Positions 1-64,000 of a stretch of DNA of 64,000 bases are shown here, one piece after another (within the stretch, counting starts at the first letter, position 1; every line of letters begins with the position of its first letter). The notes beneath the pieces are model-generated. The model saw only the letters and a program-made list of their open reading frames with translations. It was not told the origin of the DNA and ran no database searches. Source of the stretch: Vitrella brassicaformis CCMP3155 (Eukaryota; Protista; Chromerida); the NCBI GenBank assembly GCA_001179505.1, contig CDMY01000581.1:1-64000 (forward strand). The letters run 5' to 3'. The position numbers were made by a program, and so were the translations under genes.

Positions 1-153
1 CGTCACATTCCTACTCGCGACCCCGAGCTACTGCTGATACTCCAACTCCTGGAGTTGGAGTTGGAGTATCAGCAGTAGCTCGGGGTAGCGAGTAGGATGG
101 AGTTGGAGTTGGAGTATCAGCAGTAGCTCGGGGTAGCGAGTAGGAATGTGACG
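1..153. repeat. Fold-back inverted repeat with an internal 48-bp tandem duplication
   Basis: 1-49 is the reverse complement of 105-153 with one mismatch. 51-97 and 99-145 are identical direct copies (GGAGTTGGAGTTGGAGTATCAGCAGTAGCTCGGGGTAGCGAGTAGGA). Confidence 0.9.
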
Positions 154-420
154 AAGCCGGTAGAAGCATTCAGTGACGACGGGGGTCTCATGGACACGCA
201 AGCTTGGGTCCACGCGCATCACAAGTCATGTCTCGTAGATCTCGCACGTGTAACTCGGTCTCCGCTCTAACTCCAACGCTCCTCAAACCTTTTGAGCTCG
301 CAAGTCTAGGCTCCGAAGTCGTGGCGCCCCTCAAAAGGGTGTGGCCAGTTGCGAGGGGAGCGTGACTGATACACACTACCTGGTAAGGTACACTGCCTTC
401 ACTCACTATTCGTGTTGACA
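147..420 (+). mobile_element. Possible LTR (274 bp, TGT...ACA termini)
   Basis: Starts TGTGACG at 147 and ends TGTTGACA at 420. It is preceded by purine-rich GGGGTAGCGAGTAGGAA (PPT-like) and lacks the microsatellites typical of host non-coding DNA. No second full LTR or pol sequence is in the window. Confidence 0.35.
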
Positions 421-536
421 GACAGGACGTCCCAGCTTGCGTCCCAGCACTCCCCCTCTCTGGATTGGTTGCTCTGTGTGTGCATCTATCTCTTCAGGCC
501 ATACCAGCAGCTGAGGTCTTCAGATCATAACTGAGG

Positions 537-3500
537 ATGGCCACTGACTCGTCGCGGGAGCTGCTGGGGGAGACGATGGATGGTACAGGAGCATTGCACA
601 CACGCAGTCTCGAGCATTCTTCACTTCAATCTTCTTGTCGTTCTTCCGCGTGTGCAGAGTTCCTGGTGGTCGTGCAGGAGAAAAAAGCGCTCGAGAAGCT
701 CAGAGGCCACCAGCGGCTCAAGGTAGAGAGATGCTTGCTTGACGGAAGGGAGGGGCTGTACGTGTCATCTTGTCTGCCTGCCTGTCTGTCTGTCTGTCTG
801 TCCTCAGCACTGGATCAGCAAGAAGGGCCGCTTCCGCGTGTTGGTGCGGGACATCCGTGGTGTGATGCGGGAGGGCGACCAGCCCATCAACATGGCCCTC
901 ATGGAGAGCATCGCAGAGTCCATTAACGCCAGAGCCGTCGCATACCGCAAAGACATGGACAAACACTGGTCCCCCACTGAGAGAGAGAGGAGGGAACAAA
1001 GCACCACACAGGTGTTTTAGACCGTCTCTCTCTTTCTGTGTGGCTGTGTCAGGGCTGTGTTCGTGCGGCAGCAGCAGGGTGGGGATGGTGTTGCTGTTGA
1101 TGATGTCGATGTCCGTGCGGACGCCTCGACGGAGACGGCGATGGTGCATTCCAGCGAGGCTGCGACCGAGCCGATGGAGTGGATGTGGAGCGAGAACCAC
1201 ACACAGACGGGCGGTGCCGGTGAGGAGGAGGACTCGACGAGGGTCAGCAGCGATCTGAATGAGACACTTGAGATGATGCAGCACACCGTTGACGCCGCGC
1301 GGTGAGTAGGGGAGGGAGGGAGGGAGGGAGGCAAGACATAGCTGATCATGTGCGTGTGCGTGTGTGCAGCAACGTGACGGCCCAGAAGCACCACATGACC
1401 GTTGCCGAGTTCGAGGGCACCGCCATCGAAGCCATCAAGGTGAGAGAGGGGAACGGATGACAGCAGCCAGCCACACACAGGAGTGTATGCAAACACCATC
1501 CAACCAGTGTTCCTCTCTCTGTGTGGGGCTAGGAGCTGTCTGCTGAGAAGGGTTGGGACGTGCCTCTGGTCGACCAAATGCCGCCCCTGCAGCCATCGGT
1601 AGGTAGAGAGAGAGGAGAGATCTGTCGGCCGCACAGACAGACAGACAGACAGAGCAGTAGAAGTGACTTCATTCACTGTCTGTGAACAGGGTGAGGTGAG
1701 CCAGGTTGTGCTGGACAAGTTGAAGGCCCTACAGACAGAGGTACGTGTGTGTGCAGTGCAGTGCAGTGCAGTGCAGGTGTCATGGCAACCAGCCAGCCGC
1801 GGTACCCATCTGACTGACCTGCCTGTGCCGTGTGTGCCATGAACGCAACGCCTGCAGGATGGTGACTGGGCGTCGGAGCTTGGCGTCGCCGAGTGGATCG
1901 ACAAACTCACGAGCATCGCTCAACTGCTCACCTCGCGTACGCACAGACAGACAGACAGACGTACGTCGGATGGCGTGCATTTGATGCATACTATTTGGAT
2001 CTGTCAGATCCGCTGGATAAGGAGGGCGAGTACCTCAACTCGACCGTCGACAAGATAGTCGAGTTCGTCACACACGCACACGTCACACAACGTACGTACG
2101 GCGCATGATAAGAGACGTGCATGCGGACACTACATGGATCGATGTGTGACGGTCGTCAATCTCTCTCTCTCTCTCTGTCTGTGTGTGTGTGTGTGTGTGT
2201 GGTCCGTCCGTCAGCCTCTATGGTGTTGAAGGACCACCGTGTGCAGCTGCAGGCGTCCGCCGACAAGATTCGCGACATCTCCACCGCCATCAGAGAGTGA
2301 GTGAGGGAGGGAGGGGAAGAGCACACCCACAGAGACACACAAGGGTCCCATGCATCTCCCTGTCTCGTGTGTCTTTTGCGTGTGTGCGCAGTGAGACGAG
2401 TCCGGTGAAGCGTCACCTCAAGTCGAAGCAGCGCATCGATGCCGTCATAGAGTACCTCACGCTCGTCAAGGACAAGGTGGCTGCGCGCCCTGCCTGTCAC
2501 ACACACATCCATCCGTCCATCCATCCATCTCACCGTCTCTGTGTGGTGGGTGCAGGGGTCGGCCATCCGCGAGTGTCTCAAGAAGACAGGGTCGATCGAC
2601 GCCTTCGACGAGGCGCAGGCACAGATACTCACCGACAGCAAGGTGAGCGAGGGCTCAGGGGCAGACAGACATGCACGGAGACGTATCTCTGTGTGTGTGT
2701 GCGTGTGTGTGTGCATGCGCTTGTCTATTGATTGTGTGTGTGGTGTAGGGTCTGATTGAGAGTGGCCGTGAGTCGTGTGAGTGGTGGAAGAAGACCCTCT
2801 ACCAGTTTGACAAACGCGCACAGGACATGATCGGTGTGGTTCGGAAGCACTCACGCGCACCGCACACACTCACTCACGGACACACAGAGCTCTGTCGTGT
2901 GTTGCTGTCTGTCAGACTACCAGCATGGCCTCAAGACATCTGTCGAGGAAGCCCGTGCCTACGAGAAGGAGTGCGTGAGACCCTCACCAACACACACACA
3001 GATGTGCGCCACTTGTCCGTCCACCATGCCTATGTGTATGTTGTGTGGTGTCACACAGGTTGGTGGAGGCCAACACGGCCAAGCGCGCGGCCATCAAGGA
3101 GCAGATGGCGGACCTCTGCAAACAACTCATCGAAGTAGAGGTACATAAGACACCTAGACAGATACCGCCGTCACAACACGCATACACAGACACAGACGCA
3201 TATATATGTGTGTGATGGCGGGCAATCATTGATCAGCAATCTGAGGCCTTTGCCAAGCAGCAGCGTCTGCAGGCCGAGGCCGCCGTGGCCACGGCAGACA
3301 AACCGCTCAAGAAGATACTCAACACTGTCGAGGTATGTGTGGCTGCCTCTGCCAGCCTGGTACTGTATGTGTGAATTCCTGTGTCCATGACATGACAGGT
3401 GTGGCGTGAGGAGCACGAGCGGCGCTGCGAGAGATGGGAGAAGGGCGTCCACGCTGCGGTACACACACACACACACACACACAGAGAGCGAGAGAGAAAT

Positions 3501-5300
3501 CACCGGCGTATGGCCACCTGACTCTCTGCACTGCTGCTGGTTCATTCATTCATCATTCATGCAGGTTGAGATCGACTCGTGGGTGCAGATGGTGTTGGGG
3601 TCCGTACACGGCCGTGTGGACAAGGCCGTCAACGACCTGTCGGCGGGTACGTTACTTAGGAAACAAGAGAAGAGACAGAAATCCGTCACACACACGACTC
3701 ACACACGAGGGACGGGCGTGCCGCTGTGTGCATGCATCGGTCGGTCAGCTTTGCCTGTGGACCGTGCTCGTGTGGAGGCCCTGGTCGACCGCCAGAAGAC
3801 CCAAATGGACACCGCTATCGCCAAGAAACAGCAGCTGGTGCGGATGAATAGCAGCACGCTTCTCACAAGCACAAACACAAACACACACTCTCTCTGTCTC
3901 TGTCTTCCTCTCTGCTAACACAGGCGTCCAACAACTACCAGATGATGATGGATTTGCGCGACGAGTGGACCAAATACGAGGGCGACGCCTATTACCAGGA
4001 GAGAGTCCAAAACGCAATCGCCGCCAAAACCGAGGCATACGAACGGGTAGGCACACACACACACACATCCATACGCCATACGCCATCTCATTTTCCATCC
4101 GTCCGCGCTCTGTCTGTCAGCTGTTGAATGAGATCAGTGTGCTGGAGAGCGACAAGGGCCGCATCGACTGTGCGTATGGCGAATACCTGTCGTGCCTCAG
4201 TGGGGCCGTGGGCGGCGGGGAGGACCTCAGCACCAGCATCGAGATCGTTGACGTCAAGGATGACGCTGAGCAGTGGGCAGAGCAGCACTTCATGGCCTTC
4301 AAGTAAGGCCTTGAGAGGGACAGAGGCCGACGATCTGTGTCAATGTCAATGATTGCAATGCAGGCCGCTGGAGGTGTCATTGCCGCCGCCCCCTCCCTCC
4401 TTCTCGGCGTCATCGGCTGTGGCGTCCTCATTCGGACACTCATTCAACTCATACATCAACCTCAAGGCAGCCAACCACACACAATTCCCCTCCCTCCACA
4501 CCCCCCCCCCCCCCCCCCCCACACACAGACCCATCTGTGTGTCCTCGTGTCTGTCAGGTCCCTGGTGCTGTGGAGGGCATCGACGAGTGTTCGAGCGAGG
4601 ACCTGAGTGTGGCCGAGAGCGAGATCCCACTCCCCGCCGCCACACACACACACACTCAGAAGCACAGCCGTGGCAATGGCATCCCCATCGACTGGCTGGG
4701 CTCGGCTGTCATGGTGCCGTCGCCATCCTCTGCTATGGCCGCTGCTGCTGCTGCTGCTGGTGCTGGTTCTGCTGATGGTGCACACAAGGAGGGGGAGGGG
4801 GAGGTGGAGGGAGAGGAACACGAGGAGATTGACACGGACATGGACACCAAGGACCTGGAAATGGGCATCAAGGAGGCTGGCGGCGAGGAGGGCTTCCAGG
4901 TCAGAAGAGGGAGTCTCGTGTGCACAGTAAGTACATGTTGGTTGTTTCGTTGTTGTATGTGCCTGCAGATGTGTGAGCCCACTGAGAGTATGCTGGTGCT
5001 CCGGGAGGGACTTAACTACTCAAACGCACCCCAATCGGTCGGTACACAACCCTCCCTCACTCCCTCCCTCCCTCCCCACCTCACCACCTCAACCCTCACT
5101 GTGGTCATATCTGCCTCCCTCCCTATGTCCAGACTCGTTCCGAGTCGGAGGTGCATGTGTGTGCGGCCGCGGCCCTCCATGACGATGAGGACACCGTGCT
5201 CGTCAACCAGGAGGCCAAGGAGGCCATAGAGGAGACTGCTGTGGATGAGGCCACCGACATGCCGCAGGAGCCCCTCCTCACGGAGTCGTTCGCTGCATAG
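537..5300 (+). CDS. Multi-exon (roughly 20 exons) hypothetical coiled-coil protein with an acidic low-complexity C-terminus
   Basis: In-phase GT/GC-AG-bounded exons from MATDSSRELL through ...EANTAKRAAIKEQMADLCKQLIEVE..., ...MMMDLRDEWTKYEGDAYYQERVQNAIAAK... to ...PQEPLLTESFAA* (TAG 5298-5300). Helical and heptad-like; no family recognised. Confidence 0.7.
2161..2200. repeat. Representative intronic microsatellite (CT)n-(GT)n; similar (CA)n, (GT)n, (CAGA)n, (CTGT)n and (GATG)n tracts occur in most introns
   Basis: (CT)8 followed by (GT)10 immediately upstream of the acceptor at about 2213. Confidence 0.9.
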
Positions 5301-6380
5301 ACACACACACACACAGACACACTCATGGTGATGGAGAGAGGGGGCGTGGCGCGGCGCGTGTGGCTTTCAACTGCTATGTGTGTATGCGGGTGCTGATCTG
5401 TATGTATGGCTGCCATTGCAAGTGAATTTGTATGCTCGCAGTATGCACACGCCACGCGGTGGGGAGGGCTTTGCCCATTGTGTGTGTGTGGCCTGTATGT
5501 AACATACGAGTGAAATGAACCGAGCAAGGAGGGTGGGAGGGAGGAATGGTGCCAGCTGGATGCAGAAACAGACACACAGACAGACAACAGACAGACAGAC
5601 AGACGGCAGTTTTTGCACATGACGGATGGCGCATTGGAAAGCAGTTTTTGGTCGCAGCCGGTGCCCTGTGTGTGTGTGTGTGTGTGTGTGTAATGTATGC
5701 TCACTTGAAGTCGTTGCTCTGTATCTGTTGCCTGCCTGCCTGCAGCCCTGTGTGCCTGCTCGGATGTGTGTGCCCGTCGCCACGTCGGATTCTCACTTGT
5801 TTCCTGTGCCGGGCACTTGCAGCCGAGCGACACACACTGGCGCGGCATTGACACCAACGCAACACGCATCCCTCTTCTGGTTGTATCTTCCTTTGTTCCT
5901 GTCTGTGTGAGATGTCGGATGTGCGTGTGGCTGTCGCCTTGTCGGGCCGCTGTGGTAGAAACATTCCACATGGCAACAACATGTGGGTCACTTGTTCCTG
6001 CCGAACCGCCTTGAAGGCAATGGACACATGCAGCCAACCGACGCCCATGCCTGTCTGTGAATGCATGAGTGTGTGGAAGGTGTGGACGATGGATGGATGG
6101 TGTAATGAATGTGACAGACAGCAAAACAAAGGGATGGATGTGCACTATATAGACCTAGTGATGGCCATTGTGGTTTCATGCTGTTTTTTGCCGGCCTTGA
6201 ACGAGTGAATGAGTGGATTTGAGAAAGACGTGGTTGTTGGTTGACACACGCCAAGTGAAGAAACTCAGAAGCCAGCCAAGCATGTCTCAGCAAACACAGC
6301 GACGCAGTCAGATGTTTAGGGTTTCGCTAAACCGTTGAGAGCGGCGGAATCTGTGCGCTTTTCACCATAGCGCTTAGCTA

Positions 6381-8966
6381 ATGGAGGCTGATGCGCAAGG
6401 CACTCGCACAGATGTGCCCCGCGGTGTTCTCCGTGTGTCGGTGCCGAGCATTTTGTGGCGCATCTGCGGCTACCTGCCGACGAGGAAGCGGCTGACGCTG
6501 AGGACACTTTGCGGGACACTGAAGCACGCCGTCTGTGCCCTGGTGTGCATCATTGCCAACTCGCTGCTTCCGCAAGGGTGAGCAGAGCTCATGCATCACG
6601 AGTGCATGTGAGTATTCTCAGCCTTGAACATCTTTCTTTCTCTGCAGGCAGTCGTCGTCGAGTCATCAGGAGAAGCCCGGTGCGCAGCAGGCGATAGTCG
6701 TGCTGCCGGCCAAAGTGGCTGCTGTGAGAGATGAGGTGTACGAGACCAACATGGGCCGGCTGTTGCGGCACCGGGAGACCCTCAAGGAGATCCGCATCAC
6801 ACAGCTGCGGCCCGCGGACGGCGAGAAGGCCGAGCAGCAAGGAACTGACGCCGATATGACGCAGATCGAGGGCGACCCGACTGTCTTCCCGTCCGTGACG
6901 TCCCTCGAGGTTGACAGCGTGGAGGCGCTGGTGATGCTGCACCGCCACAAGTGCGTCTTCCCCGCCCTCCGCCGCATCTCGGGCCGGCTCATTCCCCTCG
7001 AGTCGTGCAACATCGGGATGGACAGCGCAGATCACGCGCCTCTGGAAGCGATCAACGTGGCCGCCCTTGACACCGCCCTGTCGCGCATCCTTGGCTCGTC
7101 TCCCCGTGTCGAGCACCTGGACATTTTCCCGATTGCCCTGGTGCGGAAGGACAAGAACCACAGCCTCGTGGAGGGACCAGGGGCACGGCTGGTCATGGAA
7201 GAGACGGTCACGGCCGTGCGGTCGCTCAGGCGGCTGTGCTTCCTCGGACATTTGCTCCTAGACAGGGGAGCATGTGCGGACAACCCGAACCAGCCGACGA
7301 ACCTGCCGATGGAGACCGCCCGCTCCCTGGTCCAGCACCTCTCGTCGCCGTCACCCGGCACGGGCATACAGGGCCATTCCCCCGCCGCTGCCAAGAAACA
7401 GCTGCACATCTGCTGCCCGATTGAGATCCACCCAGGCCTGCCCCACTGGCTGCCTGACAGCTACGCCACACCCGCCTCCACAGCCAGATTCACGCCCATC
7501 CACCTGATCCGCCTTGCCGAGGAGCGGGGGTGCGAGGTGATACGGGACGGCGGCACCACGCACCTCCGATCGGTGCTTTACGCTTCCGACGGCCGCGGCC
7601 CGCTCCTGGGCGTCCTTCAGCGGCCCAGCTGGCAGCAGTGGAGAGCATCAAGCGCCACGCCAAGGGAGGGACCGAGGTGAAGGTGACGTATGAGATGGGC
7701 GGGAGACGCATCTCTGCGGAATTCCGCGGGATGCGGTTCGACAATAGCACCAGCCTGTGGATCAGCTTCTCCCCGGACCCCCATGCACTGACAGACGACC
7801 TCACCTTCACCCCGATCCCTCCCTGGCTGGGCGAGGAGGGCGCATTGGCCGCCATCACCGACGTGGCCATCGACCGTACCGGGCTCAGTGACGGCCTCGT
7901 CGACCCAGTCACGGCCATCCGAGCCCCTCCCCCTGCCGTCAATCCCCTCAGTGCCATCCTCACGGCACTGCCATCGCTCAAGCGGGTGCAGCTCGTCATG
8001 TGTGAAGGCTTCATGATATCGGAGGTGCTCGCCTACATCCAGAGGGGCCGAGCTGATGCCATTCATGATGACGATGAGCCTCTGGAGGAGGTGTGCGTGG
8101 GCGTCTCGGGCGACCTGGGTGTCGAGGAGCGTGACGGCGATCTGCCTGCCTTCTTCCTCCCGCCCCCGTTTGTCGAGCGGGCCTACCCACCCGTCAAGCT
8201 GCTGACGGTGTCGGTCGATACCAGCGTCATGGGCAGCTTCATGACGCAGGACATCGAGGTGGCGGAGCGGGAGTTGCGAGAGATCTTCCGCTTCGTCCGC
8301 CGCCTGGCACCCGGGCAGGCGCGGGTCAAAGACGTGGCCATCTCAGCCGAGGCCTTCGACGATAGAGAGGCCGTCAACGACAGACTGCAGGAGATTTACG
8401 GCGAGAGCCGAGAGATAGAGGGAGGNNNNNNNNNNNNNNNNNNNNNNNNNNNNNNNNNNNNNNNNNNNNNNNNNNNNNNNNNNNNNNNNNNNNNNNNNNN
8501 NNNNNNNNNNNNNNNNNNNNNNNNNNNNNNNNNNNNNNNNNNNNNNNNNNNNNNNNNNNNNNNNNNNNNNNNNNNNNNNNNNNNNNNNNNNNNNNNNNNN
8601 NNNNNNNNNNNNNNNNNNNNNNNNNNNNNNNNNNNNNNNNNNNNNNNNNNNNNNNNNNNNNNNNNNNNNNNNNNNNNNNNNNNNNNNNNNNNNNNNNNNN
8701 NNNNNNNNNNNNNNNNNNNNNNNNNGGGGGAGGGGGAGGGCGGAGGAGTGCTGATGGAGGGACCGCTGCCGTCTTACGACCTGGCAGTTGTCGACGTCCG
8801 TGTGTGCAAGAGCGGGCGGATCGGAGGAACCGTGGCAGACAGTACCTTGAGCGAGGAGGAGCGAGACGACATCGATGAGCTGCTGGACGAGACGCCAGAG
8901 AGTTTTGCGTATGACATCGATATGGCGCTGGCTCCAACTGCTGCTCCAAATGGGGCACTCGGGTAG
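6381..8966 (+). CDS. Lineage-specific protein with an F-box-like N-terminus; frame discontinuity near 7537-7628; interrupted by an N gap
   Basis: Exon 1 contains SILWRICGYLPTRKRLTLRTLCGTLKHAV (F-box-like). Intron 6578-6647 joins in phase to the 6700 ORF. Coding continues in the 7530..8966 ORF in a different frame. Confidence 0.6.
8426..8725. other. Assembly gap (300 N)
   Basis: Run of N flanked by G-rich sequence. Confidence 1.
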
Positions 8967-10298
8967 ATAGACAGGCAGGAGTCCACTCTGTCTGCCGAGA
9001 CGCATACATCCATGCATTTGTTTGAGTGCCTTGTGACGGCTGGCGTATGCATGTGCGTGGGTTTAATGCATGGCCGGCTCGTCTGGTTCTGGCTTCATGG
9101 ACGGTCCCTGCCTGTTTGCCTGCTCGACCCGACCGAGAGAGGGGGGGGGGGCCTTCTGCCTTGACACACAGTATGTATCTATTTATGTACGAATTTGTAC
9201 CAGGTGCGTGCGTCTGTGCAGGTGTTGTGGTGGGCTGACCGATTGAGAAAAAAGGGTGTCCGTGGGGCGACTGTCATGTGCGTGGCTGGGTGCTGTTTTC
9301 CCAATTTTTCCAGCACTGGTTGGTGAGTGGATGGGTGGGCTTTTTGCCGACTGACACAGCTGCATGCACAGAGGCCTTGTTGTGTCCTGCTGCCCGCCAT
9401 GCCTCTCTCTCTCTCTCTCTCGTGTTTTTCTGCCGGATCGCCTTGTGTCGTGTCTGTCGCCCCTTGCCATGCCATGCCATTCCTATACATATATACACAT
9501 ACATGCGTTTGTGGAGGATGTGCACACATCTCTATCTGGTATCTATTTGTATACAACATATCCGTGTGGGATGGCGCTGCATCCTGCATGCGGCGCACAT
9601 GCAGGTAGGTATGCCATTCGTAGCTACGGACCCAATCTTGCAGCATCCATCGGCCCGCCGATGAGTGCAGGGGCGCGGGGGGGCTGTCGTACGCTGGCTG
9701 GTGTTTGGCTATGTGAGTGACTGAGTGTGTGTCGGTGCACATGACATCTGGCTGTCGTGGTGCTGTCTTTCGATGCTTTGTTTGTATTCTCCTGGCTCTG
9801 TCTGTCTGTCTGTCTGGGATGTGTGTGCCCATCGCCTTATCCGTCGCGGTGGGGTGGTAGAAACGATCCACGTTTTCCACCATGTGAATGGCTCGTTTTG
9901 GAGACGGACACACACAGCCAGCCAGCCAGCCAGTAAGCAGATGAAATTTCAAGAGACTGACTCTGTCTGTGGGTCGATGGGACTATACAGATTGAAGGAA
10001 AGAGTCATGTACCCCATAGGTACGCCAGTCGGTCTCTCCCCTGTACACACACACAACACAGCGGCAAACCGCGCGCAAGCTCATTGAGCATCGGCGCAGC
10101 TGCAGCCCTCACCAGTCTGTCTGTCCAGCTGTACACACAAAATGTATGTATGCATGTATGTTTGTATGTCGATAAACAATCGAATCGACCGACAAACTTC
10201 ATTCGCAGGCACCGCCCCAACCCGGCCCACCCGACCCCTGACTGACTGACAAAACACACCTCCCTACCCTTTCCCATGCACCATGCACCATTCACCAT

Positions 10299-13075
10299 TC
10301 ACTTGTGCTCCTGCCTGTAGTAGTCCATCCCGCTGCCGTACTCCCACGCCTCCAGCAGCCGACGCAGATAATACGCCTGCCGCTGCGGCAGGGCAGACGG
10401 CACATCCAGCCGCCTCAGGATCTCGCCCACGGTGAGGTGCATGAGTGTGTAGAGGCCCGTCATGAGGAAGTGGTACACCCACACGACCAGCACGTCGATG
10501 CCCACCAGTTGGATCGTCTGTATGATCGAAAGAAAGAGAAAGGGAAAGATGCGCGGGGAGGGGAGGGGAGGGGACGGGGCTGGGTGTGACGTGCGTACGT
10601 TGGGAATGATGGCGGGGTTCTTCCACCCGGTGGCAAGCAGCGCCCTCAGCAAAGGGACGAACTGATACGAGTCCTGTTGGCACACACACACGCACACACC
10701 GATGCATACGAGCCCTGCATATATCTTCTCGTTCGCTGACGAGGAGGAAAGGCCTCAGTGTAGCGTCTCCCATGTCATTGAGTGTCCTGAATGTCTCTGC
10801 CAGCAGCCGGACGGGGCCCTCATCGCTGTACCCCTCCCACGCCCGACCGTTGCGCACAGGCACACCCATGTTCCTCTGGAACAGCCAGGCAGTGCGCAGA
10901 TTCGGCTGAGCGACACACACACACACACACATTGATTGATCAGCGACATCCGTGGTCGTTGTGGTGTGATGCGTTCCTCTCTCCCTCCCTCGCTCCATCC
11001 CTCTCGCTCTCTCTCTCTCTTTCTCACTTGGTAGGGCATCAGGGCAGCCAGGTCACTGCACACAACATGCCGACACAACTCCATCCATCCATCCCATAGA
11101 CATGTGTGTCCATCGTGTGTGCAGTGCATCTGACTGACCTCTTGCTGAGTGCGTCAGCCCTGAGGGCTTCATCGAGCCCGTTGGTGATTCTCGACAGATG
11201 CCGGATCAGCGCCGCGAGGCCGCCGAACGACAGAGGGGACTGCTGGCCGCTGGCGTCACCCACTGCTATAACGCGGTCAAAGCCAGGCTTGAGCGGGCTG
11301 TTCTGGTAGGACTGGAAGAGGCCAAACACCACACGGAGAAACTCCAAGTCATCCAATTTCACGCCCTGACGGACACAACACAGACCCATGGGAGGCACGG
11401 CATCGGTGAACGGGGTGGGGGTGCTGTTCGTACCTGGTATTTGGGCAGCAGTGTCCAGTAGTCCTCGAACAGCGTCTCGAGCGACGGACGCGACGCATCC
11501 GCATCGCAATACGTAAACTATGGACCAAGCAAGCCACCATACATACCACCACATCACAGCACAATACAACGCCCAGTGAGAGGTGTGCTGTGCTGTGCCC
11601 CTTTCCTGCTGCTTGTGCTTGCCCACCATGTATGTGGTTCTGTCTGTCGGCCCCGACCCGGCCGGGAAGGCCTCCCAGAAATACTGCACACGGGAGGGGC
11701 CCTCCCCACGCCTATACAGGGGTGTGTCAGAGTAGATGAGATCGCCCCGGACATTCTTGTCCTCGGGGTAGCCGCGCGCACACGAACCTATGCATGGATG
11801 TGACATACACAGTCAGTCAGTCAGTTGATGGAGGCATTCAACCTCCGGGTCTGTGCGTCGACCGATCGATCCATGCTCACCGACAACGAGGCAGATGCCA
11901 TCCGGCTTCTGGCCTCTAAACGGACACAAAATGGAGCAGACGTGGTCATCCAGCCTTGGCGCGCGAGGGTGTGATATTGTGTCACTCACTTCCTGAGCTG
12001 CCGTGAAATGGGCGAGTTGAACCCCATGCAATCGACGACCAGCCGACTCGTCACACTCACAGGCGACTCACTCCCGACCGGCTGAACCAGCAGCGACGCA
12101 CCATCTGCACACACGACGCGACGGCACGACATGCACCGGATGAACGCACCACGGGCGTGTATTCACTCATTCAGCCTATCGGATCCGTGTCTGACTTGCC
12201 TGGGTGGACAGTGACGCCTTTGAGTCGGTGGTTCTCGAGCACAGTGCCGCCGGCCTCCTCGAATCGTTTCCTCACGACGGCGAGCAGCTTGAGCGGCTGC
12301 ACACCCGCATTCAACACACCCTCGACATCCGTCTCAAAACCTGCATCACTCCCACCACCACCAAGGGGTGAGTGCGCGACGATGGTAGACAGAAAACAGC
12401 CATGTGTGCGTACAGACCTTGTTGGTCCTCTTCAGATGTCTTGAATCCGCACCGCATCGGTCCGAACTGCGACGTGACGACCTCAGCGATGTCCTCCGGC
12501 TGCAGAATGGCCGGGGTCGTAACTAACTCCTCTACCTCTTTGACGCTGATGTTCCACTCCTGCGGCCGCCCCTGCAGCAACCCGCCCTCAATCACCGCCA
12601 CCCTGTAGCCCATCTTCTGCAATGCCGTCGCCGCAAAGACACCCAGCGTCCCGCCACACACAGCCACGTCATAGTCATGCTGTGGCGCGACAGAGAGGGG
12701 CTTGGACGATTCCGTGACGAACGGGGCGCCCATCGGCTGCTTGGCCAGCTCTCCTTTCCGCAGCTTCTCCCATATGCCGTCCAGCCGCTTCAGTCCCTCA
12801 TATGTGGACGACCCTCCCGCGCCTGTGGATTGGACATTATCGGGCAACGAGGCGAAGATCTGCTCTGTCAATGAGGGGTGGTCTGCAGCGGCTGTCTTCT
12901 GCTGTGTGTCTTGTTGCTGTTGCTGCAGCAGCTGAGTGCTCCGAAGCGCCGTCAGCGGCCGCCTTGACGTGAGTAGTGGTGGCTTGATGAAGGCAGATGC
13001 AGATGCAGCGGATAGAGAAAGCACCAGAAGGACGGCAAGCAGAGGCAGATCTGACCTCCGACATGACGGTACCAT
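10299..13075 (-). CDS. cruP: CruP-type lycopene cyclase paralog / FAD-dependent oxidoreductase, plastid-targeted
   Basis: Motifs YDVAVCGGTLGVFAATAL...GRPQEWNIS, VIAVGDASGQQSPLSFGGLAALIRHL and C-terminal LEAWEYGSGMDY match the CruP/CruA family. The N-terminus is a signal peptide ending ...SASA|FIKPP followed by an S/T/R-rich transit peptide. Confidence 0.85.
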
Positions 13076-13141
13076 GCTTGAAGGCAACAACTTACGAATC
13101 AAGAAAAAGTCAAGCCAAGAAAGCGAAGGAAAACACACAAA

Positions 13142-13213
13142 GGGCCTTGCCGTGATTCGAACACGGGGCCTTCCGCACCCGAAGCGGAAATCATACCACT
13201 AGACCACAAGGCC
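13142..13213 (-). tRNA. trnP-CGG: tRNA-Pro (anticodon CGG), no intron
   Basis: Minus strand reads GGCCTTG TGGTCTAGTGGTATGAT TTCCGC TT-CGG-GT GCGGA AGGC CCGTG TTCGAAT CACGG CAAGGCC C. The cloverleaf is complete with A and B boxes, followed by T-runs as a Pol III terminator. Confidence 0.97.
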
Positions 13214-13651
13214 GGCTACCTACTCGTTGGACACAACCTAATCTTGTCCATGTGCCGCAGATGTGCCCGACGGAGCTCTATTTCCGCGGAATATCCGGTT
13301 AGCACAGCTTCCTCCGGAGGCCAAGATCTCGAGATCTGATCGTCATTAGACGAGGCTGCTGAGCGCCACTCAGCTACAGCAAGATTGAGACGGTCGAGTC
13401 TACTCACACCTGAGGTACACACACGAGGGCACACAGGCATCCACATCCACATCTGTACAGACGCATACGCACAGAGCACACGTATGAGCATTCACTCACT
13501 GTGTTGTGCTCTGTGGTGCTGTGTTGTGTTGTGTTGTGTGTGCTGTGTGTGGTTTTGGTGTAGGTGTAGGTGCTGTGCAGTCCTGTCGTGTGGTGGCTGT
13601 TGCCATCGCTTCAGTTACTTTGTTGTGTTGATCGTTCATCCCACTCACTCT

Positions 13652-14327
13652 ATGGACGTCCCGCCTCACCAAGCCAGAACGGCCCCCGAGCTGCCGGCGT
13701 GCAGGCTGTTCAAGTCCTCGAATTCCTCGGATGGGCGGCCACTCTCAAGCGAGCGAGACACGGGGACATGGCCTCCGTCTTCTCCGTCTTCAGCAACGGC
13801 AGGGAGAAGATCTGGTCACTTCTCGGCAGGCCCTGCCCTGCCCTGCCTACGTGAGTCGAAACTCGTCCCCGTGGGCCAGCCGGCTCAGCCACGACCCGCC
13901 ATTCAAGCACATGTGGAGCCTTGACAAGCTGTCCAGGAGCGGCGGGCGCCTTCGGCATCAAACGGAAAGGGCTGGGAGGGCGGGGGAGTATCAGGCCGGA
14001 CGATTAGGTCCCAGGACGGCAGCGATCAGACGGTCACTCACACCACCCTGACGCACGCACACACATGTCACCAGGGAGACCATCACCCGAGTGTCTGTGT
14101 GTGTGTGTGTCTGCCTGACTGTGTGCAGATGCGTACGGTTGTTAGCCTTGAGAAGCCGTTCGTCATCAAAGTCTCAAGGTCCCCTGCGCCTGACCCACTC
14201 TCGGGTTGCGTATGTCCAAGTCCACGCCCTCGTCTTGGTCGTCGACGGCACAGACGATGGCACATGGCTTACAGCTGCCTGTGGTGTTTTTTGTTTGTGT
14301 ATGAGTGTCCGCTCGCCTGTTAGTTAA
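13652..14327 (+). CDS. Probable small spliced gene, reading frame not resolved
   Basis: Plus-strand donor/acceptor signals occur near 13415, 13851, 14033 and 14128, with short GC-rich exon-like blocks. No consistent long protein or family could be assembled. Confidence 0.25.
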
Positions 14328-14404
14328 TTTGGTGGTACTGTACTGTACGTGTGTTAATTGTGATATATATATAGGCGTGCAATTGTGATGGATCGTCGTG
14401 TGTA

Positions 14405-14498
14405 CGTACACGTGTGTGTACGTAATCGTGCCTGTCGTACACGTGTGTGTCTCATTGACGACATTGATTGATTGACGTCACGTGCACTCACTGATTGG
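14405..14498 (+). promoter_or_regulatory. Candidate promoter motif cluster upstream of the 14509 gene
   Basis: Two copies of CGTACACGTGTGTGT (14405, 14436). Overlapping TGACGTCA (14473-14480), CACGTG (14479-14484) and GTGCAC (14482-14487). ATTGG just upstream of the ATG. Confidence 0.3.
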
Positions 14499-14508
14499 TT
14501 CACTGACA

Positions 14509-17212
14509 ATGAGTGAGTGTGGGTTGAGCGTGTCGTCGCGTGGCGACAGCAGCAGCAGCTGCAGCTCTGTGGTGCGGGTCGTGTCGAGCGAGGCGGAGGG
14601 CGGCGGGCAGTTTGTGCGAGTCACTGCCGTGTGGTCCTCACTGCCCGCCTACAAAGTCGGCTCCGCCGGCAACGGGTGAGTGAGTGAACGAATGAGTGAG
14701 CTTTCCTGACTCATCCATCCATTCATCCATTCATTCATTTATGGTGTGTGTGTGTGTCTATGTGTCTGTGAGGTATGCGACGGCTGCTGTGGTGTTCCTT
14801 GACACGCCGGGCGAGCAGACGGCAGCCGTCTTCAGCCACGCCCTCGGCCATGCACTCGTCAAGGTCACAGAGCTCGTCACGTTCCAATCGCAGCCGTAAG
14901 CCAATGCCCACACATGCACTGGGTCGGCATACTCGCTGACTGGTCGTGTGTGTCTCTGTCTGTCTGTCTGTCTGTCTGCAATCAATTAGGTATGTGTATG
15001 TTGGTGGTGGTTCTGGCATGAATGTGACGCTCAACTGCACCCAACAGCCGTCACTCATCAGTAAGACAGCTCAGCTGGACAGCGGATGGGAGGCTAATCT
15101 CTGTGTGTGTGTGTGCTCAGGCTTCATCGAGCATGCCAAGCGCAAGGCCAGGTGAGTGAGACATGGAATGACACACACGCATCTCTGTCTGTCTCCATCT
15201 GTGTGTGTGGCTTCTTTCCATTCCAGGTCGTTCAAGGAGCACGTCAAGTCGGGCCGGATCTACGACTCCATGTGAATCAAGTGCACGGGCCTGCCTGTCC
15301 TCTCGCTCGACACGAACGATCACGCCGACCCCGACAAGGCGACGCTGCGCTGCTCGTCCCTCCTCGACAGTGTCGTGTCAGTCACCATGCATCACACAGA
15401 CACACCCACGCTGCTCGGTATGTACAGACACACACATCCATCCATCCACACAGGCATCCACTGTGGCATGCATCAGATGTGTCTGAGGCTGTGTTGTTCT
15501 CGTCCAAACCTCTCGTGTTCTTCCCCACGCATCGCCTCATACTCAACTGCATCCATCAGAAGCACATCTACGAGTGGGTCAAGCGGCGGGTGTCGCCGGA
15601 GCTCTGCATGTCGTCCACGAAGAGCGCCAAGGAGGTCAGCCCACCCAGCAACCAAACACACGCACCACTTGGTGCATTGGATGCATCCATCAGGCGGGTG
15701 ACAGTCTGATCAGCGGTGGCGGCCAGGCCACTGGCGTAGACGTGTCGGGGTCCCCCACGCGAGCGATCTCAGCCAAGCCGTCGATGGCTCAGACGATCGC
15801 CCAGGACAATCTCATCACACCCAAGTGAGACAGCAACACCACCGGCAACACGCATCTACTCATGCATGTGTGTGTGTGTGTGTGTGTGTCGCAGGGATTC
15901 GGTGGCCCATGTGGTGGAGTGCGAGGAGAGCAGCGACAGTCTCGACGGCGTGTCGGCCTCGTCGTCCGATGCTGCTGATGCTGAGGAGGCGGAGGATGTG
16001 CTGTCGTTCCCACCCACGCCCTTCTCGTCTGTGCGCTTCCCTCCCCCCGACTGCCCGCCACACATCGACATGGCCCCACCCGCCCTCTTGGCCTTCGAGT
16101 TGTGCTTCGCTGCCAACGACAAGATGAAGATGCACGCGGTAAGCCACACACACACCCACAACGCATGTATCGACCGACTCCTTTATGTGTGTGTATGTGT
16201 ATTGCAGGTGGAGGTCGCGCCGATGAGCAATCCGGCACACACGGTCTTCGCACCGCCCGACTCGGTGTAGGCAGCCGGCAGATGAGATGCACACACTCAC
16301 ACTTACGTGGCTGAGATGGATATGTATGTGTGTATCTGTCCGTCCATCCAGTGAGATTGAGTTTTGGCTGGAGTCATGCAACAAGCAGACACCCGTCGTG
16401 ACACAAGCCGTCGCGAGCTTCGAGGTCACCAAAGCATGACGCACACGACAGGCATCTCTGACTGTCTGTCTGTCTGTGTGTGTCCGATTGCAGGCCGATC
16501 ACGCGTGTCAGATGTCGTGCTGCGCTGGTGATGAGCTCGTCATCCACATGCGCACCACAACGCAGTGGACATACGCAACTCACGCCATCTCTCGTCTGTC
16601 TGGGTGAGGCCAGCACACACACATTCACATGTGTCGATGTGCAATGGTTGTGCAGGTGGGTGCCGACGTGTGTGTCCGATGCCGATGTGGTTCGAGTGTG
16701 AGATACAGAATGTCGTCTGCCAGAACGTCGTCACCATCCTCAACCCGCCGTCTCGTGTGAGTGGCCAAGCCCGACAGACAACCAACACTCTGTGTACTTG
16801 TGGATGCCTTTGTGTGTGTGTGGTGTCAGCGTGTGTGCTTTCCGGCGTTGCAGTGCTCCGTTGGCGACAAGGTGGTGATGATGCAACATGGGGCCGTCAG
16901 GACACACACTCAGGGCGCGTGTCAGTGCTCGTCAGGGCATACGGACAACCGCACAGAGAGGGGTAAGGGCACACACACACACACACACACACGTCGCCGC
17001 ATTGTATGTCCGGCAACCACACTTCAGCTACGTGAACTGCGCTGACATCGGTCTGCCCATCCCCCACAGCAAGACACGACAGGTGAGGACAGAGTCTGGC
17101 TGCACGATGGCCTCTGTGTGTGGGTGTCACTGTGTCTCCTGCACGGTGTGTGTGTATCTGTGTGTGTTAGGTGTGGAAGAAGCTGGGGCATCCGGTGCTC
17201 ATGAAGGAGTGA
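14509..17212 (+). CDS. Multi-exon hypothetical protein with an in-frame TGA at 15273-15275 and SH3-like segments near the C-terminus
   Basis: Exons 14509-14675, 14773-14895, 14990-15060, 15121-15151 and 15227 onward splice in phase to give ...SFIEHAKRKARSFKEHVKSGRIYDSM*IKCTGLPVLSLD..., and strong GC3 bias continues past the TGA. Later exons give LILNCIHQKHIYEWVKRR, CAGDELVIHMRTTTQWTYA and the final VWKKLGHPVLMKE*. The 3' exon structure is less certain. Confidence 0.6.
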
Positions 17213-17859
17213 TCGGTGTCAATCGGACAGACAGAGACGAGCAGACACTCAGACCGACAAACAGCGAGCAACAGACACTCAGACAGAGACAGCAGACAGA
17301 CAGACAGACAGACAGACACACATGGACAGGTCGATCCATGAGCATTCACTGGGGAGGCAGATCATCCCTGGGTGCTTAGAATCACACGGGAGAAAGAGGG
17401 ACGACCACACCAATCAACATATCCCTCTGCTCACGCATACGCACCAGCTGGCAAGATGACCGACAGGACAGTCCCCCAACACAATTCAATCCAGCCGTAT
17501 GATGGGCGGCGGGTATTGGTGCGTCCTCACAGTCCACTTCAGATCGCACCATACCAGGTCTCGTTATCCATAGCACACGCAGATGCCTGTGTCTCTCTAA
17601 GCGCATGTGGATGTATGTGAATGTTCAGGTCGATTGCTCGGGAGCGATGTGCTGTCCGGGGCAGCATCGGCAGGGAAGCGGACACTCTCGCATTTGAGAC
17701 GCGGAGATCTTTTGGTGTGTGGGTGAACAAACGAATCAAAATTACGAAGGCAAACGAACAAACTTAACCGTCAGCACAAACAAAGGTCCCATACACAGAC
17801 AAACACTCGATCGTCCATTGACACAAGTAAACATCAGACATTCTCTGTCTGAGGCTCGC

Positions 17860-19319
17860 TCATTGGTCGTCCAGCAGGTACGGCAGGCCCAGCCTCTCCA
17901 CCACGTCGTTGGGCAGCGCATACACCGGATGCACGCCCTTGAGCCCCTCCACAGCCTTGAGCAAAGACAGGCCAGCGATGCCGAAGAACGTGTGGAACAC
18001 GTCGGCCATGTCGTCAGGCCTGTCGGCGATGCCCCCGCCCCTGTCGTCCTGACTCGCCAGGATGAAGGCCGCGAGTTTCTTCCCATCGATCCAGTGCAGC
18101 CGCCCGATGATGGCCAGGGACGACAGAATCCACCACGAGTAACACACGTCGGGCGCCTTCTCCGGCCGACCGTTGAAGCCGCCGCCCTCTGTCTGCCGTT
18201 CGCACAGCCACCATCCCAGCCGATCGGCATCCGCAAAGTCCAGCGCGTCCGCCAGTGCGAGGGCGCCGACGCAGCAGAAGGTGTAGGCGGCGTGCGACTC
18301 GGACCCAGGGATGCTCGAGAAAGCACCGTCAATGTTCAGACATCTGATAAGGACACACACACACACACACCAGCCGATTGGGAAGGAAACGGGGCATGGA
18401 GTCCGTGTGTGTACTGTCTGGCTGACCGCCCACCTGTGCACGAATGCGGCGGCTTTTGTGACGTCGATGAGGTCGAGCCGGTCCAGGATGGTCAGACAGG
18501 ACAGACCACAATACGAAAACCTACACATGATCGGACACCCGATGGATCAGCTAGACCATGTGCAGACCTTTGACTGGCTGGCTGACCTGGTGTCCACCTC
18601 TCCCCACTCGTCACCACGAAACGAGCCATCCTCGTTCTGACGAGTCCACACACACAGCCGAGCCGACACATGCATTCACTGTCTGTGTGGGCGTCTGGCG
18701 AGGTGTGTGAGCACCTGCATGGATGCGATCCAGTGAGCCACTTTGTCACGGTCCAGCAGATCCAGCCGGCCAACCACACACAATATCAGCACTGCATACT
18801 GCAGGGATGCACACACAACACCAGAGCAGACAGCACAGCAACGAATCCATCCATCCATCCATCCCATGTGCCTCCCTCTCGCTCTGTCTGTCTGCTCACG
18901 TGTGTGTTAGTGATATGCGGGTCGTGCTGAATGTTTGCCCCGAAGCCCCCACTGGGATGCTGGCACTTCATGATCCACCCAACCAACTCATCCATCTGAC
19001 CCTTCAACGACGGACCCGCCAAGCTGCCCGACGCATCCTTGCCACCCTCGCCATCACCGCCACCACCACTGCCACTGCCACCCTCCTCTCGTTTGTCAGG
19101 CCCGGCTGCCGCCGCCTCATCTTTGCCGTTCTTGTCTGTGTTGAGTCTGTCCATGAGTGCCAGTGCAGTGATGCCCCAGTAGGCGCCTCCCATCCTCAGG
19201 TGCTCTGACATCACGTACTCCAGGCTCTCCTTGTCGTCTTCAAGCGTCCGGATGAACCGCTCGTTCAGCGACCACAGGAATTCAGTCGGGAATTTCGGTG
19301 CTGATGATGCGGCTGCCAT
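17860..19319 (-). CDS. RABGGTB: Rab geranylgeranyltransferase (GGTase-II) beta subunit
   Basis: [95 protein letters not shown]. Confidence 0.96.
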
Positions 19320-19459
19320 CCTGACGTGCTGCAGCTGACGTCTGGTCGCAAAAGCGGCGAGATCTGCCTCAGAGGTGCGAGCTGAAAACCAACTCTCCCT
19401 TGAAGGCTGCCTGCAACAGCTGAATCTACAGCTGATCTACGCTTTGGTTTGCCGTTCGT

Positions 19460-21309
19460 ATGTTCAGGCATGATCCTCTGCCTTTCACGACACGACTCCT
19501 CTGGAAGCATTTTGTGACCATTCTGCTGAGTGTTGGCAGCCGACACTCGCTTCTGCAAGAGGTATCGGCGCTCTCGAGTCGGCTGTCGAGTACTTTTGTC
19601 CCAGTGTCGCATCGGCGCTCCTGCTTCATGTGCACGACGACGGCCGGCAGCAAGAGGGTGGCTGTGATAGGGGCCGGAGCAGGTAGGGATTACAAAACAG
19701 CAACACCAGCCAGCGACCCATTGTTGCTCGTGTGTGTTTGGGTTGTCGCTGCAGGTGGTCTGGTGGCGGCAAAGCTGCTCCGTGACGACGGGTTTGCCGT
19801 CAGGGTGTTTGAGTCGGCCGACCAGCTGGGCGGCATATGGGTGTACGACAAGGCATCGCCACTCTACAAGTCGCTGCGGACAAACATCCCAAAAGAGATC
19901 ATGGCCTACTCCGACTTCCCCTTCGACGCAGGCCTCCCGTCGTTCGTCAAGCACACGGACGTCCTGGCTTATCTGCGGTCGTACGCCGACCACTTCGCCC
20001 TTCACGACATGATCAGCCTGTCCACGCCTGTAGAAACAGCCGAGTATGTGAGTGGGGAGAGCGGCCAAGGGTGGAGAATCAACGGCGAGGAGGCCCTGTA
20101 TCCCTCGCTGTTTGTGTCTAATGGACACTACAACACGCCGCGGTATCCCAGGCTGGTCAAGAATGAGTTTCGTGGCCTGGTGACGCACTCCAAGTTCTAC
20201 AAAGAGCCGTCGCCTTATGCTGATCAGCGTGTGCTGGTGGTGGGGGGCGGGCCCAGCGGAGTAGGTAAGCAAACACACAAAACAGCAATCAGAGGAAGGA
20301 AGGACACACGGGTCCTCTCCGCTCATTCGTCTTCTGCCGGTGCATCAGATCTGGCATGGGAGCTGCACAGCGTGGCCAAGTCAGTTGTGTGGGCCGACAG
20401 CTCATTCGCAGACCCCGAGACGGCAGAGGCGACAAAAAGCAAGTTGCCCAGCAACGTGGAGCTGGTGGGTCGTGTGGAGGGGTTGGAGGAGGACGGGCGC
20501 TATCTCGTGATTGGTCCGGACGGCTCCACTGTGACGAGCGACGACCGAGTCGACGCCGTCATTTGGGCAACGGGCTACAAATACGGTATGGAGGCGATGC
20601 ACAACGGTCTACGCGATGCACCCCGCTTCGCATATAGCAAGACAGGCAGACGGCAAATGCTGCACGGCCACCCGTGTGTTTGTGTCGCTGCTTCTGGCAG
20701 ATTTTCCGTTCTTTTCTCCGTCAAGCGGTCTGATCCCGTCCACAGATGGCTCCCCCCAGCCCCTGTTTGACTCTCTCTACGTCCATCTGTTCCACAAGGC
20801 CCACTCGGCCAGCCTGTTCTTCCTCGGCCTGCCTGTGCGCATCATCCCCTTCCCCATGATGGAGTCGCAGACCAAGGCTGCCATCGCCGTCATGAAGGGA
20901 CGCGTCAAGACCGAGGTGAGGCAACGCATGGAAGACAGACAATCGCATGTTTGTTATGTGGTGTGTCACGTGATTTCTTTATCCATGTCAGGATTTGGCC
21001 TCCTTGCCCGTGTTTCCCTGGGTGATGAGCAACGAGCAGTTCCCCTACTGTGCCCTGCTGGAGCAGCTGGCCAAGGGCACACACCACTCCTTCCCCCGCT
21101 CGACCGACCCGGCCAACGACCCCACATATGACACCATGAAGCTGCCGCGAGACATCGAGCTGCGCCGCCAGATGTATGCCGACTCGTCGCTGGCGAAGAG
21201 GAGGGTGCCTGGCAGATACAGAGAGAGGAACTATCGTGTGCTGGGGGCCAAGGGGGAGGGGGAGATTGAGTGGGAGGTGACGGAGGTGCCCGAGCCGGTG
21301 GCGGCATGA
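19460..21309 (+). CDS. Flavin-containing monooxygenase (FMO family) with an N-terminal targeting-like extension
   Basis: RVAVIGAGA|GGL FAD-binding motif (spliced), GGIW...LYKSLRTN, FMO fingerprint FRGLVTHSKFYK, NADPH motif VVGGGPSG, DAVIWATGY. Confidence 0.93.
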
Positions 21310-21554
21310 GAAAGGGGAGGGCGAGTCTATGGTGTCGCTCTCTGCATGCAGTTTTGGTGATGCGTGTGGGCGTGGTGGTAAGCAGTTTTGGGTGCGAGAG
21401 ACGAGTTCTTTTGCTCGTGTGTGATGGTGTGTCGATATTTGTGCTGTTGCTCATGAAGTGCCTGCTGTAATGCATGTATGGAGACTGACATTCTTCGCCC
21501 AGTGAAGCGGCTGTTCTGGCTGACAAATGAAGGAACATGCACAATCGTGTCCGT

Positions 21555-22811
21555 TCACCCAGCAGCGGCTCTCTTTTGTCTTGTCCTCTCGCACGTCAGC
21601 CGAGCGTGCATCTTCCTGGAAGCACACAACGATCAAGGGACATACAGCAAACATGAGCGTGTGGCTCACCTGGTGACCCACCGAAGCTTCTCGAGTCGAT
21701 TGTTGGATGGGTTGCTGTCGATGTGGTCGACCTCCAGCTCACTCTCGTCGTTGCCCTCTTCTATCAGTCGTCTCTTCTGCTCATACAGAAACACCTCTGC
21801 AACCAACCGGTGAACGAGAAAGTTCTGTCCACTAAGCTTGACAGGACAGTATCCCCCAGAATGCAAATAGCCACATGTTTGATGACCGTTCGTGTGCTCT
21901 ATGCGCCCCATGTTTGACACCATTGGCAGCCGCCCCCTCTTGCATCGATCATGAAGGAAGGTAATGCCACGGAACTCCTCTCCTGGCATGCTTGCTGTGT
22001 CCTCAGTCACATAACTCAGACACCAGCCGTCGAGTGGTCTGCCGGTTCGCAGCCGAGATGAAACTGTGTCAGAGCTGACGCTAAAGTGCTTGGCTGTAAG
22101 GGCTAGTGAGCGGAAAATGCGTTGCTGTCCTGTTTGATCGTGAGTAGCCGTCACCCTCCGTGCCCCCCCGTGGACATTGCGAGGCCTTGCAATGGTTCTG
22201 TGTGTCTTGATGACATGCTCTTTCGGCGTCATCCACTGCAAATTCGACACATGATTGTTCCTGGTGCTGCCGTCGATGTGGTCCACTTGAAGCTTCGAAG
22301 AAACGGAGGATCCGTGGTGTCTGATCAGCTGCCGCTTCTGCTCTTGCAGGAAGGTCTCAGCCACAAGGCGGTGGACGCGACAGTTCTTCCCGCTGATTTT
22401 AACGTAGAAGTAGCCCTTCATGATCCAGCCTCGCGTCAGCCCGACTTTGGGCGTCCATATGTTGCCGTATGTCGAGACCTGAACGCCCAGCTTCGCCAAG
22501 CCATCGATCTCGGGAACCGGCCGCCATTTCTCTTCTGGCCCCCTCGGAGGCTCCAGGTCATCCGATGCGGGCGGCGGCGGGGATCCACTCGATGTGCTGT
22601 CACCCTCGCTGCCATCGATGGAATGCTGGCTGTACTGCCGCTGCTGGAAGGTCCAGATGGACGCATGCCATTGCAGAGGGTTGCCATAGGGAAGCCCACA
22701 AGAAAAGAGCGCCGAGGCTGCTGCCGCTCGGAATGTGACATCAGATTGACGCCGTAGGGATGTCTGGATGCTCCTGCAGAGATATGAGTCGAAGAAACGC
22801 CACGTCGCCAT
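21555..22811 (-). CDS. HNH homing-endonuclease-like protein: two NUMOD4-like/HNH units separated by a NUMOD1-like HTH, with an N-terminal presequence
   Basis: Unit 1: EKWRPVP...VSTYGNI...VHRLVAETF...VDHIDGSTRNNHVSNLQWMTPKEH. Linker: RVTATHDQTGQQRIFRSLALTAKHFSVSSDTVSSRL. Unit 2: EEFRGI...VSNMGRI...VHRLVAEVF...VDHIDSNPSNNRLEKLRWVTR. One probable intron at 21616-21669 precedes a short last exon. Confidence 0.88.
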
Positions 22812-22905
22812 CGCCCAATCTCGAACGTTACATGCTCGCTTAGCGCGCCTTCTGCCCTTCCCATCCCTCCCTCTGCGTCCGTCCGCATCGTCGCTGACTG
22901 TCACC

Positions 22906-24104
22906 ATGGTGAAGTTGGAGAAGAGCGGGATCGAGGCATGGTACATGAAGGATGAGGTGGAGGACCAGGTTAGATCACCTTGGGGAAGGGCAGACACGCA
23001 AGCACAAGAGATGCAGGGCAGACAAGCAGGCAGCGAGCAGCCATCTGTCAGATCTGTGCGTGTGCGCATCTGTTTGTGTGCTCTGTTGTGTGTGCTGCAT
23101 AGCGTGCTGAGAATCGTTGTGATCCGAATGAGCCCGTGGGTGTCGAGGAGCTGTCAGCACTGGGCGTGGACTCGTGGAAACTGGTACGGCGGATGCGCAA
23201 ACAAAGGGCACCTGCAGGGGCGGCGGTACACGTGTGTGTGTGTGTGTCTGTGTGTCAGAGTGGCACAGAGGATGACAAGGAGTTGGAGCAGATCCGCAAG
23301 GACCAAGACTACAACTACAATGACGTCATCACTTGCTGTTAGCTGGCCAACACGCAGACGCACACGCACACAGAGGCGCTCACGATGCCTTTCCCTTGAT
23401 GTGTGTGGTAATGCAGCGCCCGAGAAGCTCCCCAACTACGAGGCCAAGCTCAAGGTGATTACACACACACAACACAACGTGCCACTTGCCCACATCGACC
23501 CACACACAAATACGTACGCCTCCCCTGCCCGCCTTGTTTCCATCTGTGTGTAGACGTTTTTCGAGGAGCACATCCACGCGGATCCCGAGGTCCGATATGT
23601 GCTGGAGGGGTCGGGCTACTTCGACGTCCGCGACAAGCAGGACAGGTGGATCCGCATCGACTGCAAAGAGGGACACCTCATCACACTGCCGGCCGGTGAG
23701 TGAGGGAGGGAGGAACCAGCGAGAAACGACAGATGGCCAATAGGCCACGCGAAAGGGTATGTATCTCTGTGTGTTCAGGTATCTTCCACCGGTTCACTTT
23801 GGACAGTTCCAACTACATCAAGGCGATGCGGCTGTTCCAGGGCGAGCCCGTGTGGACGCCAATCAACAGGGGTGAGGGCGCTGAGGAACACGACGCACGG
23901 AAACTATACGAAAAGGTGCAAACAAAGCCACACACGCACACACACGCACACAACACAAAAGCCAGGTTTTGTGCCTCATTTGTCGTGCTGTCTGTCTATT
24001 TTGGCCAGGCCTACCAGCCGAGCAAGAAGGCCAAGATCGATGCAGGCGGTGATGACAAGCCAGTCGCCAACGGGCATGCACCTGAGGTGGCCGCTGAGGC
24101 GTGA
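22906..24104 (+). CDS. ADI1: Acireductone dioxygenase (ARD/ARD', methionine salvage)
   Basis: [12 protein letters not shown]|[35 protein letters not shown]...LPAG|IFHRFTLD...[18 protein letters not shown]. The cupin metal ligands H-x-H...E...H are present. Confidence 0.96.
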
Positions 24105-25243
24105 CGCAGAGGACCGACCAGACAAGCGGTCGGGAAGTAGTGTGCAGTGGCTGACTGGGTGCATGGTGTGACTTGCTTTGGTGTTTGTGCTTCTCATCCT
24201 TGAGTGGGGTTGTTGCGATCTAGCTTTGTGGCTGCATCCGGTAAGGGGAGTGCCCATGCTGGGTGCACTTCCATCTCCGGATGGGGACGGGAGCGAGGTC
24301 AAGCCAACACCCACACAAGGCAGAACACGGGTCGGAGTTGGGCGGATGGGTAAGAGAGACACATTCGGGCAGTAGAGTGGAGCCAGAAGAGTGAGTCGAG
24401 AAGTCAGCAAGATCGTTGACCTGTTGTGACCTGGTGCATCGATGGATGTGCCCTCTTGCATGTGTGCCTCTCCAGCCGCAGCACCACAGCAGGGCAGTGC
24501 AACACACATGCACCAGCCTTGCTGTGTAGCTGCAGTTGGAGAGAGGCACTGCATGAGGCGCACAGTCGACGCACTGCTTATTTCAGTCTTGTTGTCTCGA
24601 GAGGTCTGTGTGCGAGTGTGTGAGTGAGTGAGTGGCGTTGGTTTTGCCTCTCTGCGTGCCAAAACACACATGCAATTTTGCGTTGTGCAGTGCCTGGCCG
24701 TGCCCGACTGGTGCAGTGTGTGAGGAGTGTTTCATGGGATTCGTGTGCTTGCGTGTTGAGATGAGATATAAGACGACACCCGTTTATGTGAGTTAATGTC
24801 ATCCATGGCCAAATTGATTGAACGGCGCACACAAAGCAGAGGAAAGAGCACCTATCTAATAATGCAGCAGCAGCATAGAGTCACATCCAATCACTCCCTC
24901 AGTCAGTCACTCACTCACTGACAGGCTCTGTAGGCATCAATCAGATGCAGACGAGAAGGCAGCGAGGGAGAGGGAGGCAGGGAGGCAAAGAGGGAGGGGG
25001 CACTCACACGTAGGCAGACGGCGACCAGCAATGCAATGCAATGCACACCCATGATGGCTACACAACACAACCGACCGACTATGAAGGGAGGAAGATACAT
25101 ACATACATACAAAGGTGCCACGGAATTACATACGGAAAGAAGACCGACGGCAGCCACCTAGCCTAGCCACTCCCTCTCTGTGCATCCATCGTATCGCTCC
25201 TTCTATCGCATCCATCGGTTCATCCAGCCATCCAGTGGTTCAC

Positions 25244-26329
25244 TCAGGCAACGGGTATTTTTTGTCCCATGATGAAGTCGACGTGTTCCTTCCACTCCTC
25301 CATCTTCCACGCCGACGAGATGCTGCTGTCGACGATGCCGTTGACCATGAAGGACGGCGTCACGTGGATCCCGTTCTGACGACCGTACTTGCTGCACACA
25401 ACACAACACAACACAACACAACGCATAGATAGATGAACATCAAGGCCACACACAATACAGAGGGCGTTGCGTACGTGTGGAACTTAATCTCCTGCATGAC
25501 GTCACTGTGGTCGGCGCTCGCCAATGTCATCTTGGGGTGGAAACGATCTGACAGAGAGACACACACAGCCACATGGGTCCAGTCAGTCGGATCGTTTCCA
25601 CGTTGCTGTGGGTCCGTGACTGACCTTCCGGCACGCCCAGTGAGGTGGCAATGGGCGTGATGTCCTTGAGAAAGTCGGCGTACGACATGTCGGCCACAAA
25701 CTGATCCGTCAACTCAGCTGAGCCATCCCATCATGCAGACAGACGCACACACACATAGCATACAACATACCAACAGCCATCCATCAGCGACAGAAGAGCC
25801 TACCCCTCTTGTTGAATAAGTTCGTCAGGAACTCGAAGTACTTGTCCGGCGACACCTGCAATCACTCACAGACAGGCAGACACACAGATGACACGCAGAT
25901 GGATGGACAGCCGGCCGGCCGCACATCCCGATGAGCGCATCTACCTGTTTGACTGAGATGGCAGCCATGTTGGCCATGCTTGATTGAAAGTGCCAGGGCT
26001 GACAGTAGTGGTAGACGGTGATCTTGACCGAACCCTTCACCTCCGGCCAGATCTCACTGATCCACGACTTCCAGAATTTCTCACTGAACGGACACCTGCA
26101 CACGCACACACACACACACAATGAAGCACACACACAACACAATGAATCACGTTGTCCCTTCCTTCCTTTCGAGCTGCATGCGCGCCTCCCTGCATGTGAC
26201 TAACGGTGTCCGTGTGATGTGGTGCGCGTGTCATGGCGCGTACATCATGTCGAGGAAGCACTCAATATGGATGCAACCGTGGCCCATGGTTGAGGCCCAT
26301 CCCTGTGTTCTCGGCGAGGGAGGCGGCAT
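25244..26329 (-). CDS. DsbA/thioredoxin-fold protein with a single active-site Cys
   Basis: Spliced sequence IECFLDMM|CPFSEKFW, QPWHFQS, KYGRQNGIHVTPSFMVNG (cis-Pro loop), WKMEEWKEHVD. Confidence 0.85.
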
Positions 26330-26439
26330 CCTTCACACCAATACAACCTACGAGAGAGACCCAAAACGGTATTCAGAATCGATCGGCGACTTTTCTTCGG
26401 CGACTGGTCTTCCGTAGTGTGCGTGTGTGTCGTGTGGTG

Positions 26440-26489
26440 TGATTCGGTGCTGCCTTTTCTCTGTGCGATGATTCGGTGCTGCCTTTTCT
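26440..26489. repeat. 21-bp direct repeat in the divergent intergenic region
   Basis: TGATTCGGTGCTGCCTTTTCT at 26440-26460 and 26469-26489, with a partial third TGATTC at about 26493. Confidence 0.85.
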
Positions 26490-26749
26490 TAGTGATTCCA
26501 CCTGCAATTTGCTTTCTTGCCTGCGTGAATGGATGGCCTTGATACACGGTAGACTGGAGATATATACTGGAGATCAGACGCTCTGGTCGCTTTCCGTCGT
26601 CAGCGTAAAAGGGGAGATCGCGAGCTTGGAAAAGTCGAGCCATCAAATAGCTCACGTTATGGCACAGGGGGAGGCCTTCGTGGACGATATGGAATAGCAC
26701 GAGTGCAGATCTTGAAGAACAAAGAACGCTTTCGGCCCGTCTTTGAGTG

Positions 26750-28865
26750 ATGCAGAGCCAGGTGCCTGCTGAGAGCGCTCATCACTTCCAAGAGGTGGGC
26801 AGAGGCTGCTCAGACGATGGCAGATGGAAAAGTGCCACATCAATTTCGTTGTTTGTGTTGTGCCTGCCTCAATGCGGATACGCGCAGCTGGTTGAGAGGG
26901 GCACCCGTGATATAGAGGAGCTGGAGCGGCTCAGGAAGGAGCACTCTGACGTCGACAAGCTCCTCGGTAAACTGCATGCACTCACTCAGAATGTCTGTAA
27001 TCGATCGATGAATGGATGGATGGTGTGTGTCGTGTAGAGGAGCTCCCGACCACCCTCCGCAGAGAGGCGATGGTGAGAGGCCGACCGACCAGCAGTGCAC
27101 ACATAACACCTACCTGTGCCATGTCGGTTGTTTGTTGTTGCGGGGTGGGTTGGTCCGGTTGGTTCAGGTTCCGTTTGGCGAGGGTGCGTTCTTCGTGGGC
27201 GAGTTGGTGCACACCAACGAGGTCATGTGCCACGTCGGCGACCGCTACTACATACACAGGACGGCACCCAACGCACGCAGGATGCTTCAAAGGAGAATCG
27301 GTGGTACGATGGATACGACCGCACACACTCAGACGCCGAAATCAATACACACGCATCCGCACTATACGTATGTATCAAGGAAGAGAGAGCCGTGTCTGTC
27401 TGTCTGTCTGTGTGGGCTGGTTGATCGATCAGAGATAGACAGTAAGCTCGAGAATCTGCGCAAGAGCGTGACGATGGCCAAGGAGGCCGTCCGCATCGCA
27501 CGGACAGAGCCAATACTCCCAAGGGGCAAGAAGGGAGTCATCACGCTGGTAGGTGGGATGTGATCACACAGCCAGCCACAGTAAATAATACAGACAGCCG
27601 TAGCCAGGATGCCTATTGTGTGTGTGCAGGCGGACGATGGGACGGTGGCGATCCGCGAGCGTCCGAGTGAGAAGGACGAGGACATCGCCGACCGATTTGA
27701 GAAACGTGCGCAGGACGACCAATGGGACTACATGCCCAGGAACTTCTTCAAACCCCTCGTCAAGACCACCGCTGCGGCACCGGGCGGCAAGGCCAAGGCC
27801 AAGGACAAGGACAGAGACAAGGAGAGTGGCAGGAGGGGCAAGGGTGCTGACGACAAGAAAAAGGTGGTGACCAAGGGCAAGAAGGCCCCCAAGCGACACG
27901 AGGACTACTACAAGGCCTTCCCCAACGTCCCCCCTGCCATGATCGAGCTCATGAGAAAGGAGGACGCCCAGGGTGTGTCCGACGATGAGGCAGCGGAGAG
28001 CGAGGAGGACAACAAGGCGGTGGAGCCCTTCATGGACGCCATCGAGAAGGTGCGCGCCAAGCAGAAGGCTGCTGAGGCTGCCAAAACCAACGGTGCGGCG
28101 CCGGCGGCGGCATCAGGTGGTGACGAGACAGTTCAGGAGGTGCCGATAGAGGTTGAGGAGTCAGAGGAGTCTGATCAGGAGGGGGCTGGGCCGCCTCTGC
28201 CATTCCTCCTGAAGCCTTCACCGGGGGAGCAGCAGCAGCTACAGCAGCAGCAGCAGCCTCCATCGGGTCCATCAGCCCCGTCAGCACCAGCACCGGCCGA
28301 GCCGCCGAGGCCACGTTGGGCAGAGGAGCCTGTTGCAGCCCCTCAGGCCGCAGCCAAGGGAGACAAGGAAGACACATCCAAAGACATCTACAAGTGGGTG
28401 GAGCGGCAAAACACACACATAACACATACATATGTTGCGCCATATTTGATTGACGATGGATGGATGCACCTTGGTATTCTGCCCATCAGGTTGATGGGCC
28501 AGTCTCTCGCCCGCACAGGCAAAAAGGGCACGAAATCTGGTGCTGCGACAGCACCAACACCAGTACCCCGGAGCGAGAAGCCCTTCCCCGCCCCTCCCCC
28601 GGCCATGCCCCCCATTGCCGAGGATGCACCAGGCACCAGTGAGGCCTTCTCGGGCCGCATCATCGAAAGGATCACTCCCCAACAGGCCGAGGTCCGCCGT
28701 GGGATGGTGGCAGAGAGAATGGGAGGCTCGTCGCCGTCGTCGTCTGCTGCTGCTGCCGCTGGTGCTGGTGCTGGTGGAGGTGCAGCCGAGAGGCCTGTTC
28801 GTGTGTCGCGGTTCAAGCAGCAGAAGATGGCAGAGAGAGAAGCGGCTGCGCGGGGGGACAGGTAG
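26750..28865 (+). CDS. URI1: Unconventional prefoldin RPB5 interactor (URI1/Bud27-like), prefoldin-alpha domain with a long acidic/Pro-rich tail
   Basis: VPFGEGAFFVGELVHTNEVMCHVGDRYYIHRTAPNARRMLQRRI prefoldin hairpin. C-terminal RVSRFKQQK matches the URI/Bud27 tail motif. Confidence 0.82.
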
Positions 28866-29528
28866 GGAATGCATTAATGGATTGGCTGATTGGTCGGTCG
28901 AGCGTTGGGCGGACTGATTGGATTGATGGCTTTGTGACGTACTTAATGCACTCACTTCCGCATTTGCGCATGTGTGTATGTATTGGTGAAGAGAGTGAGT
29001 GAGGGCTTGAATCGGACAAAGGTATTTGTTGTATGTGTTGTGGTTGGTCCCGGGGATGGGGTGGCACGGCGTGTTTCCTCTATATATAGTGGGAGTTGTG
29101 ACGTCCCTGCCGCTGCCCAGTATTCTGTGCAGTGTCTGTCAGACTGTGCAGTGTCTGTCAGGCAAGTCACATCCCCTTGACGAGAGGAACCCGTGCAGCC
29201 TAACTTACTCTTCGTTGATCCATGTGCATTCATCCATCAATCCATCGATCAATTATGCAGGCAGCGCAGGCAAAGAAGCATCCATCATATGTTATGGTCA
29301 CTGTGTTCCCCCTATTGATATGCATGGACCCATGCGCCTGCTCACACGGACATGCAGACGTCGGTCGCCACACACACGCACAACGCACACGCGTCCTCAC
29401 TGACGAGCTGGCGTCACCACTGTCAGTCATGTCATTGTCTGTCAATATCTCGTGAGTGAGTATCCACACACAATTGATAGATATCACACACACACGGCTC
29501 GGCTCCACGCCGACCACCATCTATCTAT

Positions 29529-32063
29529 CTATCGCTGCAGAGGCTGGCCCCACGAGTAGCCAAGGGTGCGTGTCATGACCACACGAGATATCGGGGGTCG
29601 CCAAGGCAACGCTTGCGTGTGTGGGGCGTGGTAAAATAGCACCTGTGGCGGCTGTGTCATGACACAACCACCACCACCGCCACCACCACCAGAAGGCCCC
29701 CTGTGTGTCTGCTCTGGTGAGTGTCCACCACACAGCTGTGGCGCCCTGTACACCACCATGGGTGACGCATACGTGGCCGGATAGTGGGGAGCCTTTGCAA
29801 TCGGGATGGCATGTGTCGACGCAGATGGGTTGAGCGTGGGCTTTGTTGACGGGAGGGCCATATAGGACGGCGACGGGGCCATGGTGAGAGCCGACGTGCC
29901 AGCGACAGTGGACATGCCATGAGGCGCACGAGAAGGGCGCGAAGAAGACGGGGCGATCGGGGGCCGGCGGAAGGCGGTCGCCGGCATACGGCAGCCACTG
30001 GCAGCTGCTTTGTGGACATGGACGTTGGTGGTGGGGCCGCTCGTCGTGGTTGCTGCGGCGGTTTCCGCCGTTGAGGTGGTGGCAGGGCTGGTGCTGTCCT
30101 CGACCAGCTCATAGTGTGAGTCGATGCATGCGAGGACGCTGAGGTGGTGCCAGTCGAGGGGCTTTCTGGGACCGCCCTTGCTGTGCACATGGGCCTGCAG
30201 GTGGTCGAATGCCCTCTGCAGGGCTTGTGCCTTGGCCTCCCATGAGCCATAGCAGTGCACCAGCTGAGTCAAATACCTGACATAGATCGAACAGCGGGGC
30301 ACACCGAGACGTGGTCATGTTTGTGTGTCAGTCAGTGTATGTATGCAGTCGTGCATGCTGACCGACCGACCGGTTGGCGAGTGTGAGGAAGTCGTCTGCC
30401 TGTCTGGCCAGCAGGGCCACCCTCATGAGCTCCCCCGCCCACGGCGCGGCTGCCACAGCTGTCACATCAGGACACCGCGACTGCACCAAACACACGGCAA
30501 ATCTTACCCTTAACCACCACCACCACGGCAAACACCATACACACACACTTCCCTCTCTCTGCTCTGCATCTGTCTGTATGTCACCCTACCTGGACGAAGT
30601 CAAACATGACCTTGCCGCTGTCCATGGCCTGCGTCACCCAGGTCTTCCTCTGCGGGTGGGGCCCACACAGTGTCGGCACTTTCTTCTCGTAATACACACG
30701 CCGGCCCTGCCGCTCACCCAGCCCACCCTCCTCCCAGAACAGCACGCGGGCCTTTTTGATGGTGTCGCTGAAGGACAGCCCCGCGAAGAGGCGGGAGATG
30801 AGGTGGTGGGCGGCGGCGTACAGCCAGTGCTGCCGCCCGACGATGAGGATGATCTCGTTGACGAAGTACGACACGGCACTCCGCCACGTGTTGACGTCGG
30901 GCTCGATGAAGGTGTCCTTGAGCGCCTCAAACTTCCTCTCGAGCCGGCGTTCGAGATCGAGGAGCTTGTGCAGCTCATCTCCCTCACGCACGTGGCCGCA
31001 CTCATCGCACCTCCACTGCCACTCGCCCGGCTCGTCGGGCCCGCTTGACTGCGATATGCGTGTGGGCGTGACGGCTGCGGTGCATTTGGGGCAGGGGAAT
31101 GCCCTTGAGGGGTCGGTGGGCCGTTGGCATCGCTCGCAGAGGCACCAGAAGCCCTTGACCTTCATGAGTCGTCTTTGCCTGTAGGGGGTGCTGGCGTAGA
31201 GGCAGTCGATGTAGGACATGTGGAGAGACTCGCCCGCACTGACACACAGACAGACAGACAAACAGACAAACAGGCCAGGCCAAACACGGAGTGGATATGG
31301 TCATGGCTGACTCATTGAGCTCGCTGCTTGTCTGTCTGTCTGTCTGTCTGTCTGTCAGCATGGATGTGTGTTGTGTATGCATTCACCTACCGTACCGGAG
31401 TTTCCGTAGGGTGGTGTAGACGAGATCCCCGTCGACGTTGCGATAGCCAACATTCGGACTACACGAGTGGTTGGCCAGCTTGCCCTTCCTGCATCCATCC
31501 AATGCAATCAATGCACACGCCGAATGTAGTGATTGGACTGACACACAAATGCGGCCGTCTTAACCGTCCTCACCTGTAGAGACCCCAGCCCTCTTGCACC
31601 GGCTTGCGTGAAGGCGCCCCAGGGAACAGCCTCAGCAGCACATGGGGAGGCACCGCGTGGCCATTGACCTTCATCAGCGCATAGAACCTCTCGAAGTCTC
31701 GCCCCTCCTCCTCGCTCATCTCCAGCCGCCTCGCCACCCGCTGGCACTGGTCCCTCGCGGCACTGTCGAGCACATTCGTCTCCTGGATGAACTCGTCCAG
31801 CACCGCATGCTTGGCTGGCGTGAGGGAGCGAAAGGTGTGCACCACGTCGACGAGCTCAAGGCCACAGGCAGCCACCTGATGATCATGGTCCATTCATTCA
31901 TGCTGTGGGCTGGCTGCACCTGCAGCTGCGTGTGTGGGTCACTTACGGGGTGGTCTCTGAGGACGATTTGCCCTTCTTCGACGTCCTGCAGTGCGTAGAC
32001 CTCCTCGCCACCAAAGGCATCGGCACGCACGCCGCACATGTCAACCGAGGACGCGCCGTTCAT
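29529..32063 (-). CDS. SMYD-type SET-domain lysine methyltransferase
   Basis: LANHSCSPNV, AGESLHMSYID, post-SET KGFWCLCERC, extra CPKC and RCDECG Zn ligands, a TPR-like helical region and a low-complexity C-terminus. Confidence 0.85.
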
Positions 32064-32839
32064 CATTGTGTGATTCATCTGGTGACGGTAATCAAACGGC
32101 TCAATCCCCCATATATCGTCACAAGGGCCAGCCTAAATCGTCTTTCTGCGAGCTCAGAAAGCATGCGAATGGATCGCCTGAGGACGACGTTTCCCACATT
32201 TGATTGGGATTTCCCATTGAGATGCCCCTTGTCCACAAATCTGCCAGCACGCATTGCAGATCCAACAAATTGCACGCTGAGAACTGCTGAGGTGACTCTC
32301 CCCTTCCTCCCTCCCGCCTGCCTCTCCCCTCCCTCCCCCCATACTCCCACTCATCTCACAGCATTTGCACTCAAGAAACACACGCAAGAAAGTGGATGGG
32401 CCCTCTACCTACATGGGGATCGAAAACTGGGACCTAAGACACACACATGATGTATGTGATGTGATGGCATTGATTGCATGGAAGAGGCACATGCACATGC
32501 AGAGCCAGGCAGCCGTCTCTCTCTTTGTGGGGTGGGTGGTGGTCTGGTCTGTTCGTGACCTGATTTGCAGGTCATCCCAGCTGCCAGGCCACACCCCACA
32601 CACAACCAACGAAGACTGGCACTCATACACACGTGTGCGCATCGATCACACAGCCAGCCTTTTGAAAACAGACACAGCCACGCAGCCACGCACCCCCCAG
32701 CGCGCCATGCATAGTGCATAAAGGGTGGGTGGAACAATGCTGACCTGACCCCTCTTCGTTCAACAAACCACCGCACACACACAGACACAGACACAGACCC
32801 AGACCCGGACACGGACACACAGACCTGCATACGTATACG

Positions 32840-35800
32840 TCACACGACGGCCCTCGACGAGACGCTTCGTGGTATCTCTTGCTCCTCAAGCAGTGCGAGC
32901 AGTGTGGTGCCAGGGCCGTCCCTCGACTTGCGCTTGTTGAGGACGGGGCTGCTGGCCCCGCCAGGCGGCAGGACGACCTGTGTGGACGCTATGTGTGTGT
33001 GGGCGGTGATCTCAAATAGACAGCTGTCGCCGTCAAACTCCAACTTGATCGGCAGACCACAGTTGAGCAGCGCCTGCACATGCAACACATACATATTCAC
33101 AGGCACACACATGTCTACAGCCAACGTGTTATGTGTGTGTACCTTCCCGCTGATTTCGATGGTAGGCTTGCCGAACTGGTAGACGGGCCGGTGGGGGTCC
33201 TCCGCAAACTGAACAGACGTTATGCGCCTGGCATACAGACACACAAAGGACAAAGGACAAAGGACAAAGGACAAAGCAAACAAAGTGCCTCTCCACCCGC
33301 CCCTATTCAGACACGTGTGCACGCCCCACCCACCCATCTACCTGATGGTGGTGGGCACCAGCTCACTGACGGTATACTTCTCATCAGGGTCAAGACCACG
33401 CAACTAAAGGACACACACACACACACACACACACTCTGTGTCTGGGAAGGGCGTGTGTGAGGGGGCTCGCTTCACTCACTCACCCTGAGGCGTGGTAGGT
33501 ATCGTCCCGGGCTCTTCTTGAAGGATATGAATGCGAAGACGAGTGCCTTGAGTCGGTCGGGGGTCACAAACATCCACGCAGCCACACTGCTGGAGCTGTC
33601 GAAGGGGTTCCACAGCCGATAGAAATCTATGGAGACCACAGATGACATGACACAGAGAGAGACACATGACTTGACATGTGCGGGCCCGGCCGCTGGCTGA
33701 CGTACCTCCCTGGAAGATGATGGGCGCCAGCCTGGTCCTCAGCCGATTCATCGCCTTCAACTGCTCCTTCTGCCATCCCAAACACACCACATCACACACA
33801 TAGTCATTATGACACTCGCACAGCACATGCCTTGTGCGTGCGTCGATCCATCCATGGGATGCGATGCGATCACAACTGACTGACCTCTACGGCACTGATC
33901 TCTTTGGTGAGGTCGAGCTCGTACCCAAACGTGCCACACAAGGCAACCACAAAGCGGGTCTTGAGCGGCGTGTGACGAAACGTCTGGAGAGACAGACCAA
34001 CACACAGAGCACACACACGCATTCGGCCTCTCTCTCTCTTTATCTCTCTCCCTGTCCGCTTTCAGGTGAGTGTTACATTAGTTACCTGGTGGTTTGGCAC
34101 GGTGGACACGTGTGAGCCGATGGCTGATATGGGGTAAGCAAGGCTGGTGCCGTACTGGATGCGGATGCGCGAGAGTGCGTCGGTGTTGTCGCTGCACCAT
34201 ATCTGCGGGGAGTACTTGAGCATCGCCACGTCGAACCGACCACCACCACCCGCACAGTTCTCGATGATGACGTGGGGGAACCGTGCACGCAGCATCCGGA
34301 ACACCTCATACACGCCCAACACATACCGGTGAAACACCTCACCCTGACAGAACAGATAGATCCATGCATTCATTGACAGACAGACAGACCCCACACACGC
34401 ATTGTGTGTGGGTGGGGGTGGGTGGTAGGGTACCTACCTGTTTGGCGGGTGAAAGCTGCCTTGAGTAGACTTCGGTGAGGTGTCTGTTGCAGTCCCACTT
34501 GACGTACTCGATGTTGGCGCTCATCAGTATCGCCTCCAGCTTCCGATAGATATAGTCACGAACCTACCCACCCACACACACACACCACACACACAGATGG
34601 GTGTGTGTGAGCGGGTGGATGGCGCTGTGCTGTGCTGCCCCAAGCGTACGTACGTCTTTGCGCGTGAAGTCGAGCACGAGTTGGTTCCTCCCCTCTGACC
34701 GCGACTTGCCGGCCTGCCCCAGTGCCCACTCAGGTTTGGCCTCGTACAGTTTGCTCTGCACCGATATCATCTCGGGCTCCACCCAGATGCCGAACTTGAG
34801 ACCCAAACCATTCACCTCGTCCACCAACGCCTTCAGACCTATGTAACACAAACCGACAAAGAGAGAAAGAGAGAGCATTGATGCGTCGGTTATGTGTGGG
34901 TGGCGGACCTTTTGGGAGTTTCCTGAAGTCGACATCCCAGTCGCCGAGTGAGGTGTACTCGTCGTCACGCCTGCCGAACCAGCCGTCGTCGACCACTAGC
35001 AGCTCCACGCCAATCCTGACACACACACACACACACACACATGGATATCTTCCAGTGTGGTGGTGTGTGGTGTGGTGTGGGTCTCACTGACTCTTTGGCT
35101 TCTTTGGCGATCTGCATGATGTTGTCGTGCGTCTGCTGGAAGTAAAAGGCCTCCCTGTGTGACCGACCGATGCATCATTCATTCAGACACACACCTTGTG
35201 TCTGTCTGTCTTTCTGTCTGTATGTGTGTGTGTGTGTGTGTGTTGTGTGTTGTGTGTGGCTGACCATGTGTTGAGCAGTATCGGGCAGACCCAGTTGCCC
35301 CTGAACTCCTGAGGGATGACATGTGTCCGAATCAGCTTGTGCAGCTGCTGGCTCATGTACGTCAGACCTACACAGAACAACACAACACCACACCACACCA
35401 CACAATCAGACACACAACACAACATCCATCCCATTCAATCTGTCCTGTCTCTGGTTGCCTGACCGTCGCTGGAGTAGGCCATGATGCATTCAGGCGACTC
35501 GAGTGAGCCGCCGGACGCCAGTGACCATGAGAAATGGTCAGGGTTGATGCCGATGTTCAACCGCACCCTCCCCGTCTCGGTCTTCTCGACCTCTATGCGG
35601 TGGTTGCCGCTGTACATGAGGGCAAACCCATAGACCTCGCCCCTGTCCTCTTCGGGCGGCGTGTCGCCCCTCGCTATGACGGCGAACGGGTTGTGCTGGT
35701 GGCTCGACGTCCCCCGACGGCTGTCCACACCTCGGTAGCCCTCCACTATCGGCTGAACAGTCACCTGCCTGATACACACACACAGAGAAAGAGAGAGAGA

Positions 35801-37746
35801 GAGAGTGCGTGTGTCTTTGCCCGGCTGTGTGTCTGGTATAGACACCTTTCGGCAGCCCATTCCCCTGGGAGGTGCAGGAAGTGGTATGCGTCTGACTCGA
35901 AGTCGACGGTGGCTGAGGCAAGTTTGAGCACCGTCACGCCGCCCGCACCACGGGGGGCCTTGTTGCGGATAACGGTGCGGCGAACGATGATGTCGAAGTC
36001 CTGTCAGACAGATGATGGATGGACCATGAATCGATGCATGGGCTGTGTTGTGTCTGTGGCGTGGGGCTGGATTTGTGTTTCACCCACCCACTCACGCACT
36101 CACCTCATACACTGTGTAGTGCAAATCGACCTCGAGGTCAGTGAACGGGTCAGCCAGGGTCACGATCAGCGTCGCCGCATCCGTCTACACACACATACAC
36201 ACGCCCCTCCATCCATCCATCCATCAGCGAACGGTCGCATCTACCTACCTGCACGGAGAATTCGTCTCCGACGATGGGCATTCCGCATCCCATGGGCACC
36301 ACCCCCAGCATCACACGGTGGGTCTTGTACAGCATGGGCGATATGTGGCTCCCGTCAGCATACATGACCCGAAAACTGGGAATGCGGTAATCACCCGTAC
36401 CTGCACACACACACACACACACACACACGCAGACACACACACACAGAGAGAGAGAGAGAGAGTCCCTGTGTGTCTGTGTCGGCCAGCCCAGGAGGAATCA
36501 CCAACCATAATCGGAAAACTCGAGCAACTTGGTGTTGCGTCCGACCCTCTCCAGCCCAGGAGGAATCCGCGACATGGAGGTCTGTTCCTCCCCCTGCTGC
36601 TTGACCGCCCCCGGCTCCCTGACCTCCCAGGCGTCCTTCTTGGCCGAGGCCGCCTTGAGCCGCGTGTCGGCGATGTCGTTCATGAGCTTGGCCACCGCCT
36701 CCTCAAAGAGCAAGGCGCGCTCGTCCTCTGTCATGGGGATGAAGGCCGTGGTGTTCATCTGGGGCCCCTCGCCCTCGGCCATCTCCCGCTCCCTTAGCAA
36801 CCGCCGCTGCTTCATCGCCAGCAGACGCCAACAGGCGTTCTCAAGACGGCTGAATGAATGAGTGAACGACATACATGGGGTGGACAGACAGATATCGGTG
36901 GATGGATCGGTGGATGGATGGTGTGCCGAGTCTGTGTGTCTGTGTGTCTGTGTGTGTGTGCGTGCGCGTGTGTAGGTACCTGGCTTCTTCATTGTAGTGG
37001 TGCCTCTGCATCATGGTGGCGGCCTTCCATGTGTTCCGGTTGCTGTCGCGCGATTGACGCTGTGCAACAGACAGACAGACAGACAGACAGACAGGTACTC
37101 ATCCCTGGCTGTACAGTGCACTGACTGCATCTGGGTGGGTGCGGTGACCGCACCTTGAGTATGTCGGACACGACGAATATGTGCGGTTTGAAGGTCTCTG
37201 CCTTCTCCGGGATGGGGTCGAAGGGCAGCGATATGTTGGTGTGCCGCAGGAAATCCAAATCATCGTCGGGCTGCAGACGCACACCCCAATACAGATGCTC
37301 CAGCCACCTGCACCAACCGATGAATGCATCACACACGCACACACACACGAGGCCACACACGAGTCCACGATTTCGTGTGCATGGTGTGGTGTTTGTCATT
37401 GTGCACCCGTGTTCGTCGACTCTGAATGAGTACTGGCAAGTGCGGCAGAGGAGGTCAAACCGCCGCTGCTGCGCATTGAAATGCACCGAACGAAACGACT
37501 GAAGCTGCGAACGACCCGGCCTGCAACCAACCAACCAATCAACCAATCAATGAGCCAATGAACCAATCAATTGATGACACACACAGTCGGCGCAGCAAAG
37601 CGCAGCGCACATCCACACGCGAATGCATCTTCTGACTGCTTATGTGCACGGGTGTGTGTGAGATGCATGACTTGACTCACTGACCCGAGAGAACTGAAGC
37701 TGTTGCTTCTGTATAAGGAGTTCGCATTATCGCCGCGATGACCCAT
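32840..37746 (-). CDS. Glycoside hydrolase family 36 alpha-galactosidase with a large N-terminal insertion
   Basis: EFSDYG|[31 protein letters not shown]|[33 protein letters not shown] (nucleophile Asp), [21 protein letters not shown] (acid/base Asp), GTFGYELDL. Confidence 0.96.
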
Positions 37747-37899
37747 CACGACAACAAAACAGCTCAGATCTTGGTCTCAAATGGCGAGCTTGAGGCTAAG
37801 CTCGCAAATTTGAGTGGGCGTTCGTTCGTTGTGTGAGTAACGGGCCAGATCCCTTTCCAGATGTCAAGATCTCCGGTTGATCTTTTCTGATTCCGTCCG

Positions 37900-40800
37900 A
37901 TGGATTCATCAATCAGCCTCCGTGCGGTGGGCGCTGGGCTTGACCCGCTGAGCGCCCTCAGCAGACAGTTCACCGCCGCAAAGAAGCCGCCGTCTAATGC
38001 CGGCGATGCGGCAAGAGAGCCGACATCGCCCGGAGAAGAAGTGCTGCTCGAGGTAGCCACTGACAGACCGCGCGTGGCCAGGCAGATGGGCAGATGGACA
38101 CACAGGGTGGTGCAGGGCAGGCAGCCGGGGTGTTTGGATGAATCAACGCCTCGTGACACACGCCACACAGACGTTGTGTGATCTTGTCTGTGCCTTGTCT
38201 GCCTGTCTGTCTGTCTGTCTGTCTGTCTGCAGGTAACGTCAGGTGCGACGATGGGTCCGCACTCGTCCTTGCTCAGTGGCCGCACGCCGTCCCACCCTCC
38301 TCCCCCTCCAAGCCCCACATATCCACCCACACCCACACCCATACCTGCACCCGTAACCATGCCGCCACCGCAGCAGCACCACCAGCAGCAGCAGCAGTAT
38401 CAAATGCCGGAGGAAGATCGGCAGCAAACCTCTCAACCTCCCCGTCCGTTGCGTCAGGTCCCGCTGCTGCCTGGCGAGAAGGAGCACATGCGGCTGGAGC
38501 ATGCCCTGCTGTCCATTAGTGGTGGTGGGGTGCTGGACGGACGGCTGGTGCTGACGAGTGGGCGGCTGTGGTTCGAGCTGACAGACGTCCGTGTGCGAAA
38601 GGGGGAGTGGTGGGTGGAGCGGTGTGGGTACCTGGAGGTGCATCTGGGGTCTGTCGACAAGATCGAGGTGAACCCCGAGAGAAGGGGGGTGTCGGGGCGA
38701 CAGAAGGTGCTGCTCAGTGCCGTCACTGACCCACTCGTGCTAGAGGTAGGTAGGTAGGCGATAGATAGGAGGGGAGAGGGAGGCCAGATGGATGGTGGAT
38801 GGCGTCATTCGTTCATCAGGTAACGACTAAGGATGGCCGCAGGCTGCGCTTCATCATCCACGAACCGCGGAAACAGCAGGTCAGTCAGTCATCCCTTTCA
38901 TCGATCTATCCGTCCGCCCGCCCATCCGCTCGTCCATCCATCAGATAGCCCAGGAGGTGTATCGTGTGGCCTTCCCCACCCGGCTGGCGGACGTCTTCGC
39001 CCTCGACCAGCGACGCCAGACATCCAAAAACCACCCGGCGCGCACACACAAGGCGTCTCACGAGGAGACCCCCGAATCAACGGCACTCCAGCCAATGGTG
39101 CATCAGCAGCAGCAGCAGCAGCATGGCGGGCTGGGCGAGAGGGGCTGGGATGCGTGGGGCCACCATCAGGAGGATGAGAGCGGGTGGAGTCTGTATGACG
39201 CTGTCGCCGAGTACAGGAGGATGGGTGTGGAGGAGAACAGCAGGAAGAGGGAAAAGGAGGGAAGTGGTCACGGTCATGGTCTGCCGCCGCCATCCACCAG
39301 GGTAAGAGAGGGAGAGTAAAGGGGTGGCCCTGCTGTGTGTCGTTCATGGCCACCGTTGATGTGTGTCGTGTGTGCAGTTGTGTGTTCGATACACCAATTT
39401 GGACTACTCGTTGTGTGACACGTATCCCCCGGTGTTTGTGGTGCCGTCTTCCATCACTGACGACCAACTCAGACGAGTCAGTCAGGCACTCACTCACTCA
39501 CTCACTCACACACGCACACACAACATAGCCATGGATGGGTGCACGCGTGCGTCAGGTAGCTGCCTTCCGGTCTCGCGGCCGTCTGCCCGTCATGAGCTGG
39601 CGAAACCCATACACAGACGCCACGCTGTGGCGATCAAGGTAGCCAGGGGCAGACACACATGTGCAGGCTGGTGCACCCACTGCACTGGTTTGTGTGAATG
39701 TGTGTGTGTCGCGTCATTTGTGTGCCAGTCAGCCGAAGACGTCTCTGAAGCGGTGTGAGGACGACGAGCTGCTCGTGGCCCACCTGGCGGGCGGCCAAAC
39801 CGACAGGCCCCTCTTGCTCATCGACGCACGACCATTCGCTAACGCCATGGCCAACAGGGTACCCTCCCTCCCCACAGTATATATGCGGCCCATTTTGCGC
39901 ATGTGCGTGCCCACGTATGTGTGTGTAGGCTGGTGGTGCAGGGTGGGAGACTGCGCCGTACTACCGTTGCGCGGTCAAGTATGCGGGCATCCCCAACATC
40001 CACGGTGTGCGTCAGGCCTGGCAGGCCATGGTCGCCGCTGTCAACAAGGGGCTGGACGAAATGATGGAGGAGACCACACTCAATGGGGGTGGGGGCATGG
40101 CTGGGGGTGGGAGCGACATGCAAGCCATGATGAACAGCTATGCCAAATGGGGCACACAGGTACCACACACACAGAGAGAGAGAGGGAATGAGATGGATTG
40201 AGTGTTGTGGTGACCTGTGTATACTCTGCAGGTGGACAGCTCGCATTGGTACGAGTACGTGTGCATCATCCTGCATACGGCATCTGAGATGGTGGACGAG
40301 CTCCACAGCAGCGAGGGGCGTTCGGTCTTCACCCACTGCAGCGACGGGTGGGACCGCACGGCTCAGCTGACCAGTCTGTGCATGATCTGCCTCGACCCCT
40401 ACTACCGCACCATCAGAGGGCTGCTCATACTCATCGAACAAGTAAGTCAGCTTATGAGCAAGTCGTGAGCAACACATACACATGGTGCTTGTGTGTGTCA
40501 ATATATGGCAGGAGTTTCTGTCGTTTGGTCATCGGTTCCACACGCGATGCGGCCATCCGGCGCCCATCGAGTCGAGAGGGCCGCAGGGCGATGATCAACG
40601 CTCGCCAATCTTCATTCAGGTGAGGTACCCCTGCCTCCTTGTGAATGAGACGAACCGGGCCCCGGCCGCCTGCATCGCATTCCTGTTTGTTTGGTGGGCT
40701 GTGTCGTGTCGTGTCGTGTCGTGTTGTGTTGTGTTGTGTGTATGCATCAGTGGTTGGACTGCGTGTATCAGTTGTGGCATCAGCATCCGTGTGCCTTCGA

Positions 40801-41419
40801 GTTCGACGCCTCACTACTCACATGCCTCGCAGAACACGTCTACTCGTGCCAATTCGGCACATTCCTTCTCGACTCCCACAAAGTGAGTGACCCCAATTAA
40901 CCCACACAGACAGACACGCCACACATCAACCAACACATGTGCATGTGCCTCTCCTCTCCCCCCTCTGGTGTAATGTCGTTCAGGAGCGAGAGGACTTCCA
41001 CATCTCCCGCCGCACCCCCTCTCTGTGGCGTCACATCCTGGACCGCACAGACAGCTTCGCCAACCCCTTCTACAACCCTGCTTACTCGGCCACTGGGGAT
41101 GACGCACAACACACTACTGCAGGGGATGGTGTTGGTGTTGGTTTGGGTGAGCCTCTGCGGATCCACGCCAGCCTGCCGTGTATGCGGGTGTGGGGGCAGT
41201 ACTGGTTCAGGTAGGTACTCACACATCAACAGACGAATGACACACCTCGGCCGGGCCATGTGGATGCGTGTGTGTGTTGTGTGTGTGTGTTGAGTTAGGT
41301 ATCATCCGTTGCATGAGTTCTACGAGCACCGGTCCCTTCAGTACATGTATCATGACGCACGTCGGTCCATCACGACACGTATCATGACGCGCGTGGGTCC
41401 ATCACGACACGTATCATGA
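37900..41419 (+). CDS. Myotubularin-related phosphoinositide 3-phosphatase (catalytically intact) with a PH-GRAM-like N-terminal region
   Basis: CDTYPPVFVVP, FRSRGRLPVMSW, LIDARPFANAMANR, active site HCSDGWDRTAQLTSL, LDPYYRTIRG, EFLSFGHRF, QRSPIFIQ|WLDCVYQL, CQFGTFL. Confidence 0.95.
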
Positions 41420-41422
41420 CGC
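41347..41422. repeat. Minisatellite, 2.4 copies of a 32-bp unit, overlapping the myotubularin stop codon
   Basis: GTATCATGACGC(A/G)CGT(C/G)GGTCCATCACGACAC with units starting at 41347, 41379 and 41411. Confidence 0.85.
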
Positions 41423-41546
41423 TGTCCATGTGTATGTCATTGATGTCTGCGATGACTGACTGTCGCCCATAGTGGGGGGGGGGGGCATGTGTGAGCCCAT
41501 TTCGCGTGGGCATTGATGGGCTGTGGTGTGGCGTTGTGTGGACTCG

Positions 41547-42851
41547 TCACTGCTCCACCGCGGTCTTGCCAAACTGCACGTGTTTCTCCTGTTCATCGCA
41601 ATAAAACGGGCAGACACATGCACGTCCACACGCATTGTCCTCCAAATTCGCCCCTCTCAGCTCCATAGCCCTTCTCTTTGCGATTGCCTTTTTGAGAGCG
41701 CCATCGTATCCCTCCTCGTCGTCCTCCACGCAAAATGCCTGTGTTCCCCTGCGGCCGTTCTCCTGCCATTGCGCCACCCACGCCTCACGCACATACCCCT
41801 CTGGATTCGCTGGCCGGTAGTATACACCCCTCACCTGACAGACACCACACGCACACACATACGCCGACGCACACACAGCCATCTCTCTGCTCGTGTCTAC
41901 ATACGCCGGATTGATGCTCTTCGTTTGTGTGGCGCCGGTCCCCTCCGTCCGTCTGCAGTCCACATTCTCGCATCCATTCATGCCTCTGCTCCTCTGCGAG
42001 GGCCTGACGGCGCCACACCAGGGGAGATCTTATCACGCTCACCACCCGTGTCACCCCACCACCTACCTTGGCCTTGTCGAATCCATGCTGTTGCTGCGTG
42101 AAGTAGCGCTGCTGACTGTCGTCGTGTGGATGCCTGGCACACCACCGACGCTGGTACTGATGCCAGGCCACACCGGGCACCGCGGACTGGTACTCCGACA
42201 CGCGAATGTTGGTCTTGTTGAGGTCTATGATGCCCGTCGTGGGGAACGAGGGCTTCGATGCATACTGCTCAGTGAGGTGGTCCAGCTTGTCCAGGGGAGG
42301 CAACACTGCACAAACCACATCATCCTGGGCGATGCCGTCCCCCCTTTGCTGACGTGTTTGTGCCATCTCACCTCCTTCCTTGCGGAGTCGCGCGTTGCTC
42401 TCGCGGCCGAGGCGACGCTTGAGTGCCTTGTCAATGGGACGCCTGACCTTGCCTTAGGGACACACCACATCATACCAAGAAAATGCATTCCCTTTTTGTG
42501 TGAGTGGGCCGCTGCATCGACAGATCTCGCTGCAGTACCTGTGTTGCGGGCGATCTCGAACCTGCGGTCGCGGCCGAGGCGACGCTTGATGGCCTGAACC
42601 ATCCATCCATCCATCCGCAACACAGCACCATTGATTTGATGGCATCTGCTGCCGTTTTCACCCACCTTCAGTCGTGTGAATAGGTCCTCGTCGTCTGAGT
42701 CGTGGGGTCGGAAGATACGATCGAGCATCGCCGCAACATCTGCCTCCGGATCGCCCTTATCGCCCCGCCCACCTGCACCCTTCCCGGCATCTGGTGGTTC
42801 GGGCGAGGAGTCAGACAGTGCGATGTCAAAGTCACGGCCGATACGCGCCAT
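41547..42851 (-). CDS. ApiAP2-type transcription factor with two AP2 domains
   Basis: SAVPGVAWHQYQRRWCARHPHDDSQQRYFTQQQHGFDKAK|ALAEEQR and VRGVYYRP...EAWVAQWQENGRRGTQAFCV...GYDGALKKAIAKRRAME follow the apicomplexan AP2 pattern (GV...W-x-A-x-W...F...G...A...A). Confidence 0.88.
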
Positions 42852-42971
42852 TGTGTCTGCCTCTACGTCAAGAACTCACACAAAGAACGGGCCACAAGGT
42901 AAATTCGCCCGATATGTTTCACGGAATATCATCCGGGTGCTACCTTGTCTCGCAAACAAGCGCTGGAGGCG

Positions 42972-45900
42972 ATGCTGACGGAAGACGATGACGCCGGGCT
43001 CTATGAGAGCCTTCAGCCAGATGACGGGGGCACGCAGAGGGCCGGACTCCCTTGCATCCACTCCTTGAGCGACCTCAGACGACATCTGCCGGGCATGATG
43101 CTCAACGCCTTTGAAGGTGCCAGCCATGATCTGCGCGACGCCGCTCAGAAAAAGCTGCAGACTCTGGTGGATGCGGCAAACGAGGGCAAGACGGTGGGCC
43201 GGATCAAAGGCGTCAAAGAGTACCTGGCCCTCTGCTGCAAGAATCTGAGGTACGAGCATTCGCATAGACCAGCCCAGCGTGGATGCCCGTCTGCCCGTCA
43301 CCCTGGTTCTGTGTGCGGTTGTGCAGGTGTGATGATATCGCGAAGGCTGTTGCGTCCGTGGATTGGAGGGGATATGATAGGGCATATCTATGGGATGCCG
43401 CCTTCGGACACTTCTACCTCAGTGGCAAGAAGGTCAAGTATGCGCAGGAGCGAAAGTGGCACACGACAAAGGATGTCTGGCGTCCCCATCAGATGGTATG
43501 CCGACCTTAACAAGGCGACACCACACCACACGATGGGTGCCTCTGGTATGTCTGGTGACGGTGCAGGCTGAGCTGGCGGAACTCGTGGAGGAAGAGGGCA
43601 AGAAGAAGAACGACGACCGCCTCGCACAGCCATTTCGTGGCCTGCAGGAGCGCTTCACCTTCGACGGTCCTGACCTGCGTGCGAGGCTCGCTGACCTGTG
43701 TGACTCACGTGACGCGCTACTGAAGCCGTGTGAAGAGCAGGGTAAGCATCCATGCGACGGCACTCGTGTCTGCTCGTGAGGGATGTCCAAGTCCGCTGCA
43801 TTTGTGTGTGAATGTCTTCAGGTCGTGCGACGGCGAAGCGTCGAATCTGTGATTTGATTGTGGTCGCTGCCATCGTCCTGGGCACGGGGGCGCTACCTCT
43901 GGGCCTCGATCCGTATGACGAGCAGCTATCCGAATGGGCCGCACACTTCCTCACGGCATTCGCCCAGCAGCCCCTCCACAATGCTGCAGACACCCCCGTC
44001 GCTTGTGGCAGTGCAGACGTCCACATGCCGTCCGCCGAGACCTCTGATGCCAAGCGGTCACGGGAAGCTGACAAGACCAGTGAGGGAGGCCGCCCGAAGA
44101 GACGGAAGGCGCGAGAGGCCTCGTACCCTGTCGAGGTGCGGATGACGGACAGACCATCAGAGTTCTTCCCTCTCGGATCACTTTCCTCCTCGCACAGGAC
44201 CTCGACGATGAGATCGGTGACCCCGACTTCGAAGAAGAGAGTGGCGGTGAGGGATCAGGAGATGAGGGGACGCTTGGCGGTGAGGGCTTCAACACACACA
44301 AGCCCACCTGGGTCATGTCACATGTATCAGCCCAACTCTCTTTTCTCTGTCTGTGGTATGTTTACAGGGCATGAGTCAGGCACTGACCCAACAGCGATTC
44401 CACACAAACTCCGAGCTGCACTCTACGGTACGAAGTGAATGCATGCGCAAGGTTTCATGAATGTACATGTATGTGTGTGTGTGTGTATGTGTGTGTGTGT
44501 GTGTGTGTGCGTCGCTTCTCGGTGCGTGTAGACATGTGGATCATGCACATGATAGCGGTGACTCCGGGAGATTTCGATAAGCGCGCGGCAGACTATACGA
44601 TCCAGACACATCTTCCTCACTTCAAGCACAAGACCATCCGTGGCTAGCAGCACAGCGCCTTTGAAGACGGTACCCACCGACACCGGCCCTTCCATCAAAG
44701 GTCCCACACAGCACACCTACGCTCACTTCAAGTCGTCTCGCTATCGTTCAGGCGTGACCAAATACGCGGGGGCCACACTGCACCAGCTGGGGTTCAAGCG
44801 TCGGGCTCATGGGTGGATATGGTCGAACACCCTCGTGGTCTTCCCGGAGGATTCTGGCAAGCTCACCAGCCTTGCTGGAGGAGATGGACATCCGGTGACG
44901 TCTGATATGGCAACAGGTCAGTGGTCACCCCTTGTCTGTACAGTGATCGCATACTCAGCTGTGTCGTTGCGATTCACCTGTTTCAGGTGATGTGTCATTC
45001 GTGCGGTCAGACGGCCGCAACTGGGAGCTGCACGGTCGCCCGTGTCTGGTGGCAGTTGTGGAAACGCAGCACTGCGCGGAGGTGGTGTGTCGCATGCAGA
45101 TCTTTACCGTCGTCGTTGCAAGTGAGCTGACGCCCCTCATGCATTAAGGAGTGATTGGTTGAATGTTTGTGTGTGGATGACATTCAGCAAGTGGCACAGC
45201 CAGCTGGGCTGTGATTGATCTTCTCAGGAAAGTGGCCCGCAAAGCTCAGCTCGTGGTGAGTGCAATCGAGCAGATGGATGACAGCGGTAGAGTGCCCTTT
45301 CTGGCCTCCTTGTGTGTAGGTGTTCCATTTTGGGGACCGGAACAAGGAGGGCATCGATATCGCGGCGAGGATCGCTGCTGAGCTGGCGGATCTGCACGTA
45401 CCCTTCTTCTGGCTGGGGATCACTCGCAAACAGGCCGAGTCTCCGTGGCGCATAGTAGGCACGACAAGCAGATGGTATACGCTGTGTGTATGTGCATTGC
45501 ATCTGTGTGCAGAAGCGTCGGCTGGTCAATTCGCCGCTCAGCGAAAGGGACAGAAAGGCGATCGAGAGCCGGCTGAAGAAACGTGCCGGTCCAGTGGCTG
45601 AGAACATGAGTGTCATCACGAGGCGAAAGCTTCAGCAAGAGGACACTCAGGTCAGGGCAGAGTTGAGATGTAGAGGTGTTTCCCACGTGGCTGAGTGAAC
45701 ATCGCTTGTCAGGTGTGGCCATTCTTGGCACACCAATTGCAGGGCATGCTGGACTCAGGCGAGAAGACGAAGCTGAATGTAAGCCATTCTGTCGCGATCA
45801 CGACACAGACAGGCAACAGCATTTGTACATTTATGTGTCAGACGGTGCTAGACGCGGTGCCCATTGAGGAGCTCACTCCTTTTTTTGCCAAGATTGTGGA

Positions 45901-46162
45901 AAAGCGACTCATCGCGGCTCGTAAGACATCTAGCACACACACCAGCATCTGTGTGATCCGGCTATGGTGTTAGTGTGATTCATTGACAGGAAAAGGTGTG
46001 CAGCTTGATGCGGGCAGACCCGCATTGTCCGCGGTCCCGCAGCAAGTGAGGCGACTCTTGGTCGGCATCCTAGAGGACCCCAAGGCGGCTGAGCACGCCA
46101 CAAAGATCCTCGAAAGCCATGATGTGCTTGATCATTTTGGGCTACCAAGACCCCCAGCATAG
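42972..46162 (+). CDS. Divergent Spo11/DNA topoisomerase VI subunit A-like protein with a long unique N-terminal region
   Basis: Phase-consistent exons 44532-44639, 44752-44916, 44987-45121, 45188-45255, 45320-45454 and 45513 onward give a winged-helix KRAADY (Tyr at 44594), LHQLGFKRRAHGWIW, TOPRIM VAVVET, VFHFGDRNKEGIDIA, FWLGIT, PLSERDRKAIESRL and HQLQGMLDSGEKTKL. The 3' end is uncertain and may extend to 46530. Confidence 0.72.
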
Positions 46163-46986
46163 ACACCCCGAACCATACCAACAACACATTCATCGAGTTC
46201 GTCACTCTGGTGCGCGTGAGGCAGGGAGGGAGGGAGGGAGGGAAGGAGTGAGACCGCACCGCAGCCTAGCAATGTGTGACCACATCTGTCTCTCTTCTCT
46301 CTCTGTCTGTGGGGTGTGTGTGTGTGCAGGAGGTTGAGCTGGACGAGGGCGGTGCCAGTGATGATGCATCTCAGAGGCTGTGTCGCATACCCGCCTGCTG
46401 CTGCGCGGCGACATATCGCCTGCGGCCTCTGTTCAATGCGTCGGCCCTCACGCACCTCCACCACCACAACGGCCGCAACAAGAGCAGTAGCGGCCAAGAG
46501 AGGCAGCAGCCCGTACATACGGACAGCTGAGTGATAAGTAGGGCTGGTTAGTCGCTGCCTGCCTGCATCTTAAGATATCATGTCAAGGGGACGACAGACA
46601 GAGAGAGAGGCTTGTTGCAAGTGAAAGGAAGCATTAGAGTGCTTTATCAGTGAGTGCCTCACAGACAGAGATGGTCTTCTGTGTTGAGTCCTGCGTGTGT
46701 TCCGTGCTTTTCATCCTCCCGTTGTGTCCTTGGGCTCGACGTTGTTTGTTTGGGCTCTTCCAAGCTCGAAGGGCCGTCCAAACCGCGTCATGGCCAGAGG
46801 GGACAACGTGGGATGAAGAGCATGATACCATTGCCAACCAAGTGTAAACGGAAGACTCAGGAGATTGACGACCGATTATCATTCATTATCGTATGTACAC
46901 ACAACACAGTCAGTGTCCCTGTGTGTGTATCGGTCCTCACATCACAGACAGCTTTATCATGCCATGCATCATATATGCTGGCTCAT

Positions 46987-48975
46987 CTATCTCTGCACAA
47001 GAGCTCTGTGCAGCTGCTGGGCCATCCACTGCTCGGCCGTGAACGACACATCCATCGTCTTCTTGCCTGACACACAACACACACAACACACACGAGACAC
47101 ATGAGGCGCACACAGTAAGTAGCACACATGAGGGTTCACGGTCACCTTGCAAAATTCTGAATGCCTCACGGTAGGTCAGCAGTGCCAGGTACTCACTCAT
47201 CTTGACGCGCTGCAGAAGGCACAAACAACGCGACAACACTCCATGCGGCCAATCAGCGCCTTTTGATTTCCATCAAAGCTTTGTTTACCATTGCATTCAC
47301 GGCTGCCGTGTCCATGTTTGTCGCATCTTTGCCATCCGTGTCTCTCTCACCCCACCACACCACCGCCCTCCTGCTCACATCGACCTCGCCCGTGCTGCCT
47401 GCACTCTTCTCGAGCCGCTTCCGCCGCTTGGCCACTCGCTTGACGGCTTTGGTCAGCTGCGGGTCCTTCTCGTACTGCGAGTTGGCCATGATGCCCGTCA
47501 AGGTCTGCTCCCATATCGCCCACACACCACGCCACGCCTGCATAGTGGGTGGCGACACACAGAACGAAACCGACACAATCCCATCACATGGCCCGCAACT
47601 TCACTCCGCCTGCCTACCTCAAGTGCGGTAAGCATGGGTGTCTCGTCGATAAGTTTCCGGTGCAGCAGCCGAGACAGCTCGATCACCTCCTTGGGCGGGG
47701 TGTTGGGCAGGGTGCCTGGCGGAGGGGCGGGGGGCAGTACAACGCCATCAGCTGAGGGAGATGTGATGTTGTGTGGGTTGGCGGGCGCGTGCAGCTCTAT
47801 CGGCACTGTCCGCCACGACCTGTCCCACTTGGGGTGGAACCTAGCAATGAATACAACACACAGACAGGTAGATATAATGAATGGTGTCTCTATGTTGTCT
47901 GTCTGGGTGTGGTGTGGGTCGCGGTGCTCACTCACTTTGCCAGCCGCTCAGCGGTGCCGATTCGGCAGCTCCATGACATCTCGTGTCTTGGGGGCGACGT
48001 GTACCCATAGACCGTCAGCAGATGGGCGTTGGAGTGAGGCCCATACCACCCCAGCAGCTCCTCACCCGCAGCCACGTCACGGGTGGCCCGCACCCTCATT
48101 ACATCGATGTCACGTATGAACTCCCAGAGGACATTCTGCCTCGCCAGCCCATAGTCGTTGAGGAAGTCTATCACCGGGATCATTACCAGCTCGCCGTCCA
48201 CCATGAAGCTGCGGGAAGAGTGAAGCGCCACTGACTTGAAGAAGCTCTCCAGGAGGAAGCTGTCGCCCAGTAGGGAGCGGTCCGTGTCAGATACGACTCT
48301 GTTGTAGGAATCCAAGACGCCGCGCCTAAGCGTCGCCGCCCACTCGCCCTCGGGCGACCTCGATAGGTGAGTCGTCAATAGTGTCTCGTTGCCATCCTCC
48401 ACAGTGAAAGGGACGGCCGGCGTGTCAAGTGCCCGCAGATCCTTCAGCCAGACCTTCAGCCGCTCACACGGGGAGACGAGAGGGACAGCAGATGACGGCG
48501 GTGGTCTCTGTGTGGATGATGATATCGATGGTCTCCCACCTGTCCTGCACCCGCCGCTCAGCGCGTACGTGAGGAAGGCAATCACCACAGTCACCGGTCC
48601 CAGAGGCATCCTGTCGCCATCCCTCGCCACAGCAGCAGCGAGGGACGACTGCTGGGCAAGCCGGCTGACCGTCAGCATGAGCTTCTTGGGCACCTCGATG
48701 ACCGTCGTCCCCTTCGCGAGAGGCGCAGTGGTGCGGAGGCCGCGCTCCTGCGTGCTGCTTGGTGGTGTGATCTCCACATCTGGGTGCAGATAGCCATCGT
48801 TGTCCATGAGCAAGCCGCGGAAAGGGCCGATGTCATGCGGATCATACGGCTCTGACGCATCACTGTCGATGGCACGAAAGGAGGCGAAGACCCAGTCGAC
48901 AGCGTCCCGCCATTGGTGAGCGGCCAGGGCAGCCAGCACAACCACACTCACGAGGAATGAGGTCGGCAGCTTCAT
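46987..48975 (-). CDS. Rubisco-LSMT/SETD3-like SET-domain protein with an N-terminal signal peptide
   Basis: MKLPTSFLVSVVVLAALAA signal, RGLRTTAPLAKGTTVIEVPKKLMLT, SRSF...MIPVIDFLND, ATRDVAAGEELLGWYGPHSNAHLLTVYGY. Confidence 0.85.
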
Positions 48976-49054
48976 CCTCCGAACTCAACGATTAACGGCC
49001 GGCGTCTGCGAGCTTGGTGCAGACCCTTTTTCAGACTCGTATCGTATTCCAGGG

Positions 49055-50682
49055 ATGAAGCCTGCGGAGATGATGGACGGGTGGATTCTGCCTGGTGACG
49101 GGTGAGTGAGTCGGACACAATAAAGAAACACACACGGTGGACGGCCGGATGAATGGATGCATTTCCATATATGCCTGAAGGACGGCTGTGGTGCGGCAGT
49201 TCCCCATTCCAAAGGCAGGTCACGGGCAGGTCGTCATCAAAGGTCAGTCACTGTGCACACAAAGGCTTGTATGCCATTCATGTGTGTGTAGATGTGTTGC
49301 TTGGTTTGGCCAGTGATGGCGTCCACCATTTCGGAGACAGACATCCGCGCCATCTACCGACAACACCTCGGCACCGGAGCTGAGAAATATCGCAATGTCA
49401 TCGCGGGGGTGAGCAAAGGACGTGTGGCGATCATCCACCCGACCCACCCAATTGTGGTGTGTGTGCATCTTCCTTCCCTTTTTTGATTGGCATGCAGCAC
49501 GAGCCAGCCGGTATAGTGTACTCTGTGGGTGCTGGCTGCCGTCGGCTCAGGGAGGGCGACCGTGTGTGTGTCTACGACGCCAGCCGGTGCGGCCAGTGTG
49601 GCGACTGCAGGCGGGGCTATGCCATCAGCTGCCCAGCCGACTCGAGAGCGGCGTACGGCTGGCAGAGGGACGGAGGGATGGCGCAATACATGCTCGCTGA
49701 AGAAAGGGTCTGTCAGTGAGCGGAGCGATTGGATTAATCGACCCCCTCCCCTCTCTGCGTGTTTGTACTGTTTTCCACTGCAGGACTGCCTGTTGCTTCC
49801 CGAGTCTGTGAGCTATGTGGACGGTGCCTGTGTGGCGTGTTGCTTTGGCACCTGCTACGAGGCGGTCAGGAGGCTGGACGTGTCGGGCGATGATCGATGC
49901 CTGGTCGTTGGCTTAGGACCGATGGGTCTCGCCACATGCATGCTCGGTCGGTCGGTACTCACCAGCCACCCCACGACAGACAGACAACACATTCTCACAC
50001 AACACAACACACGTGTGTATGTGTCATTGTGTGTGTGCCCCTCTTGTGGCTGTCACAGCACGAGCGCGTGGCGCCTCCTTCCTTGTGGGTGTGGACGTCA
50101 ATCCTGCGCGGGCGACCCAGTGCAGTCAGCTGAACCTCGCTGACCTGGTGCTGGACGCAGAGGGCGGCGAGGAGGGGCGGCAGCGGTGCCTCCGGGCTGT
50201 CATGGAGGTCACCGAGGGCATGGGATGCGAGAAGACCATCGACACATCCGGACATCCTGACGGAAGGCTGCTCGCACTGCAGGTCGGTCCGTCAGCTCAT
50301 CCACCCACCTTGCCCACTCACCCACTCAGTGCACAGCACAGCACATGGCATGGGCATATACCTCGACGGTCTGGCTGTCGTGCGGTGCCGTGATATGCAG
50401 GCTACGCGTCGGTTCGGGTCGGTGGCGTTGGTGGGCGAGGGCAACCACATGACCTTCCAGCCCTCAAACGACCTGCTGCACAAGCACATCGCCATCCACG
50501 GGGTGTGGGTATCGTCATACGCCAACATGGAGGCCCTGCTCGAGAGGCTGGACCGGTGGCGGATGCATCCTGAGAAGATCGTCACGCACTATTTCGCCCT
50601 GGCTGACGCGGCACAGGCGTACGAGACGGTGGACAAGGGCAACTGTGGAAAGGTGGCCGTCATCACCTCGGATGAAGAATGA
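49055..50682 (+). CDS. Medium-chain zinc-type dehydrogenase (GroES-like plus Rossmann; polyol/sugar-alcohol dehydrogenase-like)
   Basis: Spliced: [16 protein letters not shown]|[20 protein letters not shown]|[15 protein letters not shown]...IAG|HEPAG, structural-Zn [38 protein letters not shown]. Confidence 0.9.
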
Positions 50683-51005
50683 CAGACAGATATTGGTACG
50701 CGGGCGGCGTGTACGTGTGTGTATGTGGATGTGGCGAGCACTCTCAGACGTAACTGTGTAGGTAGGTGTGTCGAGTCTGTATATCGTTCTGTACGTCTGT
50801 CTGTCTGTCAGTCAGTGGATTATTTTCTGTGAATGTTTTTCTTTTATGGCCAGCGGGATTTATTTGTCCAGTGCGTGTGGACGAGATCAGGAAATGGATG
50901 GATGGATGGATGGATGGATGACGTGAAGAGCCTTTCGTCTGTACAGGCGTTGAATCGGGCACCACGCACATATGCACATGTCACGCGAGCCACGCCCCCC
51001 CCCCC

Positions 51006-51305
51006 NNNNNNNNNNNNNNNNNNNNNNNNNNNNNNNNNNNNNNNNNNNNNNNNNNNNNNNNNNNNNNNNNNNNNNNNNNNNNNNNNNNNNNNNNNNNNNN
51101 NNNNNNNNNNNNNNNNNNNNNNNNNNNNNNNNNNNNNNNNNNNNNNNNNNNNNNNNNNNNNNNNNNNNNNNNNNNNNNNNNNNNNNNNNNNNNNNNNNNN
51201 NNNNNNNNNNNNNNNNNNNNNNNNNNNNNNNNNNNNNNNNNNNNNNNNNNNNNNNNNNNNNNNNNNNNNNNNNNNNNNNNNNNNNNNNNNNNNNNNNNNN
51301 NNNNN
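51006..51305. other. Assembly gap (300 N)
   Basis: Run of N between poly-C tracts. Confidence 1.
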
Positions 51306-51613
51306 CCCCTCCCCCCCCATATGTACAGCAACTCTAGCAACAGTCAGCCAGCCAGGCAGGCACCTACCTTCCGAACGGCCCCAGACAGACAGACAGACAG
51401 ATGACATCCACCCCCACACGCTTGCAGCAGATCTGCTATCTATCGACCTGGCCGCGATGCTGCATGCCTTCCTTCCCTCCCGAAGGACCCACCACCTTTG
51501 CAAGCCACCCTTGCTGCACTCAGACTGCACCCGGCCATCCCACCCGTCCAGCAGGCTAGCTAGCTACGTGTTTGCTGGCTGCGCTATATATCGTGAGTGC
51601 TACAGTCAGTGAG

Positions 51614-54249
51614 TCAGTCGGCGTTCTTGTCGTCCCTGTTGTCGTCCTTGAACAAGTGTGCGTTGACGACATCTGTGACGGCACTCATCAGGCGGAAGTT
51701 TGTGGGGTTTTTGTCCAGCCACCGCAGTATCAGGGCCACCTGCGGATGGCCATTCCATACCAAACCACAGCCAGAGACTAGTACTTGTTTCTATACCCAA
51801 TGAATGCGAGCCGCTCGCCTTTGTCTGCTTGGCTTGGTTACTTACCCCTTCTGGCAGGTTGAGTTGTGGGTCTTGTGGCTCAGCTATCAGCTGCTGCACA
51901 GACGGCAACTGATTGATGTCAGACACAGAGACAGACAGACAGGTGGTCATGATCGGTCTCGTCCCCTGACTCCCTCACTCACCCGCAGCACGTAGAGTCT
52001 GAAGACGTTGGTGGCGAGCTTCTTGCGCTCCACCTGGAGATCGCCAAAACTAAAGGCACACACACATGTCACACACACACATACACATACACATACACAT
52101 ACACACGCGCACAGTGCCCAGGTGTGGGCCGTCCGTCTCTGTGATGTCCTCACCCACCCGACAAACGCCCGGATGATGTCCCCGATGCAGCCGAATGTGT
52201 CTTGGCTCGATATGCAGATGTCCGACTTGGCGTGCTTGAGAAGCAAATCACACACCGTCGACACGATCGATTTGTCGCACGCAACCTGCAACAACCAGCA
52301 CACATACAGAGAGAGAGAGAGAGAAATCATCATCACATCACAGCCAGGCTGCGTGCGTGCGTGCGTGCCTTATCGTCTCTGCGTGCGATGTTGGATGTGA
52401 TTGAAATGCAGTCCATCAGCGCGCCTCCCCAGAACTTCTGCACACGCATCATTTGCTCGTTGCGTACCAGACCCATCACCGCAGGCACGAAGCCCGCAGC
52501 CACCACGGCACGCAGACACTCATCTGGCAGTCCTACTACACAAATGACACACACACACACACACACACACACATACGCACGACCAGACACGAAAATGGAG
52601 CCCATGACGGCTGTGATGTCACTCACGTACGTCACACACACAGGTACCTACCCTACCTGGGAGGGTGAGATAAGAGGGTACGGCGAGCAGCAGGATGACA
52701 TTGAAGTTGATGGCGGCCTGGCTAGCCATGGCCACCTCGACGGGCGGGAAGGGGGTGCCGTCCTCATACTGGAGGCGACTGGGAGGCACCGCGGTGGCCA
52801 CATCGGTCTCCTCGATGAGAAGGTCGATGGTCCTGAGCGCAGAGGGGGACGCCAGCAGCATACGAGTGGGCTCACGCAACACTGGGGAGGAAGGAAGCAA
52901 CACGAAACACATAATATGGGAGAAGGGGCAGATCCGTTGTGTTGTGTTGTGTATGGTTGGTGACCGTACTCGTCTGACCTCACCATTGCTGACCGCTCGT
53001 CTGTCCTTGTTCGTCTGATGGGGGTTGCTTCTGAGTGTGGCGGTGGCGGCACAGAGTGTGGCTCCGATGAGGCAGGCAGCGCGGCGCTTGGCCTTGGCGT
53101 CTCGGCTGGTCGTCAGGGCCTCGACAAGGCGCGGCATGTGCGGGATCAGATGGTCCTCGACGGCCTGCAGCACCTCCTGCTGCCGACCTGGGCGCAATGT
53201 AAGCGTTGACAGGGAGATGAGTACACAATGGATGGGCAAACGAGTGGCCTGCGTACCTGTTTGCGCTTTCTTTGGGATGTTCTGGATGGCGCCATCGGTC
53301 ATGACCTCGGCCAGCACGTCCGTCCAAAACTCACCACGCTCTGCCACGTGCGCCTCGTCGAGGCAGATGTCCATGGCCTTGCCCAGCAGGCGCATCCACT
53401 GGCTTGCATGAGCTGACGCGGGCGCCCGGGGGCTGAACAGCATCGTGAGAAACATGAAGGCACCGCCTGCACGCAAACACACGAGTCGGAGGGACAAGGA
53501 TATGATGTCATACTCTCTAAACTGTCGTCTTGTGCCGCCCCACCCACCGTCGTACGGCGGGATCTTGAGAAGGGCCTCAGCGCGGCGGATGAATGCCTCG
53601 TGCTTGCGGAGGATGACCTCACGGAGGTCCGTAGTGGCCCCTGCGCGTAGCGTACCGGTGACGAGGGCGTCGGCCATACTCTTCATGGAGTTCTCCTGTG
53701 TTGTTGCAGCCGTCACCAGCCGGAAAATGGCGTGGTCGAGCAGCGATTGCCGGGCATAGTAGGGGGGAGGCAGGAGCTGCTCGAGCGCTGCAAACAGCTC
53801 CGTCGCCTCCTTCGGCTGCCATTGGAAGGGGTACCTGGGAAGACGAAAAAAACAGCCTGAGTTAACTGCAGAGAGCTCGTGCAAGACTATGTATGAGAAG
53901 CGTGAGAGTGGCTCTGACTTTCGGGGCGATTCGCTCCTTACCCATGTTGCAGGAGCACCCAGAATGTGACGGTGGCACTCTGCTGGATGGTGCTGGAGAT
54001 GGGGTCTTCGCGGGCTGGACGCACCGATGTGGAGGTCTTGATGATGGCGAGAAGCGGCTCATGAATTGGATGGTCGCCGCTGGCCTGCTGCTTGAGAGAT
54101 CTGAGCTTGGCGGCGGGATCTGCTGAATGGGCGGCATCCACGAGGCCATCCACGCGCTTGATCAGTTGACGCGCATCGTCTGGTGCTTCTGCCAGCTTCT
54201 TGCTTATCTCGTCCAGGCTGAAGCGCAGATCTGATTTGGAGCACTGCAT
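51614..54249 (-). CDS. Hypothetical alpha-helical (armadillo/HEAT-like) protein
   Basis: Long GC3-biased spliced exons (HLIPHMPRLVEALTT..., LRAVVAAGFVPAVMGLV, KSIVSTVCDLLLKH) ending ...DDNRDDKNAD*. The start codon is uncertain. Confidence 0.6.
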
Positions 54250-54815
54250 TGCCGCAATGCGAGCCGTTGGGCGATGCTGGCCCGGATGACGGCTCGTGTT
54301 GCCTGGCGCGCGCGTCCACGTCAGCGTGTGGACGCGCATCAGCGGAGTGACCTGCCTGCCTGCCTGCCTGCCTGCCTGGCCGTGTGTGTGGTCTGATGTG
54401 CTGGGTGTGGCATCTCGAAGGAACTCGTGGTGTACGTACAATACCAGTCACCTTGCCATCCTTCCGGGGGATGAATGGTCGATAAGTATATCGTGCTTGA
54501 CGATCGACACGCATGCTGACCATTGGACTCGTTACAGTCGGTCGTCAATCATCAATCAGTCATCGTGAACAGGAAGCGCAGTGCCTATTGACATTTGGCC
54601 ATGGCCCCCCCACCCTGCAGCACAGATCCTGCACACACACACAGGCATGGCAACATGTATGGATGGACCACCCGGCAACAACAGCATGGCCATAACTCAT
54701 GATTGTCTCCCGTGCAAGGCTGTCCCCGGAAGGGTATAAGGAACCGGTGCGCCCTGCACAACACAACAGACTCATCCCCTGGTCCCTACCGCGCTTTCGT
54801 GGCTCTCGTTCCGTC

Positions 54816-57787
54816 TCACTCACCCACCCGCCAAGAAGGAATGCCCCACATGCCGAAATGGGGCTCATAGTAACCACCCCAATAGCCGTGGCCCTCATAG
54901 GGGTATACTTGCGCCGGCCGGCCCTGGTAGCCAGATGCGTCAGCTGCTCCCTGCGGCAGAGCCACTGGGGCTATCGGCTGTCCCCTCTCACCCACCTTTT
55001 GCTGGCGAGCTGAGGACGACGCGGAAGCATCCTGTGGGACCGCAAAGCCCCACATTGCTGGTGGAAGGTCAGTAGGCGGGCTTGGTGGGCGCCATGAGTC
55101 ACGAAGAGACGTGTCTCGCTGTTGAGATGGGGCACTCGTCGAGGGCCGAGGGGGGACACTCGCCGGCGGTGGCGCTGCGGCTGTGGGCGGCTCGTCTAGG
55201 TTGGCTTGGAAGGGATGGCTTGCTGGTTCTCCCGTGTCTGTAGTCGGCTGCTGGTGTGCTGCTGCTCCGAGCCGCTGTGACTTGCCAACCGGATAGGATG
55301 CTTCAGGCACAGCAGAGCGCGCCCCGTCACCCTCAGTACCTAGCGGCACCTCAGCTGGAGTTTCCTCTCCCGTCGCTTCTCCTTGCCCTTCTCCACCCTC
55401 TCCCTCTTCCTCTCCCTTGTGCATCATCCCGATAGTCTCCCAGCCGCTCTTGCGGCTGTCGCCCTTGAGCCCCTCCATCGAGTCGATCTTCGCCAGTGAC
55501 AGTAAGGGGCCTAGAAAATGTGGATGGGCCGCAAACAGCCGGTTGATCTCCGCGCAGGTGAGGAAGAACACCCGGCAGACGCTGCGGGCGACATAGCGAC
55601 ATGAAGAGATGGAGGGGCCGACGCTACCGAGGCGATCGGTGACGTGACCTGCAAGCAGTGTGTAGATACCCAAATATATAATATGTTTGTATATCCTCAC
55701 CGAAGACGGCTCCGACAGGCAGCATAATCGACGCACGAGGGGGAGATCCAGAGTGAGCAGATGGGGAATCCTTTTCCGCCAAAAGGGGAGGCGGTAGTGA
55801 CATCGGATCACTCGGCTTCCATGTTTTGAGCCATTCGTCCAACTCAATCGGCAGAATCTCGTGTTCATTGTCGCTCATGACTGCATCCTCGCTCTCGGCT
55901 GCCTCCTCGACTCTTTGGCTCGCCTCTTCTCGAATCTTCTGCAGTCCTTTAGCTGAAAGCCTGTCTCTCTTTGACGATCCCTTGCTCTTTCCCCCAGCAC
56001 CGGCAATGGACGTCATGAGCCGGCTGTCCTCCGACGCGACGCTCGGCTGCCGGTGCGAGTTGAAGTGGTGCATCAGGAACTGTTGGTAATAAGGATTGTC
56101 CAGCAGCTGCTCCTCGTGCACCTTGCTCTCCTGCCGCCCTTCGACCCCCATCTCTTCCTTCAGAAACATCGTATGAAGGGTGTCGAGCTTCTTGCTCGAG
56201 ACGTCGGCCACTGGTGAGACTTCGACGTCGCCAAAGAACAAAAACAAGAGCTCCTCGCACGTCTCGCCGGCAGCGAGGATCACTTCATTGGCAAAATACA
56301 CCCGCGACCGGAGGGCAACAGCCACATCCAATCGGAAATCCTCGAGGGACGATGATGCGTGAGCGGCAGAGACGGGCAGCTGTGCCCTCCTCGAGGCGGA
56401 GATGCCCAGAAAGAAGGCATCAAACGTGTCGAGCAAAGGGCGGAAAACGTCACTGAAAAGGAGAGATATGGGAGAGAATCAAACGGTAGAAGAGGGGTTT
56501 TGGAAGAGCGAAGATGCGTACATGAGCAGTTGACGCCTTGTGAGCGGCGCAAGTGCATCCAGGATGCTCAAGTTCTGCAGGGAAAGGCAAGACACATTCA
56601 TTCTTTGTGTCTCCCGCCTCTTTCGCTCGCTGCCTCTCGTCTCGTCTGACCTCAGCGACTGAGTTGTGCGGATCATCCCAAAAGTCTTTGACGGATCGAT
56701 ACAGCACAGCTTCCAAGCCTGGAGACAGGGGCTGAAAGCCACAGACAGACAGACAGACAGACAGACAGATTGGCGGAAGACAGAAGCTAACATTTCTGCA
56801 ATTGCTCACTGCGTCAACGTACTGTCGCCATAGCACTGCTTCCCTCACTTTTCGCCGCACCAGGCTGCTTGCCCCACTGCGCGAGTCAGCCACCATTTGT
56901 GAGATCTCACTTATCGCCCATGCGATGATCAGGATGGCGAGGAAGGCACTCAGTATGGCGAGCCAGCATTCTTCTAACGTGTGAACGAAAAAATCGTCAG
57001 TCCTGCAGCGACACATACAAACACAGAGTGTATCATGCATAAGTCGCCTGTGCAGAAGTTGTTTGCTGCCTCACCCAATCGTGCTGAGTGTGTTGACGGT
57101 CCAATAAAGAGAGTTGACATACACCTCATACGTCCCCGGCGGGTCGCCACCAAACTTTGCAGACACCCAGGAGCCCTTCTCCGTCCCCACCCAATACCAA
57201 GCGCAGCCCAGCCAATGAGTCACGACGACAACAACAAGCACAAGATACACCAGCCGAAAGCGAAAGTTCAGGGCGAGGTCGACGGCAAGTCGGCGAGACA
57301 CGAGTCCCTCTGGCACAACCAGACGGATAACACGCATCAGCCGCAGCAGGATGAATTCTCGCGGGACGCCGGGGATGTGGTAGATGGGAAGGCATGGGAA
57401 GAGATCCAGCACGAACCAAGAGCTCAGGTAGGCGAAGAACACGTCACTGAGTGTCCTGTGGTAGTGCCGTGTCCGAAGGTTGAAGCGAACCAAAATGTCC
57501 AGTACGAAGAACACGTCGAACGCCACGTTGATCGAGAAGAGAGTGGACGAATATTGTGGTAGGTCGGGAAGGAAAGCCAGCTGGTAGGGCACGGCCCAGA
57601 GGGTGAAGAAGATGCCCGAGGAGAGAACCGGAAGCCACAAGATGCAATAGAAGGGGCCGTCGACGTCCAGCAACCAGCTCTCTTGTGCCTTCTGAGTGCT
57701 GGCGCCTTCTTCATGCCTCTGTACATGGTGTCGGGAGAAGAGCCACTGCCTTGGTTTCTGTGGCCCCACACCGACCATTGGATTCAT
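54816..57787 (-). CDS. Six-TM cation channel of the KCNH/CNG type with a split cyclic-nucleotide-binding domain
   Basis: FDVFFVLDILVRFN, YLSSWFVLDL, S4 LLRLMRVIRL, HWLGCAWYWVG, pore helix YVNSLYWTVNTLSTIG, cNMP-like YFANEVILAAGE...LLFLFFGDVEV...GAVFGE and YVARSVCRVFFLT. Confidence 0.85.
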
Positions 57788-58103
57788 GTCTGCACTGCAG
57801 CTGTGCAGTTTGTTTCGGCCGAGTCTGACGGACGCCTGCAGCACCTTTGCACTGAGCTACTGCGCCTGCACACGGAAACACACCAATGTGTGCTGTGTGG
57901 GTGTCCTGATGCACCACCCATCGCGTGATAGGGCTGTGTGTGTGCTGACCTTCAGAGCCGGACCGGAAGACGATGTGGTGCTTCTCCAGGAAACCCGACT
58001 CGTCCAGAAGAGGGCACGTCGATGTGCAGCCGCGGAGAGGGGAAAGCGATAGACTCTGCGAGCTTGAGCTCGCGACGAGGAGAAGAGACGAGGAGAAGAG
58101 AAG

Positions 58104-60048
58104 ATGGGAGGCGTTTTCACAAGGCTCAAAGGACTGGATCTGTACAGGAAAGTCCCGAGAGGTCAGCAAAACACAACCCGCGTCACTCACTCACGCACTT
58201 GATGACATACGCTGCTGGTGCTCTCTTTCTGCGCTGCCATCAGATCTAAGTGAGCCCACTTTGTCTGGCGCTTTCGTGTCGCTCGTGTCGGCCACGCTGA
58301 TGACATGGCTCTTCGTCAGCGAACTCATGGCATATCTGAAGATCCGCGTGCACTCAGAGATGTACATAGGTGAGGGAGCCGCAGACGCGCACACACACAT
58401 CGATGGATGTGTGCATTGCAATCAAAGGAAGGTCACTGATTGGTGTGTTGTGTTGTGTCGTGGTGGGGCAGATCATCGGCGGGATGACGACCGCCTGCAG
58501 ATCAACCTGGACGTGTCCATTCATCGGCTGCCTTGTGAGATTCTATCGCTCGATGCACAGGACGTCATGGGCAGCCATGAAGGTGAGGGAGGGAGGCAGA
58601 AGCAAGCAGATCTGCTTATTGGATGCATCACTACTTGTGTGTGTGTGTTGGTGGATATCCATTTCGATCAATCAGTCGATATTCACGGCAACTTGGTCAA
58701 GACCCGCATATCCAAGGACGGTGCTGAATTGGAGAACATGCCAATACAGGGCAGCCAGATCAGCCCGAGAGGGCTCTCACCAGGGGCTGCAACCACCATA
58801 CAAGTAGGAAGGGAAGGAATGAAGCGAGGGCAACCGAGGGCAGGCAACACACGAAAACGCTCAGGGGCGTGTCTGTGTCTGCATGTGTGTGCATAGTACC
58901 ACTACAGTCCTGAGGACCTCAAGAAGATCGAGCAGATGGTCAAGGACTTAGAGGGATGCAGGATACGGGGATTCGTACAGGTCAACAAGGTCAGCCACTC
59001 AGTCAGTCAGTCACGTCCACGTCAATACAGCTGTCGTGTGATTGACACACCGACTGCCCTTCCTTCGTCAGGTCCCCGGCAACGTGCACATATCAACACA
59101 TTCCCACGCGCACCTGCTGGGTACGTGCGTGAGTGAGACCAGACAGACACGCGGCAAGCCATGGGCGTCAGTCATCCGTCCGAAGTGCATCCATCCATCT
59201 TGTATTGTTCGGTGGTGCAGCGTCGCTGTACGGCACCTGGCAGAAGATGGACATCGGCCACACCATCAACCACCTCTCCTTCGGCAACGACCGAGAGGTC
59301 GAGTACGTCAGGCGGACCTTCAAAGACACCGGCATCGTCAGCCCACTTGACGGATCAGCAAAAACACAGCCTGGTGGGAATGAAGCCCATGTAGTTAGTG
59401 CACATACATGGCAACCAACCGTGGCAGAACATATTGCTGGCTCTGTGTGTGTGTGTATGTGTGTGTGTGTGTGTGTGCAGAGAAGCATGATGATCCGGTG
59501 ATCTTTGAGTATTACTGCAATGTGGTGCCGACTATCTATGAGGGCCTGGAGGGCAGCGAGCGGCACGTGTTCCAGTTCACGGCCAACTCCAACCAGATCG
59601 CCAACCCACAAATGCCCTCTATCTACTTCAGGTGAACAGTGAACAAACACACCACGTGCGCCGGGGTCCCTTCCCTGGGCTGTTCATGTCATTCGTGTAC
59701 TGTACGGTTGTTATGTGTGTGTGTGTAGGTATCACATCTCGCCCGTGACGGTTCGGTTCCAGGAGATGAGGGAACAACTCATCACCTTCCTCACACAGGC
59801 ACGCAAGAGCCACACCCACACAGTGGCTTGCCTTGCGTCTGTCTACTTCTATCGGCTCTGTCGGCTCTGCTGGTGGTCAGGTGTGCGGCATTGTGGGTGG
59901 CGTCTTCACCGTGGCGGGGCTGATGGACGCCATCATACACAGGCACTGCACGCACACACAGCAAACAGACACACGGAGGGGCTCATCTTTTGTGTGGTGT
60001 GTGCGCAGGTCGATGATGCATCTGGCCAAGAGCACCAAGTTGGGATGA
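58104..60048 (+). CDS. ERGIC3: ER-Golgi intermediate compartment protein (ERGIC3/Erv46 family)
   Basis: LKGLDLYRKVPR|DLSEPTLSGA, INLDVSIHRLPCEILSLDAQDVMG, EGCRIRGFVQVNK|VPGNVHIS, HTINHLSFG, YHISPVTV, VCGIVGGVFTVAGLMD. Confidence 0.92.
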
Positions 60049-60866
60049 CATATACATGGAGAATTTAGACTGTGTGTGAACAGTGTACAGCGACAATTTG
60101 TCAGCCGTGTGTGTCTGACTGTGTGTATGGTTGCGATGGGCCTAATTAATCTCGACACTCGTTGGGCACAACAGAAGGATTTGAGCGTGTTGTTTGTGGG
60201 TCGATCCCTCCCTCCCTCCCTCCCTCAATGTCCACCAGCCCTTTCCTGTCTCCTGCGCGAGTCCTTCCTAGCCACTACAACATCAGCCACCGTCTGTTCT
60301 GGATGCATCGCCCTCAAGCTCAGAAGGCTCTCTCACACAGGGACGGAGAAATGCGAGCAACAATCCATCATCGCTAAGTGCAGTGGTAGATAGCCATAGC
60401 TCCGATACCCACCCAGAGAGTGTGAGGTTCGGCCAGCTGTCGCCTCGCCTGACACGCCCGCCATCATCGTCATCCCCTAACGCGTCAGCAAATGCACTGA
60501 CATAGAGGAAGACGATGATTGCCAGCAAGACATGTCAGCGAGAACGGCCGGCCCAATACGCGCATAACAACAGCAAGCCACCCCATGCCCATGTCTGTCT
60601 CCCTTCCCCCTCCTTGTCCCCTGACAGTTTGCTGTTCTTCCCTGACCGTTGTGTGCCTGCGCTGCGTCTGGTATCGCATCATCACTTGCACACGGCCATT
60701 GGAGGATGGCTCGGCGCAAGTGCTGATGCGACACCAGGCGGCACACACACACGAACACAACACGGCACAGCTACAATCCAGCACGACATCAGACACACCA
60801 CCACAGATGAATGCACCTACTGATAAATCTCCATCTTGGATAAAGTGACACTGGTTCCCGCGCGCG

Positions 60867-60897
<31 letters not shown>

Positions 60898-61028
60898 GGT
60901 ACTGTACACTTGAACAAAGAAAAAGATAGACGGTGTCACGTATATTCACAGTGACACACACGCCATCTACACTGTACACGCACCATCGCCAGCCGGGGGT
61001 GGTCTCTGTCTGTCTGTCTGTCTGTCTG

Positions 61029-61645
61029 TCATAATGGTCCCTTGAGCAGTCTGGTGAAGAGGCCTCTCTTCTTCTTGACTGGCGTGCTGTACACAGTCTT
61101 CTCTGCAGACGGGACACACACACACACGCACACACAGAGAGATAGAGATAGATGAGTCACGCTACAAACGCCCACGCCCTTCCGTCCATTGCGTCGTGTG
61201 TGCCTATCTGTGTACTTTACTTACTGCAGAAACGGCATATGATCCACTGGTTCATCGGGCCGGTCCCATCGCGATAGCAAGACGTACACTTGAACGTCTG
61301 TAAAGACACAGTGACAGACACATACAGACCACGCATCCGGCACCGCCGGCGCCTGCAGCTCTCTCCCTCCTCCCTCACCCCCATGTTGGCTGTTGCCGTT
61401 TCTGTCGTCCCGCCAGCAGGCTCCTGGTGCCCGCCCTCAGCCACAGGCGGCTCACTGCTCGACGCCGCCTTCCCGCCACCGTGGTCGGCGCTGTTTGACA
61501 CGTGCTGCGTGAGGACGGGAGAACCGTATGGTGACGGCCTGTCTTGGGCTTCAAGCAGCTCTGGGTTAAATGGTGGAGGGGGTGCGAGGGACGGGTACAG
61601 GCCGTTGGTGTCGGACGCATCGGCAGGGGCATGATCAGACGCCAT
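61029..61645 (-). CDS. Small protein with a Pro-rich disordered N-terminus and a C-terminal Zn ribbon (CxxC...CxxC)
   Basis: MASDHAP...LYPSLAPPPPFNPE...|TFKCTSCYRDG...IICRFC|KKTVYSTPVKKKRGLFTRLLKGPL*; three exons in phase. The architecture resembles LITAF/TMEM55-type proteins, but the family is not established. Confidence 0.55.
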
Positions 61646-62283
61646 GACGAAAGATCTCGGCGAAGAAAGGATCCGTCTCACTTTGTTGGTAGGGCTGGGT
61701 TGCAGGGTTTGGTGCACGATCGTCGCGAATCTCGACGATTGGACTCGACTGTCTCGTCGTCTTGGCCGTCCGCCATCGACAAGAAGGTGAGAAGAGTCCG
61801 ACGCACGTTTCTGCAAATTAATGTGGCGCATTTTTCCTTTTCTGATGCCAATGACATTCTTTCAGGCCCGCCTGTCACCCGCGAGGCATGATGGATGTGA
61901 CTGACTGACTGAGTGACTGAGTCGCGCAAATGAATGGACGGACGGACAGCACACAGATGGCACCGAAATCGGCCCCCATGTATCTATCTATCTCAGATGG
62001 CCATTATCTGAGTGTCTCATGAGTGCACACACAGCTGAAATGCGTGTCTGAATCCACCAAGCCAACACGCTCATTCAGTCCATCAATCGTCGCTCTCACT
62101 CGCGCAGACAACAAATGCCCTTCATTCCTGTCTATCTGTACACTCATTAACACGGACGCCTCACACAACAAGAAATACCCTCTCACCCTGGATGCCCTTT
62201 GGGCTCATATCTCTCTACTCTCCCCCTCCCTCCCTCCCTCATGCCACACCCTACTCCCCCTATCCATCCATCCATCCCCCCCT

Positions 62284-64000
62284 CTAGAGGAACTCGCTCA
62301 GCCACCGTGTGATGGACGTCTGCACCCCCTCGACGGTCCTCAAAAAATTCCCCCTCGCCACCCGTCGGATCGGCAGCAGCGGGTCGATCGGGTCAAAGGG
62401 CGTGTCCAGGAAGATGTTCTGCGTCAGAGGCGTCACGTGCGTCCCGCGGATGACCTCCTTGCGGATCTCGAGGCTGGAGGGGCCCCGCCCGTTGCCGGGC
62501 GCCTGCAGCCTGACGATGCTGGCGGCGTCCTTGAGGACGGTCTCGACGGCGTCTGTCTCGTCGATGGCGTCGTTGTCGAACTGGACGAGCAGAGTGCGGC
62601 GGGTGCGGTACATGCGGGTGGCCGCCTCCTTGACCTCTGCTGGCGTCGGCTCGAACTCACGGACGTCCTGTCAGACATGACATGCAGAGACAGGGATGGG
62701 ATGTGTGTGAGTGGGTGGGTGCTGGGTGGCAGGCGTGTGGCTGACCTCTTTGGCAATGGCGTCAAGGAGTCCTGGGACCTGGTCGATCACCTCCAAGGTC
62801 TGCTTGAACAACGGGATCACCTGCATACAATACACACACCGACACACGTCACATCGGTGGGCAGTGTTCCTTCCTTCCTGTCGTTCGCCCATCCCTCCAC
62901 ACACACACACACACACACGTACCTCCCTCTTGTAGAAGGATGGCGTCAGAATAAAGTTGGACGACGCCTCAGCAAAATCGTCGACGCTTGTGCGGAGGAA
63001 CCTGACCAGCTCACGGAGGTTGCCCGGCACGCTCTGGGTCCTGGAATTCATCAGCTGACTCGCTATCGGCACCACAACCTACACAACACACATGACAAAA
63101 TCAGATAGATGGATGGATGGATGGATCTTCCGTGCAGTACTGACCTCCTCGAAGAAAGGAATCGCCTCTGCTGCTGGCTTGTTGTTGAACGATATCAGCA
63201 CATTGCCCGCACGAGGAGTCCCTAGGATGGACATGACACACCCACACACACAGAGAGTTGACACCAGGGCCCGCGTCCATGCCTCATATATCGTCGCCTG
63301 CCTGCAGACCTGGGAAGAGGCATGAGATGAGTAGGTGGAGTAGGGCGCCGCACGAGTGTCCCACACCCACCACCGGGAGGGCCCCGTACTCACGCGCCAG
63401 AGGAATGGCGATCTTCTCAAAGCGATCCAATATGCTGTCACACGTCTGATTGATAAGTACATATTCATGGCCATGACACACAACCACCACACACAACCAT
63501 TTGCTGTGGGTGGTTGGGTTGCCTTGCCTTGCCCGTCTGCCAGCCTGTTTACCTCCAGGTAGTCGAATGAGAGTCTGTATGGCGATGCGACCACAAGGAA
63601 ACCCTGCTCCGCCAAGCCGGTGAGAAAATACCTATCACACAACACACCGTCTCCGTTCACTCACCCACGCCCCTCCCTACCTGTATGTGAGGTGCGGTGC
63701 CGCCCCCACGAATGCCCCTCCCAGGAAGTGAATCAGTGCCCGTGGCCGCAAATCGGGCGGCGGCCGCAGCAGGAAGTTGCCGCTCATCTCCTCCCACTCC
63801 CCCATCAGACCCACGCCAACACCGCGTCTCGACGACACCCCTTCCTCCCCATCCACCACCTGACCCGGCAGCCGCAGCCCACGAAGGTCGGGGAAGGGCA
63901 GACCCCTAGGGCCTCGCTCCTCCGTCTGGACGTCGCCGCCGTTCTCGTATGGTCGCATGAAGGATGAGAGGGCAGGTCGTCGTGATGGTGATGGCCGGGT
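62284..64000 (-). CDS. DUF1350 family alpha/beta-hydrolase-fold protein (5' end lies beyond the window)
   Basis: LIHFLGGAFVGAAPHLTYR|YFL...LAEQGFLVVASPY, GVGHSCGALLHLLI, GNVLISFNNKPA, LLVQFDNDAIDET, GTHVTPL. The frame is open to the window edge and S/R/P-rich there. Confidence 0.88.

What the first reader, a model, noticed from the sequence alone, without database searches (positions are those of the whole stretch)
42972..46162. Hidden, highly divergent Spo11/Topo VI-A paralog with a large novel N-terminal domain
Seen: no single ORF shows it, but six phase-consistent exons rebuild the full Spo11/Top6A domain order. The winged helix reads LRAALYDMWIMHMIAVTPGDFDKRAADY, with Tyr (44594-44596) at the position of the catalytic Tyr of the R-D-x-Y-Y motif. 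It is followed by LHQLGFKRRAHGWIW, TOPRIM VAVVET (Glu 45061), VVATSGTASWAVIDLL in place of the TGKGxPD loop, FGDRNKEGIDIA (DxD changed to D-x-N, 45335-45343), FWLGIT, PLSERD and QLQGMLDSGEKTKL. About 350 residues of unrecognised helical and acidic sequence precede it. Established: Spo11 makes meiotic double-strand breaks through this Tyr and needs the TOPRIM Glu and DxD for Mg2+. Inference: an extra, fast-evolving paralog distinct from canonical Spo11-1/2/3, either an altered-chemistry nuclease, a catalytically weakened partner subunit, or a fusion supplying its own TopoVIB-like or regulatory module. It shares a 120-nt divergent promoter with an ApiAP2 factor, which hints at stage-specific, perhaps sexual, co-regulation.
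Basis: partly seen in the sequence, partly recalled or inferred. Interest (0 to 1): 0.8.

Follow-up and report, generated by a model that had tools for sequence, protein, structure and literature searches.

The report
Divergent Spo11-like gene, frame-breaking splice
This is a real, transcribed gene of the alga Vitrella for a very divergent relative of the DNA-cutting enzyme Spo11/topoisomerase VI-A, one of a small family private to this alga that sits head to head with AP2 DNA-binding genes, but the messenger RNA on record is spliced so that the reading frame breaks before the enzyme part.

Summary
RNA-derived contigs show 15 GT..AG introns on the + strand.

The C-terminal half belongs to the Spo11/Top6A Toprim family:
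- The window's exons match, in order, a family of at least 7 paralogous loci in this genome.
- One paralog, read from a transcript contig, passes Pfam PF21180 (30.1 bits against a cut-off of 24.1).
- Its model finds M. mazei and M. jannaschii Top6A and yeast Spo11 first.

The winged-helix/Tyr part is not shown. An R-x-x-x-Y motif is conserved in five copies, but no profile or fold matches.

All three RNA-like runs use the donor at 44701, so the frame stops at 44645-44647 after 397 codons. The Spo11-like frame nevertheless stays open for 318 spliced codons with coding periodicity.

This copy is the most divergent member. It keeps Arg, Tyr, Glu and the first Asp, and it has lost the KGxP..R loop.

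The AP2 neighbour is confirmed, and the pairing recurs at five loci.

The scan had already found this family on other DNA of the same genome (s1-235838, s1-199304, s1-199303, s1-201631).

The parts
42972..46162 (+). Span of the full-length (productive) coding model: 15 coding exons, 714 codons, if the donor at 44640 is used
   Evidence: Exon junctions from RNA contigs. ORFs of the spliced sequence computed in local scripts.
42972..44647 (+). ORF A of the mRNA actually seen: exons E1-E7, 397 codons, stop TAG 44645-44647. It holds the N-terminal region and the R-x-x-x-Y helix only.
   Evidence: GC1/2/3 = 0.67/0.45/0.68.
43822..44135 (+). Exon E4. It is the best conserved N-terminal exon of the family (..G.lP.GLDP..LS.W..) and carries a basic RPKRRKAR stretch, possibly a nuclear localisation signal (inference).
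   Evidence: tblastn matches to C421 and C466. No Pfam or Atlas match.
44532..44639 (+). Exon E7 as needed for the full-length protein. It carries Arg 44582-44584 and Tyr 44594-44596 (K-R-A-A-D-Y).
   Evidence: R-x-x-x-Y is conserved in five copies (A5). The coding periodicity fits only this frame.
44640..44700 (+). 61 nt kept in every RNA contig seen. It starts with GT and ends with AG. Keeping it shifts the frame and gives the stop at 44645-44647.
   Evidence: Joint 44698->44750 (cut +2) in X1, X2 and X8; no joint from 44639 listed. Sequence read.
44701..44751 (+). The intron actually removed: 51 nt, GTCCCA..CAG
44752..44916 (+). Exon E8 (..GATLHQLGFKRRAHGWIW..ED..), the second half of the presumed winged helix
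   Evidence: Conserved in C421, C415, C466 and C396. No Pfam or PDB match.
44987..45121 (+). Exon E9, the first Toprim strand, with Glu 45061-45063 (LVAVVET)
   Evidence: hhalign to a paralog-only profile at the collinear place, P = 0.0032..
45190..45216 (+). Degenerate loop S-G-T-A-S-W-A-V-I in exon E10, where paralogs have KG(x)P(x)(D/E)A(V/L)(R) and Spo11 has G-x-G-x-P-D-x-x-T-R
   Evidence: Family alignment. Invariant paralog columns lost here: K497S and P500A. The Arg equivalent to yeast R266 is absent.
45320..45454 (+). Exon E11: F-G-D-R-N-K-E-G-I-D-I-A (Asp 45335-45337, Asn 45341-45343) and FWLGIT
   Evidence: BLASTP to the C477 paralog, E = 5e-9. Own-genome search finds 5 paralogs.
45513..45920 (+). 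Exons E12-E14 (PLSERD.., W..L..QL..ML...K.KLN, ..F..IVEKRL), the C-terminal part of the Toprim domain
   Evidence: hhalign at collinear places, P = 0.025, 0.015 and 0.02.
45990..46208 (+). Exon E15 with the stop at 46160-46162. A 3'-UTR intron of about 46210-46329 follows.
42852..42971 (.). 120-nt spacer between the two divergent start codons
41547..42851 (-). Head-to-head neighbour gene: a 282-residue protein with two AP2 domains (P0007)
   Evidence: P0007 begins with the ORF at 42851. Pfam AP2 34.9 bits against a cut-off of 33.3, two stretches. It is carried by RNA contigs L024 and L025.

Best explanation
The locus is a real, transcribed, 16-exon nuclear gene of Vitrella brassicaformis. It is the most divergent member of a family of Spo11/topoisomerase VI-A-like genes private to this alga. 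Each full member lies head to head with a gene for a protein with two AP2 domains.

The full-length product would have 714 residues:
- about 360 family-specific N-terminal residues;
- a short helical segment with Arg377 and Tyr381, four residues apart as in Spo11;
- a Top6A/Spo11-type Toprim domain with Glu476 and Asp524.

Such a protein would be expected to work as a dimer in which the Tyr of one subunit attacks DNA beside the Mg2+ site of the other (inferred from the family). The AP2 partner is a candidate targeting subunit (inferred from the recurring gene pair).

This copy differs from its paralogs in two ways:
- It has lost the KGxP..R DNA-contact loop. Its second Asp is Asn.
- In all RNA on record, a 61-nt piece (44640-44700) stays in the mRNA. 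Translation from the ATG then ends after 397 residues, before the Toprim domain.

The downstream frame is still intact and looks coding. The frame-preserving splice (donor 44640) must therefore be used at some level or stage, or was used until recently. I take it as a weakened or regulated member of the family, not an active canonical Spo11.
For: Gene structure: 15 GT..AG joints appear in RNA-like contigs of three runs, and the DNA run X6 is unspliced.

Toprim identity of the family:
- The C477 paralog, read from a transcript contig, hits PF21180 at E = 5.7e-7, 30.1 bits over a cut-off of 24.1, covering profile positions 4-159 of 170.
- The best PDB sequence hit is M. mazei Top6A.
- The AlphaFold model (pLDDT 64) finds M. 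mazei Top6A at E = 2.3e-6, 1D3Y at 4e-4 and yeast Spo11 8URQ at 1.4e-2.
- The nearest ESM-Atlas clusters carry PF21180.

Link of this gene to the family, exon by exon and by reference:
- E11: BLASTP 5e-9.
- E9, E12, E13 and E14: each aligns at the collinear place of a paralog-only profile, P = 0.0032, 0.025, 0.015 and 0.02.
- A local script with the spliced model gives 36% identity over 207 residues, E = 5e-27.

Family and AP2 pairing.

R-x-x-x-Y is conserved in five copies. The Tyr-to-Glu spacing is 95, against 98 in yeast Spo11 (Y135, E233; PMC11746154).

Frame: the stop at 44645-44647 follows from the observed donor. E7 has coding periodicity only in the upstream frame. E8-E15 stay open for 318 codons, P about 5.6e-6.

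Loop loss: 13 of the 40 columns invariant in the paralogs are changed in this copy, among them K497S, P500A, D526N and H528E.
Against: - No Pfam hit on any single exon of this gene. The six-frame Pfam scan of the genome hits only the canonical locus on C542.
- The winged-helix homology is unproven. There is no TP6A_N hit on any copy. The family profile does not find the canonical Spo11 exon above noise. The PDB profile search gives only EutK at E = 0.2. The fold attempt failed, with pLDDT 44. The Gln that is invariant nine residues after the Tyr in Spo11/Top6A is absent.
- The productive splice has not been seen. Contigs drop rare variants, so its absence is not proven either.
- Physical or functional coupling to the AP2 protein is pure inference.
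- The big representative search with E7/E8 found neither a self hit nor an orthologue.
Confidence: 0.72

Rival explanations
1. Regulated unproductive splicing. The gene is fully functional. In ordinary culture most mRNA keeps the 61-nt piece and is non-productive. The frame-preserving splice (donor 44640, or a second removal of 44640-44700, which itself has GT..AG ends) is switched on in a particular stage, for instance a sexual or zoospore stage, giving the 714-residue protein.
For: - The downstream frame is intact over 9 exons with coding periodicity.
- All 14 other introns are cleanly removed in the same contigs.
- Paralogs join the Tyr exon to the next exon in frame at the equivalent place.
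- The chemistry residues Arg, Tyr, Glu and first Asp are kept.
Against: - The productive junction is not seen in any of three RNA-like runs.
- No stage-resolved data were available.
- The loss of the KGxP..R loop argues against a fully active enzyme.
Confidence: 0.35
2. Young transcribed pseudogene. The proper donor has weakened (GTGGCT), a downstream donor took over, and the Spo11-like half is no longer translated and has begun to decay. The motif losses would be the first signs.
For: - The frame break is present in all RNA contigs.
- This is the most divergent copy, 32-34% identical to the others, which share 39-63% among themselves.
- Conserved motif positions are lost.
- The family shows birth and death. 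C415 has an in-frame stop and no AP2 gene, C587 is a fragment, and C477 lacks the N-terminal and Tyr exons.
Against: - 318 codons are open with no frameshift across 8 junctions, and GC1/2/3 equals that of the translated upstream half.
- 27 of the 40 family-invariant columns are kept.
Confidence: 0.3
3. The functional product is the 397-residue N-terminal protein alone: the family-specific domain plus the Tyr helix. It would act as a regulator or competitor of its full-length paralogs. The downstream part would be a long 3' UTR.
For: - This is the only protein that the observed mRNA encodes from its first ATG.
- The N-terminal exons are conserved in the family.
Against: - It does not explain why the downstream frame is intact and coding-like.
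- The stop lies in the middle of the presumed winged helix.
Confidence: 0.12
4. It is the ordinary Spo11 orthologue of the species, or the Spo11 resemblance is a chance set of short motifs.
For: Pfam finds nothing on single exons.
Against: - Canonical Spo11 (TP6A_N 39 bits; Toprim; the annotated partial protein P0003) lies on contig C542.
- The family's Toprim identity rests on Pfam, fold and language-model evidence.
- Five exons of this gene are collinear with the family.
Confidence: 0.03

Closest known systems
Spo11 / topoisomerase VI subunit A (type IIB topoisomerase A subunits; Pfam PF21180 Toprim plus PF04406 TP6A_N)
   Same: - Toprim domain of the Top6A/Spo11 type at family level.
- Glu and first Asp of the metal site.
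- Arg four residues before a Tyr.
- Tyr-to-Glu spacing of 95, against 98 in yeast.
- Domain order: Tyr helix, then Toprim.
   Different: - No detectable TP6A_N homology.
- The Gln invariant at Tyr+9 is absent.
- The G-x-G-x-P-D-x-x-T-R loop is lost in this copy, though kept in the paralogs as KGxPxDAVR.
- About 360 extra N-terminal residues.
- At least 7 loci in one genome.
- Not an orthologue of SPO11-1, -2 or -3.
Plant SPO11-1/SPO11-2 (two diverged paralogs that both are needed for meiotic breaks; Allen and Maxwell 2024, PMC11302465)
   Same: Several diverged Spo11-type paralogs in one genome. This raises the possibility that a degenerate copy serves as a partner subunit.
   Different: - Plant paralogs are ancient, widely conserved and keep all invariant residues.
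- This family is private to Vitrella, as far as the searches reach.
- This copy's mRNA is frame-broken.
Bacterial Top6A-like Toprim nucleases of defence systems (JetD/MksG of Wadjet/MksBEFG; DUF2399 proteins)
   Same: A Top6A-type Toprim domain used outside topoisomerase or meiosis. The paralog gives a weak DUF2399 match.
   Different: - The DUF2399 score of 17.7 bits is below the cut-off of 23.4 and below the PF21180 score.
- The gene is eukaryotic, intron-rich and nuclear.
- There are no SMC-type partner genes; the partner is an AP2 gene.
HNH-AP2 homing endonucleases of phages and bacteria (AP2 DNA-binding domain joined to a nuclease)
   Same: An AP2 DNA-binding module associated with a DNA-cutting module.
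   Different: - Here the two are separate, divergently transcribed genes.
- The nuclease is of the Top6A type, not HNH.
- No evidence of mobility: no terminal repeats, and similarity between copies ends at the two genes.

Membership tests
Spo11 / Topo VI-A | Toprim domain matching the TOP6A-Spo11_Toprim profile (PF21180) | tested here: met
   - Met by the C477 paralog: 30.1 bits over a cut-off of 24.1, E = 5.7e-7.
- Fold search puts Top6A first, E = 2.3e-6.
- This gene is tied to that paralog exon by exon.
- Single exons of this gene give no Pfam hit by themselves.
- The joined protein was not sent to Pfam.
Spo11 / Topo VI-A | Invariant Toprim Glu (yeast E233) and first Asp of DxD (yeast D288) | tested here: met
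   Glu 45061-45063 and Asp 45335-45337. Both align with the paralogs' Glu and Asp and with the Glu of M. mazei Top6A in the paralog alignment.
Spo11 / Topo VI-A | Second Asp of DxD (yeast D290) | tested here: not met
   It is Asn at 45341-45343; all four paralogs have Asp. Yeast D290N has little effect on recombination and the residue is not strictly conserved (PMC11746154), so this is a weak criterion.
Spo11 / Topo VI-A | Invariant Arg of the G-x-G-x-P-D-x-x-T-R loop (yeast R266) | tested here: not met
   This copy reads S-G-T-A-S-W-A-V-I, with Ile at the Arg place. Three of four paralogs keep KGxPx(D/E)A(V/L)R.
Spo11 / Topo VI-A | Winged-helix (5Y-CAP) domain matching TP6A_N (PF04406) | tested here: inconclusive
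   - No hit for this gene or for any paralog piece.
- The family profile finds only EutK in the PDB, E = 0.2.
- The family profile does not find the canonical Spo11 exon above noise.
- The fold attempt had pLDDT 44 and is unusable.
- The pieces are short and split by introns, so a miss is not proof.
Spo11 / Topo VI-A | Catalytic Tyr with Arg four residues before it on the same helix (yeast R131, Y135) | tested here: inconclusive
   R-x-x-x-Y is present (44582-44596) and conserved in five copies. The spacing to the Toprim Glu is 95, against 98 in yeast (PMC11746154). The invariant Gln at Tyr+9 is absent. Catalysis cannot be tested here.
Spo11 / Topo VI-A | Orthology to SPO11-1, SPO11-2 or SPO11-3/Top6A | tested here: not met
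   The canonical gene lies on C542. hhalign of the family against canonical P0003 gives only P = 0.002 over 78 columns. No phylogeny was built, because too few outgroup sequences could be fetched.
Spo11 / Topo VI-A | Works with a Topo VIB or VIB-like partner | not tested
   Earlier notes of the scan list Topo VIB-like genes elsewhere in this genome. No link to this gene was examined.
JetD / MksG / DUF2399 Toprim nucleases | Profile match above the curated cut-off | tested here: not met
   PF09664 scores 17.7 bits against a cut-off of 23.4 on the paralog, weaker than PF21180.
AP2/ERF (ApiAP2) DNA-binding proteins (the neighbour gene) | AP2 domain above the Pfam cut-off | tested here: met
   P0007: 34.9 bits against 33.3, two stretches. 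The partners at C477 and C421 score 47.5 and 63.1 bits.

The most novel reading that the evidence does not exclude
The recurring head-to-head pairs encode a two-part, sequence-targeted DNA-breaking machine. The AP2 protein would choose the site, and the Spo11-like protein would make a covalent Tyr-linked double-strand break there. In this copy an alternative splice (61 nt kept or removed) would act as the on/off switch. It would be a programmable, developmentally gated break system in a free-living relative of apicomplexan parasites, or the remains of a new kind of selfish element.
Probability: 0.12. Interest if true: 0.85.

Novelty: new variant of a known kind. Interest (0 to 1): 0.55.

Why it matters
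Spo11/Top6A proteins are known as one to three conserved paralogs per eukaryote, used for meiotic breaks or as topoisomerase VI (PMC11302465).

Vitrella instead carries a private, fast-evolving family of at least seven loci. Its members have a long novel N-terminus, and five of the loci have an AP2 gene head to head. My paper searches found no description of this.

If the pairs act together, they would link the main transcription-factor family of apicomplexans and chromerids to a DNA-cutting enzyme.

This copy adds two facts to what the scan already had on the family:
- It has lost the invariant DNA-contact loop but keeps the chemistry residues.
- Its mRNA on record is frame-broken by a 61-nt piece with intron-like ends.

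This makes it either a splicing-gated gene or a snapshot of gene death in the family. It also shows that a gene model drawn from that RNA would end at the stop in exon 7; whether the public annotation holds a model here could not be checked, and the one big search found none covering exon 8.

Tried and rejected
Steps that led nowhere:
- Pfam on ten exon or ORF pieces of this gene gave nothing relevant.
- PDB sequence searches with E11 and E9 gave only chance hits.
- The one big representative search used the read-through 44562-44987. It found no self hit and no orthologue. It found only two bacterial Big_2-repeat proteins, whose scores are sums of weak repeats. I reject that match as chance.
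- A word search with the canonical Spo11 exon returned only the partial Vitrella Spo11, P0003. I could therefore not assemble a broad Spo11 alignment or build a tree.
- A word search with the paralog alignment A1 returned only P0004. No relatives outside Vitrella turned up in the 157-499 residue range.
- An exact-match scan of metagenome contigs for an E11 pattern found nothing.
- Transcript contigs of the AP2 partners (L024-L027) stop 19-37 nt before the Spo11-like genes. No by-reference spliced copy of this gene could be had.
- The PDB profile search with A3 found nothing.
- For the winged-helix piece, Pfam, a PDB profile, AlphaFold (pLDDT 44) and a local HMM against the canonical locus were all uninformative.
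- The Atlas search with exon E4 gave no usable hit.

Readings rejected:
- An assembly frameshift. RNA and DNA contigs agree with the window, with no differing letters or indels.
- A recent transposon. Similarity between copies ends at the two genes, with no terminal repeats.

A joined model was built only inside local scripts, to find reading frames and to compare with loci already fetched.
Full report
**Organism and setting.** The window is contig C581 of a 72.7-Mb assembly in 1064 contigs. Database names of proteins encoded nearby, and earlier notes of the scan, give Vitrella brassicaformis CCMP3155.

**Gene structure.** Of the runs that hold the stretch, three (X1, X2, X8) give spliced contigs and one (X6) gives unspliced DNA-like pieces. 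They define these introns on the + strand:
- 43250-43326, 43496-43566, 43742-43821, 44136-44197, 44280-44367
- 44428-44531, 44701-44751, 44917-44986, 45122-45187, 45256-45319
- 45455-45512, 45651-45712, 45779-45841, 45921-45989
- about 46210-46329, in the 3' UTR

The 14 introns inside the coding span read GT..AG as placed. The 3'-UTR one reads GT..AG once the cut is shifted by one base (my reading). The gene therefore has 16 exons, not six. The longest contig (4503 nt, X8) starts at 42942 and runs more than 2 kb past 46500. There it most likely overlaps the 3' end of a convergent minus-strand gene.

All quoted strings and coordinates are right. Two of the junctions implied by the strings are the real ones.

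The decisive intron is not. With that donor the spliced RNA has two long frames:
- ORF A runs from ATG 42972 to the stop at 44645-44647, 397 codons.
- ORF B is open from 44562 to 46159, 365 codons, one base out of phase. It has no ATG until late in exon 8.

The 61 nt between the two donors (44640-44700) begin with GT and end with AG. The seen form can therefore be described as use of a downstream donor, or as retention of a small intron next to a second one.

**Which frame is coding.**
- GC at codon positions 1/2/3 is 0.67/0.45/0.68 in ORF A and 0.65/0.44/0.67 in exons 8-15 of ORF B.
- Exon 7 shows this pattern only in the ORF A frame (0.51/0.38/0.68). In the ORF B frame it is 0.41/0.63/0.63.
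- Exons 8-15 are open for 318 codons, while the other two frames have 10 stops each. P is about 5.6e-6, and 0 of 20,000 shuffles were open.

So the coding path goes from the ORF A frame in exon 7 to the ORF B frame in exon 8, which only the donor at 44640 achieves. In the paralogs the Tyr exon is joined in frame to the next exon at the equivalent place.

**Is it Spo11/Top6A-like?** Single exons give no Pfam or PDB match. The six-frame Pfam scan of the genome hits only the canonical Spo11 locus on contig C542.

The link comes through paralogs.
- Exon 11 finds five further loci in the same genome, and a longer query finds a sixth. They are C477, C421, C396, C415, C466 and C587.
- A word search with their alignment returned a 150-residue protein (P0004). 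Its transcript contig L012 is the spliced C477 copy.
- The stop-free stretch L012:1396-2040 hits PF21180 (TOP6A-Spo11_Toprim) at 30.1 bits, over the cut-off of 24.1, E = 5.7e-7, covering nearly the whole profile. DUF2399 and generic Toprim score lower.
- Its best PDB sequence hit is M. mazei Top6A.
- Its AlphaFold model (pLDDT 64, pTM 0.54) finds M. mazei Top6A (E = 2.3e-6), M. jannaschii Top6A (4e-4) and the yeast Spo11 core complex (1.4e-2) ahead of primases and RecR.
- The nearest ESM-Atlas clusters carry PF21180.

This gene is tied to that family exon by exon, by reference.
- E11 gives BLASTP E = 5e-9.
- E9, E12, E13 and E14 each align at the expected collinear place of a profile made from paralogs only, with P = 0.0032, 0.025, 0.015 and 0.02.
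- In a local script the spliced model matches L012 at 36% identity over 207 residues, E = 5e-27.

The joined protein was not sent to any search, family or fold tool.

**The Tyr domain.** Five copies share R-x-x-x-Y in the exon before the Toprim part: KRAADY here, and HREVRY, HREVQY, NRSVVY and RRQLGY in the others.
- In yeast Spo11, R131 and Y135 sit on one helix with the same spacing, and both matter for function (PMC11746154).
- Tyr381 to Glu476 is 95 residues, against 98 in yeast.

Against this:
- No TP6A_N hit was obtained for any copy.
- The family profile finds nothing significant in the PDB or at the canonical Spo11 locus.
- The invariant Gln nine residues after the Tyr is missing.
- The fold attempt failed.

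The winged-helix assignment therefore remains an inference from position and motif.

**State of this copy.** It is 32-34% identical to the other copies over the Toprim part, while they share 39-63% among themselves. Of the 40 columns invariant in four paralogs it keeps 27. The 13 changes include K497S and P500A in the KGxP loop, and D526N and H528E after the first Asp. The Arg that follows the loop, invariant in Spo11/Top6A as yeast R266, is Ile here.

Arg377, Tyr381, Glu476 and Asp524 are kept. The loss of the DNA-contact loop is the stronger sign of altered or weakened function.

**The AP2 neighbour and the family.** The minus-strand neighbour is P0007, 282 residues. It is annotated as uncharacterised, is present in RNA contigs, and has two AP2 domains (34.9 bits against 33.3). 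Its ATG is 120 nt from the ATG of this gene.

The same head-to-head arrangement is found at C477, C421, C396 and C466. Similarity between loci ends at the two genes. The other copies are incomplete:
- C477 lacks the N-terminal and Tyr exons.
- C415 is a partial copy without an AP2 gene, with an in-frame stop.
- C587 is a fragment of about 700 nt.

So the pair has been duplicated as a unit and copies are being lost.

**N-terminal region.** The N-terminal 360 residues include an acidic run in exon 5 and a basic RPKRRKAR stretch in exon 4. They match nothing. Exons 1, 3 and 4 have counterparts in the full-length paralogs.

**Earlier notes of the scan.** Read after the above was done, they report the same private family and the recurring AP2 pairing from other windows. 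They also note that the Tyr domain matches nothing known. They agree with my results.

**Literature.** I found no paper describing the family.

**Verdict.**
- The gene is a genuine, divergent Spo11/Top6A-type paralog with a novel N-terminus and an AP2 partner.
- It is one of a family. Its Tyr domain is unproven, and its metal-site change is probably harmless while its DNA-contact loop is gone.
- The only mRNA form on record breaks the frame before the enzyme domain.
- Whether that is a splicing switch or the start of gene death cannot be decided from contigs.

Noticed in passing
L002-L005 (G000:C542:16000-22100): The canonical Spo11 locus shows three TP6A_N exon matches about 1.1-1.2 kb apart, and duplicated Toprim exons separated by runs of N. 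This is either a tandem duplication of Spo11 exons or an assembly artefact. The public protein P0003 is only a 169-residue partial model.
   Followed up: no
window 44754-44915: Exon 8 (..WIWSNTLVVFPEDSGKLTSLAGGDG..) resembles the bacterial Big_2 Ig-like repeat (..VTWSSSN..V..D..GKVTA..GG..). This gave E = 1e-6 against a protein with many such repeats. I take it as chance, inflated by summed repeats.
   Followed up: partly
window 46210-46400: The 3' UTR holds a 120-nt intron rich in GT repeats. In run X8 alone, a 37-nt skip (46352->46390) with TG..TA ends appears. It is probably a repeat-length difference or an assembly collapse, not splicing.
   Followed up: no
window 47932-48975 (- strand): The convergent downstream ORF of 347 residues looks like a SET-domain (Rubisco LSMT-type) methyltransferase, judged by eye. 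The 4.5-kb RNA contig of run X8 probably joins the two genes through overlapping 3' ends.
   Followed up: no
P0008 (221 aa, on a contig of 84,035 bases): An annotated Vitrella protein resembles the N-terminal half of the AP2 partners P0005 and P0006 but has no AP2 domain. It may mark one more, degraded, copy of the gene pair at a locus I did not visit.
   Followed up: no
L020:4540-4560 (C396 copy): The donor after the exon-8 equivalent reads G|GCAAG. If the exon boundary is conserved, this suggests a GC-AG intron.
   Followed up: no
L012 (transcript contig, 2224 nt): One assembled transcript carries the C477 Toprim-only copy on one strand and its AP2 partner on the other, with overlapping 5' ends. 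The first in-frame ATG of the Toprim copy lies after the Toprim Glu, so its product (P0004, 150 residues) would lack that residue.
   Followed up: partly
L024 / window about 38000-41500: A myotubularin-related gene (699-residue product in the RNA contig) lies convergent to the AP2 gene.
   Followed up: no
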